From assembly GCA_951406725.2 (NCBI GenBank), contig OX597815.1, forward strand, positions 147,312,001-147,376,000: a DNA stretch of 64,000 nt, in the 5' to 3' direction. The number at the start of each line of letters is the position of its first letter. The stretch's first letter is position 1. The position numbers were made by a program, and so were the translations under genes. Below the pieces are notes generated by a model. That model was not told the origin of the DNA. It made no database searches and worked only from the letters and a program-made list of their open reading frames with translations. Below are positions 1-64,000 of this stretch, piece after piece. Source of the stretch: Octopus vulgaris (Eukaryota).

Positions 1-3000
1 GCACAGACAACACGCAGACTGCACGCGCATACACACAAGATTCTGTAATGTAAATTCACGCAAAAACATTTCGGTTTCCATGCCCTCATTAAACTCTGAA
101 ATACTTTGGTTTTTCAAGTTCTATATGGACTTCTTGTTTAGGAATGACTATATCTGTTTAAGGAATGGGGTGCTGGTGATGTATAGGCATATTATGAGTA
201 GCATAAAATGAGTTGTAAGAAAAAAAAAACAGAAGCGGATATATCGGGGAAAAGACAAGAAGCTTTATACGTCTACAGTGACAGAATGCAGAGGTAAAAT
301 GAAAAACACTTTTTCTGGTTTCACAACAAAGGTTTGGTTCCGGTTATGTGGTGGCATCTGCAAAGTTGGTTTTATTTAATTTCAGGGAATGTCGTTCTTT
401 TTTATTGGTTATCCTTTCCAATCAAAGTATAGAGGAAAGTCTGGCTTCTCAGTGTTAGGCTGATATATGTTCAGTAGGCAAATGGCTCACATTGAAGCCT
501 CATATTTGTTCTAGCCAACGTTTTAGGTCCAATAAATTTTTGAAATGACTTGTAAGACGATCTGGTTTAATATAAAATATAAGATCTCTTTTGGTGTATA
601 TCTATACATCTCTAAGAAAGATTCGTGTGTGAATATGTTTGTATGAATATATAAATAAATATGTATATATATTTGCATATATGTATATATATATATGTGT
701 GCGTGTATAAATATATATACATACATACATACATATATACATACATACATACATACATATACATACATACACACACACAAACACATACACACACACACGC
801 ACACACACACATATATATATATACACAAATAATGACAGAGAAAGAAGAAGAGAAAGAGAGAACAAGAACCATTTGTATGAGTACGCTACATACATGCGTA
901 GGCAGTTGCATTTATGTTAAACTCTATAGAGTGATTGTGCACATATTTATATATAACTTGGCGCAAAACTTGCAGATTCCTGACTCTACATTCATCCCTC
1001 ATGCATGCGTGCTGTATATCATATTTCTAAGTCCACAGAAATCTTTTTCTTTCAAGTTTACAGGAGCATTTTGTTCGTATATTTTTAAAATATACTTTTC
1101 AAATCCCTATAAGTTAGACGATTTTTGTTAATTTATACTGCGTGAATTTAGGTCGAAATATTTTATTAAACATACAAATTAGATACTGTGCGAAGTCACT
1201 TGTCTGGGAGAAAGTTCTGTTTCGTTTATAGACTAGCAGGTATTAACTAATACGATCTAGAACACAAACAGAAAAGGGTCTATCTGGATGAGAACGCAGG
1301 ATGTAGAGTACCGTATTAACTAAATATCACAAGCATAATTCATCGAGAGTAACACCGATTCTTTTGTAGACAATACGAGCTTGCTTTAAATATTGAATAG
1401 TTGCATCTGTTCTCTGACTAATGTTATCTGAAATTGTCTCACGACTCTATTTGTTGTAAATAACGAAGATCTATCTTGCCAAAATTCATGAAAATGAAGA
1501 ATGGTTAGGAAATTAATTGAGAATATTTAAATACATGTTTTTAGTAGGAAATTGTAAATCTGTTTTAATGTTAGCTAAAAGTTTAGTTGATGCAGAATAA
1601 AATAAATCTTCCAATTATTAGCTGAAATGTATCGGAACAAAACAAACATATGTTGAATATTCGCCATACAATAGCAATTCATCTTGATACTTAATGATTT
1701 AAAGGAGACGCACGTGCTATGAGTATTGTGGACAGATAGACTTATTACATTTATATTTACCGAGAGCAGTGTCGTACTAATCATTGGATGACAAATAGCT
1801 AAATTCCAAGAACTATCTACATATATTAGTGGAATGTATGTGCCAGAGTGTCAAACTTGCTTTAATGTCAAATAAACCAAGAGTTCATTTCGGATTCAAT
1901 TCCGATTTGAATCTATTTTTGTAAATCCATGTCTACATTTCATTCTGGACAGTAGGCAGGCCACATATTTTAATCAAACATAGGATTAAATAATTATTTA
2001 ATCCTCTGATTATAATTTCTTTACTAATTTAATATAACTGGTTCTATTATTCAAACACATTGAAGAAGCAAATAAAGTTCTAGAATTATATATCTATATC
2101 AGTGCTGTATATGTACCGAAAACTAAAAGCATACACTAATGACAGGCAAACAAAAAGTTCTATTCGGTTTTGAAACCAAATTGAATTGGATTTCAAATAT
2201 AATTACAAATCTACATTTAAATGCTATTCAGTCTAGCATGTGGTTCATTTGTTTCTAAATAAATGTTGTTTTCCAGAAAATTTTGATTATTGAACCCAAT
2301 GGTTAAATTATTTAACCACTTCCATAAATATTTGAATGTAACTAATCTTTATACGTCTAAAATCAATGCTATGTGGATTTAAATTACTTTTCAACTGTTT
2401 GACGTCCATTAAATCCAAATCTTCTCTACATAGACGTACATTCAACTACGTGAAATCAGATTAATTCTGTGTGTTAATGTCTTTCTTAGGGATATTACAT
2501 TAATAAAATTCAATGTATTTACTTCAATCAAGGATCCAACAAGTACATTTTAATGTTGTCTCTGTAGTTTAAATTCGTTTACTATAACTGCCTGTATGTG
2601 CAAATAAAGATAAATTAAAATTACACTGGCATCCAATAATCATTGGGAAAATATAGATTTAGTGAATTAGCAATAACATTAAATGCACATAATGCAAAAT
2701 AGTTTGTCTTTGTCTTTTCTTTATGCTTATATTATTTATTATACTTATATGTTTTGCGTTCTATCGACATATTATATGTACATTAGACATAAGATTTTAA
2801 TCAAATTTTCAATATTTCTTATATTATTTAATAAAAAGTTGAGAAAAACAAAAATGAGACATAGAGAAAAATGACAATGAAATATAAAATGTCCATAAGT
2901 AACGAAGGAAACACAAGTCACAAGGCATTTTATTAATATATTGCTATATCCGTGTACATACAAAGGACGCACACGCACATGCAAACATATAAGTGCTCAA

Positions 3001-4032
3001 GTAATGCAAAAGTGGATGTGGATGTGGATTTACAATTCTTCAAATCTACACAGTTTCATAAACTTCTTCACAATCACTTTCATATGGTCTGTGTTAGCAA
3101 ATTTTTATTCCTGAACACTATTCTTCATTAGACTGGAAAGTGAAGGGTACTAAATCCGGGTTGTTCTGTCGACGGGGACCAAATGACCAATCTAACTTGC
3201 CGATTTCTTAACTTGCTGTCAAAGATGAAAGTGGACACAAATTATTATGACAAATATGAATATTGTTTTAACTTTGATAGGTTTCAGCGAGTATAGGCCC
3301 ACCTGGGGAAGTGTTTTAGTTATATATGGGGCTCGTTTTCCTAATGAATAGATCTACGCCAACGTTTCAAATCCCGTAGTGATATAAAAACATTGTAAAG
3401 CGTTATTTCATTGGTTTCAATCTTTTGAGGCAGTTCAGAGCATAATTAACGCTTTCTCTTTAAAATTGTATATCACTTGCCGAAGTACCAACTCAACACA
3501 CACATTCCAGAACCCAAACCTTTAACCATCTCTGTAATGCATCGTAGCAACACATCGTTTCTGCTGCGACGATTGTGACTATATTCTGTAAAACGCGAAT
3601 TAATTCATCCACTTGCTTACAATGGTCTCCACAGTACTTAATGGTCTCCTGCTACATGATTCGCATTCAATGGTAGTTTCTCTCAAGGCACGTGGCTTAG
3701 TAGTTACGACATTCGACTTACGATTTTAAGGTAATGAGGTCGATTCCCATCGATACGTTGTGTCCTCGAGTAAGACACTTTATTTCCCGTTGCTCCACTC
3801 CATTCAGCTGGCAAAAATGAATAGTTCCTGTATTTCAAAGGGCCGCATAAATTTGTACATATATATATATATATTGATAGATAGATAGATATGTGTGTAG
3901 TTATGAACTTGTGACTGTATGTTTATATGTATGTATGTATGTATGTATATATATATATATATGTATGTATACACATGTATGTATGCATATATATTTATAT
4001 GTGCATGTATATATATATACACATATATATAA

Positions 4033-4101
<69 letters not shown>

Positions 4102-4113
4102 TATATATATATA

Positions 4114-4344
4114 TATTTCTTTACTACCCACAAGGGGCTAAACACAGAGGGGACAAACAAGGACAGACAAACGTATTAAGTCGATTATATCGACCCCAGT
4201 GCGTAACTGGTACTTATTTAATCGACCCCGAAAGGATGAAAGGCAAAGTCGACCTCGGCGAAATTTGAACTCAGAACGTAACGGTAGACGAAACACCGCC
4301 TAGCATTTCGCCCGGCGTGCTAACGTTTCTGCCAGCTCACCGCC

Positions 4345-4345
<1 letters not shown>
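4114..4345 (-). mobile_element. SINE family A (tRNA-derived)
   Basis: Reverse complement of GGCGGCGAGCTGGCAGAAACGTTAGC..GAGTTCAAATTCC (A/B boxes)..CCCCTTGTGGG..AAAGAAATA. Matches 20988 and 32402. Confidence 0.85.
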
Positions 4346-4389
<44 letters not shown>

Positions 4390-4909
4390 TTCTAACTGTG
4401 TGCTTGTTTGCTTGTGAGTGTGTGTGACTACGTCTGTTTCTATCTGTGTAGAGAAGACAGGAAAGTTACACTGAAAAGAGTGCAAGAGAGCCACCGGTAT
4501 TTAGATGAATCATTTGAACATTTGATTCTGGATCATATTTTCTTGCAGTTGACAAAATCGCGTTTATTTTCTAGTCTCCTCATCTAATGTGTTTACTGTT
4601 GGGATATATTAATATTCTCTTCTCTGAGACATGATGCCATCTCTTCTCTCATTTAGAGAGTCAAAAATACTGAATGATTTTTCTTTTCTAAATGTTTTAT
4701 TTTCACTACATTATAGTTGATGAGATTTTTTATGTCATTACAATTTTATTCAAGGCTTGCGTGTTGGAAACAATATTACTTGTCACAAGATTTTAGTACT
4801 TTACCAAAGTACATTACAAAGTCAATGACAGATATGCATGTATAGGCGTGTATTTATCTTTGTGTATGCGTGTGCGAGTCTGGGTATGCATATGTGTGTA
4901 TACACAAGC

Positions 4910-4958
<49 letters not shown>

Positions 4959-4959
4959 T

Positions 4960-5682
4960 ACATGGTTGCTTCCCAACTACATGGTTCCGTGTTCAGTTTT
5001 GCGCAGCACCTTGTGCAAGTGTATTCTATATCACCGGGCCCATTTAGGACTTATGTGTGGATTTGGTAGACGGAAACGGAAAGAAGCCCATCGTATATAT
5101 ATATCTTTTTTTCACTGGTTTCAGTCATTTGCCTGCAGCCATGCTGGAGCATCGCTTTCACTCAAACAAATCGATCCCAGGACTTAGTCTTTGTAAGCAT
5201 AATACTTATTTTATCGCTGCCTTTTGCCGAACATGTTGGTTACGGGGATGTAAATATCGGTTGTCAATCGAAGGTGGAGGACAAACACACATACACACAC
5301 ACATATACATATTCAGTTTCCTTCTTACAAATACATTCACAAGGCTTTGGTAATCTCAGATTACAGTAGGAGACACGTGACCAAGGTGACGCGCTCTGCG
5401 ACTGAACCCGGAAACATGTGAATGAGAAACAAGCTCCTTATCGCACAGCGACGCCAGCGCCTATATATCTTTGTGTGTGTCTGTGCTTCTCCTTCACCAC
5501 AACCATCATCGGTGGACAGCCAACGTTGATGTGTTTGTGTACCCGTTTCGGCGAAAGATACAATGAGTGCTAGACTTGCAAAGAATAAGTCCTGGGGTTG
5601 GTTTGTTCGACTACAGTCCCTTTATGGAGGTGCACGAGCATGGCCGTAGTGAAATGACTGAAACAAGTAATAGTATAAAAGA
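4960..5682. mobile_element. SINE family B (+; head 4960-5093, tail ~5472-5682) split by a nested minus copy (5105-5462)
   Basis: Head ..GGATTTGGTAGACGGAAAC..AAAGAAGCCC and tail ..AAAGAATAAGTCCTGGGG..GACTGAAACAAGT, matching 61890-63075. Confidence 0.75.
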
Positions 5683-5755
5683 AACGATTATACATACACA
5701 CACATACATATAAACACACATTACATACTTATATCCACATACGTATACATACATA

Positions 5756-6045
5756 TGTTTGTTCCTTCTCAAGTCACGCATGGCTCATAAGATCTGGTTT
5801 CCCGGTTTCCTTGGGATATAGGTTCCCCACCTGGACGGGACGCCGATCTGTCGCAGGTGAGCTGCAAAATGCAGGAGGAAGGAGTGAGAGAAAGTTGTGG
5901 CGAGTCAGCAGAAGTTCGCCATTACCTTCAGCCGGAGCCGCGTGGAGCATAGATGTTTCGCTCATAAGCACACACATCGCCCGGTCTGAGATTCGAACCC
6001 GCCATCCCGAGTATGCTATTCTAACCCCTAGGCCAGGTACCTCCG
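5756..6045 (-). mobile_element. SINE family C (also 21405-21687 +, 32775-33050 -)
   Basis: tRNA-like head with GGTTCGAATCTC B box and shared 3' CGTCCCGTCCAGGTGGGGAA..GAAACCGGGAAAC. Confidence 0.85.
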
Positions 6046-6061
6046 CACGCACACACAAACA

Positions 6062-6139
<78 letters not shown>

Positions 6140-6350
6140 ACGGGAAGCTTTATGAAAATAAACAAAAGACGAAGGCAGGTGGAGTACAAACAAACAATTG
6201 TATTAGTATGGCGCTCAAGAATATAAATAAAACAAGTCTTTTACGTTTCGAGGCTACGCTCTTCAACAGAAAGATACACAGAAAAGAAACACGGAAAGAA
6301 ACAAGGAGAAAAAAACATGCGTGCTGAAGCTAGCGATTCAACATGGCGAA
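6140..6350 (-). mobile_element. Short TA-flanked repeat family with HHR-like core (other copies 26205-26322 +, 38960-39145 +)
   Basis: Shared GAAGAGCGTAG(C/G)CTCGAAACGT...CTAATACA...CTTCGTCTTTTGTT among three copies. No tRNA head. Confidence 0.7.
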
Positions 6351-6369
6351 ATATATATATAACATACAT

Positions 6370-6429
<60 letters not shown>

Positions 6430-6974
6430 TATGTAGGTCAGACGGGAAACGCACTATTAGAACGCTCACCTGTACACCGGCAACAGATTAGAGACCCAGA
6501 GGTCCGTCAGATACCTTTGAGTAACCACCTAGCAACATGTGGTCGGAAAATATATATAATATTTCCATTCTACAAATTACACAGCCCAAGTGAAATCGAG
6601 AGGAAAATCAGAGAAAAGAATTTTATTGATAAATTCGAACCCAAGCTAAATAAGCAATAATAATAATACTTAGAGGTATTACTTCCACTGCTACGACCAT
6701 GACCACTAACAACAACAACAATACTAAAGGTGATCAAGACGAAGATAGCAGGAAAATTATCTTATTTAGGGTTAAAAGTTCTATTGCCACCACCATCACC
6801 ACTAGCAACAATAATTAAGGTGCTGACAATGATGATGATGACAATTGAAATATAAAAATATAAAAATCTCTGACAAAGGATATTTACAACATTTCTAAAA
6901 ATAACCCAACAATTGCTGCTTCGGCCAGGGTCAAGATACAGGACTCTTGACCTGTCCAACAAAGCGTGATGCCT

Positions 6975-7095
6975 AAACCAATCAGCTCAACCAACCAATC
7001 AGCTTAAGTAATTGAGTGATACTACACACTGATTGGTCAGAATACAGTTTGCAAAACCTAGCACTCTGGAGCCTACCCAGCTGTATTTATAGCAC
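6975..7095 (+). promoter_or_regulatory. Putative Pol II promoter in pLTR (CCAAT boxes + TATA-like)
   Basis: CCAATCAGC twice, CTGATTGG once, then TATTTATAG about 70 bp before the ribozyme. Repeated at +4271. Confidence 0.45.
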
Positions 7096-7154
7096 AGAAT
7101 CACTCATCTTGCTACAGTCAAAAATTGTGAAGCATGACTGTCAACACTACTACA

Positions 7155-7199
7155 TGAACCCGAAGATTGCAGAATTCAATGCATGAAAGTACTAGTTCA
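7155..7199 (+). ncRNA. Minimal type I hammerhead ribozyme (5' pLTR)
   Basis: TGAAC-CCGAAGA-T TGCA gaattcaa TGCA T-GAAA GTAC TA-GTTCA. Stem I TGAAC/GTTCA, palindromic stem III AGTACT, variant U4C. Confidence 0.8.
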
Positions 7200-7404
7200 A
7201 TCAGAATGAATATTTAACATTCTACTATTTCATTTTATTTTATTCAATTATAATATATTATCTTATAATATATCATTATAAGATTGTAAATAAAACGTGA
7301 AAATCAGACAAGGTTGGAATTCTTTTTATTAATATATTCTTCTATACACAATCACACACCCCCATATATATATATATCTATATTCCTATTGTGTATATGC
7401 CAAC

Positions 7405-8697
7405 ATGTCTGGAAAGCAACAAACAAAATTAACAGAATCCGAAAGAATTCTAATGGAAATTTCATCGAAATTATCAACACTCATCACGATGATTGACACA
7501 CAATCCTCTATTTTAAAGGAAATAGAAAAACAGTCTACAGACGGAAAACTTGGAAATGAACACATAAACTCTGAAATTAAGAATTTAGCTGAAATGATAC
7601 CAACAATTATAAAATCTACAAGAGAAAGCCTACCACAACCTCCTTGGATGTCAGAAATAAACGAAAGAAATCTGGAAAAAGAGGCACACCGAAAAAGAGA
7701 AGAGATACAGAAGACATGGAAAAAACTCCTTAACATAAGAAAACAAAACTTCTGGAAGGCATATAAATGCGAAAAATATGCTGAAATACATTCGAAATGG
7801 ATATCTTTAGCGGCACCCATACTTCCTCGGAAGTACCTAATTAAAGAAATTGCAGGAGAACCAGAGGAAGAAACTAAACTTCGATGGGACCTTAGTTTGA
7901 TAAAATTCAGGACCGACATCTCCATTACCCTGTCTAAACAATCCCGCTACAAAGCCAAATACGAAGCTATCGATGATCAAATCAGAGATGAAATATCCAA
8001 ACTAACGACCGGCAATATAGCAGAAAAAATGCGAGAACTATGGATCAGAGATATCTCAAAAGAAGAAAGCAGATCAAGAAAGTTTTGGCAGCGGAAACAA
8101 TTATTTCTCGACAAATATGCTACAAATTACGGTAAAGACACCAGAACTCCGAGAAATAGCATTAAAAGTGGACAACCTCACCAACGCAACATACACCAGA
8201 ACACGTGGCAACATGAACACCCGTTTCACCACGAATCGAAGACGAACTACGGTAAGAACTCTTCCCATTTTGTATGCAAACACCCTAATGCACACAACAT
8301 GAACAAAAAGCACAAACAAAATAGATATTGTTTTGAACAGACCATTAGCAGTAGAAATAACAGGAGATCATTTTCAAGACCTCAACAGAGATTACCCACA
8401 AGAAACTGGACAAAAAACCGATCTAGATCTAGAAGTAAACCCAGATCATTTCTCCAGGTGGTTAAAAACAATGCTAACAAGAAATTGAAAAGTAGCATAC
8501 ATAATACCAAAAACAAGACAGAAAACATAACGAAACCAAGTAAAGTACCACAACCAAAACGCAAAATTCATCAAGCAAACATCAACAGGAATATAAATCA
8601 TAACCAGAAAAAAATCCATTTTTTTACGTCAGGACAACAAACACCGGAGAAAGAAAAAATCCAAGAGGAAACATACCCCAAACAACTGAACGTATAG
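7405..8697 (+). CDS. PLE ORF1, 430 aa, function unknown (helical N-half, basic RS-rich C-half)
   Basis: Long non-repetitive ORF with a good start context (GCCAACATG) just after the 5' pLTR. K/E/L/I-rich N-terminus and RSRSRSKPRS-containing basic C-terminus. No domain recognised. Confidence 0.8.
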   Translation: MSGKQQTKLTESERILMEISSKLSTLITMIDTQSSILKEIEKQSTDGKLGNEHINSEIKNLAEMIPTIIKSTRESLPQPPWMSEINERNLEKEAHRKREEIQKTWKKLLNIRKQNFWKAYKCEKYAEIHSKWISLAAPILPRKYLIKEIAGEPEEETKLRWDLSLIKFRTDISITLSKQSRYKAKYEAIDDQIRDEISKLTTGNIAEKMRELWIRDISKEESRSRKFWQRKQLFLDKYATNYGKDTRTPRNSIKSGQPHQRNIHQNTWQHEHPFHHESKTNYGKNSSHFVCKHPNAHNMNKKHKQNRYCFEQTISSRNNRRSFSRPQQRLPTRNWTKNRSRSRSKPRSFLQVVKNNANKKLKSSIHNTKNKTENITKPSKVPQPKRKIHQANINRNINHNQKKIHFFTSGQQTPEKEKIQEETYPKQLNV

Positions 8698-10931
8698 ATC
8701 CTAAAATAATTAATTTATCAAAAAGAGATCTTGACAATGATGAAATCCAACTTCTGTCAAAAGGACTGAAATTCACACCTACACCAACAGCCAACCACCA
8801 AGAATTAAAGGAGGATATCCAAAAATTCTGTCGAAAATTACGACTTGTAGAATTCTTCGCTAACAAAAGTAATGAGATTGATGAATCCCTAGTAAGGAAT
8901 AAATCAAATTTCACCCCACCAAAAGGAAGAAATAACTACCTTGACCAATACATTGATATCCTGTCTAAATTTCCCCTTAGACGCAATACCAATGTTAGGC
9001 CAAACATTAGCAAATCAGAGATGTCTGCATGTAAACGTATACAAAACGATCAAACAATAATAATTAAACAAGCAGATAAAGGTGGTGCAATTGTTATTAT
9101 GGATACCGAATACTATAAGGATTTGGTTGAAGACCAACTGAAGGATACAACCTTCTATTGTGAAATACCCGCAAATATAGACCACCACATCATGAAAAAG
9201 ATCAACAACCTGATTTCAACACACCACAACTCACTTACGGATAATGAAAAAGACTACATCACCAATTTTGAACCAAAACCCAGCAACTTCTACGGCTTAC
9301 CAAAAATACACAAATCAAAAAACATTCAACAGGCAGTAAAAGAACAAGAAAGTGAGTACATAAAATTATTACATCTAAAAGACCTAAAACTTAGACCTAT
9401 TATAGCTGGTCCAGCATGCCCTACACACCGTCTAAGCAATTTTATTGACATTGTTTTGAAACCACTATGTACTTACATACCAAGTTTCATCAGGGATGAC
9501 ATCGACTTCCTGTCCCATCTTCCCAAAACAACAGAAACAAATTCAGTTTTACTAAGTTTTGATGTGGTAAGCCTCTACACCAATATTCCACACGATTTAG
9601 GAATAAAGGCGATTAAATACTGGTTAGAAAAACATAGAGAAGTGATTCCCAGCAGATTCACAGTGCCATTTATATTAGACACAGTCAAACTTATTCTAGA
9701 AAATAACACATTCTTCTTCAATGGAAAGAATTACATCCAAATTAGAGGCACGGCGATGGGAACGAGGTTTGCTCCCGTTTACGCCAACTCTGTAATGGGA
9801 TACTTAGAAGAACAACTCTACCAAGAGGTGGAGGTAAACTATGGCACTGGATTTAGAAAGTATATTGAAAAGGCATGGAAGAGATACCTAGACGACTGTT
9901 TCATAATCTGGACAGAATCTCTAAATACTCTGGAAGAGTTCAATATCCTCCTGAACAACCTACACCCATCTCTCAAATTTACAAAGGAGATGAGTAGTAC
10001 CAAATTACCATTCCTGGATATAATGGTAATTAAAAAAGACACCACCATCACCACAGATATATACTATAAACACACAGACACACATCAATACCTAAATTTT
10101 AAGTCGTGCCATCCACCACATACAAAACGTAACATCCCATACTGCCTAGCCAGAAGAATTTGTACTATTGTAGAAGATGCAAATATCAGGAACAAACGCC
10201 TAATAGAACTAAGAGAATTTTTGCTCAAACAAAAATACCCATCTCTACTTATAGAAAATGGCATACAGCGGGCTATAAAAATACCTATACAACAACTTAG
10301 GACAACCCAAGGAAGAGGAAAACAAGAACAAGTCATACCATTCATAGTGACACACAACCCATGTCACCAGAATATCTTCAACATTGCCAAAGTAAACCTA
10401 CCAATCATTGCCCAAAGTAATGAATTAAAAGACATAATCAAGGATCGAGCTATGGTGCTTAGTAAAAGACAGCCTAAAAACTTGAAAACATTACTAACAA
10501 AGGCAAAATTTGACCTCAGCAACAAAGACCAAACATTCACGGTATCTAAATGCAATGATAGCCGATGTGGCACATGCCAATTCATACATACCGGTCAATA
10601 TATAAACACAAAAACCGGGAAAATATTCACAAACGCGAATATGAACTGCAAAAGCAGAAATTTAATTTACTGCATCAAATGCCCAAATTGTGAAGAAATA
10701 TATGTAGGTCAGACGGGAAACGCACTATTAGAACGCTCACGTGTACACCGGCAACAGATTAGAGACCCAGAGGTCCGTCAGATACCTTTGAGTAACCACC
10801 TAGCAACATGTGGTCGGAAAATATATATAATATTTCCCTTCTACAAATTACACAGCCCAAGTGAAATCGAGAGGAAAATCAGAGAAAAGAATTTTATTGA
10901 TAAATTCGAACCCAAGCTAAATAAGCAATAA
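8604..10931 (+). CDS. PLE ORF2: reverse transcriptase + C-terminal GIY-YIG endonuclease (open from 8604; first ATG at 9021)
   Basis: Manual translation shows the frame open from after TAA 8601-8603. Motifs: IINLSKRDL..EIQLLSKGLKFTPTP, KQADKGG, FYGLPKIHK, LRPII, SFDVVSLYTNIP, QIRGTAMG, RYLDD, LPFLD, SCHP..KRNIPY, Cys linker KCNDSRCGTC, and LIYCIKCPNC..IYVGQTG..R..H. Confidence 0.93.
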   Translation, partial: PEKNPFFYVRTTNTGERKNPRGNIPQTTERIDPKIINLSKRDLDNDEIQLLSKGLKFTPTPTANHQELKEDIQKFCRKLRLVEFFANKSNEIDESLVRNKSNFTPPKGRNNYLDQYIDILSKFPLRRNTNVRPNISKSEMSACKRIQNDQTIIIKQADKGGAIVIMDTEYYKDLVEDQLKDTTFYCEIPANIDHHIMKKINNLISTHHNSLTDNEKDYITNFEPKPSNFYGLPKIHKSKNIQQAVKEQESEYIKLLHLKDLKLRPIIAGPACPTHRLSNFIDIVLKPLCTYIPSFIRDDIDFLSHLPKTTETNSVLLSFDVVSLYTNIPHDLGIKAIKYWLEKHREVIPSRFTVPFILDTVKLILENNTFFFNGKNYIQIRGTAMGTRFAPVYANSVMGYLEEQLYQEVEVNYGTGFRKYIEKAWKRYLDDCFIIWTESLNTLEEFNILLNNLHPSLKFTKEMSSTKLPFLDIMVIKKDTTITTDIYYKHTDTHQYLNFKSCHPPHTKRNIPYCLARRICTIVEDANIRNKRLIELREFLLKQKYPSLLIENGIQRAIKIPIQQLRTTQGRGKQEQVIPFIVTHNPCHQNIFNIAKVNLPIIAQSNELKDIIKDRAMVLSKRQPKNLKTLLTKAKFDLSNKDQTFTVSKCNDSRCGTCQFIHTGQYINTKTGKIFTNANMNCKSRNLIYCIKCPNCEEIYVGQTGNALLERSRVHRQQIRDPEVRQIPLSNHLATCGRKIYIIFPFYKLHSPSEIERKIREKNFIDKFEPKLNKQ

Positions 10932-11632
10932 TAATAATACTTAGAGGTATTACTTCCACTGCTACGACCATGACCACTAACAACAACAACAATACTAAAG
11001 GTGATCAAGACGAAGATAGCAGGAAAATTATCTTATTTAGGGTTAAAAGTTCTATTGCCACCACCATCACCACTAGCAACAATAATTAAGGTGCTGACAA
11101 TGATGATGATGACAATTGAAATATAAAAATATAAAAATCTCTGACAAAGGATATTTACAACATTTCTAAAAATAACCCAACAATTGCTGCTTCGGCCAGG
11201 GTCAAGATACAGGACTCTTGACCTGTCCAACAAAGCGTGATGCCTAAACCAATCAGCTCAACCAACCAATCAGCTTAAGTAATTGAGTGATACTACACAC
11301 TGATTGGTCAGAATACAGTTTGCAAAACCTAGCACTCTGGAGCCTACCCAGCTGTATTTATAGCACAGAATCACTCATCTTGCTACAGTCAAAAATTGTG
11401 AAGCATGACTGTCAACACTACTACATGAACCCGAAGATTGCAGAATTCAATGCATGAAAGTACTAGTTCAATCAGAATGAATATTTAACATTCTACTATT
11501 TCATTTTATTTTATTCAATTATAATATATTATCTTATAATATATCATTATAAGATTGTAAATAAAACGTGAAAATCAGACAAGGTTGGAATTCTTTTTAT
11601 TAATATATTCTTCTATACACAATCACACACCC

Positions 11633-11648
<16 letters not shown>
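10694..11648 (+). repeat. 3' pseudo-LTR of the PLE (overlaps end of ORF2)
   Basis: Near-identical to 6423-7377 and runs into a long (TA)n tract. Confidence 0.95.
11426..11470 (+). ncRNA. Minimal type I hammerhead ribozyme (3' pLTR)
   Basis: Identical to 7155-7199. Confidence 0.8.
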
Positions 11649-11683
<35 letters not shown>

Positions 11684-11705
11684 TATATAACATACATAAC
11701 ATATA

Positions 11706-11781
<76 letters not shown>

Positions 11782-11787
<6 letters not shown>

Positions 11788-12247
11788 TGAATTGAAGAAA
11801 TGGAGTTGAACGAAGATTGAACAGAAATCGTTTTATTTCATTCTACACGTGTTTCGAAAGGCACAATTTACCAAATTCCGATTGAATAATGAGACCATAT
11901 TGTGTCTTTCTCTTCAGGAAGAAATAGGAAATCCGTTGGAAAAAACAAAAACAGAACAGAGGCGGAGCAAAACAAATCGAACTAGGCTCCTAAGAGCCCT
12001 TGGTAAATTGTGCCTTTCGAAACACGTGTAGAATGAAGTAAAACGATTTCTGTTCAATCTTCGTTCAACTCCATTTCTTCAATTCACTAATAATATTAAA
12101 ATTCAATTATCCGCACCAACGCACGGTTGCAACACCATATGGTTGTATCTCCAACCGTGCTGTCTTCTGCTGTGATTTTTGCTACCAAGGTATCGGTTAA
12201 ACTTTTGTTTAATCTGCAACAAGATTATTCATCTTTCTATTTCACAA

Positions 12248-12255
<8 letters not shown>
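11782..12255. mobile_element. Small non-autonomous fold-back element in (TA)n
   Basis: 93-bp inverted arms 11782-11874 and 12000-12092 (one mismatch), a ~160-bp unpaired tail on the right, an HHR, and (TA)n on both sides. Confidence 0.75.
11834..11926 (-). ncRNA. Type I hammerhead ribozyme in small fold-back
   Basis: Minus strand: TATTTCTTC-CTGAAGA-GAAAGACACAAT...ATTGTGCCTTTC-GAAAC ACGT GTA-GAATGAAATA. Confidence 0.8.
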
Positions 12256-12316
<61 letters not shown>

Positions 12317-13456
12317 ATATATAATTCACTATTTTATCATGTACATCCTAATTGGTTAAATATTCATATAAGCAATTAAGGTTGTTCAAATGCCTTTTCT
12401 CATCATTGGAAACCCCTTCAGTCAAATTCCTCGCCAAGTCTATTTCTTTTTCTGTCCCTTAGTTTGTAAGTTTGCGCTGTTATATTTTGAGTGAGAATGT
12501 GAGCGTGTGGAAGAGAGATAGAGAGAAAGAAAGGGTGTTTATGAGTGTGCTTAAGAGCATTTTAGTGTTATAACGGATCAGATCATTATAGTACAGTTTA
12601 TTTATTGAGAATGCCACTCTGTGTGCGTGTTTTGTGTATGTGTGTTTGTGTGCATGTGTGTGTGTTTGTGTGCATGTATCCTTGCGTGTTTGTGTGCAAG
12701 AACTCAAAAACACCCTAATTGACAGACACTACCCAGTTCAACTCACAGAGGATGGAATCGACGTGCAATACACCTTCCCCGAAAATACTAACGTACATAT
12801 CCACATACAACCTCAGAAACAAAGAAGCCTTCACCGACTTTTCTCTCAAAGAAAGAGATATTGAAGTCATGAATGTGTACATATGTACATGCACGTATAA
12901 CAAATATTATTTTAATAACAGAATAATTAGGGAACCCACTGGTAAATTCATTATTTATCAACTAAATGAAACACCGTGATCAGATTATTCTAAGATACTT
13001 TATTTAGTGAAAACAGAAATTAAAATGTACTTTCACAGAATAAAATCTAAAATAAAACAGAAGAAAATCCAATATGAAATACATGAATAATTTCCCCAGA
13101 GTCTAACAGCAGATATCATTTGAACACGAATGATTTCAACAAAAACGTAAATCAAAACTTTTCCAATGAATACAACTTAAGCAAGAACGCTATTTAATTC
13201 CTGTAATTAGTTCTTGATTGCATCAATAAAACGGATTATCTCTTTTTAATCAGAGGAAATTTAATATCGTAGCATCATAAAACTACAATCCTGAACATTA
13301 AAATATCTGCAAGTAGAGTGAGTATACATAGGATGTGCATGCTTGTTTGTGTATAATCGCGACGGGATGTGTATCTGTATTGGAATGTCTGTACACACAC
13401 ATATCTGTCATAGACTTTAAATGCATGCGCATACACAACACATATACATGCATATT

Positions 13457-13517
<61 letters not shown>

Positions 13518-13947
13518 ACTGCTTTGCTTATATATACATACATGCATATATCTGTACATATATGTGCCTACTGCCTTGCACCTAGAGTTATATGAACACT
13601 GTTATAAGTCGGAAATGGAAGATGAATTAGCGGTGTCTAACATTCTAAATTTGAATCAAGTTCACCAAAATCATTTAAGATATGGGCATAAAATTACTCC
13701 TTACATTCTCAATTGTGTGGTGCATAAATATAATATAACTTCTAAAACCTAACGTCTGTCAGTGTGGTGTTTATATATGTCCCTGTGCGGTTAATTCTTT
13801 AATCGTTATACGCTAGAACACTGCGTTGTACGTTCTTTAAGTTTATGCTTATGTAGGCTGGTATCGCCCCAACCTTTGAGAGTGAAATTCAGGTACTTCC
13901 ATCTTGTACTATTGAGTTAGGGAAATACATTGCCTATTATTAATTAA

Positions 13948-14003
<56 letters not shown>

Positions 14004-14262
14004 ACTATTATTTGAGGGAATAAAATCCAAACTTACAAGGAAAAAGAATTCAATTTAGAAATACTAAATCAAATTCCACACAATATAATACATATATATA
14101 AATTTATTTTAAAAAATCACCTTTTATCAATTCAAAATGAATAATTAAATTACACCATCTAGGTAATTACATATAATAGTATAGTTAAAAATAAAATAAC
14201 AATTAAAAAGTAAAGATTAAGTAAATTACAAAAAAAATATAATGTATATAATAGGTAGAAAA

Positions 14263-14347
14263 ACGACATGTGTATCGCTGCTATATTTAAGAAATAATAA
14301 TAGTAGTAGATAAATCAGTTGCATATAAATATAGTCACTCATCAGGT
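14263..14347 (-). ncRNA. Degenerate hammerhead ribozyme
   Basis: Minus strand: AC-CTGATGA-GTGACTATATTTA...TAAATATAGCAGC-GATAC ACAT GTC-GT. GAAAC is mutated to GATAC and stem I is weak. Confidence 0.5.
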
Positions 14348-14387
14348 AAAAAATATAATAGAACAGTAAAATAATTAATATATATAC

Positions 14388-14435
<48 letters not shown>

Positions 14436-14639
14436 GAAAATTGTAAATATACATAATTGAAAAATAAAATAATACTTCAATAATTAAATACTTTAAAATT
14501 AAATAAAATACACAAAGCTATTACAAGTCATTAAATTGTAATCAAAATAAGAAATGTTTCAAATATAGTCAAACTCCTTACATAAGCTAACCATATAATA
14601 AATATACATGTGTAGTATCTATAGATTTAATATTACAAA

Positions 14640-14793
14640 CTATAACAAAACAGACATATGTGCAAAACATAAGTCACCCTAACTCCAAGTCTTACCACTC
14701 TACCTATTTTCAGCGAATACCAGAGATGAAGCAAGGATAAACAAATAAGATAATTTGATACAAAAGTACAAACCAAGACTTAACAAACTTTAA
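14640..14793 (+). pseudogene. Decayed PLE endonuclease C-terminus
   Basis: Reads QVLPLYLFSANTRDEARINK*DNLIQKYKPRLNKL*, which parallels IFPFYKL..ERKIREKNFIDKFEPKLNKQ* at the end of ORF2. Confidence 0.6.
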
Positions 14794-17465
14794 AAGAGTA
14801 CATTCTCAAATAACTATTCACACAGAAAACTCATCGTACACACTTATCATAAGGAACCTACAACCTAATAGAATGTGCCAAAGCAATAAATATCGAAAAG
14901 TACAAACCCAAGTACTGTTACAGACAAAATACAGAGATTCAGTCATATGTTACATGTGTTTGTTGTTATTACTCTAATTCTTGTCGTTATCTTATCGTTC
15001 ATATTTTATCTGAACCAAAATAGAGATTTCGATCGATTGAGATTTTCAAAGTTTGCTCATCATTTTTTGCTTCGTAGTACAACTAATCGAGGTATTAATC
15101 ACAAAAGTACTTTAAACATGTTCATATTAAATGTTTATATAAATATAAATATGTAAATAAATACATACATACACGCACACACACACACATATATAAATAA
15201 AAGTTTATGTTAAAAATACATTTTAATTGCTGTTTTCAATTAAGTTTTACTCTTAATTTTTAATGTCGTCTCGTTGTTGGTTTCCTCACACTTTTCATGA
15301 AACTTAACTTTTTAAACGATTTGAAATATATATAATACACACGCTCCACAGAAATATATTTAGAAGTTGTTAGTAAAATGTAAAACAATTCTATATGTTG
15401 CTTTCAATATTTATATGTATTTCAATATTATTTTCTAAATTAATTTTTAAGGTAAAATACATTTTTCATATTAATATCATAAGTTATAACTAAAATTGAA
15501 AACATTGTTGAACTTAATCATTCCTTGTCATTTCCATTTGAAATAGTTCAATACTCACCTTGCAATGACAATATTTTTGTTATGAAGAACAACTAAATAA
15601 CAACTTTCTTTTCTATATAAGGGAAACTATTTTCATGATTGATTAGAAACCGGTAGAGTGTTTTAGAAAATTGGACAATTATTGAGATTCCTTCATTGTT
15701 TTTCATACGCACGCACACAAACACAACACATATACTCTTTCATTCTCTCAGACGACGTATCTCGCAGAGTTGGGGACTGATTGGAACTCTGATTGATGAG
15801 TCACGTGAGATGGCCCGAGAATACACCGACAATTGGTGAACGTAACAATGCACTGCAATGGTGAACATCCCCAAACCTGACTTGATCTTACCCGACTTAA
15901 ATTGTGGTATATGCAAATCATAGAATGTGTATGCCTTTTTGTCGCTTCTTTTGCTGTTAGATTATTCGATGTATATTTTGCCTTTACCAACCCTTCAATA
16001 GGCATTATCTTCAGCAGTTGACTGTCATTCAACAAAACATTAATTTGAAAGTAAATTCTGAAGTTTGCAGGCTGAATGGCATGTGTTCGGGATTGTGATT
16101 ATGAAAACACGTCGTACTCATCTATATACATTTATAAATACATCCATGCTCAGTTTTTTTCTCATAAACTGCTAAGTTGTTACTCCTCAGATCAATATCA
16201 TATTTCCGATTCCAATATTTTTTCAATTGCATTCCGATAATGTATGTTGGTACAAAGAAAAACGCATTTATGCATGTGTATTGTGTGTGTTTATGTATGT
16301 GTGTCCGCGCGCGCGTGTGTGTTGCCTACAACTAGCTTGCTAAATCCATTTCTTCACATCTCGATTCAGCAGTTTTTCCCCTCGCAATATTTGATTCTTC
16401 GACGATTTCCAATTGAGCGGGCACGGTTCGGTCCTTTACAGTTGATTTTATTTTCTGTTATATGTATTTGTGCATGTATAGGTTTGATGGGTGTTCTTTT
16501 GAGAGTTCTTCCCTGGTAGCACTTTTCGCATATTGCATATCGTGCAACTGTTGGTAAATTGAGATGAAAACGTTGATTAATATGATCAATGTTCCTTACA
16601 CACATTTCCGATACGTTACATCTCAAGTGCCAGATGACTCCTAGTGATGCTCCTTGTTTTCTGGTTCTGTTATTTTAATGAATTATTTATGTGGATTTTT
16701 CAATAATTTCCTAATATTTTGGAATATATTAGTTGGATTTAATTTCTGGAAATTCATCGTAGATAATTAAATTTCAAGACTTCATACTAATACACTAGAT
16801 CGAACATGTGTTGCTGCAAATATCTTTCTAGAGATGGTTAGTGTAAAATAGTTGAACATATTCCTGTTTAATAAGATATGGCCGCAATTACTTAATTATT
16901 TGAAGGTAATTTTTAATTTCTAAAATTATGTGTTATATTCTACCTAAACTAATTAGTGTCTCGGTTGGTTAATCTGAGTCTGAAAAGTTTTAAGGAATGT
17001 ATGAGTTATTCCTTTCTTTCTTTTTTTTTTACAAAAGTTATCTGTCTGTGCGTCCATATTTTCGAACACTTCTAGGTCATTCTCTGTCTACAGTGCCGTG
17101 AAAATCCTAATAGTTCTCTTGTATCTGGTCTGCAAATATTTTCTAAATTGACGTCGGGACGATATTTCTTTTATATTATTTACTCAGAACGTCCTATGTT
17201 CACAGATAACATTATCTTCCATCTTTTTTTATCACCCATCTGACTGCAAACACGCGTCGTCACTGGGTTGATAGATGTAATGGAACCCATTTAATACATC
17301 CAAGTGCTCATTTTGTATGTATAGTACTCATTCAATTGGCTTCTTTTCGTGCATCGCTAAATTATGGTCCTAAGCAAACAAAGATTGGTTGTCAGGTTCA
17401 AGGTCGGATCACCACAAAGACACAATAACACGTATATGTATACATACATACATCCATACATACAG

Positions 17466-17515
17466 CAAAAACTGTCCGATGAACGGCAACGGGAAACTCA
17501 GAGTAACAGGTTTTG
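17466..17515 (+). ncRNA. Minimal hammerhead ribozyme just upstream of a (TA)n tract
   Basis: CAAAAACTGT-CCGATGA-A CG gcaa CG G-GAAAC TCAGA GTA-ACAGGTTTTG. Confidence 0.65.
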
Positions 17516-17541
17516 TTGAATTTTCTGCTGCTTTAAATAAA

Positions 17542-17645
<104 letters not shown>

Positions 17646-17655
17646 ATATAGAAGG

Positions 17656-17706
17656 AGCTTCTACAGGACTAGTACTGTTTCATTCAAGAGAAATCTTCAG
17701 GAAGCT
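17656..17706 (-). ncRNA. Type I hammerhead ribozyme (left arm)
   Basis: Exact reverse complement of 20670-20720. Confidence 0.85.
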
Positions 17707-17822
17707 ATTTAACAAGAATTGTATTAGCATTTATACATTTAGAGGAGTGGTGGTGGGGGACTTTTTGGGGGTAGGCATAGCGCAAAATATCATACTTGGG
17801 GGAGTGGTCAAGGTAATAAAAA

Positions 17823-17855
<33 letters not shown>

Positions 17856-18091
17856 AGATAAAATAAAAGAATAAAATAAAAAATATAAAAAATATAAAAA
17901 ATATAAAAAATATAAAAAATATATATAAAAAAATATATAAAAAAATATATATATATAAAATATATATATATAAAATATATATATAAAAAAAGGGGGATAG
18001 AGTTATAGGTAAATAAGGAGATTCTCACTTATACCTATACACACATGTATACGTATCTACACACACATACGCACATACACATATATCTACT

Positions 18092-18147
<56 letters not shown>

Positions 18148-18603
18148 ACACATACACACATACATACATACAAATATACATATACATATATATATATATA
18201 CAATCCAATACAGGCCCATTCCCTAATTTTAATTTTATTATCTTCATTTATTACTTTTGTTATCTTTGATCGCTAGGGCTAAGAATCCTGGCAATAGCTG
18301 CTTGTCCATTTGTCTGTCTACTAGAAGGCAAGTACTCATTCCCGCACTCACACTCATTAGCACGTACATTCACCCATTCGTACACTCATACACATACACG
18401 TACGCACGCGTTATATTCATACATACAAACATCTACATACGTTCACGTATATACACATACGTACTCGTACCTACAGATTCGTGTCTACACTTTAGGAGGC
18501 TAGTCTATACATATACACCAATAAATATACATATATATATATATATATATACCCGCATATACATACACACACACACATATATACTCCTACATACAGATAC
18601 ATA

Positions 18604-18661
<58 letters not shown>

Positions 18662-19166
18662 TACACATACATACACATACACACATACATATACACACAC
18701 ATACATACACATATATATACATACACAAACATATATACACACACATATATATACATACACACATACACACATACATACGTATACATACATACATACATCT
18801 ATACATCCATACTTACATGCATTTATACGCATACACACACCCATCTATATATATGTATATATATATATATATATATATACACACTCACACATACATATAC
18901 AAATCTACGCACACACATACATACATACACGTATACGCATACACGCACATACACATATACATGCGTACCCATACACGTGCACACACGCACGCGCATCCAT
19001 ATAAATACACACACACACATATATATATACACGTGTGCAAGCATACATACATACTCATACGCGCACACATACTTACAAATACATATATGCACACACTTAC
19101 ACACATATATATACATACACATATACATGCATACATACATATATGCATACATACACACACGCACTC

Positions 19167-19240
<74 letters not shown>

Positions 19241-19719
19241 ATGTATGCATAGACATGTATGCATGTATATGTGTATGTATATATATGTGTGTAAGTGTGT
19301 GCATATATGTATTTGTAAGTATGTGTGCGCGTATGAGTATGTATGTATGCTTGCACACGTGTATATATATATGTGTGTGTGTGTATTTATATGGATGCGC
19401 GTGCGTGTGTGCACGTGTATGGGTACGCATGTATATGTGTATGTGCGTGTATGCGTATACGTGTATGTATGTATGTGTGTGCGTAGATTTGTATATGTAT
19501 GTGTGAGTGTGTATATATATATATATATATATACATATATATAGATGGGTGTGTGTATGCGTATAAATGCATGTAAGTATGGATGTATAGATGTATGTAT
19601 GTATGTATACGTATGTATGTGTGTATGTGTGTATGTATATATATGTGTGTGTATATATGTTTGTGTATGTATATATATGTGTATGTATGTGTGTGTATGT
19701 GTATGTGTGTGTGTGTATA

Positions 19720-19779
<60 letters not shown>

Positions 19780-20238
19780 TATGTATCTGTATGTAGGAGT
19801 ATATATGTGTGTGTGTGTATGTATATGCGGGTATATATATATATATATATATGTATATTTATTGGTGTATATGTATAGACTAGCCTCCTAAAGTGTAGAC
19901 ACGAATCTGTAGGTACGAGTACGTATGTGTATATACGTGAACGTATGTAGATGTTTGTATGTATGAATATAACGCGTGCGTACGTGTGTGTGTATGAGTG
20001 TACGAATGGGTGAATGTACGTGCTAATGAGTGTGCGTGCGGGAATGAGTACTTGCCTTCTAGTAGACAGACAAATGGACAAGCAGCTATTGCCAGGATTC
20101 TTAGCCCTAGCGATCAAAGATAACAAAAGTAATAAATGAAGATAATAAAATTAAAATTAGGGAATGGGCCTGTATTGGATTGTATATATATATATATGTA
20201 TATGTATATTTGTATGTATGTATGTGTGTATGTGTAGG

Positions 20239-20281
<43 letters not shown>

Positions 20282-20669
20282 AGATATATGTGTATGTGCG
20301 TATGTGTGTGTAGATACGTATACATGTGTGTATAGGTATAAGTGAGAATCTCCTTATTTACCTATAACTCTATCCCCCCTTTTTTTATATATATATATTT
20401 ATATATATATATTTTTTATATATATATTTTTTTATATATTTTTTTATATATATTTTTTATATTTTTTATATTTTTTTATATTTTTTATATTTTTTATTTT
20501 TATTCTTTTATTTTATCTTTTTATTTTTTTATTTTTTATTTATTTTTTTATTTTTTTATTACCTTGACCACTCCCCCAAGTATGATATTTTGCGCTATGC
20601 CTACCCCCCAAAAAGTCCCCCACCACCACTCCTCTAAATGTATAAATGCTAATACAATTCTTGTTAAAT

Positions 20670-20720
20670 AGCTTCCTGAAGATTTCTCTTGAATGAAACA
20701 GTACTAGTCCTGTAGAAGCT
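20670..20720 (+). ncRNA. Type I hammerhead ribozyme (right arm)
   Basis: AGCTTC-CTGAAGA-T TTC tctt GAA T-GAAAC AG tactagtc CT GTA-GAAGCT. 6-bp stem I, GUA cleavage triplet. Confidence 0.85.
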
Positions 20721-20800
20721 CCTTCTATATAATAAATTAATTTTACTCTGCTATGTATTGAGTACCTTACTTACTGTGGTTAACCCCGAATCAACCCGGA

Positions 20801-20987
<187 letters not shown>

Positions 20988-21216
20988 GGCGGCGAGCTGG
21001 CAGACACGTTAGCGCGCCGATCGGAATGCTTAGCGGTATTTCGTCTGTCGTTACGTTCTGAGTTCAAATTCCGCCGAGGTCGACTTTGCCTTTCATCCTT
21101 TCGGGGTCGATAAATTAAGTACCAGTTTCTCACTGGGGTCGATGTAATCGACTTAATCCCTTTGTCTGTCCTGTTTGTCCTCTCTATATTTAGCCCCTTG
21201 TGGGCAATAAAGAAAT
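20988..21216 (+). mobile_element. SINE family A
   Basis: Near-identical to 4114-4345 (rc) and 32402-32632. Confidence 0.85.
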
Positions 21217-21232
21217 ATATATATATCTATAT

Positions 21233-21268
<36 letters not shown>

Positions 21269-21737
21269 ATAGATAGTAACAGAAAAGGAGGAATTTCGAT
21301 TAACCCCAGGTGGTAAGTTGTAATATATATATAAATAACAAATTAAAAAAGGAAAATACACACATTTTACATAGTTTGAATATAATTTTTAAAATATCAA
21401 CCTAATGTTTAGAGCAGGGGACTCGTGTTCGAGGGATCGCGGGTTCGAATCTCAGACCGGGCAATGTGTATGTTTATGAGCGAAGCACTTAAGCTCCACG
21501 CGGCTCCGGAAGAAGGTAATTGCGAAATTCTGCTGACTCTTTTACTACAAATTCCTCTCACTTTCCTCCTGGAACTTGCAGCTAACCTACGACGGAGCGG
21601 CGTCCCATCCAGGTGGGGAAGCTATACGCCAAGCAAACCGGGAAACCGGCCCTTATGAGCCAGGCGTGGCTCAAGAAGGAACAAACATTCATGATATTAA
21701 GGTTTTCTTATTTGAATATGTATTTTCTTAAGAAATT

Positions 21738-21877
21738 TTTGTCCATGTTGTGGGCGATGATATTTACGAGTGAATGACTTTACAAGTTGAAAAATAAGGG
21801 GACGTAATTGGTTATCATTTTTATTGTTTGTGTTGTTGGCAAGGGAGACAACTGTTCAGCTTTCGGTAAGGGCAGGG

Positions 21878-21932
<55 letters not shown>

Positions 21933-22462
21933 AAAAAATATTTCGAAAAAATTGCTTAGTGTGGGGATTCATGTACAGTGATGTAATTGTGTTCAGAATT
22001 TTTCGATGAAAAAAGTTTCTTTATTTAAACGTTCATGTGGAGAAATTGTGTCATTGCAGTGGTAGAAGGGGAAGTCTGTGAAATTTGGTTTGATGTTATC
22101 TGCAAATTTTTCTATATGATCACTGAGAGGAATTTGCCTGTATTGCGGGAAACGGATTTGCCTTTTATTACGAATGGTTCTCCGTCTCAAGGTCATACTC
22201 GTCTGTCCATATAGTTGTGTACGCAACCCGAGCAGGTTATGTAATGTGTAATTATGTACATCAACGTAATAAATCCCCTCTCTAAACAAGTTTTTTGAAA
22301 TTTTTTTTTTTGTGTATATATATATTCCCCTCCCCTTAGCGAAAGCTGAGCAGTTATCACACTTGCCCGCAACAATAACAATAATAACGATAACCAATTG
22401 CCTCCTTTCTATTTGTGAAGTCATTCACTCGTAAATATCATCATCCACAACATGGACAAAAA
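21738..22462 (-). mobile_element. Older truncated PLE with inverted copy of its 3' region
   Basis: Spacer 21993-22270 (minus) encodes frameshifted YITCSGC..Y/GQTSMTLRRR..QIR.PQYRQIPLSDH..FPFY..RLNKE.FFIEKF. Diverged inverted arms at ~21738-21990 and ~22250-22462. Confidence 0.75.
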
Positions 22463-22463
22463 C

Positions 22464-22593
22464 TATAAGCCTTTTCGCGTACTAGAAATAGACGCGAATA
22501 CCACATTAAAGAAATCCACGTTTCAGTTTTTGGAGATTTTAATGTGATTTTAACGTCTTTTGGCGTCTATTTCTAGCGCATGGAGAGGCTTAT
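22464..22593. mobile_element. Small MITE-like hairpin
   Basis: TATAAGCCTTTTCGCGTACTAGAAATAGACGC ... GCGTCTATTTCTAGCGCATGGAGAGGCTTATA, ~30-bp imperfect TIRs with TA ends. Confidence 0.55.
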
Positions 22594-22648
22594 ACCCAAG
22601 TCCTTGTTTTAAATTTTTATATAATTATTATAACACACAAACATACAT

Positions 22649-23705
22649 ATTGGGTTGGCAATTAATTTCCCACCCTTGAATTAAATAAAAATTCTTTAAA
22701 AGGATTAATAAAAATTAACATCTAATTAATCAATAATGTAGTCACCCTTCTTGTTTACAACTTCTTTCCAAAGTTCAACAATATTTTCAATACCTCTTTG
22801 GTAGAAATCACTCGATTTCAACTCGAAAAATCGATCCAACTAAGCTCTCAATTCTGCACCAGTATTGAACGAAACTCCGCGCATAGCACTTGAAAGAGAT
22901 GGATAGAGGAGGAAATCCGATGGTGCCAAATCAGGAAACTACGGTGGGTATGGTCTTTTCTCTTGAATAGCCGTATTGAGCCGTTCCATCTGTTGAACAT
23001 AGAGTTACGCGTTGTCCGTTTGGTTCCATTCAAGCAATTCGTAATGGATAAACCCTTCCCAGTCCCACCATACGCACAACACTGTTTTATGCGGATGAAG
23101 ATCTTGTTTCACCGGCGGTGTCACTTGTTTACCGGGGCTAAGCCATTCCTTACGCTGCTTCATTTTGATGTACAGGCACCATTTTTCGTCACCAGTAACA
23201 ATTCGGTAAAGAAATCGTTGAGCGGTGTCGTGCAAGCAAACCAGCGGTGATAGTGGCTTGTTGGTTTTCTTGTTGTCACTTAAAACATGCGGAACCTATG
23301 GTACATACTTCTTAACCATCGAGTGAAGATGCTTCTCTATAGCAGTGTGGGAGCATTCCATTTTTGAACATGTAATACCAATCACGAGTGGTTCTTTCAG
23401 CTATGGCACCCTCTCCATACACAGCACAAATGTCTCTAGCAGCTTTTGCGGCCTTGGAACCTTGATTAAAGGCAAAAAGAAGGAGGTGACGAAAGTGCTC
23501 GTTTTTCTTAACTTGACATTCCATTGTATTGATCTGAAAATAAACAAAAATTAACTGAAATTAACTAGAAAAAAAGAACGAAAACAAAGTAGATTCCAAA
23601 ACAAAAACAAGTCGAATTCTCGAAAAAAATAGATTCAAAAATTTCAAAACGCAATTAATTCCAAAATTTGAAAAAAACGGGGTGAAGCAAGTTGCCAGCT
23701 GAATA
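22649..23705 (-). mobile_element. Decayed, internally deleted mariner transposon
   Basis: Broken transposase: EHFRHLLLFAFNQGSKAAKAARDICAVYGEGAI..W..FKNG, RIVTGDEKW, HPHK..LCVWWD..G.IHYELL, and a PDLAPSD remnant. Ends TATTGGGTTGGCAA and TTGCCAGCTGAATA. Confidence 0.88.
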
Positions 23706-25762
23706 TATATATGCACGAAGGGCGCCCAAACAGTTTGATTGCGCCAGTGAAATCGATTGGCATGGCGTTGGAACGCCTGAAGCTAAGAAGACACTTGCTT
23801 GAGGTAGTCTGGTCGACATATGCATTCTAATATGTCACATTTAGGTAAGATATATATATTTGCCATTTTTACCGTTCACAACAGGAAGTGTTGATATTCT
23901 GTGCTCGTCTTATAGCTTCGTAAGTTTCATAGTTGATAACAGGAATGATATTTTGTCAGATACATGTATGTAGACATCCTCTTTATTGGTTAGTCTACAG
24001 ATTGCGTATGCAATAAAGTCGATTGGAGAGAATGCTTATGTCGAAGTATCTTTGTTTCTTATCATAAAATATCGTTCTGTTTTCCCTGTGCTAATTTCGA
24101 CCGATGTTTCCCTTGCTGTTGCTTTGTATAGGGAAAGTTTTCTTCTTTTTGCTGCATAAAATCAGTTTATTACCTTTTACTATTTCATAGTGACATTTTA
24201 ACGTCGATACCGCTTTCTTAACTAGTTACGTTTTACTTATTGAAACGTTTTTGTCCAATCAGGTCGAATGGGATTTTTCCGGCATTATATATCTTTGTGG
24301 AGAACTAAAGTGTAAAAAGACATAAGTGTCTCCTATTGGAATATCATCGCTGCGTTTTATTTGTGGTGCCGTGTTTCTATGTCATATGCTTGGTTAGCTC
24401 CTGAATATATTTGTGGATGTATTTCAGGCTCTCATATTTTAGATAGTTATGTGTGTTGTTTTGAATTCAGTTAGCAAAGTGGAATGAGAACTGTCTATCT
24501 ATTGAAATGTTTCATTGTAGATACGAAGACTGGGGTTAGCGTATAATGCGTATTTGAATTGAATTTAGTGATCCACAAGCTGTAAAAGAAATCTCTCTAT
24601 ATATATAAATACATACATTAATATCTACATATATACATACTCACACAAAAACACAAATATATAGACAGTAATAAACTTTTCTCTAAATTTTGCTGTATTG
24701 TTCACATATAAGAATTCGCAGGATAATATGTGAATGGAATACATCCAGTGTATTAACATACACGCACACGCACATACACACATACACAAACGCATACACA
24801 GATAGAGAAAATGCACGTACACTCATACACACACATACGCACACACCCATAATGACACTCGCTTACACACACTCTAATACAAGATTTTTTTGTATTTGTA
24901 CAATGGTGGAGAGAATGTCATTATAGTGTATGTTGCACAATGTTTGTAAACCATTGAAATTACTCAAAGAATTTTAAGAATTCTCAGTATTGAATAAATA
25001 CGCGTATAGAATAACACTAGATAGTGTAATATATGCTAATGAATGGAAGTGCGTCATTCTTAAAATGATGTATGTGGAGAATATCTTTTATACTTAATGC
25101 TTATGTAATAGAAATGCTTATACAGATGACCTAAAGTTGCTACACGATGACATTTTAAAACTACAATTCAGTTGATTTATAATTAGCAATCAAATTTAGT
25201 ACATTTTCATTCCATTGGTTTAGAGTATCCAATATGGCCTTGCTATCACATGAGATGTATCTGTTATTTCCGATTGCAAAATAAGTAGCTTCCTCGTTGA
25301 ACCGTTGTAACATGCAGGAAAATAGACCAGGGTTTTTGATGGCTAATCTTTTAGCATATTCTAGCGTTGATATCGATGTTGTCTAGTCAGCCACGTCAGA
25401 CAGAAAAATTATCCAAAGCGTTCCAGCTGTGACAACACCTTCTTCATTACCATTCTTGACAACTAGATTTATGTCTCAGAGTTTCATTTGCTAATCAGCG
25501 CTAAAACGATTCCAGTTCCGCTTCGCATTAAAATGAGTACGTTTCATCGATTCATTTGAATATAGTAAATGTAAATATTTTTCGTTTCATAAACACATAC
25601 ATACACACACGCGCGCACACTCACACACTCAGATAGGTATATAAAAATATGTATATCTAGTCACACACAAAGATATAAATATACATACTACAATGATGAC
25701 AGACACACACAGACACACAGACACACACACGCACACACACACACACACCTATATATATAATA

Positions 25763-26082
25763 AAGGCACCTGGTTTAGCGGTTAGGACATTCGGCTCACG
25801 ACCGTGCGGTCGTAAGTTTAATTCCGGGCGACACGTTGTGTCTTTGATCAGCATATTTCAGATTGCTCCAGTCCACTTTGTTGGCAAAAATGAGTAGTAC
25901 TTGTATTTCAAAAAAGGGCACGGTTTGTCACACTTTGTGTCATGCTGAATCTCCCTGAGAACTACATTAAGGGCACACATGTCTGTGGAGTACTCAGCCA
26001 CTTGCACGTTAATTTCACGATCAAGCTGGTCCGTTGTTCGTATCAGCCGGAACCCTCATCGTCGTTACCAACGGAGTGCTCT
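25763..26082 (+). mobile_element. SINE family E (partial copy 3686-3855)
   Basis: tRNA-like head, then GCTCCAGTCCACT..GGCAAAAATGAGTAGTAC..CACTTGCACGTTAATTTCACGA..ACGGAGTGCTCTT. Confidence 0.85.
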
Positions 26083-26456
26083 TGTCATATATATGTGTGT
26101 GTATGTGTGTGTGTGTGTGTGCGCGCGCGCGTATGTATGTATTTATGTATGGGTGCAAGGATGATACTCACACATACATTCATACATTCACACATACACA
26201 CATGTCGAAGAGCGTAGCCTCGATACGTACAAGACTTTCTCACTCCCCAGCGTTAAACTAATACATCTGTCTGTTGTATACACACCCATATTCGTCTTTT
26301 GTATGTTTTGTAAATTCTCACTACACACATACATACACACACACACAAACACATATGTATGTATGTATGTATGTATAAATATGTGTATATATATATATAT
26401 ATATCGATAGTTGGATAGACAGACAGATAGGTAGATATATATATATATATATATAT

Positions 26457-26519
<63 letters not shown>

Positions 26520-26989
26520 CACATGCATACATACATACATTTCACAAATCCGGTTGGCTAATCTGTAAAATTTACAATTATAACTGGTGTTAGTATTTGT
26601 AAATTACCATTGTACATTGTATGATTGACAAAGAGAGTAGCTGAGTGTCTACGACATATATTTCTTTCACTGATTTTACGCTTGGTCTTCGGCGATGCTG
26701 GAGGAATGACATAAAGTCGATTATGGAAACCTGAATCATTTATCATTCTCTTAGCATAAGAAAGCGGTTAATTCACATTATCTGAAATATTAAAAAAATA
26801 AAATAAAATAAAGATAAAAACAGAGTTTTGTATATTTTACATAGCAATTTATGCAACTTCTTTCCCTTGAAATGGAACGGGTTTCCAGGGTTCAAACCCA
26901 TACTTTCGAGTTATAATAGGTGCTAGTATAATAGTATAGGCTATTTACTATACTCAATCGTATAGTAAGAATAGCATTGCTACTCGGTG

Positions 26990-29140
26990 ATGCCCCAGTT
27001 GGTTCAATGCAAGTCTTTAGTGTTTTACAAATGAGTTTCTTAGCTTTGGATCAAGTAATGAGGTGTGTGTTGAAGTTAGAGAACTGGACTCTTGAAGTAT
27101 GTCAATTTGCGATATAATTTTTGATTTGTTGAAAACGAAGCTAAACAAACTACTTGCATCATTGGCAAACGGCTTCAAACAAGAAAGTGACAGAAACTTA
27201 CATCACAGTACACGTTCGGTATTTTAATCTTATAAGGCGGAAAAGATTTGCCAGCAGGCGGCTACAGGAGTCGAACATGTACTTCTCAGATGCCGGTTGA
27301 GTATTCTACTTATAATATGAAAGAATTATATCCTATTACTTAAAATGCAATATTCGTTTTACTGGGAAGGGACGACATGCCTTTGCAAATGTGTTTCCTT
27401 GTCAACTCTTGTCTGCAATCAACCCCAGTAATAAATCAAAACCAGAATAAGTGAACATTTTTGGCCTAGCTTAACTTCCATTATTCACAGAAACAATATG
27501 ATTTAACAAAAACAACTTGGAAAGACAAGTGACAAATATTAGTTCTAATAATTTATGCTAAATAACATACATGTGAGTGGTCTTTGTTTTGATTTATCTA
27601 TGGGAGGCAAAGCAATGAAGGAAGAGGGAGCCTATGTGGACTGTCACCGGTGAAAGAATTACATATTTATGAATGGGTTACAGAAATATTAATTGTGGTG
27701 TTTATGAACGCCCTTATTAAAGCCCTGATATACTCACAGTGAAAACGCCGGCAAACGAATAACTCGATCTTGAGAAAATTAAGTAGACTGCAGGATACTT
27801 TACTAATTATGGATGGCAAAATAATATACATTATATATCAGCATATTGGGATAAACTCGTGTCATACAACTTAGGTTTGTGCCAAGTTACTGCCGATTAT
27901 ACAGAATTCTAAGGATTACATGGAAGGAAATGCAGAGTGAACGTGACTGGCTGATATATCAAAACGCAATATGCATTACATATATTGGATTCCTATCATT
28001 TAATTCACATTTCGAAGATTTTGGGGTTCTTCATTGGATTTGTCTGAAAGGAATCAGCAAACGTTTTGTTGGATTCAAAAGAATTGTGATGTCCCTGATA
28101 GATGTTCACTTCGAGCTCTATCCACACAAGCTATTATATCTTTATATCTTTATGACAATGAACACAATATAAGAAAGAGAATGATTTTTTTTCCTTTAGT
28201 GCAGTTACGTTGACACACAATTGATGAAAGAGTGAAATTATTCGCCATTGTTATTATTTGGAAATGAATTGCAGGTATTGTAGCATCTTAAAAGACCAAT
28301 TCAGCATACAAAATGAAAAGATTTCTCTGGGTGAATAAAGGCATGATATACTAAATGTTTTGCTCTGAACTCATTTCCTTAAACATGACACCATGCTAAT
28401 ATCGATATTAAACCTTGTAGGGGAGTAAAGAAAGGTTCATATATATATATACATATATATATATACATATATATACACACATATATATATATATACACAC
28501 ACATATATATACACACACACTCACACACACACACACGCACACACATATATATATATACATATACATTTACACACACATATATATGTACACATACACACAT
28601 ATATACATATATATAAATATAAAATAGATGCGTGAAACCTAAAAAAATTATTCAGATCTTCTTTGCCAGAATACAAAGGGTATATAGATGCAGCTGTTGT
28701 CATTCTGCATGCGGAGTGTAAACCTACTTTTACCGAATATAATTGAAGATCTTGTGAAAGAGTTCAAATATATGTTAGTTTCCTAGTATTTAATTTACAT
28801 TTTGAAAGTTATTGGGTTCTGTATTGGATTTGTCTGAAAGAAATCGGCAAAGGTTTTAGTCAATTCAACAAAATAGTGTTGACAATAATAGATGCTCACT
28901 TAGTGCTCCGTCAAAATAAACCATTATATCTATCTATGACAATGAAAGAAATATAATACATAGAAATACAAAAAAAAAAAAACAGAGAGAGAGATGGGGG
29001 GGAGGAAATTATATTCTTTAGTGCAGTTGATTTGATACACAATGATGAAATAGATTGAAAATTATTCCCCATTGTAAATAACTGGAAATGAATTGCAGAA
29101 AAATATCAGAAAGTTAAAGGAAATTGCAATTGACATTTGA
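26990..29140 (+). pseudogene. Probable decayed multi-domain C-type lectin sequence
   Basis: Interrupted motifs: CPSWFNASL*CF..FLSF..SNEVC (~26992), WTVTGERITY (~27638), ITWKE..HWICLK (27915-28050), SG*IK..TKCFALN..T*HHA (28326-28397), and YWICLK (~28822). Diverged internal duplication ~27990-28275 vs ~28780-29100. Confidence 0.4.
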
Positions 29141-32100
29141 AACAATAAACATGTATTTACAATGCAGCAAAGAAAATGAAACATGTATCTGTTATACAAA
29201 ATTACTGTACGTTCTTATATTTAACATATTCATTCAATAAATATGGCTTGTTATCAATCACAGATCTCATAAAATAATATAAAATGAATATTATCAAAAT
29301 TCTAGAATGAAATTGCTTTGAGAAAGATGATTTCCGGCAGAACTAGTGGAGAACAAATGTAGGTAAGTGTAATAAGAAAACGAAAACATATTTGAAATTG
29401 ATGATTTGGTGAACATATTATGTTTTATTTTATATATTGTATTTCATATGTTTTTCGTGATATATCCATTACTTTCATACATAATATAGTAATATTATAT
29501 TTCAGGGAAATAGATGAATGTAATCAGTACGTAAGTAATAGTAAAGCCCTATAAGGAAAAATTAAAATAAACATAAGATGGAATAATAAAAAGCAATCAG
29601 AAGAAAAATAAGTAATATTCAATATAATGTATTGCAAAATTTAGCTGTTTAAATGAAGCAATTTATTGTATATTATAACATATAAAATATCACATCATAT
29701 CTTAATGTTCTCAGAAAATTTCTAATATATATAATGTTTCCTTAAATGTATAAGCATGCATATATATATATATATATATATATATGTATTACTTATTCCT
29801 TTTGGAATTATTGTTATATGTTTTATTAAGCCCCGTTTTTTTTTTTTATTTTGATTTGGAAGAAACCAAATTGTAAAAGAAATTTGATATTTTCTGTTAC
29901 GCATATTTATCAATTTATATCACAATTCTACGCACGCATATGCTCCAGCATATGAACGTGTGCATCTGTGTATATATGTGTAGATATGAGTGTGTCTGCG
30001 TGTGTGTGTTTATATACACACACACATATATATAAATGCTCATACACAGGCATGTTTATAGGTATGCATGAATAGGTGTGCGTGTCTCTGCATATATATA
30101 TATACACACACATATATATACATGCACACACAAGCACGCACACCTATACATACATATCTCTGCACATGCCTGTGTATGAACATCTAAGCATGTATATTGT
30201 TTATGTGTATTTGGACATCAGTTTTTAGTATGCATTCATATGTATATGATATAAGAGTGTTTTTGTGATAAAGCGGTCTATGTGTTGCATCAAATATTTC
30301 AGCGAGCATAACTGTAAACCTGTCCCCTTTCCCAACTACACAAATACCGCTGGTTAACAGCAAGTTGAAAGAGACACCAAAATACATAATATTTTCTCTT
30401 CAGTAGGTTTTCTTTCTAATAGCAAACCCAAGACAAATTGATTTTCTTTTGACACATATTGACTGCGCCCATTGATCCCATATTAATTTTAACCGTATCT
30501 TCCCAACTATCAGCAATTTTCTGTCAATTGAGATCGTCAGCTTCTTTATGAATTACATGAATTCTTCCCCATATGAATCTATGCACACGTTATCATAAGG
30601 CACAAACAGTGGTGAAAACCGTGTTCCAGGTGATCCTTACAAAATGAGGTATGAAACTCTCCTTTGAACTCACTTCATTTTGGGAAGAACGTGACGATCC
30701 ATAGCACATGTAGGATGAAGGCTGCAGTATATATTCTCTTTGTATAATCTGCAAATATTTTCCCAGATTAATCTTTTGGCTTAATCTGAAGATATGATAT
30801 GCACCTATGTAAACTTTTATTTTTTAATATAAGATAGGAATTACGCCAGCTTTAAGAAAATGAGGCGAGTGCAGAAATAGCTATATCAGTCATTCATTTA
30901 CCTACAAAATACTATCAACCTTGCAACTAATACGTGTTAACCTTGCAACTAAAACGTCGTCTCACCTAATATCCTAAGCATTTTAATATCTAGGAAGAAC
31001 AACGAGAACTGCATTTGAGAATGAACCGTTGATCAAGGAATGCATATGAATATGGTAGCGATATTTATGCATTTAGGTACTTGCCAAACAGAAGCGTCGA
31101 ACTCTCAGCATATTTGTTACCAAAGTTGTTATAAATATTTAGTCACTTCGCTATAGAAAGGACTTCTACGCACAGAAATGTAACAACAGTGCTCGTAAAA
31201 AGTATTATCAATTAGGACAACGTTACGTTGGATAGATATTTATATACATAAGCCAATCATGGCGACTAGTTTATTATATTGGTCGTGTAACACATTCATA
31301 TGCATTTAATCATTTACGGTGCTACAAAGAATATTGATAAAATTTCAGCCAAAACACTATATACAGACAGATCAGAATATATATATTCTATCTAATATAG
31401 TAAAAATGACGAAAGCACGTTATTGTTTCAGCTCAATTCTAGCATCCTTTTATGAAAGAAGATGAAAATAGAAGCGCATTTTTCATGTGTTTGTATTGGT
31501 CTAGATACGATAGTCAAGGATATGCTGTCACATCGACACTGTATGAATGGTTAACCTCTGACTATATTCCAAGGTGTATTTAATCTGTACTATATTGATG
31601 TGTAGCTTATTGTATATACTATACCCTCAAAATAATAATTGTTAGTCCAGTTATATTAGATTATATTTTCAGTGGAAATTCTCGAGTGAATCGTAAGTTA
31701 TCTTGAAATAATTGACGATATAAATTCTTTTGCGCTTTATGATAAAATATAGTATAACACGAAACTACGATATTATTCCCCCAAATTATATAGTACGGAA
31801 TTTCAGATATCTCTAAAGGAAAACTAATAGGTTTCATCATAAAATGATTTAAAATTGAAATATTGGTGTCCTGAAAATGACATGTTCAGGGATGATGTAC
31901 GAACACTGAGCAGCACCTAGGCCTTTAGTAATGATATATATAAATATATATATATGTATGTGTGTGTGTGTATGTGTGTGTGTGTATGTATATGTTCGTG
32001 TGTGTATGTATGTATGTATGTACGTATGTGTGCATGTATTCCATTATTCATGTAAGGAGTCACATGAAAAATATGTATTCTCTCTCTTCAATTTTCAATC

Positions 32101-32401
32101 AAAACAATAAAATAAATAAAAAACTTAAAAGCGATTCTCTCTCACTTTCTCACTCACACACACACACACACTCTCTCTCTCCCTCTCTCGCTCTCTCTAT
32201 CTATCTATCTGTCTTCTTCACTATCATTACATAGCAACCTCTACTGAGCCGAACTCGTATATATGAGTGTGTGGGTGTATGTGGTATCTGTGTATATGTG
32301 CATGCATGTGAGTGTGGATGTGCGTGTGTATGTTTGTGTGCACCGTGATTGTAATTCGGTGCAATATTGCACTATGGAGTAGAAACACTTTCCTAATTTA
32401 A

Positions 32402-32632
32402 GGCGGAGAGCTGGCAGAAACGTTAGCACACCGGGCGAAATGCTTAGTGGTATTTCGTCTGCCGCTACGTTCTGAGTTCAAATTCCACTTAGGTCGACTT
32501 TGCCTTTCATTCTTTCGGGGTCGATAAATTAAGTACCAGTTAGGCACTGGGGTCGATGTAATCGACTTAATCCCTTTGTCTATCTTTGTTTGTCCCCTCC
32601 ATATTTAGCCCCTTGTGGGCAATAAAGAAATA
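32402..32632 (+). mobile_element. SINE family A (degenerate relatives at 33965-34170, 35293-35460, 35500-35680)
   Basis: Direct sequence match to the other copies. Confidence 0.85.
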
Positions 32633-34404
32633 AGAAACACTTGCCTAATTTATGAAGCTTTTTTTTTCTTCTAGAAAATGCATTGTCCATTAGATTTATT
32701 TCAAAATATACCCCACTGCAGAGCACAATGAAGCGTAATGTTCTAATCATTTTTAATGTCCTTAGTAAGCGATGTTGTTGTTTGTTCCATCGCGAGCCAC
32801 GCCTGGCTCGTAGGGTCTGTTTCCCGGTTTCCTTTGGACGGGACACCGGTCCATCGCAGGTGAGCTGCAAGATGCAGAGTGAGAGAAATTTGTGACGAAA
32901 GAGTCAGCAAAAGTTCGCCATTACCTTCTGCCGGAGCCGCGCGGGGCTTAGGTGTTTCGCTCTTAAACACACATATCGCCTGGTCTGAGATTCAAACCCG
33001 CGATCACTGGATCGCGAGTTCGCTGCTCTAACCACTAGGCCTGTGCCTCCACACTTAGTGTGAGAGGAGAGGATAAATTATCGTTCTCTGTCGATCTTAA
33101 CCATTTAGAACAAACTGCTGTTGCGACATTTATATTCTTTTATTGTTTAATATGATTGCGTTTTTAATCGATGAATATATTTTGCTTGATAGCAATTGGC
33201 TTTTTAAGTATTGCGTTCCATTTAAGTCAGTAAAAGGATTAACATTTAAACAATTATTGAATATAATTCGAATTAAATTATAAATCATAATCTACATATG
33301 AAAGGATACAAGGTATACTTTCTAAAGTAAGTATAGAAAAGGATTTAGATATAAATCATTGCTACACAGAATATTTGTTAAAGATAAATGGCACTAACAC
33401 TTGCTTGAAATGCTAGTGCGATCAATCTGGGACAGATCTAAGAGCAAGATCTCCGTTGTTAGACAATATATATTTTTTGTTTACAAAATTCACTGACCGT
33501 AACGTTTCTCTATCTTCAGTTTGAAGCGAGGCCGTATGCCTGCAGCCATTAGAATCCGACGAGACGTCTACAAGGCTAAGCGATTTATGGATGCAAAGCC
33601 ATTGGTCAATCCATGACCGGCCGTATAACTGACTTCCTACACAAGCGCACACGTACACACACGCACACACATACACACACACACGCGCGCGCATTCAAAT
33701 ATCTGAGATTGTGAGCTGGAACGGAAACAATTGCAGCGTGGAAGGTGTTTAAACAATTTAAATAATTGCAGCGTGGAAGCCATTTAAAACACAAAAACCG
33801 TTAGATTCACTTCAACATTTAAAATTAATGAAGTGAATCTAACGGTTTTTGTGCTTTAAATGCAATTGTTTGTTCCGCCGTTTTGGTATCAAATCAAACG
33901 TCCTTGTGTGATTGGGACACGCAACCCCTCAATCGGTTTACGATCAATATATGCCGCTTGCTTAAGGCGGCAATCTAACAGAATTGGTAGCAGGACGGTA
34001 AAAAACGCTTAGCGGCATTTCATCCGTCTCCATGCTCTGAGTTCAAATTCCACCGAGGTCGATTTTGCTTTTGATGGTTTAGGGATCGATGAAGTAAGTA
34101 GCAATTGAGCATTTCTGTCGAGGTAAACTTGCTCTCCCCAATTTACTGGTATTGTGCTAAAATTTAAAACTAATCTTTAACATCGTTGCTTGTTTCATAT
34201 TTCACGATAATTCAATCTTTTGAACCAGGTGTCCCGTTTGGGGTTACTTCCTTGATTCCTATCTTTTGTGTGGACAAAATTTTCTTGATAAAAAAAGAAA
34301 GTTTCAATTGTTAGCTTTTAGGATAAACATAATCTTCTTTGTTTCATGAAAGAATGTTCAAATTGTGAGTCCCATTCCTTCATCAAGTGTACTTATACTG
34401 TATT

Positions 34405-34601
34405 CTTTTATTCTTTTAGTATTCTCTTAATTGTTTCAGTCATTTGGCTGCGGCTATGCTGGAGCACCGCCTTTAGTCGAGCAAATGGATCCCAGGACTT
34501 ATTCTTTGTAAGCCTAGTACTTCTTCTATCGGTGTCATTTGCCGAACCGCTAGATAACCTGGGCGTAAGCACACCAGCATCGGTTGTCAAGTGATGGTGA
34601 G

Positions 34602-34667
<66 letters not shown>

Positions 34668-34831
34668 GACGGCTTCTTTCAGTTTCCGTCTACCAAATCC
34701 ACTCACAAGGCTTTGTTCGGCCCGAGGCTATATTAGAGTACACTTGCCCAAGTTTGCACGCAGTGGGACTAAAAAGAACGCAACCATGTGGTTGGTAAGC
34801 AAGCTACTTACCACACAGCCACTCCTGCGGC
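34405..34831 (-). mobile_element. SINE family B, complete, with internal CA/TA microsatellite (also 43888-44253 -, 55255-55620 -)
   Basis: Reverse complement of the head and tail seen at 61890-63075. Confidence 0.85.
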
Positions 34832-36064
34832 ATTTATAAGTTTCTTCATTTGAAACTTGCATTAATAAGATTTTGAACTATATACACTTAACTTTATTAA
34901 ATATAGAATCCTAAGAAGAAATTTATTCCTTAATTGGAATGTACGCCTTCTATCACAGATGCCAAGGAAACTATCTTACTGAAACTAAACGTAAGATATT
35001 TGCAGATAAGCCACATCCCATCATACTGCTATGGGCATAATTGTATACACTTTAATATTTTTAACCCAATGCCATTTACATAGATTATAAAATTGCATGG
35101 AGAACTCTATAATATAGTATTAGCCTGTCGTATATATTTATATGTATGTATGTGTTTCTGTGTGTTTAAGTACCCCGTAACGCAAAGAGACCAATAGATT
35201 AAGTCCTGTCTGCAGTCAACTGACTGAACCAAGTAAAAGAGTTAAAGAGTAAGTTATAATTGAACAGAAAATTCGAGCCTAATATATTGGTTTCATATTT
35301 TGGCACAAGGCCATCAAGGTTGGCTGGAGGTGGTAAGCTGATTACATAGAACCGATTGGATGAAAGCAATGTCGGCCGTAGTGAAATTTAAACTAAGACT
35401 ATCAGAATGGACGACATGACGCTAAGAATTTTTCCCGGCGTGTTGATGACTCTGCTAGGATGGTGCCTGAGTTAGATTATAATATAGGTATTGCCACAGA
35501 ATTTGCCACATGGCTAGTAATTTTGGTAGAAGGGGTAAGTCAATTACATCGACCCCAGAGATGAATTAGTACTATATTATCAACCCCAATATTATGAAAG
35601 GCAAAGTTGACCACGATGGAATATGAACTGAGAAAGTAAAGACGGACAAAATGCTGTTAAGCATTCTGCCCAACGTGTTGACAATTAGGTAGATTAAAAT
35701 AATGCCTGAAAATGTTATAACATATAAAAGCAATGAACATATGGAATTTACAATTGAATCGTCATGTTGTGTGTAACATATCAGGAAACAATATACGGTT
35801 AAAATATTTGTTATATAAAATACCATAAGTAGAAAACTTATAAGATGCGCTGAAAATTCTTAGAAGACACAATTATACAGCAGGAACCAAGAACTGATTG
35901 TAAGGGTAAACCTTAGAAAAGTATTTCACTAAAAAATGACATATGTTTTGAATCAGGCTTTTAGAAGTTTATTTCCCAAAATTTCTAGAGCGGAAAAACA
36001 ATTTCCTTGGATTTCCTTAAGACGAAACGCAGTAGAAATCTAACAACTATATATATATATAATG

Positions 36065-36558
<494 letters not shown>

Positions 36559-36663
36559 TATATGTATATATGTATCTATCTATGTATGTATATATCAATA
36601 TATATATATATATGTACATATATATACACATACATAATTAAATGTATATATATATATATACAT

Positions 36664-36728
<65 letters not shown>

Positions 36729-38927
36729 ATATATAGCTTAGATCATTGATCTACGCGAATTTGAATTCTATACATTCGAGAAGGTTCTTTATTTCCATTT
36801 GCTGTAAAGACATTTTGGTGCCTACCTTTTGGCACTTTCTTACTTATTTTTGATTAAAATGGCCACGCTTAAATATTCAGTCTGTTTCTTCCTGCGAATT
36901 GCCTCCACCCTTTGTCTGCTATTGTCGGCAATGTGAATTTGCCAACACATGTATTCTATTAATTCAAAATTGAATAAACAATTGGAAAAGGAATGCAAAA
37001 TATATTATTCAACTCCAGGATATGAAAGATAAATTTAAAATAGGCGCTTGAAGTATTATTATATTTTCTAGGGATGACTTTCTGTATATATTTATTGAAA
37101 TATCAGAATAATACAATTATAGTATTTGCTTTTACAAATACAGAAGAATGAATTTCATTTGTTAATAAAACTACATTTATATGAAAGTGGATATTTTGTT
37201 TTTATTATATTATCTTTGGACATTTTTTTAATACCAAAAGATTTACAATGAGAGATAACTGTTGAATGGTTTTTCAGTAAATATTTATCAATAGAAATAT
37301 ATGATGTTTATCATAAATAAGGTAGGAAGGAATTATTATTAAAATATAATTCTATAATGGCTACTTAATTCCATTTAGACATCTAAAATTAATTTCCTCT
37401 CCCGTACTTGCAACTATGATTTAAAATATATTAGAATTTCGCCCAGTATAATATTGTTAGTTAACCTCCACATAATTAATGCTAATGAAATTTTAAATCT
37501 GTTTGTATTACGTATGTTAACAATATCTTAAGTATTCGTTGTCATAATTATGGCACCTCTGAAAAATTATTGACTCCGATACATATATACACGCACATAC
37601 ATACGTCTGTATGTATGTATGTATGTATGTATGTATGTATGTATGTATGTATGTATGTATGTATGCATGCATGTATGTATGTATGTATGTATGTATGTAT
37701 GTATGTATGTGTGTGTGTGTGTGTGTGTGCATGAATGTATGAATGTATGAATAATTCAACTAAATTTGAAAACTGTGAATTTCAGCGTATGGGAAGATAT
37801 TTAAGCCTGAGTTTATATCCTACTTGGTCAGCTCTGCCTTTTATCATTTTAGATACATAAAACAATATACACCCATAACAAATTGGCTTGTGAGACTTAA
37901 AACTTCGCTGCACAAAATAAATTGTGTTGTTTGTTGAAAAACTCTAATATACGTGTACGTAGACAGGTGCGGTAAAATTCTCTGTATCTAGGTTGGGGGG
38001 AATATACCCTACAACATTTATTCACACGTGCATTCTCATATATAAAATCTCTACATAATAAACAAATAATATCTCACAAATATTACCAGTGCCCCATCCA
38101 TGATATGATGGAGAGCACGGTATATCGTGCATCTCTCTCCGACTAAGTATATATAAAAAGTTTATAGGTTACTGATAAAAATGTATGAATCTGATTAAAA
38201 CAACTCTTAAGCTCTTCGCTAATACAGCTAATATAAATAGGCCAGTCTAACAGAAACGTTTTTTAATTGGTATAACAGTCCATGTAATCCCTAGGCGAGA
38301 TACGAAGCCTAATTCGTTCGCTGGAGATGGACTTCACCTTAGCATTATCTGGAGCATTGTTCCAATTAGAAAACATTTTGCTTGCATAACCAAGTTAATA
38401 TGGTATCTTTTCACAGAGTAATATACATGAACAGGCTTAACTAATCAACAAATTTCATCGTACGATGACCAATATGGAAGTTTGTGGTTATCAAATTTCA
38501 ATACCCTATGTTGACACTATTCAACCATGATAAGAGACAACAATAAACTAAAGCTGATGGCTACAAAAGAGTGACTGAGTTCCATGTAAAAACAACAGGG
38601 AACAGCTCCCTTGCCCAATCCGTCTTTTATTTCCTGGCTTCTTCTTTCTTTCACTGTCTCTCTGTCTCTCACTATATTCCTCTTTCTCCTTTTCTTCACT
38701 TCAATTTCGTTTTTTCTTCGCGCCACTTTACTTATATCATTATTTTGTTTTCATATAAGTTGGCACTTCATATGGTGATTCAGAAAACAATTGCATTTTC
38801 AACGGTCGGGCATTCTCTTTCGATCGATTAATCGACAGATTAAGTAAACGAAACGGGAATACATGTCAGAAACAGCTATAAATCTACAATGCAGTGTAAA
38901 TACTTGTATAAAACCTATTATTTATGC

Positions 38928-38962
<35 letters not shown>

Positions 38963-39142
38963 TCGCCATGATAGATCGCTAGCCACTACACATTCTTTAT
39001 TTTTCTCTCCTTGTTTTTTTCTGTGTTCGTTTCTGTGAAAGAGCGTAGGCTCGAAACGTTTTACTTCACGAGCGTTAAACTAATACATATGTTTGTTGTC
39101 TACTCCACCTATCTTCGTCTTTTGTTTTTTTTTGTGAATTCT

Positions 39143-39178
<36 letters not shown>

Positions 39179-39800
39179 AATATAAGGATAAAATGTACAT
39201 AATATTTTATCAAGTAGCCAGCATGTAAAAGCAATTAATGTAAACATTTAGTACTAAGTATAAAGTATATCTATTTTCAAAACTACATTATTAAATTAAG
39301 AGGTAATACTATAAGTAAAGGGATGCTAAAGTCAAACTACTTTATCAAAATATACACACGCGCTGAAGTCGAGGAAATGAACAAAGAAAAAATACTTTTC
39401 AAATGGTTCAGTTGCATATCGAAATGATTTCATGGTTAGCGCTGCAGCAGGCACTTAACCCGTCAGTGCAAACAGAACCGGAAATCTATAAATATAAACA
39501 CCTATACATACCATACGAAGACAACGTATCCAGAGATCATATACAAATGTTCTCACTTACACATCTATGAAAGTATTTATATCTTGTTCCTCTCAGCCAC
39601 GTGTGTATAACGAAAATAATTCAGAACCGATTATATTCGGGTTTAATATTTATTAATTAGATATAAGGATAAACTCTATAAAAGATTTTGTCAAGTAGCC
39701 AATATAGATCTATTCCAATAACTTTTTAAACAAATCCATTGTAATACGATTTTAACTAGCATCTGTATCATTCGATCTACTACACTGAAATTCATCCATT

Positions 39801-39889
39801 TCTCTGACGAGTGGATATACTTTCTAATAATGGTTATCCGTTTTGGATTTAATTTCGAAAAGTAGTATATTCATGAAACGATCGTAAGA
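39801..39889 (+). ncRNA. Type I hammerhead ribozyme with long stem II
   Basis: TCT-CTGACGA-GTGGATATAC...GTATATTCAT-GAAAC GATC GTA-AGA. Canonical core, palindromic ACGATCGT. Confidence 0.8.
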
Positions 39890-39899
39890 TCTCTCAAAA

Positions 39900-39972
<73 letters not shown>

Positions 39973-40061
39973 GTTATTATTATTTTTATTAATATTATTA
40001 TTATTATTGTTATTATTATTATTATTATTATTATTAGTAGTAGTAGTAGTCGTAATTATAA

Positions 40062-40097
<36 letters not shown>
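39900..40097. repeat. (TTA)n/(TAA)n microsatellite with strand switch
   Basis: A TTA run, a short TAG run, then a TAA run. Confidence 0.95.
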
Positions 40098-40525
40098 AGG
40101 ATGGGCTACAGCAAATATTCTGCTCAATACCACAGATTTGCTTGTCAGTTGCTTGACATTAAACAGTTGAGCACGTCCCTTAGTGACTGGCGGTATGTGC
40201 ATCTCTGATCACGAGCACAAGTAGTGGGGGAGCATCATAGCCATGTGTTCAGAGGGATTCTTTAGAGTTTGCATAATTCACCCTTGGAAACAAAACTTAT
40301 TCCGGGACCTTTTGAGCGGCATGGGTTACTCGACCTAAATAAAATTCTAACTGCGCCCTACCTGCAAGGTTATGCGCTGTCTTTCTTAATTTGAGATCAC
40401 TATGTCGCGCACATATAGTTGTGATGCATGTGCCAGGTACTCATGATGGGTATACTGGGCTTCGTATATTTTACCCCAGTGCCACTTTGATGGCATGCAC
40501 TGCTCTCTCACTCAATGATAATAAC
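40098..40525. mobile_element. Non-coding interspersed insert bounded by TAA repeats (SINE-like)
   Basis: GC-richer block between (TAA)n and ...CTCTCACTCAATGATAATAA. Single copy in the window. Confidence 0.35.
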
Positions 40526-40529
40526 AATG

Positions 40530-41030
40530 ACCAAACCATAGAAAGTCACGGAAAATGAAAACTACAAAATCATGCTGGATACAATGATCCAGTGCGATTG
40601 CCTGACCAGTTATAGGCAACCGGACATTGTCGTAGTGAATAATAAAAAAGAACATGTCTGATAATCAACATAGCATGCGGCGGTGACAACTGAATCAATG
40701 TGAAAGAATGAGAAAAATATAATCAAAGATGACGATTTAAAGTGGGAAATACGAAGGTTGTGATCAATGAAGAGAGTAGACGAGATACCAATAGTGGTTG
40801 GTGCACTTGGAAGTATCAGCACTAAACTACCAACGTGGCTGAAAAAAATTGGTGCAAGTGTTAAGATAGAACACCTACAAAAATAAGCATTGCTGGGCAC
40901 TGCAAGAATTTTTTGCAAGGTTCTTGAAATATGACTAATAAATAAGTTTCACCTTAGTCTGCTAGCCGTGGACACCAGACGCTTTCCATCACACCCAGCA
41001 AAATAAGATTTGAGTTTTCATATAATAATA
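40530..41030 (+). mobile_element. 3' fragment of RLE-type non-LTR retrotransposon (R4/Dong-like)
   Basis: KVTENENYKIMLD..IQCD..RQPDIVVV..(PD-D/ExK nuclease)..EIPIVVGALG..EHLQK*ALLGTARIFCKVL, followed by a TAA tail. Confidence 0.75.
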
Positions 41031-41059
41031 ATTATTATTTATATTATTATTATACTAAT

Positions 41060-41358
41060 GATAATTCCCTTAAAATATGAAATATTAAGAATTTGGAGCA
41101 TGTGAACAGTAAAAGTCATGCCTATAACAGGTGTGTTTGGAACGGTAAGCCAAGATATAGATGAATAGCTGAAGGAGACTGAAATAGAATGCTTGGCAGA
41201 GCTCCTAGTGAAAGTTTGTCTCTTAGGGACAGCAAAGATTATCAGTAGGATTTTAGGCTGAAAACTTGTGGACACCTAACGTTACACGTAGTAACCCGCT
41301 AACGTCATAAATCCTACCAGGAATAAGACCTGCGCCAAGTCAAAATAATGATAATAAT
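41060..41358 (+). mobile_element. Second, shorter R4/Dong-like 3' fragment
   Basis: LKYEILRIW..VKVMPI.G.FG..KVCLLGTAKIISRIL, ending in TAA repeats. Confidence 0.65.
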
Positions 41359-41359
41359 T

Positions 41360-42400
41360 ATTTCATTTATTTGCCACAAGGGCGAAGGATGAGCACCATA
41401 CAAATACAGACATAAAGTGTGGGAGGTTACATATAATTAATGCAAAAAAAAATAAATGAAAGAAATAAAGTTATACAAGGTATACCCTGAAAAGAAAGGG
41501 ATATACACATAGCATAAAAAGATTTTTAAAAACAAAGAGGCGGGAAGGATGAGAGAAATGTGGCCCTTTAGGCACAGCAAGGCTTTTAAAAATAATCGAG
41601 GAACCCAACTCTCCGAGATTTCCCTGAAACCCCTGGAGCAAGTGCCCCCTCCAATTCCTTCTCTCTGACTCACAGGCTACATACACTCATGCCATTTTCA
41701 CAAATTTCCCCCATTTTTCAGTAAATTCACTAGAGGACAGCACTCCCCTCTCCACTCTCAATTACTTTTTCTATAGAAACTCGATATCAATGAGAGCTTC
41801 ACCAAAGTAGGATTTATCTTCCTTCATCACTTTCAACCTTGTCACAAAATAACCTCTTTCGCAACAGCCGCCAGGCAATGGAAAACTCCTTTACCTGCCC
41901 GATTGATTGAGCGCGGCGGTGCAATCATCACTATTAACAAATCCGAGAGACGGATCCGTCCCTCACGTGACAGCAGCTATTCATCACAAGCCTACAAGTC
42001 AGGAATTCCCGGACACTAAACGAGGGCGTGCAGAAAGGTTTCGTTACTATGCGCGTACCTTGGAGAAGACAGTCTGACAGCACATTCGTGCTGGTAGAGT
42101 ATATCTCGAACCGGTAGTGTCCTTCTGTAGCACTGCTGGACCAAGGACATCTGGAAATTATGCATGATATTCCTGGCGGGAAATTCCTCCGGAACAGACT
42201 AGCTCTTTTGTCCTCGTCGGCGCCCAGACTCTTCCAAAGAACGTCGTCGCACTTCACCGCCACTAATCCTGTCTAAATTTCTGAAGTGGAATATCCACCA
42301 ATACCATTGCCTTACTGGTAGAGGGGTATGAGCACCGGACAACATTCCAGGTACCAGGTGCCCAGTCTTGGCATTTTATGAAGAGGAAAAAAGTGTCATC
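41360..42400 (-). mobile_element. Decayed L1/Tx1-like LINE ORF2 C-terminus and 3' UTR
   Basis: Minus strand: VRDILYQH..SPRY..NETFLHALV*CP (CCHC-knuckle remnant) and LRVERGVLSSSEFTEKW, with AATAAA near the 3' end. Confidence 0.55.
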
Positions 42401-42600
42401 TCAGTCTAATGGCTGTGGACATAATGATTCTTCATCATAACTGGCAAAATAAGCTGAGAGATTTTCATGAAATAATAGGAAAAATAATAATGAAGATATT
42501 GCTGATGATGATATCAAATTTTGGCTCAAAAATTTCGGAAGAGGGGGCATGCCGATTATATGGACATCGAAATGCTGAAAAACTATGTGTGTATGTGTGC

Positions 42601-42687
<87 letters not shown>

Positions 42688-43459
42688 TGTGTTTGTGTGC
42701 CATGTTTGCTTGGCGATAACTTGGCGATTAAATATCTAGTACCGCTGCCGTAGTCTCCTTTAGAGAGATTTAGAAATAACGACATATATATATCATATGC
42801 ATGCACGCGCATACACACACATATATACATATGTGTTTGGGTGCGTTTGTACGTGTGTATAGGAACAGTTTTTAAAACTGATTGAATTATATATTCAGCA
42901 TTACACGTTCTTCAGGCTCTAATGGGAGTTAAGAAATTATACATGGAGAAGTAACTTGTAAGACATCTACATGTACAACACTGCAATTCTTATTACCAAA
43001 TGATATACGTGTAATGGTGTATACCTTATACTAATTGTTTTTTAATCTCCTGATTTTATATGTAATTAGTTTACAATGAATATATTCTAGTGTTTATTCC
43101 ATAAATATATTCCAGAGATTTAATGTTGCTTATTTCTCCTCTTTTGACAGCAACGACAGTTTGTCACTGAAAATTCATAGTATTTTGCGTGTAGAATGGG
43201 TTTCATCACTAGCGTGCGTTTATCACGCACTGACGACAGGTTACTGCCCAAAAACCCGGGTTGTAGTGCATTACATAAGAGTAGATATGAGAAAGATGAT
43301 TTTATTCTCGCCAATACTAATCGGATAGAGAGTGTGCCGTTAGCCAACTGGAGGTGATGTCTTCTTGGGTCTAAAAACAACAGTTGCAAAGTCTCCTATG
43401 GGCCCGTTATATCTAGTTGGCAATTATATTTTACGATATATACATATATAAATAAATAA

Positions 43460-43554
<95 letters not shown>

Positions 43555-43642
43555 CATATGTATATATATATACATATTGTTTTTGTTTGTTTTGTTTTTC
43601 CAGTTTCAGCTCTTGAGCTGTGGCCATGCTGGGGCACCGCCA

Positions 43643-43805
43643 TTGTGGTGAAAGAGTACAGCAGGGATCACCACCCCCTGCCGGAGCCTCGTAGAGCTCT
43701 TAGGTGTTTTCGCTCAATAAACACACACAACGCCCGGTCTGAGAATCGAAACCGCGATCCTGCGACCGCGAGTCCGCTGCCCTAACCACTAGGCCATTGC
43801 GCCTC
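43643..43805 (-). mobile_element. SINE family D (also 45822-46070 +)
   Basis: Head related to family C, then GAGGCTCCGGCAGGGGGTGGTGATCC..GCTGTACTCTTTCACCAC in both copies. Confidence 0.8.
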
Positions 43806-43816
43806 TCTATAGAGAG

Positions 43817-43884
<68 letters not shown>

Positions 43885-44292
43885 GTTACGTTCTTTTGAC
43901 TTCTATTTTTTCCGTAATTTGACTGCGACCTTGCTGGAGCACCGCCTTTACTCGAAGAAATCGATCCCAGGACTCATTCTTTGTAAGCCTACTTATTTTA
44001 CAGCTCTCTTTTTGCAAAACTGCTATGTTACGGGGACGTGAACAAACCAACATCGGTTGTCAAACGATGGTGGTTGGACAGAGATACACAAACATATACA
44101 TACATACGATTGGCTTCTTTCAGTTTCCGTGTACAAAATCCACTCAAAATCTTTCTCAGGCCATAGCAGAAGACATTTGCCCAAGATGCTACGTAGTGGG
44201 ACTGAACCCAGAACCATGTGGTTGGGAAGCAAACTTCTTACCTAACAGCCATGCACATATATATATATATGTGTGTGTGTATGTGTGTGTGC

Positions 44293-44338
<46 letters not shown>

Positions 44339-45780
44339 TTGTGTGTGTGTGTTTGTATGCATGTGTGTTGTACCACCGTTTCATATCTCACAATCACTCT
44401 TTGCTAGCCTGCACAAGCACAAAAGAGAAATAGACTGCATTATGTATGTAAAAGGTTTTAACAAAATTTATGGCCAAGATTTTATACTTAATCATTAATA
44501 TTATAGTTGCGAAGGTAAGAAAATAGAATAATTTATAATTGTCATCCATGTCTAAAGGGGAAAATGATTTTAACTTATTTGAAAACGATCAAAGTGATTA
44601 ATTATATCTTAAAAGCATTAGATGTATAAAAACATAACGCTATTAGAGTTTTATAGATTTTGAAAAAAATTACTCATCTCAGAAATCCAACATTGTTTGA
44701 TCAATATATTATTTATGAAGAGGAGGGTGAATAATATGTTAGAAAATGTTATTGCATACACAAAACTGGGAAATATAAAATTATTTATATGAAATTCCTC
44801 TCTAATATCTTGGAACTTTTATTATTATATTCTTTAAACATTGTGCGAAACACGGATCAATATGTACATTTAATAATATCAATATCATAGTTAGCCCCCA
44901 CCTGCGAAGGAATGTAGATTGGTAATATGTAGGATTTGTTTTAGATGCCTATGCAGACAGAAGGGGGACATAGATGACGTTTAGCATCCCTTGACGAGCC
45001 GTAAACATCCAAGGTGTAATATTAGGGTATTGAGAGTATTGCGCTCGTATTTAACTAGCTACTCTTTTTGGTGCTGAGTATACCGCAGCAACAGGAAATG
45101 ATTGCGTTGCTCAAGAACGTAACAAGTCACCCGGCCCAACATTTAAAGCCACTGTATAGTAAGCGTAAGCCGAATAACCAAAAGCAGTATGTTACGCGCT
45201 TTGATATAAACAATACTGTTTAATAACATGTAAATTAACAACGTAAGCACAAGTATTTAAATGGAAAAAAATATTTGAAAACCGAAATGCCTGTATTTAA
45301 ACAGTAACCTATTTCATATTATCCTTCTTTGATCTCACTCATGATCGCTCATCCAGCTAGACTTATCAACAACATTTTCGTCAAATCTCATTATTTTCAA
45401 TATGGAAAATACATTGATTTTCGGTAATGCTGTATCAGATATACATCTAACATCTCTAATGCGCACAAGTCTGTTCGATTCCAATTCATAATACGATGAA
45501 ACAATATATGCGTAGCAATTCGAGGATTAGGAATCTATGTCAGCCAGACAATTTGTGGAATCCGAATGCAATCTATTTTACTCGTATCAGTCATTAGGTT
45601 GCAGCCATGCAGTTATTTGTATCTGTAGTACCTCCTTCAAGAATACAGCGCCACCTCCTTCAAGAATTGTAGTCGAATAAACCATCTCCGGTACCCATCT
45701 ATTATAGGGAGCTAATTATTCTATCGGTTATATATATATATATATTCTTACATATAAGAGAACGAAATGTACGTACTCCG

Positions 45781-45824
<44 letters not shown>

Positions 45825-46099
45825 CGATTCCGGAACCGGTCGTTGTGAGTGTTTATTGAGCGAAAACACCTAAAAGCTCCACGAGGCTCCGGCAGGGGGT
45901 GGTGATCCTTGCTGTACTCTTTCACCACTCTTTCTCCTACTCTTTCTTCTGTTGGCCTGCTCGCTTAGCCAGCGGGGTGGCGTCATTCGAAGGCTAAAAC
46001 AATGCGAACGCATCGTGACCAGCGATGTGTAACTACTTCTGATGGACTGGTCGGTCACGTGATCACGTGATATATATATATATATATATATAATACAAT

Positions 46100-46388
46100 A
46101 ATGGGACAAGAACGCAAAACATTCGGACAACTAAATGATACAAAAAGGGACAACAAAATATCCCGATAGACGATACAAAAAAAGAAGGACGGGTCATTCG
46201 AAGCTTTTTATCCTCCGTCAAGAATCCTCGCAATTTCGGCTGATTATTGCGAAGATGTTCCGGTTCTTGACTGAGGATTAAAAGCTTCGAATGGCTCGTC
46301 CCTGTTATTTCGTATCGTCTATCTGGATGTTTTGTTGTCCCTTTTTATATCACCTAGTTGTCTGGATGTTTTGCGTTCTTGTCCCATT
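46100..46388. mobile_element. ~290-bp fold-back in (TA)n
   Basis: Imperfect ~125-bp inverted arms 46100-46224 and 46264-46388. No convincing HHR core. Confidence 0.7.
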
Positions 46389-46453
46389 TTATATATATAT
46401 ATATATATAGCGACGTACGTACATTGTGTTCTCTTATATGTAAGTATAGATAT

Positions 46454-47204
<751 letters not shown>

Positions 47205-47907
47205 TGCATATACTTTCAAGATATACAATTCCAGGTAAAAAAAACATATACATATAAATACCAATATATAGATATATTTAAAAATAGGTACACATATACT
47301 CACGTGAAATATATGTACACAAACAGTGGGAATAAATATGTACGTATAAAGTACTTTCACATAAAAATATTTTACATATGCATATATGCATGTATATACA
47401 CGTAAATACGCTAAATCATGTATCTACACATATATTTATGCATTGATACATAATTTAGAAAAACAACAATTATATTTGACACATAGTTTTCCATATACTT
47501 ATGTCCGTACGTATTGTTTGTATATATACTTATTCATCAATATATAATCGCGAATTACATCTACGAAAACAAATGATACGAGAACACATTGCAAATAAAA
47601 ACATTGCTTGACAAACGATCGCTGGTGTGTTTACGTTCCCGTAACTTACCGGTTAGGCAAAAGAGTACTAGGATTATAAAGCATGCATAAATCCTGGGAT
47701 CGGCTAGCTCGACTAAAGGCGGTGCTCGAGCATGAAAGAATTGATAACAAGCATCAAATTACTGAAAGCAAAATTAATATCACTAAACACCAAAACAGAA
47801 TAAATAACACGACGTTAAATAATACACCTAAAACTTAAATAATATTTTAAGCTATAATAATAAATGCCTTAACGTTAACCATTCTTCTAATAAAATTTAT
47901 GCGCACA

Positions 47908-48538
47908 CTAAGAGCACTCCGTCGGTTACGAGAACGAGGGTCCTAATGATACGATCAATGGAACAGATTGCTCGTGAAGTTAACGTGCAAGTAGCTGAGG
48001 ACACCACAGATACGCGTACCCTTAATGTAGTTCTCGGGGAGATTCAACGTGACAGAGAGTGTGATAAGGCTGGCCCTTTGAAATACAGGTACTACTCATT
48101 TTGCCAGCTGAGTGGACTGGAGCAACGTGAAATAAATTGCCTTGCTCAAAAAGCGTTGCCGGAATTGAACCCACGACCTTACGATCGGAAGCAAAATGCC
48201 CTAACGAATGGCTATGCGCCTTCACAAAATAGCACTCAGTTGACTACGACAACTAGGGTCCCAGCTGATATGATTTATGGAACAGCTTGTTCGTGAAATT
48301 AACGTGCAAGTGGCTGAGTACTCCACAGACACGTGTAAACTTAGCAAGATTCAGCGTGACACAGAGTGTGATAAGGTTGGCCCTTTCAAAAAGAGGTGCT
48401 ACTTATTTTTTGCCAGCTGAGTGGATTGGCGCAACATGAAATAACTTGCCTTGCTCAAGGACACAATGCAGAAATTGAACCCAGGACCCTACAGTCGTGA
48501 GTCGAATGCCCTAACCACTAAGCCATGCGCCTTCACAC
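47908..48538 (-). mobile_element. Tandem pair of SINE family E copies with shared 9-bp TSD
   Basis: Two copies (~47908-48224 and ~48228-48536) flanked by ATGCGCACA at 47899-47907 and 48539-48547. Confidence 0.85.
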
Positions 48539-49009
48539 ATGCGCACAATAACTGAAATAAATATATTAAATCTAAAATAGATCATAATACATCTATAATT
48601 AATAATAATATTAATAAATCTAATAAAATTTGGCTAAATATTCCATATGCCATGCAAATAAAAAGTAAATAAATCAATTTTCAAGATTATCCATAAACGT
48701 TTTAATACCAATAATAGATACTATGAAATAATTAACAATATAACCATAAATATTGGATTTAGCCTAACCAATAAATTATTTACTATTATATCTTCCATAA
48801 ATATCAAGAAATAAGATAAATTCTACTTAATTAGAAATATCCACAGTAATAACCAAATTAACCCCCTCCCGGACCTAATGTATCACTCACTAACTCTAAT
48901 AACCTTATTACGTGTATCGATATATCTCTTAACAATAGAAATTCAAAACATAATACGAAAATAACTAACAATATCTCTGCATCCAATACAGAAACATACA
49001 ATAACATTT

Positions 49010-49400
49010 ATAGTAATTGTGACTGTAGGCTATAAAATAATTGTTTATTTAGGAATTCATGCAAAAGTGAAAACGTAATATACCAATGTACAGTTGCAAC
49101 TCAAGATAAAAAACATATGTATATAGGTTCCACGGAAAATGCTGTTAAGAAAGGAGTCACAACCCAGTTTTAGTTATAGACATAAATTCTATTGGATTAA
49201 GCAACTTTATTTCGAAATGAAAGGACAATGATATTAATTTCGATCTTAAATAGGATATAATTGTTTCTGCACCATCCTATAAAGTCAATAATAATTGTGA
49301 ATCTGGGGCATTTTATTCTAAAATCAAAAAAAATACCCTGAGACAAAAAGTTATTTTCTGTCTTCACACGGGAAAATATGTATTTTCAAAATTTAAATAC
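49010..49400 (+). pseudogene. Decayed PLE GIY-YIG endonuclease of a second PLE clade
   Basis: NCDCRL*NNCLFRNSCKSENVIYQCTVATQDKKHMYIGSTE...DLK*DIIVSAPSY. The surrounding A-rich DNA (~47760-49980) is probably the same element. Confidence 0.7.
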
Positions 49401-50195
49401 TGGGTTTATTATATCTGTCGCTACTATAATTATACACTCCTTAAATATGAAATAATTACATATGAACAACTATTATAAGGTTAAGACTTATAATATTTTT
49501 CATTTTAGTTTTAGAGAACAATAGCCTAATCTTTGCAATGAGATAAATATTTCCATATTACTTGTTAACGTAGTAATACCAACATCTCCGAATTTTAACC
49601 TACCATTCTGTTCCCTCGGTATTACTCACTATACCTCCTTCTTTTCTTAATCTCATTCTTATGGAATATAAACTACAGGTCGTAACGCTTCCTCCAGAAA
49701 TACCTTATTCAATCATCAAAACGGGAAAAGCATTTCATATATTCAACTATAGATATAAGTATATTCAAAATATTAGCATAACTATTTCATTTTAAATTTA
49801 ATATCACTTATTTTCCCTCTAACAATTCCAACTATAGACACCACTCTAATCCCATAGTTATACTATTTACAATAATAGTCTCCCTCCTCCTGACCTCTAA
49901 CCAACTAATAAATATTCACCTTATGTACCTAACCAGATTTATTATTTTACACAAAAGTTCTAATTACATAACAACTATTATCTACTGTTTATCTATTTGT
50001 TCACGTAGGCGTAAGAGTGGTTGTGTGGTAAGTAGCTTGCTTACGAACCACATGATTCCGGGTTCAGTCCCACTACGTGACACCTCGAGCCGACCAAAAC
50101 CTTGTAAGTGGATTTCGTACATGGAAACTGAAAGAAGACAGTCGTATATATATGTATATATATGCATGCATACACACATACGCATACATACATAC

Positions 50196-50270
<75 letters not shown>

Positions 50271-50351
50271 AAAAAGTTTAGTTGTGGGGTATCGTACGAG
50301 TGGGATTATATATGAAAAAAGGTTTGAAAATGCAATTTAAACGATGTTTAT

Positions 50352-50396
50352 TTACTTAACCGGTTTCACTCTTTGGTAAAAGATTGTCAAAAGTAA
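50352..50396 (-). ncRNA. Variant hammerhead ribozyme (left arm)
   Basis: Reverse complement of 51899-51943. Confidence 0.65.
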
Positions 50397-51898
50397 CATT
50401 GAATATTATGGGTTCAAAAAAGTTTTTTACATAATTGTCACATTGAATATTATGAATTCAAAAATGTTTTTTTATACATAATTGTCACATTACATGTATA
50501 AATATAGTATAAAAAAGTTCAATAGTGTGATGAGAATATTTGGAAAAATTGGCAGAAAAGAATAAAACAAATATATTATTGGAAATTTGGTTGCGTTAAT
50601 TATTGGTTGTCGCAAATTGTCACATTACATGTATATATATACAGTCTTTGGTAGAAAGGACATGTTAAAGACATAAGGAAGTGTAATAGTTTGGTGAGAA
50701 AGCTTGTAATATTGACAGAGAAAATTAAAATGGATATTTTAGACATCTCAGAATATTTTGAATCGAAGGCGAGAATTTGTTTTTTACTGACCTGTTTGTT
50801 TTAGCAGAAAAGTTGAATTGAGAGATCTAAAGATATGTACCCAGTTTGGTTTATACTTCCCCTTCAAGCATCAGTGATTTTGGGGTTATTGGGAGGTGAG
50901 TATGCGGGTGTGAATAGATGTGTCCGTGTGCCTGCTGGTCAGACAGCGTCTGTTTGTCACACACATATATACATACACACACAACAACAATACACACACA
51001 CACATAGTATACACACACACACCACATACACACAACACACACACACAGAACACACACACAGAACACACACACACACAACGCACCCACATATAAAATATAT
51101 ACACACATCACACAAATATAACATGTATTTATATATAATATACACACATATATAACACATACACACACAACACACACACACACACACACACACAACACAC
51201 GCACACATATATACATAATATAAATATCACACAAATACACCTAGCATATATATACATATATGTATGTGTGTATGTGGTGTGTGTGTGTATACTATGTGTG
51301 TGTATTGTTGTTGTGTGTGTATGTATATATGTGTGTGACAAACAGACGCTGTCTGACCAGCAGGCACACGGACACATCTATTCACACCCGCATACTCACC
51401 TCCCAATAACCCCAAAATCACTGATGCTTGAAGGGGAAGTATAAACCAAACTGGGTACATATCTTTTTTTCTCTCAATTCAACTTTTCTGCTAAAACAAA
51501 CAGGTCAGTAAAAAACAAATTCTCGCCTTCGATTCAAAATATTCTGAGATGTCTAAAATATCCATTTTAATTTTCTCTGTCAATATTACAAGCTTTCTCA
51601 CCAAACTATTACACTTCCTTATGTCTTTAACATGTCCTTTCTACCAAAGACTGTATATATATACATGTAATGTGACAATTTGCGACAACCAATAATTAAC
51701 GCAACCAAATTTCCAATAATATATTTGTTTTATTCTTTTCTGCCAATTTTTCCAAATATTCTCATCACACTATTGAACTTTTTTATACTATATTTATACA
51801 TGTAATGTGACAATTATGTATAAAAAAACATTTTTGAATTCATAATATTCAATGTGACAATTATGTAAAAAACTTTTTTGAACCCATAATATTCAATG

Positions 51899-51943
51899 TT
51901 ACTTTTGACAATCTTTTACCAAAGAGTGAAACCGGTTAAGTAA
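51899..51943 (+). ncRNA. Variant hammerhead ribozyme (U3-A8 core)
   Basis: TTACTT-TTGACAA-T CTTTT acca AAGAG T-GAAAC CG GTT-AAGTAA. 6-bp stem I, palindromic ACCGGT. Confidence 0.65.
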
Positions 51944-51981
51944 ATAAACATCGTTTAAATTGCATTTTCAAACCTTTTTTC

Positions 51982-52028
<47 letters not shown>

Positions 52029-52639
52029 CATATACATGTATGTATATATATATATGTATGTATGTATGTATGTGTGTGTGCGTGTATATGTTTATGTGTC
52101 TGTGTTCTCCCCCAACATCGCTTGACAACCGATACTGGTGTGTTTATATATGCGAAACTTAGCGGTTCGGCAAAAAAGAACGAGAAAATAAGTAGTAGGC
52201 TTACAAAGAATACGTTCTGGGGTCGATTTGCTCGACTAAAGGCGGTGCTCCATCATGGCGACAGTGAAATTACTGAAACAAGTAAAAGAGTTAAAGAGTA
52301 TATCATTTTATCAATTTTTTCTCGACCATTGCTAACTTTGTATCTTAATTATCCACTAGATCTGAATAGAAATGATATGCATGATAATTTCTATATCTAA
52401 TATTTGTATCATAGTAAATGCATAACTTTATGTTCTTAGCTATATAAATACCATTTTTATATATATAATGTGCCGGTGTGAATGTATATATTTGTGCGTT
52501 TTGATATATAAGGAACCTATGCAAATGTAAATGTGGGTATATATGTTTATGTTCGTAAGAGTATAAATTAACAGTGGTAAGTTGTTTATTATATATACAT
52601 GTTATATGCATATTTCACATATGTAGATATGGATATACA

Positions 52640-52681
<42 letters not shown>

Positions 52682-52688
<7 letters not shown>

Positions 52689-53053
52689 AAGAGCGATGCC
52701 TTATAGAAATAACAGGGTAGGTTGCCAACTCTGCTCCATGGAGACATATGAAATTTTAAAGCATAAAAAAAATAGCTGTAAGACCTTCTAACTGTAAATG
52801 CTCTAATATCTACACAGCCTTTTTTTTTCTCTTATTACGCAAAAATAATAAATCTTTAGAGCGAGTTATTAATAAAATTTAGAGCGAGTTATAAACAGTA
52901 GCTGTAACACATCGTGACGTATATTTGCCATTTAAATATGGCTAACCCCTAAGGGTGGATGCTACTGTAGTTTGTAGCCCCAGGAGGACACCTCCCCCAG
53001 CTGGCTGTAGACACACGTTCTGTGCCCTATCAAATATTTATACACACACACAC

Positions 53054-53110
<57 letters not shown>

Positions 53111-53198
53111 ACATATAATTTAGGATAAAGTAATGTGTAACCAATCCGGCAATTATTCAAATATGAAACTAATAATATAATAATAATTTACACACATA

Positions 53199-53260
<62 letters not shown>

Positions 53261-53716
53261 TATGTGTGTAAATTATTATTATATTATTAGTTTCATATTT
53301 GAATAATTGTCGGATTGGTTACACATTACTTTATCCTAAATTATATGTACAATATATATAAAATAAATATAAGAGAGTGGTCACTATATTGATCACACTA
53401 GCACCAGTTAATCCAAAAGGTTTCAACCACGAAAAATACATGTTTCCCATGAAAGCCAGTACGACTGTTAGCTCACACGGACAGGGCAAATAAAAAATAA
53501 CAAAAATACAGATTATTTTGGGACAATTGTTTCGCTATTAATGAATTAAATGTAATATTACTTACAATAATCCATTTGTAGCTCTTCAGCCAAGACTATC
53601 TGGATGAAATCCACTCAATCACACGCCAGATTTTACCATAACGATAAATACGCGTGCGGTTCAATTGATTACATCGGACGTTATAATTCAAATGCCCCAA
53701 CCAATACAATATAAAT

Positions 53717-53759
<43 letters not shown>

Positions 53760-54448
53760 GTGTGTGTGTGTATAAATATTTGATAGGGCACAGAACGTGT
53801 GTCTACAGCCAGCTGGGGGAGGTGTCCTCCTGGGGCTACAAACTACAGTAGCATCCACCCTTAGGGGTTAGCCATATTTAAATGGCAAATATACGTCACG
53901 ATGTGTTACAGCTACTGTTTATAACTCGCTCTAAATTTTATTAATAACTCGCTCTAAAGATTTATTATTTTTGCGTAATAAGAGAAAAAAAAGGCTGTGT
54001 AGATATTAGAGCATTTACAGTTAGAAGGTCTTACAGCTATTTTTTTTATGCTTTAAAATTTCATATGTCTCCATGGAGCAGAGTTGGCAACCTACCCTGT
54101 TATTTCTATAAGGCATCGCTCTTCTAACTATTTCCCAATTAAGGTTATATTTAATATTATTATTTTTGAGTTCCCAGATCTTACTTGAAAGTGTGGTGCA
54201 ACCTGCTTTATGACGTAACTTAAATGAGGAGATATAGTTGCTAACTCTTCGTTTAAATTTTATAGTACAACCCAAATAAAAAATTTGCTTCTCAGTAGTT
54301 ATGGTACATTTATAGATTACTTTTTCTTGCTTATAATCACCCCAAATTATTTTATGGTTAATACCATAAAGATTTCTGGTGCATCTAAGTTAAGTACCAC
54401 ATTCATGTGAATTCATTGGAACTCACTTGAATCTTAATTGTTTTACTT

Positions 54449-54450
<2 letters not shown>
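52682..54450. mobile_element. 5'-truncated PLE (minus, ~54450-53257) plus an inverted, internally deleted copy (52682-53202)
   Basis: Minus strand: KVIYKCTITTEKQIFYLGCTIKFKRR..TTLSSKIWELK..WEIVRRAMPY..CQLCSME (GIY-YIG). 52682-53065 is the reverse complement of ~53748-54131, and 53105-53202 is the reverse complement of 53257-53355. Confidence 0.85.
53511..53600 (-). ncRNA. Type I hammerhead ribozyme in PLE 3' region
   Basis: Minus strand: TTGG-CTGAAGA-GCTA...TAGC-GAAAC AATT GTC-CCAA. GUC triplet, palindromic ACAATTGT. Confidence 0.85.
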
Positions 54451-54495
<45 letters not shown>

Positions 54496-54663
54496 CTATA
54501 TATCTATATATATGTATGTATATATATATGCATATATATGTATGTATATATATACGCATATATATGTATATATATGTATGCATATATGTATATATATATT
54601 TTGTGTACATTTATGCGCATATATATATATATGCATGTATATATATATATGTATATATATAGA

Positions 54664-54747
<84 letters not shown>

Positions 54748-55124
54748 TAACAATTGCAGCGTGGAAGGTGTTTATAAGCCATTTAAGAAACATACAAAAA
54801 CTGTTAGATTCACTTCAACATTTAAATTTAATTTGTCATATATTTTCGTCGCTTGAGACCGCGACCTGTTCACTGTTTTCGTTCCAGCACACGATCTCAG
54901 ATCGTTTTTACTCGCTATGCAAGTACATCTCCGCAATATATATATATATATTCAAATCGTTGGCGATTTCCTTCTTCCGTCTTCCTTTTCTATTGGACTT
55001 TCCTCTGTTTCTGTTGAGGAGCTCTGCTAGAAAGGTTAAACCATCCTTCTTTCCGTTCCAGAGCGTCTACTAATACTTTACATGTACCACGTCCTCGCGG
55101 TGTGTTTTTTTTTGTGATTTGCTA

Positions 55125-55193
<69 letters not shown>

Positions 55194-55194
55194 G

Positions 55195-55253
<59 letters not shown>

Positions 55254-56254
55254 ATACTCTTTTGCTCTTTTACTCTTTTACTGAAGCTCTGCCTTTAGTC
55301 GAGCAAATCGACCTCAGGACTTATTCTTTGTAAACCTAGTACTTATTCTCTCGGTCTCTTTTACCGAACAGCTAAGTTACAGGGACATGAACACACCAAC
55401 GTCGGTTGTCAAGCGGTATTGGTTGGGACAAAGAGAACACAAACATATACACATATATATATATATATGTATACATATACGAAGGGCTTTTTCCAGTTTC
55501 CGTCTACCAAATCCACTCAAAAGTCTTTGGCCGGCCCGAAGCTATAGTAGGAAACACTTACTCAAAGTGCAACGCAGTGGGACTGAACCCGGGACAATGT
55601 TGTTGATAAGAAAGCCACTCCTGTATGCATGTGAATATATAATAATTGATATTTACATCCCCTACCTAGTTACTCAATTTTTACCATTTAAATTATTAAA
55701 GCCATAAACGACTAACACACAAATAAGTAATATTTTCAATGATATAAGAGATTTATTTATCTCGTAAACAAAGTATTTATTTTCCGTTCTGTTTAATCAA
55801 ATAACATAGGGACGCTATGTATTTTAAAGTATTTAGCCAATCACATTGCTTTGTCTCTATTTGATCGATACTAATCGTTTGATAGGAATGGAAGAACTAT
55901 GTTTTTCAATATACGTACGTATATTTTGTTTTCGTAGACGTAATTCTCGATTATATGTGTATGAATAAGTGTATATACATACAACATATACGGATATCAG
56001 TATATGGAAAACTGTGTTCTATTTTTCATATTAATTCAATCTATTTTTTAAACAAATTATAAGCGTAATCACTGATTTTTTCTCTCATTCATATGATACT
56101 ATTTTTACTGTATCTCACTATCTAACATGTATTTACCAGTTATTACCATTATATAAACTATTACCCCCTGGTCAAAGTTTTTAAGAGTATTAGTGATTAA
56201 ATGAGACATTTTCGAAGAATAACCTGTAATAACCTAACGATATGTCTTATTACT

Positions 56255-56336
56255 ACCCTGATGAGATGTTACCCAATAAAAATACTTTGATTGCTGGAAT
56301 TTGATTCTTTTGGGCAAACTCGAAACAGCTATAGGT
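56255..56336 (+). ncRNA. Hammerhead ribozyme with one stem III mutation
   Basis: ACC-CTGATGA-GATGTTACCCAA...TTGGGCAAACTC-GAAAC AGCT ATA-GGT. Confidence 0.65.
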
Positions 56337-56588
56337 GAACATGTTGAATTGTTTAACTTACTAAATTATATTAACGCTACGTCTCCATTTTCTGGATTTT
56401 AATTTCAATATTTATAAACTAAGATTTATATTTAAACTTAGTATTTTAGGAATGTTACCATTCACAACAACAGAACAGGTAACAAATCAGTAATTCATTG
56501 GATATTTTCTATCCCTTAAGGTGCTTTTTAAATCTCTCTCTTTCTCTCTGTCTCTCTCTCTCTCCACGTATATATATATATATAAATA

Positions 56589-57913
56589 CATGGTGGTCAA
56601 AATGCAGTTGGACAGTAAATCATAACATTTATTCTGAGATTACTTATGCAAATATATTTACTAATACAATGATTACATAGACATTTAAGTTTCAGTGTGT
56701 ACAATAATGTAAAAGCGATTAAATTTTATCAACGCAGGTGCTCAATATGTTGTCCATCACAATTTACACAGCTTTCGAGTCTACCCCTTACGCTAGGACA
56801 AACATATTTGCACAAGTTTATCTTTGTGTATTAATTTCTTGAAATATATTTCATGTAATTTTTCAAACCATTAATAATTCCTTTTCTTCGACTATAAACT
56901 TTGTCCTTAAGTAATCCCCAAAAGAAGAAATCCATTGGGGTCACGTCAGGTGCACGTGTTGGCCAATCAATTGAACCTCTTCGGCCAATCTATTCCTCAG
57001 GAAATGTTTCATCAAGATACACACAGACTGCTCTTGAATAATGTTGAGGTGCCACATCTTATTGGAAATAAAGTTCATGTGATTTAGGCTATTGCTGGAA
57101 TCGTATAACAACTTGATTCCTTAAAATTTTGAGATACTTATCGTCTGTGGCTGCTCCATCAAAACGTATGGATACTAAAATATCAGAATCTGAAATACTA
57201 CGCTCAAACTGTGACACCAGGCTTGTTTAATTGTTGCTCTACTGCATGTTCTCACTATACTAGAAAATACAATTATATGTCTGAATAATTTGAAGGAAAC
57301 ATCATCTTTCCACACAATGTTATCTAAAATTAGTTGATTTTCTTCAATATCATTCATATCTCACTAAACTGCAGTCGCCTGTCTAGGTCATCCTGTAATA
57401 AGACATGAGTTAACCGTGGACGATAATCTTTCAACCCAATGGATATCAGGATTTGAATAATAGAGGTTCGTTAAACACTCAGTTAGAAAGAAGTTTTCCC
57501 GTTGGACATTTTTGGCATGTAAACAAATGTTTCGGCGACAAGTTCTTTATGATCCTCTGTGGAGACTGTTTTGGGTCGACCAGATTTTGGAGCATTAATA
57601 ATTGAGTCAGTCAGTGACATAATTTGTCACGAATGCGGTAAATGGTTTGTATCTTGAGTACCAAATGTTTCAACACATTCTCTCCTAATGGTTTTAGCGT
57701 TTTGATATTCCCAATACTCTTTTAACACCCAGTTTCTTTCATCAGCATTTAAATTATTTACCATTATGGTTCTCTGTATTATCTGAAAAGAAAACAGAAG
57801 AATTTAGATAAAAATTAGTTATAAAATTTAAAATAATAATACACGAATAACATTGTTATAACCAATAGACAAACCTATTCCTCCTACTTTCCACCTACTT
57901 TTGGACCACACTG
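56589..57913 (-). mobile_element. Decayed DD41D Tc1/mariner-superfamily transposon
   Basis: Imperfect ~28-bp TIRs with TA flanks. Minus strand: FQ*DVAPQHY..*IGRRGSIDWPTRAPDVTPMDFFFWGLLKDKV, with 41 residues between the second and third Asp. Confidence 0.85.
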
Positions 57914-58353
57914 TATTCATACATATACATAGGTGTATATATATATATATATATGTATATATCAATATTTATGTATATATGATTATATATATATATATGT
58001 GTACGTATATATATATATGCATATGTGTGTGAATTTGTCCTTGTCTCCCATTTGTGCTTACCAGTTCGGTCAAAGAGACAAAGAAATAATTTCCACACTT
58101 GTAGGTTGATTTGTTCGATCAACATTGCAAGTCTTTTATTAATCATGGATGCAGCCCAGTGACTGAGGAAGGATAAAGTAAGAAAGAACAAAAAAGACTA
58201 TTATTGCTGTAAATATTGGTTCCGCCCCACGTAGAAAGATATTTTGACTCCAGCATTGTTTTAATATCCAATTTCGCTATCTATACCTACACATTCATTG
58301 TATTTGGTATATTTGTCGTAAGAACAGTCTCTCTCTCTCTCTGTCTCATTCTA

Positions 58354-58397
<44 letters not shown>

Positions 58398-58721
58398 ACT
58401 CTATCTGTCTCTATTTCTCTCTCTCTCTCTCTATCTCTCTCTCTGCATATATATGTATGTGTACATGTGTATACACACACATACACACGCACAAATGAAT
58501 GAAATTAATTGAGATAATGGAGAATATTTTGCTTCATTTAATAAATGTATTAAACGACGATTTCAAATACTAACACAACAGATCCATATAGCCACATACT
58601 TATCTTAAGCAAAGTAGTCCATTTAAAATCATATACATATCTAACTATGCGGACCACTCGAGCATGCTGAGACAAATATTGGTACACATTAATACAAATA
58701 CATACACAGATACGTGTATGT

Positions 58722-58801
<80 letters not shown>

Positions 58802-59007
58802 ACACATACATATATATATATGTGTGTGTGTGCGTGTGTGTAAGATACACGTAGGTATATATTAAAAGTTAAAAGAGTGGACTGGTGATGGTTGACGTCG
58901 GCAAGAATTTATTATTTGGAGCAAGCGATCATTTCCCTTTACTCTTTCAATATACTCGCGTATTATTAGAAATTTACACGAGCGCACACACATACACTCA
59001 CAGACAC

Positions 59008-59065
<58 letters not shown>

Positions 59066-59260
59066 GCATACTCCTATACATACATATATACATATATGCA
59101 TATATAGTTTATGAGAAGTAATGGTGTCAAGAAGATCCAAAGGTGTCAGGTAATGCTGTGTAAGTGCTATGGGCAGACTATAGTTAAGCTCCAGGTTCGG
59201 TGACTATGCGAATGAGGTGTCCAACGTAGGTCATATATCAGCATGCGTATATATAAAAAA

Positions 59261-59803
59261 TTAACAGAAGGAGATAAAAATCCAAGGCTGGGAAAGATTT
59301 CAGAACATTTATAAAGAGGTCTTACAGCTTTTTCCATGATATTGTATACATCCCTTCATCGGAGACGATGAGAGAAGTTGGTTAAGCAATAGTTATTCTG
59401 GATAAGATATGAAATAGAGAGTGTCGAGGAATGAAAATTGTCATGGGATATGCAGGGATATTGTATCTACAGTTTTATTATTTAGTCAGAATGGTATACA
59501 TATAAGATTCTTTTACCTTGTGAGTAAATTCCGACCAATTTTAAATGCTATTGGAACTTACTCACAGGGTACAGGAATCTTATATGTATACCAGTCTGTC
59601 TAAATAATGGAACTGCAGATACAATATTCTTGCATATCACGCGTCTATTTTCATTCCTCCACTTCACTTTCTATTTCATATCTTAACCATTTTCTCACAC
59701 CGTCTCCGATGAAGGGATATATAAATTATATCGGAATCTGCTGTAAGACCACTTTATAAATGTTCTGAAATCCTTCACAGCCTTGGATTTTTATATCTGT
59801 TAA
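59261..59803. mobile_element. Old fold-back with degenerate HHRs in both arms
   Basis: Diverged arms ~59261-59438 and ~59647-59803. GTCT-CCGATGA-AGGGAT..-GAA..GCT GTA-AGAC at 59702-59749 (+) and 59319-59366 (-). Confidence 0.7.
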
Positions 59804-61889
59804 TATGTGAGCGTCATCCTTTTTTCTTTTTCCGTGGACCATGTCTTGACAATTAGCGCTGATATGTTTAGGTATCAATTACTTATCGGTTTGGCACAAA
59901 GGAGGCGAGATTATACGTAGGATGCTGACAACTAAATGGTATTAGATTTATTCGACGAAATCTTTCAAAGGCTTGTCTTAGTACGACCTTAGTTTAATGA
60001 CTGAAACAAGTAAAATAAAAAAAAAGATATTTTTATTAAAGCTTTGTGCCTATCATCGTGAGATCCTGGTTTCAATTCCTATTCCGGCTGATGTATTGTG
60101 TTCTTGAGCAAAGAGAAAGAAAGAGAGAGATTATTTTATAGGGTACAATTATATTTAAGGGCACAAAAGCTATGATGTCTATATGCTGAAAATAGACGCC
60201 AAATTTTGTCTAACCACTGCAGGTATTAACTCCACATATATACACAAGTTGAAAACGGGAAAATACAACGACTAATAATTCATAAAATTATTCAGATAGG
60301 TTTGGGATTGATCAATTTCTGGATTACTTTGATAACTTTTCCTTCATCAGCAAAACATACTGAGCGAAATAAAGGAAATTACGTGTACATACATACAGAA
60401 AAGCATACGCAAAATGCAAGTACATACAAATATTTACAAATATATACGCATCGAATTTCGCAGTCCACCCCAGCGCGTCTTGTTCATTCAAAGGGGTCTT
60501 GTTGTGTAAATAAAAGTTTGAGAACGTACTGGTAGCGGTAAGCAGATATAGATTGGGGAATAGACATGTATGTTAAGAGGAGAATGGTATTAGTTAAAGA
60601 CGAAAGAGAGAGGAAGAAAAAACGAAGAAAGGAGCACTAGTTGGTGGTCAAGATACTGTGAGGGGGATGGGAGAGGAGAGATATCAAGATTAAAGGTATA
60701 AGGGAGGGATAGAAGGAAGAGATAAAAATATAAAGAAGGAATATGTGTGAGAAGTGTGAGGTGAAGTGATATGTTTGAAAGGCACTAAGGTGGAGAGACA
60801 GGTAAAGAAAATGGTGTGGTGTGGAGAATATTTTGATGAACTGTAGTTCTATTGCTTTTCGGTATTTTGGATCGTCTCGTGAACATTTGTAAAAGGGAAA
60901 AATTTTGTATTTTACGTCGCAGCATTTTTGCAGATGCTTACTTATTGGAATATTGCGTAATTCCTCTTGTCGAGCCTTTTGGACATGGTAGGAAGGGGTA
61001 CCCCCTTTTCTCTCTCTCCCTCTCTCTACCTATCTATCTGTGTGACTATCTATCTATCTCTCTGTCTATCTATCGATCGATCTGTCTATGTGTCTGACTA
61101 TCAGTCTATCTATCTACCTATATTTTTATCATTCTATCTTCATTGTCATGGAACCGCAAAAAATATGTTTTCTATAAATGAACAAGCTGTTAGTACATTC
61201 ACAAAATTTAATCTGACAAGTTCGAGGAACGAACGAACGTGCCGATATTAATGAAGAAATATAATTTTTTTTTTCCAAAATCCTTACGATTTTTTTCTCA
61301 ATATTCAATTTCTGTATACCGCACCTAACATTCTATACGTGTATAACTTTGATAACTTTGATAGGTTTCGGACAGTATAGGCCCAGGCATTGCCTAACTT
61401 AATAGCACCGCCACCTGGTGAAGTCTTTTAGTCATATATGGGGCAACACATCCCACTGTAGCAAAGAGTTATTATTGTTGGAGGCATATCCGGGTGTAGG
61501 ATATGCCTCCTACAGTAGAGTAGAGAAGTATGATGGTCTAGGAATTTTTAGACCGGAATATATTTACATATAAACGTTGTGCAATTACAAGTTGATTTTT
61601 CTCCATCCGTCCTAAACTTTCATATGTTCATCAAATGAACCTTACTTTTCAAGTATAGATGACCGAATAGATAAATCCAAGAAACTGAAGATGACTATTG
61701 TAGATCAGACATATGGCATAGGGAAGAATTAAACTATTATAAAACTATTATAAAAATACGCATATAGAAACATACGTACATACATACACACATACACACA
61801 CATATATTTTCATACATACTTTCATCCGTATAAAAACATATACTTATGTGTACGTGAGTATATGTTTATTAAATATATATATATATATA

Positions 61890-62054
61890 GGCGCAGGAGT
61901 GGCTGTGTGGTAAATAGCTTGCTTACCAACCACATGGTTCCGGGTTCAGTCCCACTGCGTGGTAACTTGGGCAAGTGTCTTCTACTATAGCCTCGGGCCC
62001 ACCAAAGCCTTGTGAGTGGATTTGGTAGGCGGAAACTGAAAGAAGCCCGTCGTA

Positions 62055-62098
<44 letters not shown>

Positions 62099-62823
62099 TA
62101 AATGAAATAAAACATATGCATATATATAAACATATATGTACGTACCTACCTCTACATGTACATATACACGCATATATGGGTACAGGACACCAAAGGGACG
62201 TCGAACACAAAGAGAAACGAAAACATAGACACAAACCAAAGGAACTGGACATTTTTTTAAAAACAACAACAAATGGAGTACAGGACAATTAACACAAAGT
62301 AAAAACCCCTTCTTCAGTCGCTATGGTTTCATCTACTCTACGTTTCGAAGGATAAAAGCGAGGCGTATCTTCGACAAGAAACTTTCCTTCCTGCGAAAAG
62401 CAAATCAATAAAAATTCTGAGATCTTTTCGCAGAGGGGTAAAAAAACAGGACAGTAACGACAGTACAAAAATATAAACAGTAAAAGACAGGACAGTGAAA
62501 AACAAGATAAGAAGGGCTGTTGACGCCGAACGAAAAAAGTATTGCAAACGCAGAATTTTTTGTGAACGACAGGGGAGCAGTAAGAATGTCGTCCAGTTAC
62601 CTTGAAAGGCCAGGCCAGAAAGACAGTCAGAGCGGAAGTATCGTCGCGGGTGGACGACGGGAAGGGGGGAGGACGAGCAAGAGGAAGGGAGAGAAGAAGG
62701 GGAATGGCTGCGAGGAAACCATGAAGAATGGTGAGGGGGAGAGAGAGAGGAAGAGACAAGTTAAGTAGAGGAAAAAGAAAATCAAAGAATAGGGATGGGA
62801 CAGAAAGGTGAAGAGTGCGCGTC

Positions 62824-62865
<42 letters not shown>

Positions 62866-63075
62866 TTGTGTGTCCGTGTTTGTTCCCCTAGAATTGCTTG
62901 ACAACCGATGCTGGTGTGTTTATGACCCCGTCACTTAGCGTTTCGGCAAAAGAGACCGATAGAATAAGTACTGGACTTACAAAGAATAAGTCCCGGGGTC
63001 GAGTTGCTCGATTAAAGGTGGTGTTCCAGCATGGCCGCAGTCAAATGACTGAAACAAGTAACAGAGTAAAAGAGT
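61890..63075 (+). mobile_element. SINE family B split by a ~730-bp purine-rich insert (~62095-62824)
   Basis: Head GGCGCAGGAGTGGCTGTGTGGTAA..GGTTCAGTCCC at 61890-62053, tail at 62860-63075. Confidence 0.8.
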
Positions 63076-63088
63076 ATATATATATATA

Positions 63089-63124
<36 letters not shown>

Positions 63125-64000
63125 TGTGTGTGTATGTGTGTGCGTGTGTGTGTACAAGTATGTATATATATATATACTAATTCCTATCATTAGAGCATAA
63201 ATATCACATGTATGCATGTTTGCATGCGTTTGTGCGTATATATGTATGTATATATGTTTACATATGTGTTCTACTGCATATGGGAATCTTGAATATATAC
63301 AACTCAATGTTTTGTATGTTCTTGTTTATATCGCTCTCATATACCCAGACACTTAATTTCCTACATACAGACATGAACTATTAAATACTAACATGGAAAT
63401 ATACATATTAAATTACTTCAACCTCTGCTTCTTTATGTTCAGCTATGAGTCTATGAAAAAATATTTTCTCCATGAATGGGGGTAAATAATTTCATTATTC
63501 TGTCTTTTTCAAATGGAACGTTTGAAGAATTATCAAAGATTACTATTATAATATGTTATCAAAGAGCTTTAGAATCTGTATCTCTACAAAGTTATCTTTT
63601 CATATATTAACAATCAGCGCAAATTCGCTGATCATTTAACTTCTAATCAACAATATTGAATTTAATTCTCAGCTTTTCATGTTTTAGATGTTTGATGGAA
63701 AACTAAACAATAGAGCAAAACAAGTTTCTTTGATCAGAATATTGCCATATTCTGGTATATGTTTAATATTCTTAGTAAGCATTACGTCCTTTTTCAGACT
63801 TTAACATATCGTTTTGAGGTGCCATTTCATGGTCTAAAAGTTTCGGTGTATACTTGGTTTCCGAGTTTAAAGTTGTTAGTTTTCTTATCAAATATTTTGT
63901 CGTATTACATTCTATCATTTTATATTTCGAGTTCAAAATTTGTCTCTAGATTTCATTGTGATTCTGCAAGAATATATTCATGCATATATGCGCAAATATG

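Follow-up and report, generated by a model that had tools for sequence, protein, structure and literature searches.

Several features of the retroelement examined here have counterparts among Penelope-like elements (PLEs) and other systems based on reverse transcriptase (RT). Neptune elements share with it a GIY-YIG endonuclease that is C-terminal and carries CCHH, a CX2-5CxxC linker, tandem pseudo-LTRs (pLTRs) with an inverted copy, a tail, a hammerhead and (TA)n targets (PMC8557442, PMC3846280), and the killifish Neptune likewise has a separate upstream ORF (PMC12602865). However, the available text ascribes the TA bias of Neptune to the linker zinc finger and reports no element-encoded pad, marker base or stutter. 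(TA)n targets have also been reported for Naiad and Hydra, and microsatellite bias and tandem/inverted structures both count among the unanswered questions about PLEs for which an in vitro system is required (PMC8557442). The Poseidon element PAc of Anolis, given as the sole full-length PLE studied in vitro, resembles our element in that its RT starts internally at two neighboring points, which delimit a tail near the pLTR-ORF junction, and both strands are likewise cut and extended (PMC11167929). On the other hand, the PAc starts lie in a stem-loop that is AC-rich and shares no homology with the ATT cut site, whereas both starts of the present element lie on TA pads matching the (TA)n target. 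In the EN-minus elements Athena and Coprina, a short element-encoded repeat by the hammerhead, complementary to the target, assists attachment in a way similar to that proposed here, but these elements have no endonuclease and use telomeric overhangs, whereas ours combines an endonuclease with internal (TA)n (PMC8557442). Outside PLEs, a comparable pairing of RNA repeat and nicked target is found in L1 and Alu, whose poly(A) pairs with T-rich nicks, and in the microsatellite-targeting LINEs Waldo, Mino, Kibi, Koshi and Dong; retroelements can also seed microsatellites (PMC3812793). These elements differ in having a single 3'-terminal start and other enzymes, in contrast with the two internal starts and self-complementary target described below. 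TA targeting, tails and two starts have therefore already been published, whereas our literature search returned no article describing TA pads that a PLE encodes at its start sites. Telomerase, whose RT lineage is sister to that of PLEs, uses a short template with primer realignment.

The window, by which we mean the whole 64,000-nt stretch of Octopus vulgaris DNA analyzed here (contig OX597815.1), contains a young, Neptune-like Penelope element on the plus strand. This genome (2.8 Gb, TA-rich) has more than 800 of its pLTR ends; we counted at least 782 ends of the main variant and 31 matches to the pattern of the variant in the window. All 60 ORF2 copies scored were 99-100% identical, and such a number of near-identical copies suggests that the family is young. 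The 5' pLTR (6423-7377), which is a 5'-truncated upstream copy together with its tail, matches 10694-11648 except at two positions, and the 3' pLTR occupies 10694-11634. Each contains a TATA-like box at -30 of a likely transcription start (7084-7114 with the start at 7114, and a second copy from 11355 with the start at 11385), whose putative promoter role is suggested by a pile-up of segment 5' ends. CCAAT boxes are present at 6978, 6995 and 7032, and a minimal type I hammerhead motif is predicted from sequence and fold at 7155-7199 and again at 11426-11470. ORF1 (7405-8697; 430 aa) has no Pfam family and is related to ORF1 of the relative L251 (21% identity over 363 aligned positions, E value 2e-15), and an atlas search with ORF1 returned weak mollusc clusters without names and nothing else. 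ORF2 (8604-10931; 775 aa), whose named relatives are mostly molluscan, encodes the PLE RT with GxKF, DKG and YLDD motifs, a CX4CXXC linker (CNDSRCGTC, at residue 650) and, at the C terminus, an endonuclease of the GIY-YIG type (Pfam match at residues 687-773), with two cysteines within the endonuclease core of the translation. ORF2 overlaps ORF1 in the -1 frame (8604-8697), and in L251 and L254 a long ORF likewise overlaps the RT ORF. A T7 run in this overlap (8616-8628), which is a candidate -1 frameshift site, was kept in 59 of 61 matches (stored loci, partly overlapping), and the overlap is likely read via a programmed frameshift or splice.

As judged from its sequence features, the element is an endonuclease-bearing (EN+) PLE of the Neptune/Nematis type. 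It has the RT with GxKF, DKG and YxDD motifs, the C-terminal GIY-YIG domain with two cysteines inside the core, and tandem pLTRs with inverted 5' copies and an optional tail, which is 30-40 bp in EN+ PLEs and here comprises 26 nt and as many as 20 nt of pad in addition; the hammerhead motif in the pLTR is present according to motif and fold prediction. The CX2-5CxxC linker between RT and endonuclease fits either the Neptune clade, as defined in PMC8557442 (Craig et al. 2021) and PMC3846280, or the Nematis clade. The two overlapping ORFs depart from the canonical single ORF of EN+ PLEs; an optional frameshifted ORF1 is named for PLEs in the legend of Figure 1 of PMC8557442. Other clades were considered and rejected: Naiad/Chlamys elements have an N-terminal endonuclease, DKA and no canonical hammerhead, whereas our element has a C-terminal endonuclease, DKG and a hammerhead motif; the features of the Hydra clade (no CCHH, DKT and a CxCX5C linker; PMC8557442) are not matched; and Athena/Coprina elements lack an endonuclease and end in telomeric repeats, whereas the present element has one and ends in (TA)n across chromosomes.

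The original prediction started from the observation that the internal junction reads as a C run followed by (AT)7, whereas the 3' pLTR passes from its C run into a long TA tract. The sequence agrees: CCCCC (7359-7363) is followed by (AT)7 (7364-7377) and then by CTATATTCC, with the ATG of ORF1 at 7405, and CCCCC at 11630-11634 is followed by (AT)23 and further TA up to 11784. An (AT)7 run by itself is not evidence of anything, since such runs are common here (76 (AT) runs of at least seven units in the window alone), and the TA-rich genome made it necessary to compare copies, so that the evidence lies in fixed length and register. We examined 32 internal junctions, comprising the 30 best matches to the ORF1 start and two other loci, and found (AT)7 in 25, (AT)8 in six and a variant in one; an internal junction with (AT)17 was noted among the matches listed of the main variant. 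Genome-wide, 51 of 60 matches were internal junctions with (AT)7C. The C that follows (AT)7 serves as a natural tracer base, and (AT)7-C-TATATA was found at 154 genomic termini. In comparison, a C followed 9 to 15 units (seven later registers) in 10 matches at nine places, and the background frequency of a C interrupting TA was 2 in 4967 positions in distal flanks and 0 in 1283 in the window. An older G subfamily, whose ends start with GT, provided a further comparison, since a shorter internal pad was predicted before its junctions were looked up: all four internal junctions found had GT(AT)4-C or GT(AT)5-C, and six of seven single-register C-bearing ends had 4-5 units (L025, L026, L029, L043, L092 and one further match listed; L087, with seven units, was the exception).

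These results bear on a different account, in which the internal (AT)7 is leftover target and each pLTR represents a second insertion into TA upstream of a full copy. Since the family inserts into TA, some TA between tandem copies would indeed be expected, but genomic TA flanks ranged from 0 to >200 nt, whereas the internal run had seven or eight units in 31 of 32 junctions, was subfamily-specific and appeared together with its C at the 154 termini. We regard this account as extremely improbable; it is refuted for the individual insertions, although it may describe the ancient origin of the pad. The fixed internal length, the C tracer at ends and the subfamily-matched pad lengths show instead that the element itself serves as the template for the run at its termini, and thus (AT)7-C-TATAT (7364-7383) is an inherited part of the element, as the original prediction had held for its TA run.

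The same prediction had taken this run as the mark of the 3' boundary. A 3' end does lie there (site 2), but it is not the only one, as a second end site is located 26 nt upstream, at 7337/11608, on an (AT)3 pad (site 1: TTATTAATATAT, 7326-7337, with a copy at 11597-11608). Copies ending elsewhere, which had been named in advance as evidence against the idea, thus literally exist, yet site 1 has a TA pad of its own. Among the first 100 of 863 matches listed, 34 ended at site 1 and passed into TA, and 66 read on. From CCC, all of 100 matches listed entered an alternating AT-type run (nine internal and 91 terminal), one of the 91 terminal runs being (CTAT)n; both counts were made by eye, with an anchor further upstream for site 1. 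Both end sites finish in TATAT/TC. In insertions picked by their site-2 end, all 25 inverted arms with a visible outer end stopped at site 1. In L041 and L042, the main copy begins at site 1 and the far end consists of the inverted 26-nt spacer alone; together with the two end sites, this arrangement identifies the stretch between them (7338-7363, copy 11609-11634) as the PLE tail. At least 8 nt of TA were present within 12 nt of 67 of 79 far ends.

An inverted site-1 arm accompanied 17 of 35 pure TA ends versus 6 of 44 ends that keep the C (p=0.001; L106-L185 and L031-L040), a pattern as if two-ended priming favors pairing within (AU)7. Many copies consist of a 250-bp, SINE-like piece of the 5' UTR alone (7114-7363 and 11385-11634 in the window), and these pieces often form head-to-head pairs of 11385-11634 with 11385-11608.

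The 5' ends of segments gave some indication of the RNA. In total, 22 of 113 ends fell at 11384-11386, 30 nt past the TATA-like box, which suggests that the pads lie in the 5' UTR, approximately 220 and 250 nt from the start. None of the 113 ends was at the predicted hammerhead cut, and thus there was no sign of a cleaved linear template at that position; an Rfam search returned chance low-complexity matches and no hammerhead. As many as 29 of 46 C-keeping arms extended upstream of the likely start, which implies that tandem or read-through RNA, a circle or strand transfer is needed.

A comparison with relatives was based on 87 loci from metagenome and genome collections, 49 of which cover the endonuclease end; 16 have a detected hammerhead followed by at least 80 nt. 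Among relatives with at least 33% identity, a TA run of at least 6 nt was present past the hammerhead in 9 of 11 (2.4 expected from shuffles) and two such runs in 4 of 11 (0.36 expected), and three of five relatives below 33% had one run; this 33% cut was set post hoc, and part of the runs may represent target and not internal sequence. A stricter hammerhead screen gave 7 of 19 downstream versus 6 of 19 upstream, which was not significant (p=0.06). Two pads after the hammerhead were found in L255, L257, L263 and L332 and one pad in L251, L253, L254 and L267. By eye, the two pads of L255, L263 and L332 are 36-46 nt apart ahead of a following ORF, and L257 has a first pad and then (AT)6-CTCTATTTCC, which resembles the present element, at which point the contig ends. 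At the second end of L254, the internal copy reads TGTATTT and contains no TA run. The PLE contigs L331-L336 lie within bacterial MAGs, which is likely animal contamination.

Some neighboring repeats in the window were also recorded. A second hammerhead-bearing family is present at 6140-6352 on the minus strand (1813 candidates), and in most of 30 copies viewed its fixed 3' end enters an alternating run; this run is usually TA, whereas L208 has (AGAT)n and L206 has (CATA)n. A third family (11785-12250) lies in TA as two arms facing head to head and contains a motif resembling a hammerhead; the ends of the arms seemingly fall at different positions. Long inverted repeats at 50307-51988 (728 nt, 97%), 52821-53992 (273 nt, 100%) and 18092-20291 (690 nt, 93%) are possibly further two-armed insertions or MITEs.

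We propose that the 3' ends of a cut (TA)n tract pair with the two TA pads, 26 nt apart, and thereby prime reverse transcription, a reading to which we assign a probability of about 0.68. In this model, both strands of a genomic (TA)n tract would be cut by the endonuclease, and the 3' ends so released would each pair with one AU pad of the RNA and start reverse transcription; because (TA)n is self-complementary, either strand should be able to pair with either pad. One arm per site would produce head-to-head, two-armed insertions with an optional tail. A primer annealed to the 5 nt that follow the C would yield the C and exactly (AT)7, whereas one placed inside (AU)7 would give a pure TA run, and a primer that occasionally slips back before moving on would leave a doubled C or extra TA units. 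The target would be chosen mainly by the endonuclease, with pairing setting the register, and insertion would lengthen the tract modestly, part of the excess perhaps arising from read-through templates or later slippage. Of 46 C-keeping ends, 41 had seven units. Nine ends contained a second C at a distance of 4 or 6 nt beyond the first one, as compared with 154 with a single C, and only about 0.13 would be expected from background; the doubled C is most simply explained by a paired primer slipping back, which suggests primer realignment. Against pad pairing, the A-T pairs available at site 1 amount to just 6-7 nt, and RNAfold predicted that much of the 5' UTR (AU)7 is itself paired (mean 0.57); the second end of L254 points in the same direction.

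Alternatively, contacts between protein and RNA might determine the start sites with no need of pairing, as in Poseidon, while the endonuclease alone picks (TA)n, in which case the pads would be passengers or endonuclease self-sites that date from the origin of the unit by insertion into TA. Such an arrangement has a precedent in PAc, with its two internal starts and no homology (PMC11167929), and the CX4CXXC linker, a feature hypothesized to mediate TA bias (PMC8557442), is present here; the imperfect second pad of L254 and the weak result of the stricter screen of relatives also fit it. However, protein contacts alone do not readily account for both starts finishing in ATAT, for site-2 ends that occur in different registers, before as well as after the C, for the recurrence of pads in relatives at 33-49% identity, or for the nine doubled-C ends, which fit a slipping paired primer best. 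We therefore consider this explanation rather unlikely. That (AU)n pairing primes reverse transcription, as originally predicted, receives indirect support from the ATAT at both sites, the ends before and after the C and the doubled C. The accompanying claim that pairing would explain the targeting is doubtful, given the 6-7 nt of the site-1 pad, a CX4CXXC linker of the kind tied to TA bias and the TA at 67 of 79 far ends, and pairing is unlikely to be the sole cause of targeting.

It had also been suggested that insertion could extend TA tracts in a telomerase-like manner. We compared TA lengths in what remained of a set of 90 loci after removal of L032, which has a site-1 end, L143, which duplicates L139, L166, for which there was no alignment chain, and five loci below 97% identity. 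The median TA length was 51.5 nt for pure ends (n=36) and 24.5 nt after the C (n=46), and pure ends remained longer after subtraction of the 14-nt template share, with an excess of approximately 13 nt (p=4.6e-5), while left flanks were alike (21 and 18.5 nt, p=0.57). Run length showed no significant correlation with identity over a narrow range (Spearman +0.19, p=0.28), which gives no hint of longer runs in diverged copies. At the copy in the window, the insertion is flanked by a 28-nt duplication (6355-6382 and 11683-11710) whose core comprises 11 nt of non-TA sequence; the left copy of the duplication continues as (AT)25 up to the element (5' junction, 6355-6422), and the 3' junction (11635-11784) consists of (AT)23, AG, the right copy and more TA. 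If this duplication is read as a target-site duplication, the empty site would have had five units to either side of the core, and the filled site would hold at least 15 extra units at its 3' junction as well as 20 at its 5' junction. Similarly, approximately 215 nt of TA follow a 32-nt non-TA duplication in L133, and (AT)20 and (AT)10 lie between repeated element pieces in L011. Anchored duplications were rare and near the control (a core of at least 16 nt in 4.7% of loci versus 1.7% of random pairs), and this arithmetic therefore rests on few loci.

No empty allele of the insertion site in the window was seen. For L169, contigs without the element in three of four runs (X2, X4 and X5) stop 12-14 nt past the junction, before the TA tract, and their ends lie in sequence that is missing from the filled right flank, so that a target deletion is possible. 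L144 was considered as an rDNA insertion with paralogous empty sites and rejected, as the 28S rRNA sequence on its left is fused to the element and is not a target: at L144:503-957, a 76-bp copy has the 3' part of 28S rRNA attached directly at its 5' end, likely through an RT template jump onto rRNA. In the older subfamily, the ends of L027, L184, L178 and L092 enter (ATCT)n of 3 to >20 units, with no counterpart at the far flank where it was seen, L027 and L184 included. A tetranucleotide microsatellite born from a TATCTAT pad is possible; however, L027 and L184 are 90-95% identical, later expansion is possible, and long (ATCT)n ends are thus no proof of addition.

The length excess may have other sources, namely RNA reading through the TA flank of a parent copy, slippage after insertion or assembly error. 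Pairing could then be real without any repeat addition, a view that touches the extension step only and is compatible with the pairing model. Each 3' pLTR has a likely promoter followed by long TA, long pure dinucleotide runs are mutable (PMC3812793), and the contigs of the one empty site examined stop short of the TA tract, all of which agrees with such sources; on the other hand, the doubled C and the TA of L011 and L133 need synthesis during insertion, and no trend to longer runs in diverged copies was seen over the narrow identity range. We give this alternative somewhat less than an even chance. As for the suggested extension, the length excess and the presence of TA where the target seemingly had none speak for it, but the extra TA may have come from any of the sources above; repeat addition is plausible, and it is likely from the sequences compared that insertion lengthens the tract. 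Both here and in telomerase, repeats could be added from a short template when the primer realigns, whereas realignment in this element looks occasional (9 doubled versus 154 single C) and precedes copying of the element.

A broader interpretation, which we offer as no better than tentative, is that the 5' UTR of PLEs that target TA contains a small template of the telomerase type, that a single RNA bridges both ends of the cut (TA)n tract through its two AU pads, and that the RT, by realigning the primer, adds TA and at times ATCT units ahead of copying the element. Since the family is young, has many ORF2 copies that look intact and marks its priming site with a natural tracer base, it allows direct tests of pairing, of priming from two ends and of repeat addition. 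If repeat addition is true, PLE activity would be linked to the growth of TA microsatellites, and the sister lineage of telomerase would gain a telomerase-like step. If the broader interpretation is true as well, such PLEs would actively produce TA microsatellites in genomes of this kind and would offer a living model for how a retroelement RT could have become telomerase.

Follow-up and report, generated by a model that had tools for sequence, protein, structure and literature searches.

Heptamers of the form X_XXY_YYZ drive -1 frameshifts of the gag-pol type, and these sites usually, but not universally, have a stem-loop or pseudoknot 5–9 nt downstream. For Penelope-like elements (PLEs), the frameshift mark in one published figure legend reportedly refers to Athena/Terminon. 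That legend (Fig. 1 of PMC8557442, Craig 2021) states that a frameshift with a pseudoknot can separate ORF1 in two-ORF PLEs, and the abstract of the same paper describes canonical EN+ PLEs as single-ORF elements. Frameshifted two-ORF PLEs are already in print and the general idea is not new. Slippage on U runs is known from other systems. Alphaviruses have U_UUU_UUA as a tested site of -1 slip, which in the Semliki Forest complex comes without a compact 3' structure (PMC2569925), and on (UUU)3 with no stimulator 1.47% -1 slip was measured in HEK293T cells (PMC10954444). Reporter work in E. coli showed that a ribosome pausing at UGA increases the -1 slip of the one trailing it when the heptamer lies 8–10 codons upstream (PMC6815119). 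A different effect of the stop distance, via pseudoknot refolding, was reported for SARS-CoV-2 (PMC8168617).

A literature search outside Repbase and the bioRxiv supplements returned no paper on a ribosomal frameshift or slippery site in Penelope or Neptune elements, so an earlier description is possible. The available parts of PMC3846280, PMC6431247, PMC5408684, PMC5009743, PMC13282606, PMC7943196, PMC3905857, PMC7544508, 10.1101/2025.05.22.655539 and 10.64898/2026.07.22.740005 do not describe this slip site. Here we describe a PLE with two overlapping frames, a layout that is fixed in its family, and a slippery site conserved in position and phase in its relatives. What this adds is a clade of EN+ elements whose U6 site comes without any predicted RNA stimulator, together with a young family that is intact and a signature in the spacing of the stop codon that can be tested.

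Identity and structure of the element

The element found in the window (the whole stretch of 64,000 nt analysed) is a young, multi-copy EN+ PLE, called Neptune-like here for the features listed below; its RT was compared with the fetched loci only. In a Pfam search, ORF2 matched RVT_1 (E 2.5e-6, below the gathering cut-off) and GIY-YIG (E 3.3e-5, residues 687–773), and it had the GLKF, DKG and YLDD motifs. The linker before GIY-YIG, CNDSRCGTC, follows the CX2-5CxxC pattern. The CCHH residues were recognized in IYCIKCPNCEEIYVGQT, with two Cys between GIY and YIG, and in RVH and NHL. The pseudo-LTRs form a partial tandem, as a direct repeat of 961 nt with 99.7% identity, and the (TA)n tracts bounding the element at both ends agree with a (TA)n insertion preference (Table 1). 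Inverted and tandem copies were found among the genomic loci of the family. For a hammerhead, there was no Rfam match at gathering score and no canonical CUGANGA..GAAA core on either strand. The single-ORF layout of canonical EN+ PLEs was not found, with two frames present in most copies and across the clade. The nearest homologues with a eukaryote name were from bivalve molluscs.

Table 1 Features of the element in the window.
Feature	Position	Strand	Remarks
5' pseudo-LTR (partial tandem copy of the 3' end of the element)	6423..7383	+	Starts in (TA)n tract 6351–6432
ORF1, 430 aa	7405..8697	+	All-helical N-terminal ~240 aa predicted, then basic low-confidence tail; without known family
ORF1/ORF2 overlap, 94 nt	8604..8697	+	ORF2 in -1 frame
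Slippery heptamer U_UUU_UUU (mostly U_UUU_UUA in relatives)	8619..8625	+	Putative -1 frameshift site
ORF1 stop UAG 8695–8697, overlapped by ORF2-frame AUA 8694–8696	8694..8697	+	69 nt past the heptamer
ORF2, 775 codons	8604..10931	+	First ATG 9021
ORF2 motifs	INLS 8709, GLKF 8763, ADKG 9072, YLDD (RT) 9885	+	PLE N-terminal motifs and RT
ORF2 C-terminal part	CX4CxxC linker 10551–10577; GIY-YIG with CCHH residues 10665–10802	+	
3' pseudo-LTR	10694..11654	+	Terminates in (TA)n tract 11635–11784

The ORF1 frame is open at 7333–8697. Structure prediction gave long helices for residues 11–240 of the protein, followed by a basic tail of low confidence. It had no Pfam family, all its Atlas matches were below 0.9, and no PDB fold matched at E ≤ 0.001. 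The product is probably an RNA-packaging component. A search for longer ORF1 fusions gave none (weak evidence by the search tool's own statement), and neither did the viral contigs searched contain relatives.

Elsewhere in the window there were long inverted repeats at 18092–20291, 50307–51988 and 52821–53992, with arms of 273–728 nt and 93–100% complementarity. Contigs of a sister family, 85–86% identical over the region 9165–10567, were found in three public runs (X5, X7, X11).

The preliminary description of this locus had stated that the RT frame opens 417 nt ahead of its first ATG, that the ATG-less segment already codes for the PLE N-terminal motif, that it overlaps ORF1 by 94 nt in the -1 frame, and that a T7 lies there in X_XXY_YYZ phase. 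All of this was confirmed. INLS and GLKF both precede the first ATG, the overlap follows from the frame coordinates, and the phase is given by ORF1 reading CAT TTT TTT ACG. The locus thus has the -1 overlapping downstream ORF without an AUG of its own that is expected for programmed -1 frameshifting. For an overlap this rich in A, having some in-phase heptamer is not unusual (shuffle P 0.30). In-phase T6 runs are rare, with none in 5000 shuffles, and the T7 is the sole run of at least six T within the coding region.

Fixation among genomic copies

All 40 full-length matches scored over 8400–8900 (one being the window, out of 392 candidates) were 100% identical. On the ORF2 N-terminus, 150 of 3313 candidate copies were scored, and 111 of them, by hand count, had the same 775-codon frame. 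The slip-site pattern was found in 222 places, with 0 for the control, and T7 was present in 100/100 among the matches listed. In ~200 places the family is intact and near-identical.

Contigs from eight public runs, the type of which is a guess, were used for sequence and joints only; they therefore show sequence and not expression. In seven of the eight, a gap-free contig crossed the overlap, and one contig, with a depth of 481, was unbroken over 7390–9300. The length of the T7, for which a check had been advised, is not an assembly slip, being the same in identical copies and in gap-free contigs of independent runs. A spliced mRNA joining the frames had been named as a refuting result, and no GT..AG joint or spliced join was listed in the contigs of the eight runs, where rare variants are lost. 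The other such result, one continuous ORF in the other copies, was not obtained either. The two-frame layout was the norm (111/150), and small indels in the overlap fused the frames in 13/150 copies, representing 12 events; some copies had a continuous 1199-codon frame.

Within the overlap, the 12 fusing events stood against 2 of opposite sign, compared with 5 against 7 in 9081–10931 (Fisher p 0.038). This excess fits selection for RNAs yielding more fusion protein, but local mutability or homopolymer error fit as well, and we give it little weight, as fragile extra support. One fusing deletion was restricted to one arm of an inverted copy (L034), and one fused tandem pair (L334/L339) also had a nonsense change. 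In a second young family (31 loci) there were three opposite-sign deletions and at most one fusing-type insertion (L274), the latter in a 94%-identical copy cut at the slip site. With the one-arm deletion, the nonsense-bearing pair and no excess in the second family, cis-selection on fused RNAs was dropped as an estimator of the slip rate. This second young PLE family of the window's genome (L322 family, e.g., L276–L294) has 66% nucleotide identity over 300 nt and U_UUU_UUA at the same offset; three copies are without one G just past the site.

Conservation in relatives

Relative loci were drawn from metagenome contigs, GTDB contigs and the window's genome. The 48 family representatives analysed had at least 300 open ORF2 codons and at least 200 nt upstream, and the others were excluded. 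PLE sequences were found in records titled bacterial MAGs (L125, L130, L133–L182), and the PLE loci on GTDB contigs are probably animal DNA within bins. A pattern search used for finding loci presupposed the motif and gave 606 matches versus 283 in the control, about half by chance, and therefore it served for locus finding only.

In a quick tree of the fetched loci only, the RT clade of the window comprised 11 family representatives (SH-aLRT 97), with ORF2 identities to the window of 32–56%. One of these families (L313) came via a motif-biased pattern. Ten of the 11 representatives had U_UUU_UUN in phase inside the -1 overlap. The eleventh was 5'-truncated; in its family, the site was present in two members without truncation. 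The chance of an in-phase T6 ranged from 0 to 0.046 per overlap, with P values overstating independence, because the families share ancestry. The in-phase X_XXY_YYZ heptamer is thus conserved beyond chance, and a run acting through polymerase slippage would need no fixed phase. No ORF2 AUG preceded the INLS region in nine of the ten site-bearing representatives. Three families of the window's genome had an ORF2-frame AUG 8–11 codons ahead of this region. A further family, found without the motif, had T6A in phase in most untruncated copies and an AUG 8 codons before the motif. The ORF1 of the window was homologous to the ORF1s of four clade families, through which the L052 ORF1 was linked as well.

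At the protein level, a profile from eight ORF1s detected 1108 clusters. The best 150 of the 1108 were examined, and 93 of these were full-length homologues of 330–560 aa. F[LF] was found in the last 40 residues of 83/93 (81 with F-L), compared with 5/93 for the preceding 40 residues. The residue ahead of F[LF] in the 83 homologues was H, S, P, R, N, Y, D, G or L, and never K, Q, E, M or W. These five, none of which has a codon ending in U, account for 19% of flanking residues, and their absence is expected if the preceding codon must end in U. No in-frame ORF1-RT protein was found among the 150 ORF1 homologues listed, which, with at most 706 aa, are too short for ORF1 plus the whole RT-EN. 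Neither was there one among the 120 ORF2 homologues listed (longest 803 aa, with scattered starts). Many ORF2 protein records begin with M near the INLS region; these starts are gene-caller calls, with the codons not visible. The conservation that the preliminary description had proposed to look for is strong, both as the in-phase site across the clade of 11 and in the ends of the ORF1 proteins.

Other PLE groups had other arrangements at the ORF junction. In a distant EN+ clade there was an in-phase G_GGU_UUY (L101:4783, L104:2638, L112:1753, L113:2247, L116:297, L122:4855, L103:2632, L121:6669), with the ORF1 stop 0–6 nt later in most members. A modest hairpin ~7 nt downstream had 75% of cells paired and four pairs with double changes, only three pairs being retained by RNAalifold. 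This is the more textbook -1 signal. In another distant two-ORF group with a long ORF1 (L064, L066, L067, L071; also L068, L070, L081), the ORF2 AUG was at or near the ORF1 stop. Four of the seven examined had an AUGA overlap, with the AUG one base before the stop, and there was no in-phase heptamer. This group is a candidate for termination-reinitiation and a natural contrast to the window's clade. In L077, L078, L083, L084 and L089 the RT frame opened just 8–30 codons before the motif, in a pyrimidine-rich context, a possible intron acceptor.

RNA structure and spacing of the ORF1 stop

Folding of 8630–8700, which had been advised as a check for a stimulator, predicted none. Neither five RNAfold windows nor a hairpin and pseudoknot scan of 19 sites revealed a stem-loop or pseudoknot downstream of the heptamer in the window family (z -0.9 to +0.8; pseudoknot score 0), and the scan showed nothing common to the clade. 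The structure usual at 5–9 nt downstream is thus not predicted here; a long-range or protein stimulator is possible. A pairing of ACGUCAG with CUGAACGU was rejected, as no spacer precedes it and an older copy (L206) disrupts it.

Among the ORF1 homologues (P0126–P0271), 27 of the 83 with F[LF] had an F-to-stop distance of exactly 12 codons, and in 5 the stop was nearer. A random-stop model predicted ~3 at 12 codons and 35–42 nearer. This spacing equals 30 nt after the heptamer, or 11 codons from the second slippery codon. It was present on both sides of a FastTree phylogeny (12 changes, 7 forced) and the intervening peptides were unrelated, so that it looks ancestral and constrained. Of the DNA families, 3/13 (L055, L087, L321) showed this same distance of 30 nt between heptamer and stop. 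In the window family it lies 25 codons from the F and 24 from the second slippery codon. A second peak near two ribosome lengths was not evident among the 83 homologues.

The spacing of eukaryotic disomes is ~10 codons. Because the 12-codon spacing is about one ribosome length, the terminating ribosome is a possible stimulator. We tentatively suggest, as a minority possibility, that this large EN+ PLE clade (~1100 ORF1 clusters) may use a structure-free -1 frameshift stimulated by the ribosome terminating at the ORF1 stop. A trailing ribosome on U_UUU_UUA would collide with one terminating 30 nt further on. Other possible causes of the 12-codon peak are an RNA motif that escaped notice and shared descent. 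Under the roadblock model the window family, being off the peak, would be a derived form working with longer queues or basal slip. If the model is true, these elements would exemplify termination-roadblock frameshifting in a natural eukaryotic setting, with RT output coupled to ribosome load. The sharp spacing in the relatives offers a test of stop-codon ribosome collisions as a natural frameshift stimulator.

Source of the ORF2 protein

The conserved in-phase U_UUU_UUU is very probably a programmed -1 frameshift site, judging by the sequence comparisons, and would give an ORF1-RT-EN protein of 1175 aa. The ~1170-aa fusion by recoding of the preliminary description is in this way supported by comparison, while the slip itself is what we infer. 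Most ribosomes would translate ORF1 to its stop and make the helical protein with the basic tail. A minority would shift by -1 on UUU UUU and continue into RT-EN, the product having 407 + 768 = 1175 residues. Such a slip would keep the ORF1:enzyme ratio high, similar to gag:pol slips. With no local RNA stimulator predicted, the slip rate is probably low or otherwise dependent, for example on unstructured 3' sequence or on queuing behind a terminating ribosome.

It appears very unlikely that ORF2 is made separately, through termination-reinitiation either at the AUA over the ORF1 stop, positioned as in an AUGA overlap, or at some other near-cognate codon. The window shares an AUA across the UAG with three other clade families, true AUGA overlaps without an in-phase heptamer occur in the distant group mentioned above (4/7 examined), and in some close families an AUG stands a short distance ahead of INLS. 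However, 7/11 clade families have GUA, CUA or UUA as the ORF2 codon at this place, and in the window the AUA doubles as the I of a conserved I-D-P-K-I. Reinitiation also leaves unexplained the invariant in-phase U6 and the F-L end in 83/93 ORF1 proteins. Slightly less likely still is an RT made, without ribosomal slip, from a minority of RNAs or copies whose frames were joined when polymerase slippage or mutation inserted one base at A7, T7 or A6. The frame-fusing indels in 13/150 copies speak for it, as does the absence of insertions at five other A6 runs (0/458 observations, not deduplicated, in a control sample enriched for odd copies). The fused copies, however, are on differing SNP backgrounds and founded no visible sub-lineage, the relatives have T6 only and always in one phase, and the contigs are gap-free over the overlap in 7/8 runs.

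Splicing and AUG starts fit poorly as the source of ORF2. It is highly improbable that the site is a splice acceptor TTTTTTAG (in the window TTTTTTTACGTCAG, ending at 8632), with an intron joining ORF1 or a 5' exon to ORF2. Most DNA examples do read TTTTTTAG, which is acceptor-like, an AG directly follows the T run in 9/12 families examined, 11/12 have their first AG in phase 2 of ORF2, and PLEs can retain introns, as stated in the accessible part of PMC8557442. Against this, 11/12 families had no phase-compatible donor scoring above 2 (with a rough matrix from general knowledge), and 24/83 ORF1 homologues have no AG there, because the codon of the residue after F-L cannot start with G. The eight runs listed no GT..AG joint, and the deep contig was unbroken across the region. 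Two further readings can practically be discarded: that the split is a private indel or a homopolymer error of an element with one ORF, and that ORF2 starts at AUG 9021. Some copies have the continuous frame, but the split in most copies and in independent runs refutes an error; a start at 9021 would be preceded by 26 AUGs and would lose the INLS and GLKF motifs. A programmed -1 slip at the heptamer is therefore our preferred reading. It explains how a large Penelope group with an AUG-less RT frame can make its enzyme, and copies with such a frame should not be annotated as broken or N-truncated. Because the window family is intact and near-identical, with a defined 7-nt site, PLE recoding, so far a statement in a figure legend, is directly testable.

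Comparison with known systems

The window element resembles the Neptune-clade EN+ PLEs of PMC8557442 in its RT, the CX2-5CxxC linker, the C-terminal GIY-YIG with CCHH, the pseudo-LTRs in partial tandem and the (TA)n target. In contrast to the canonical EN+ PLEs described there, its conserved ORF1 is a separate frame and its ORF2 is AUG-less, and the canonical hammerhead core was not found. A frameshift between ORF1 and RT would be a feature common to this element and the two-ORF PLEs of the figure legend. A coiled-coil domain is listed in the legend as well, and the window ORF1 is predicted to be all-helical; unlike in the legend, no pseudoknot or hairpin is predicted in the window family. The active Fundulus Neptune element repeat.CL27 (10.1101/2025.05.22.655539) also has an ORF1 of unknown family upstream of RT-GIY-YIG, but it is described with two non-overlapping ORFs and no frameshift is proposed in the accessible text.

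The spacing of 11 codons from the second slippery codon to the stop, found in 27/83 ORF1 homologues, is similar to that in PMC6815119. The reporters used there were bacterial and engineered, and the spacing in the window family is 24 codons. The U_UUU_UUA sites of HIV-1 gag-pol (PMC5009743) and alphavirus 6K/TF (PMC2569925) belong to the same heptamer class and give the same F-L junction as in the relatives. The window element differs from these viral cases as a non-viral retrotransposon with U_UUU_UUU as its candidate site.
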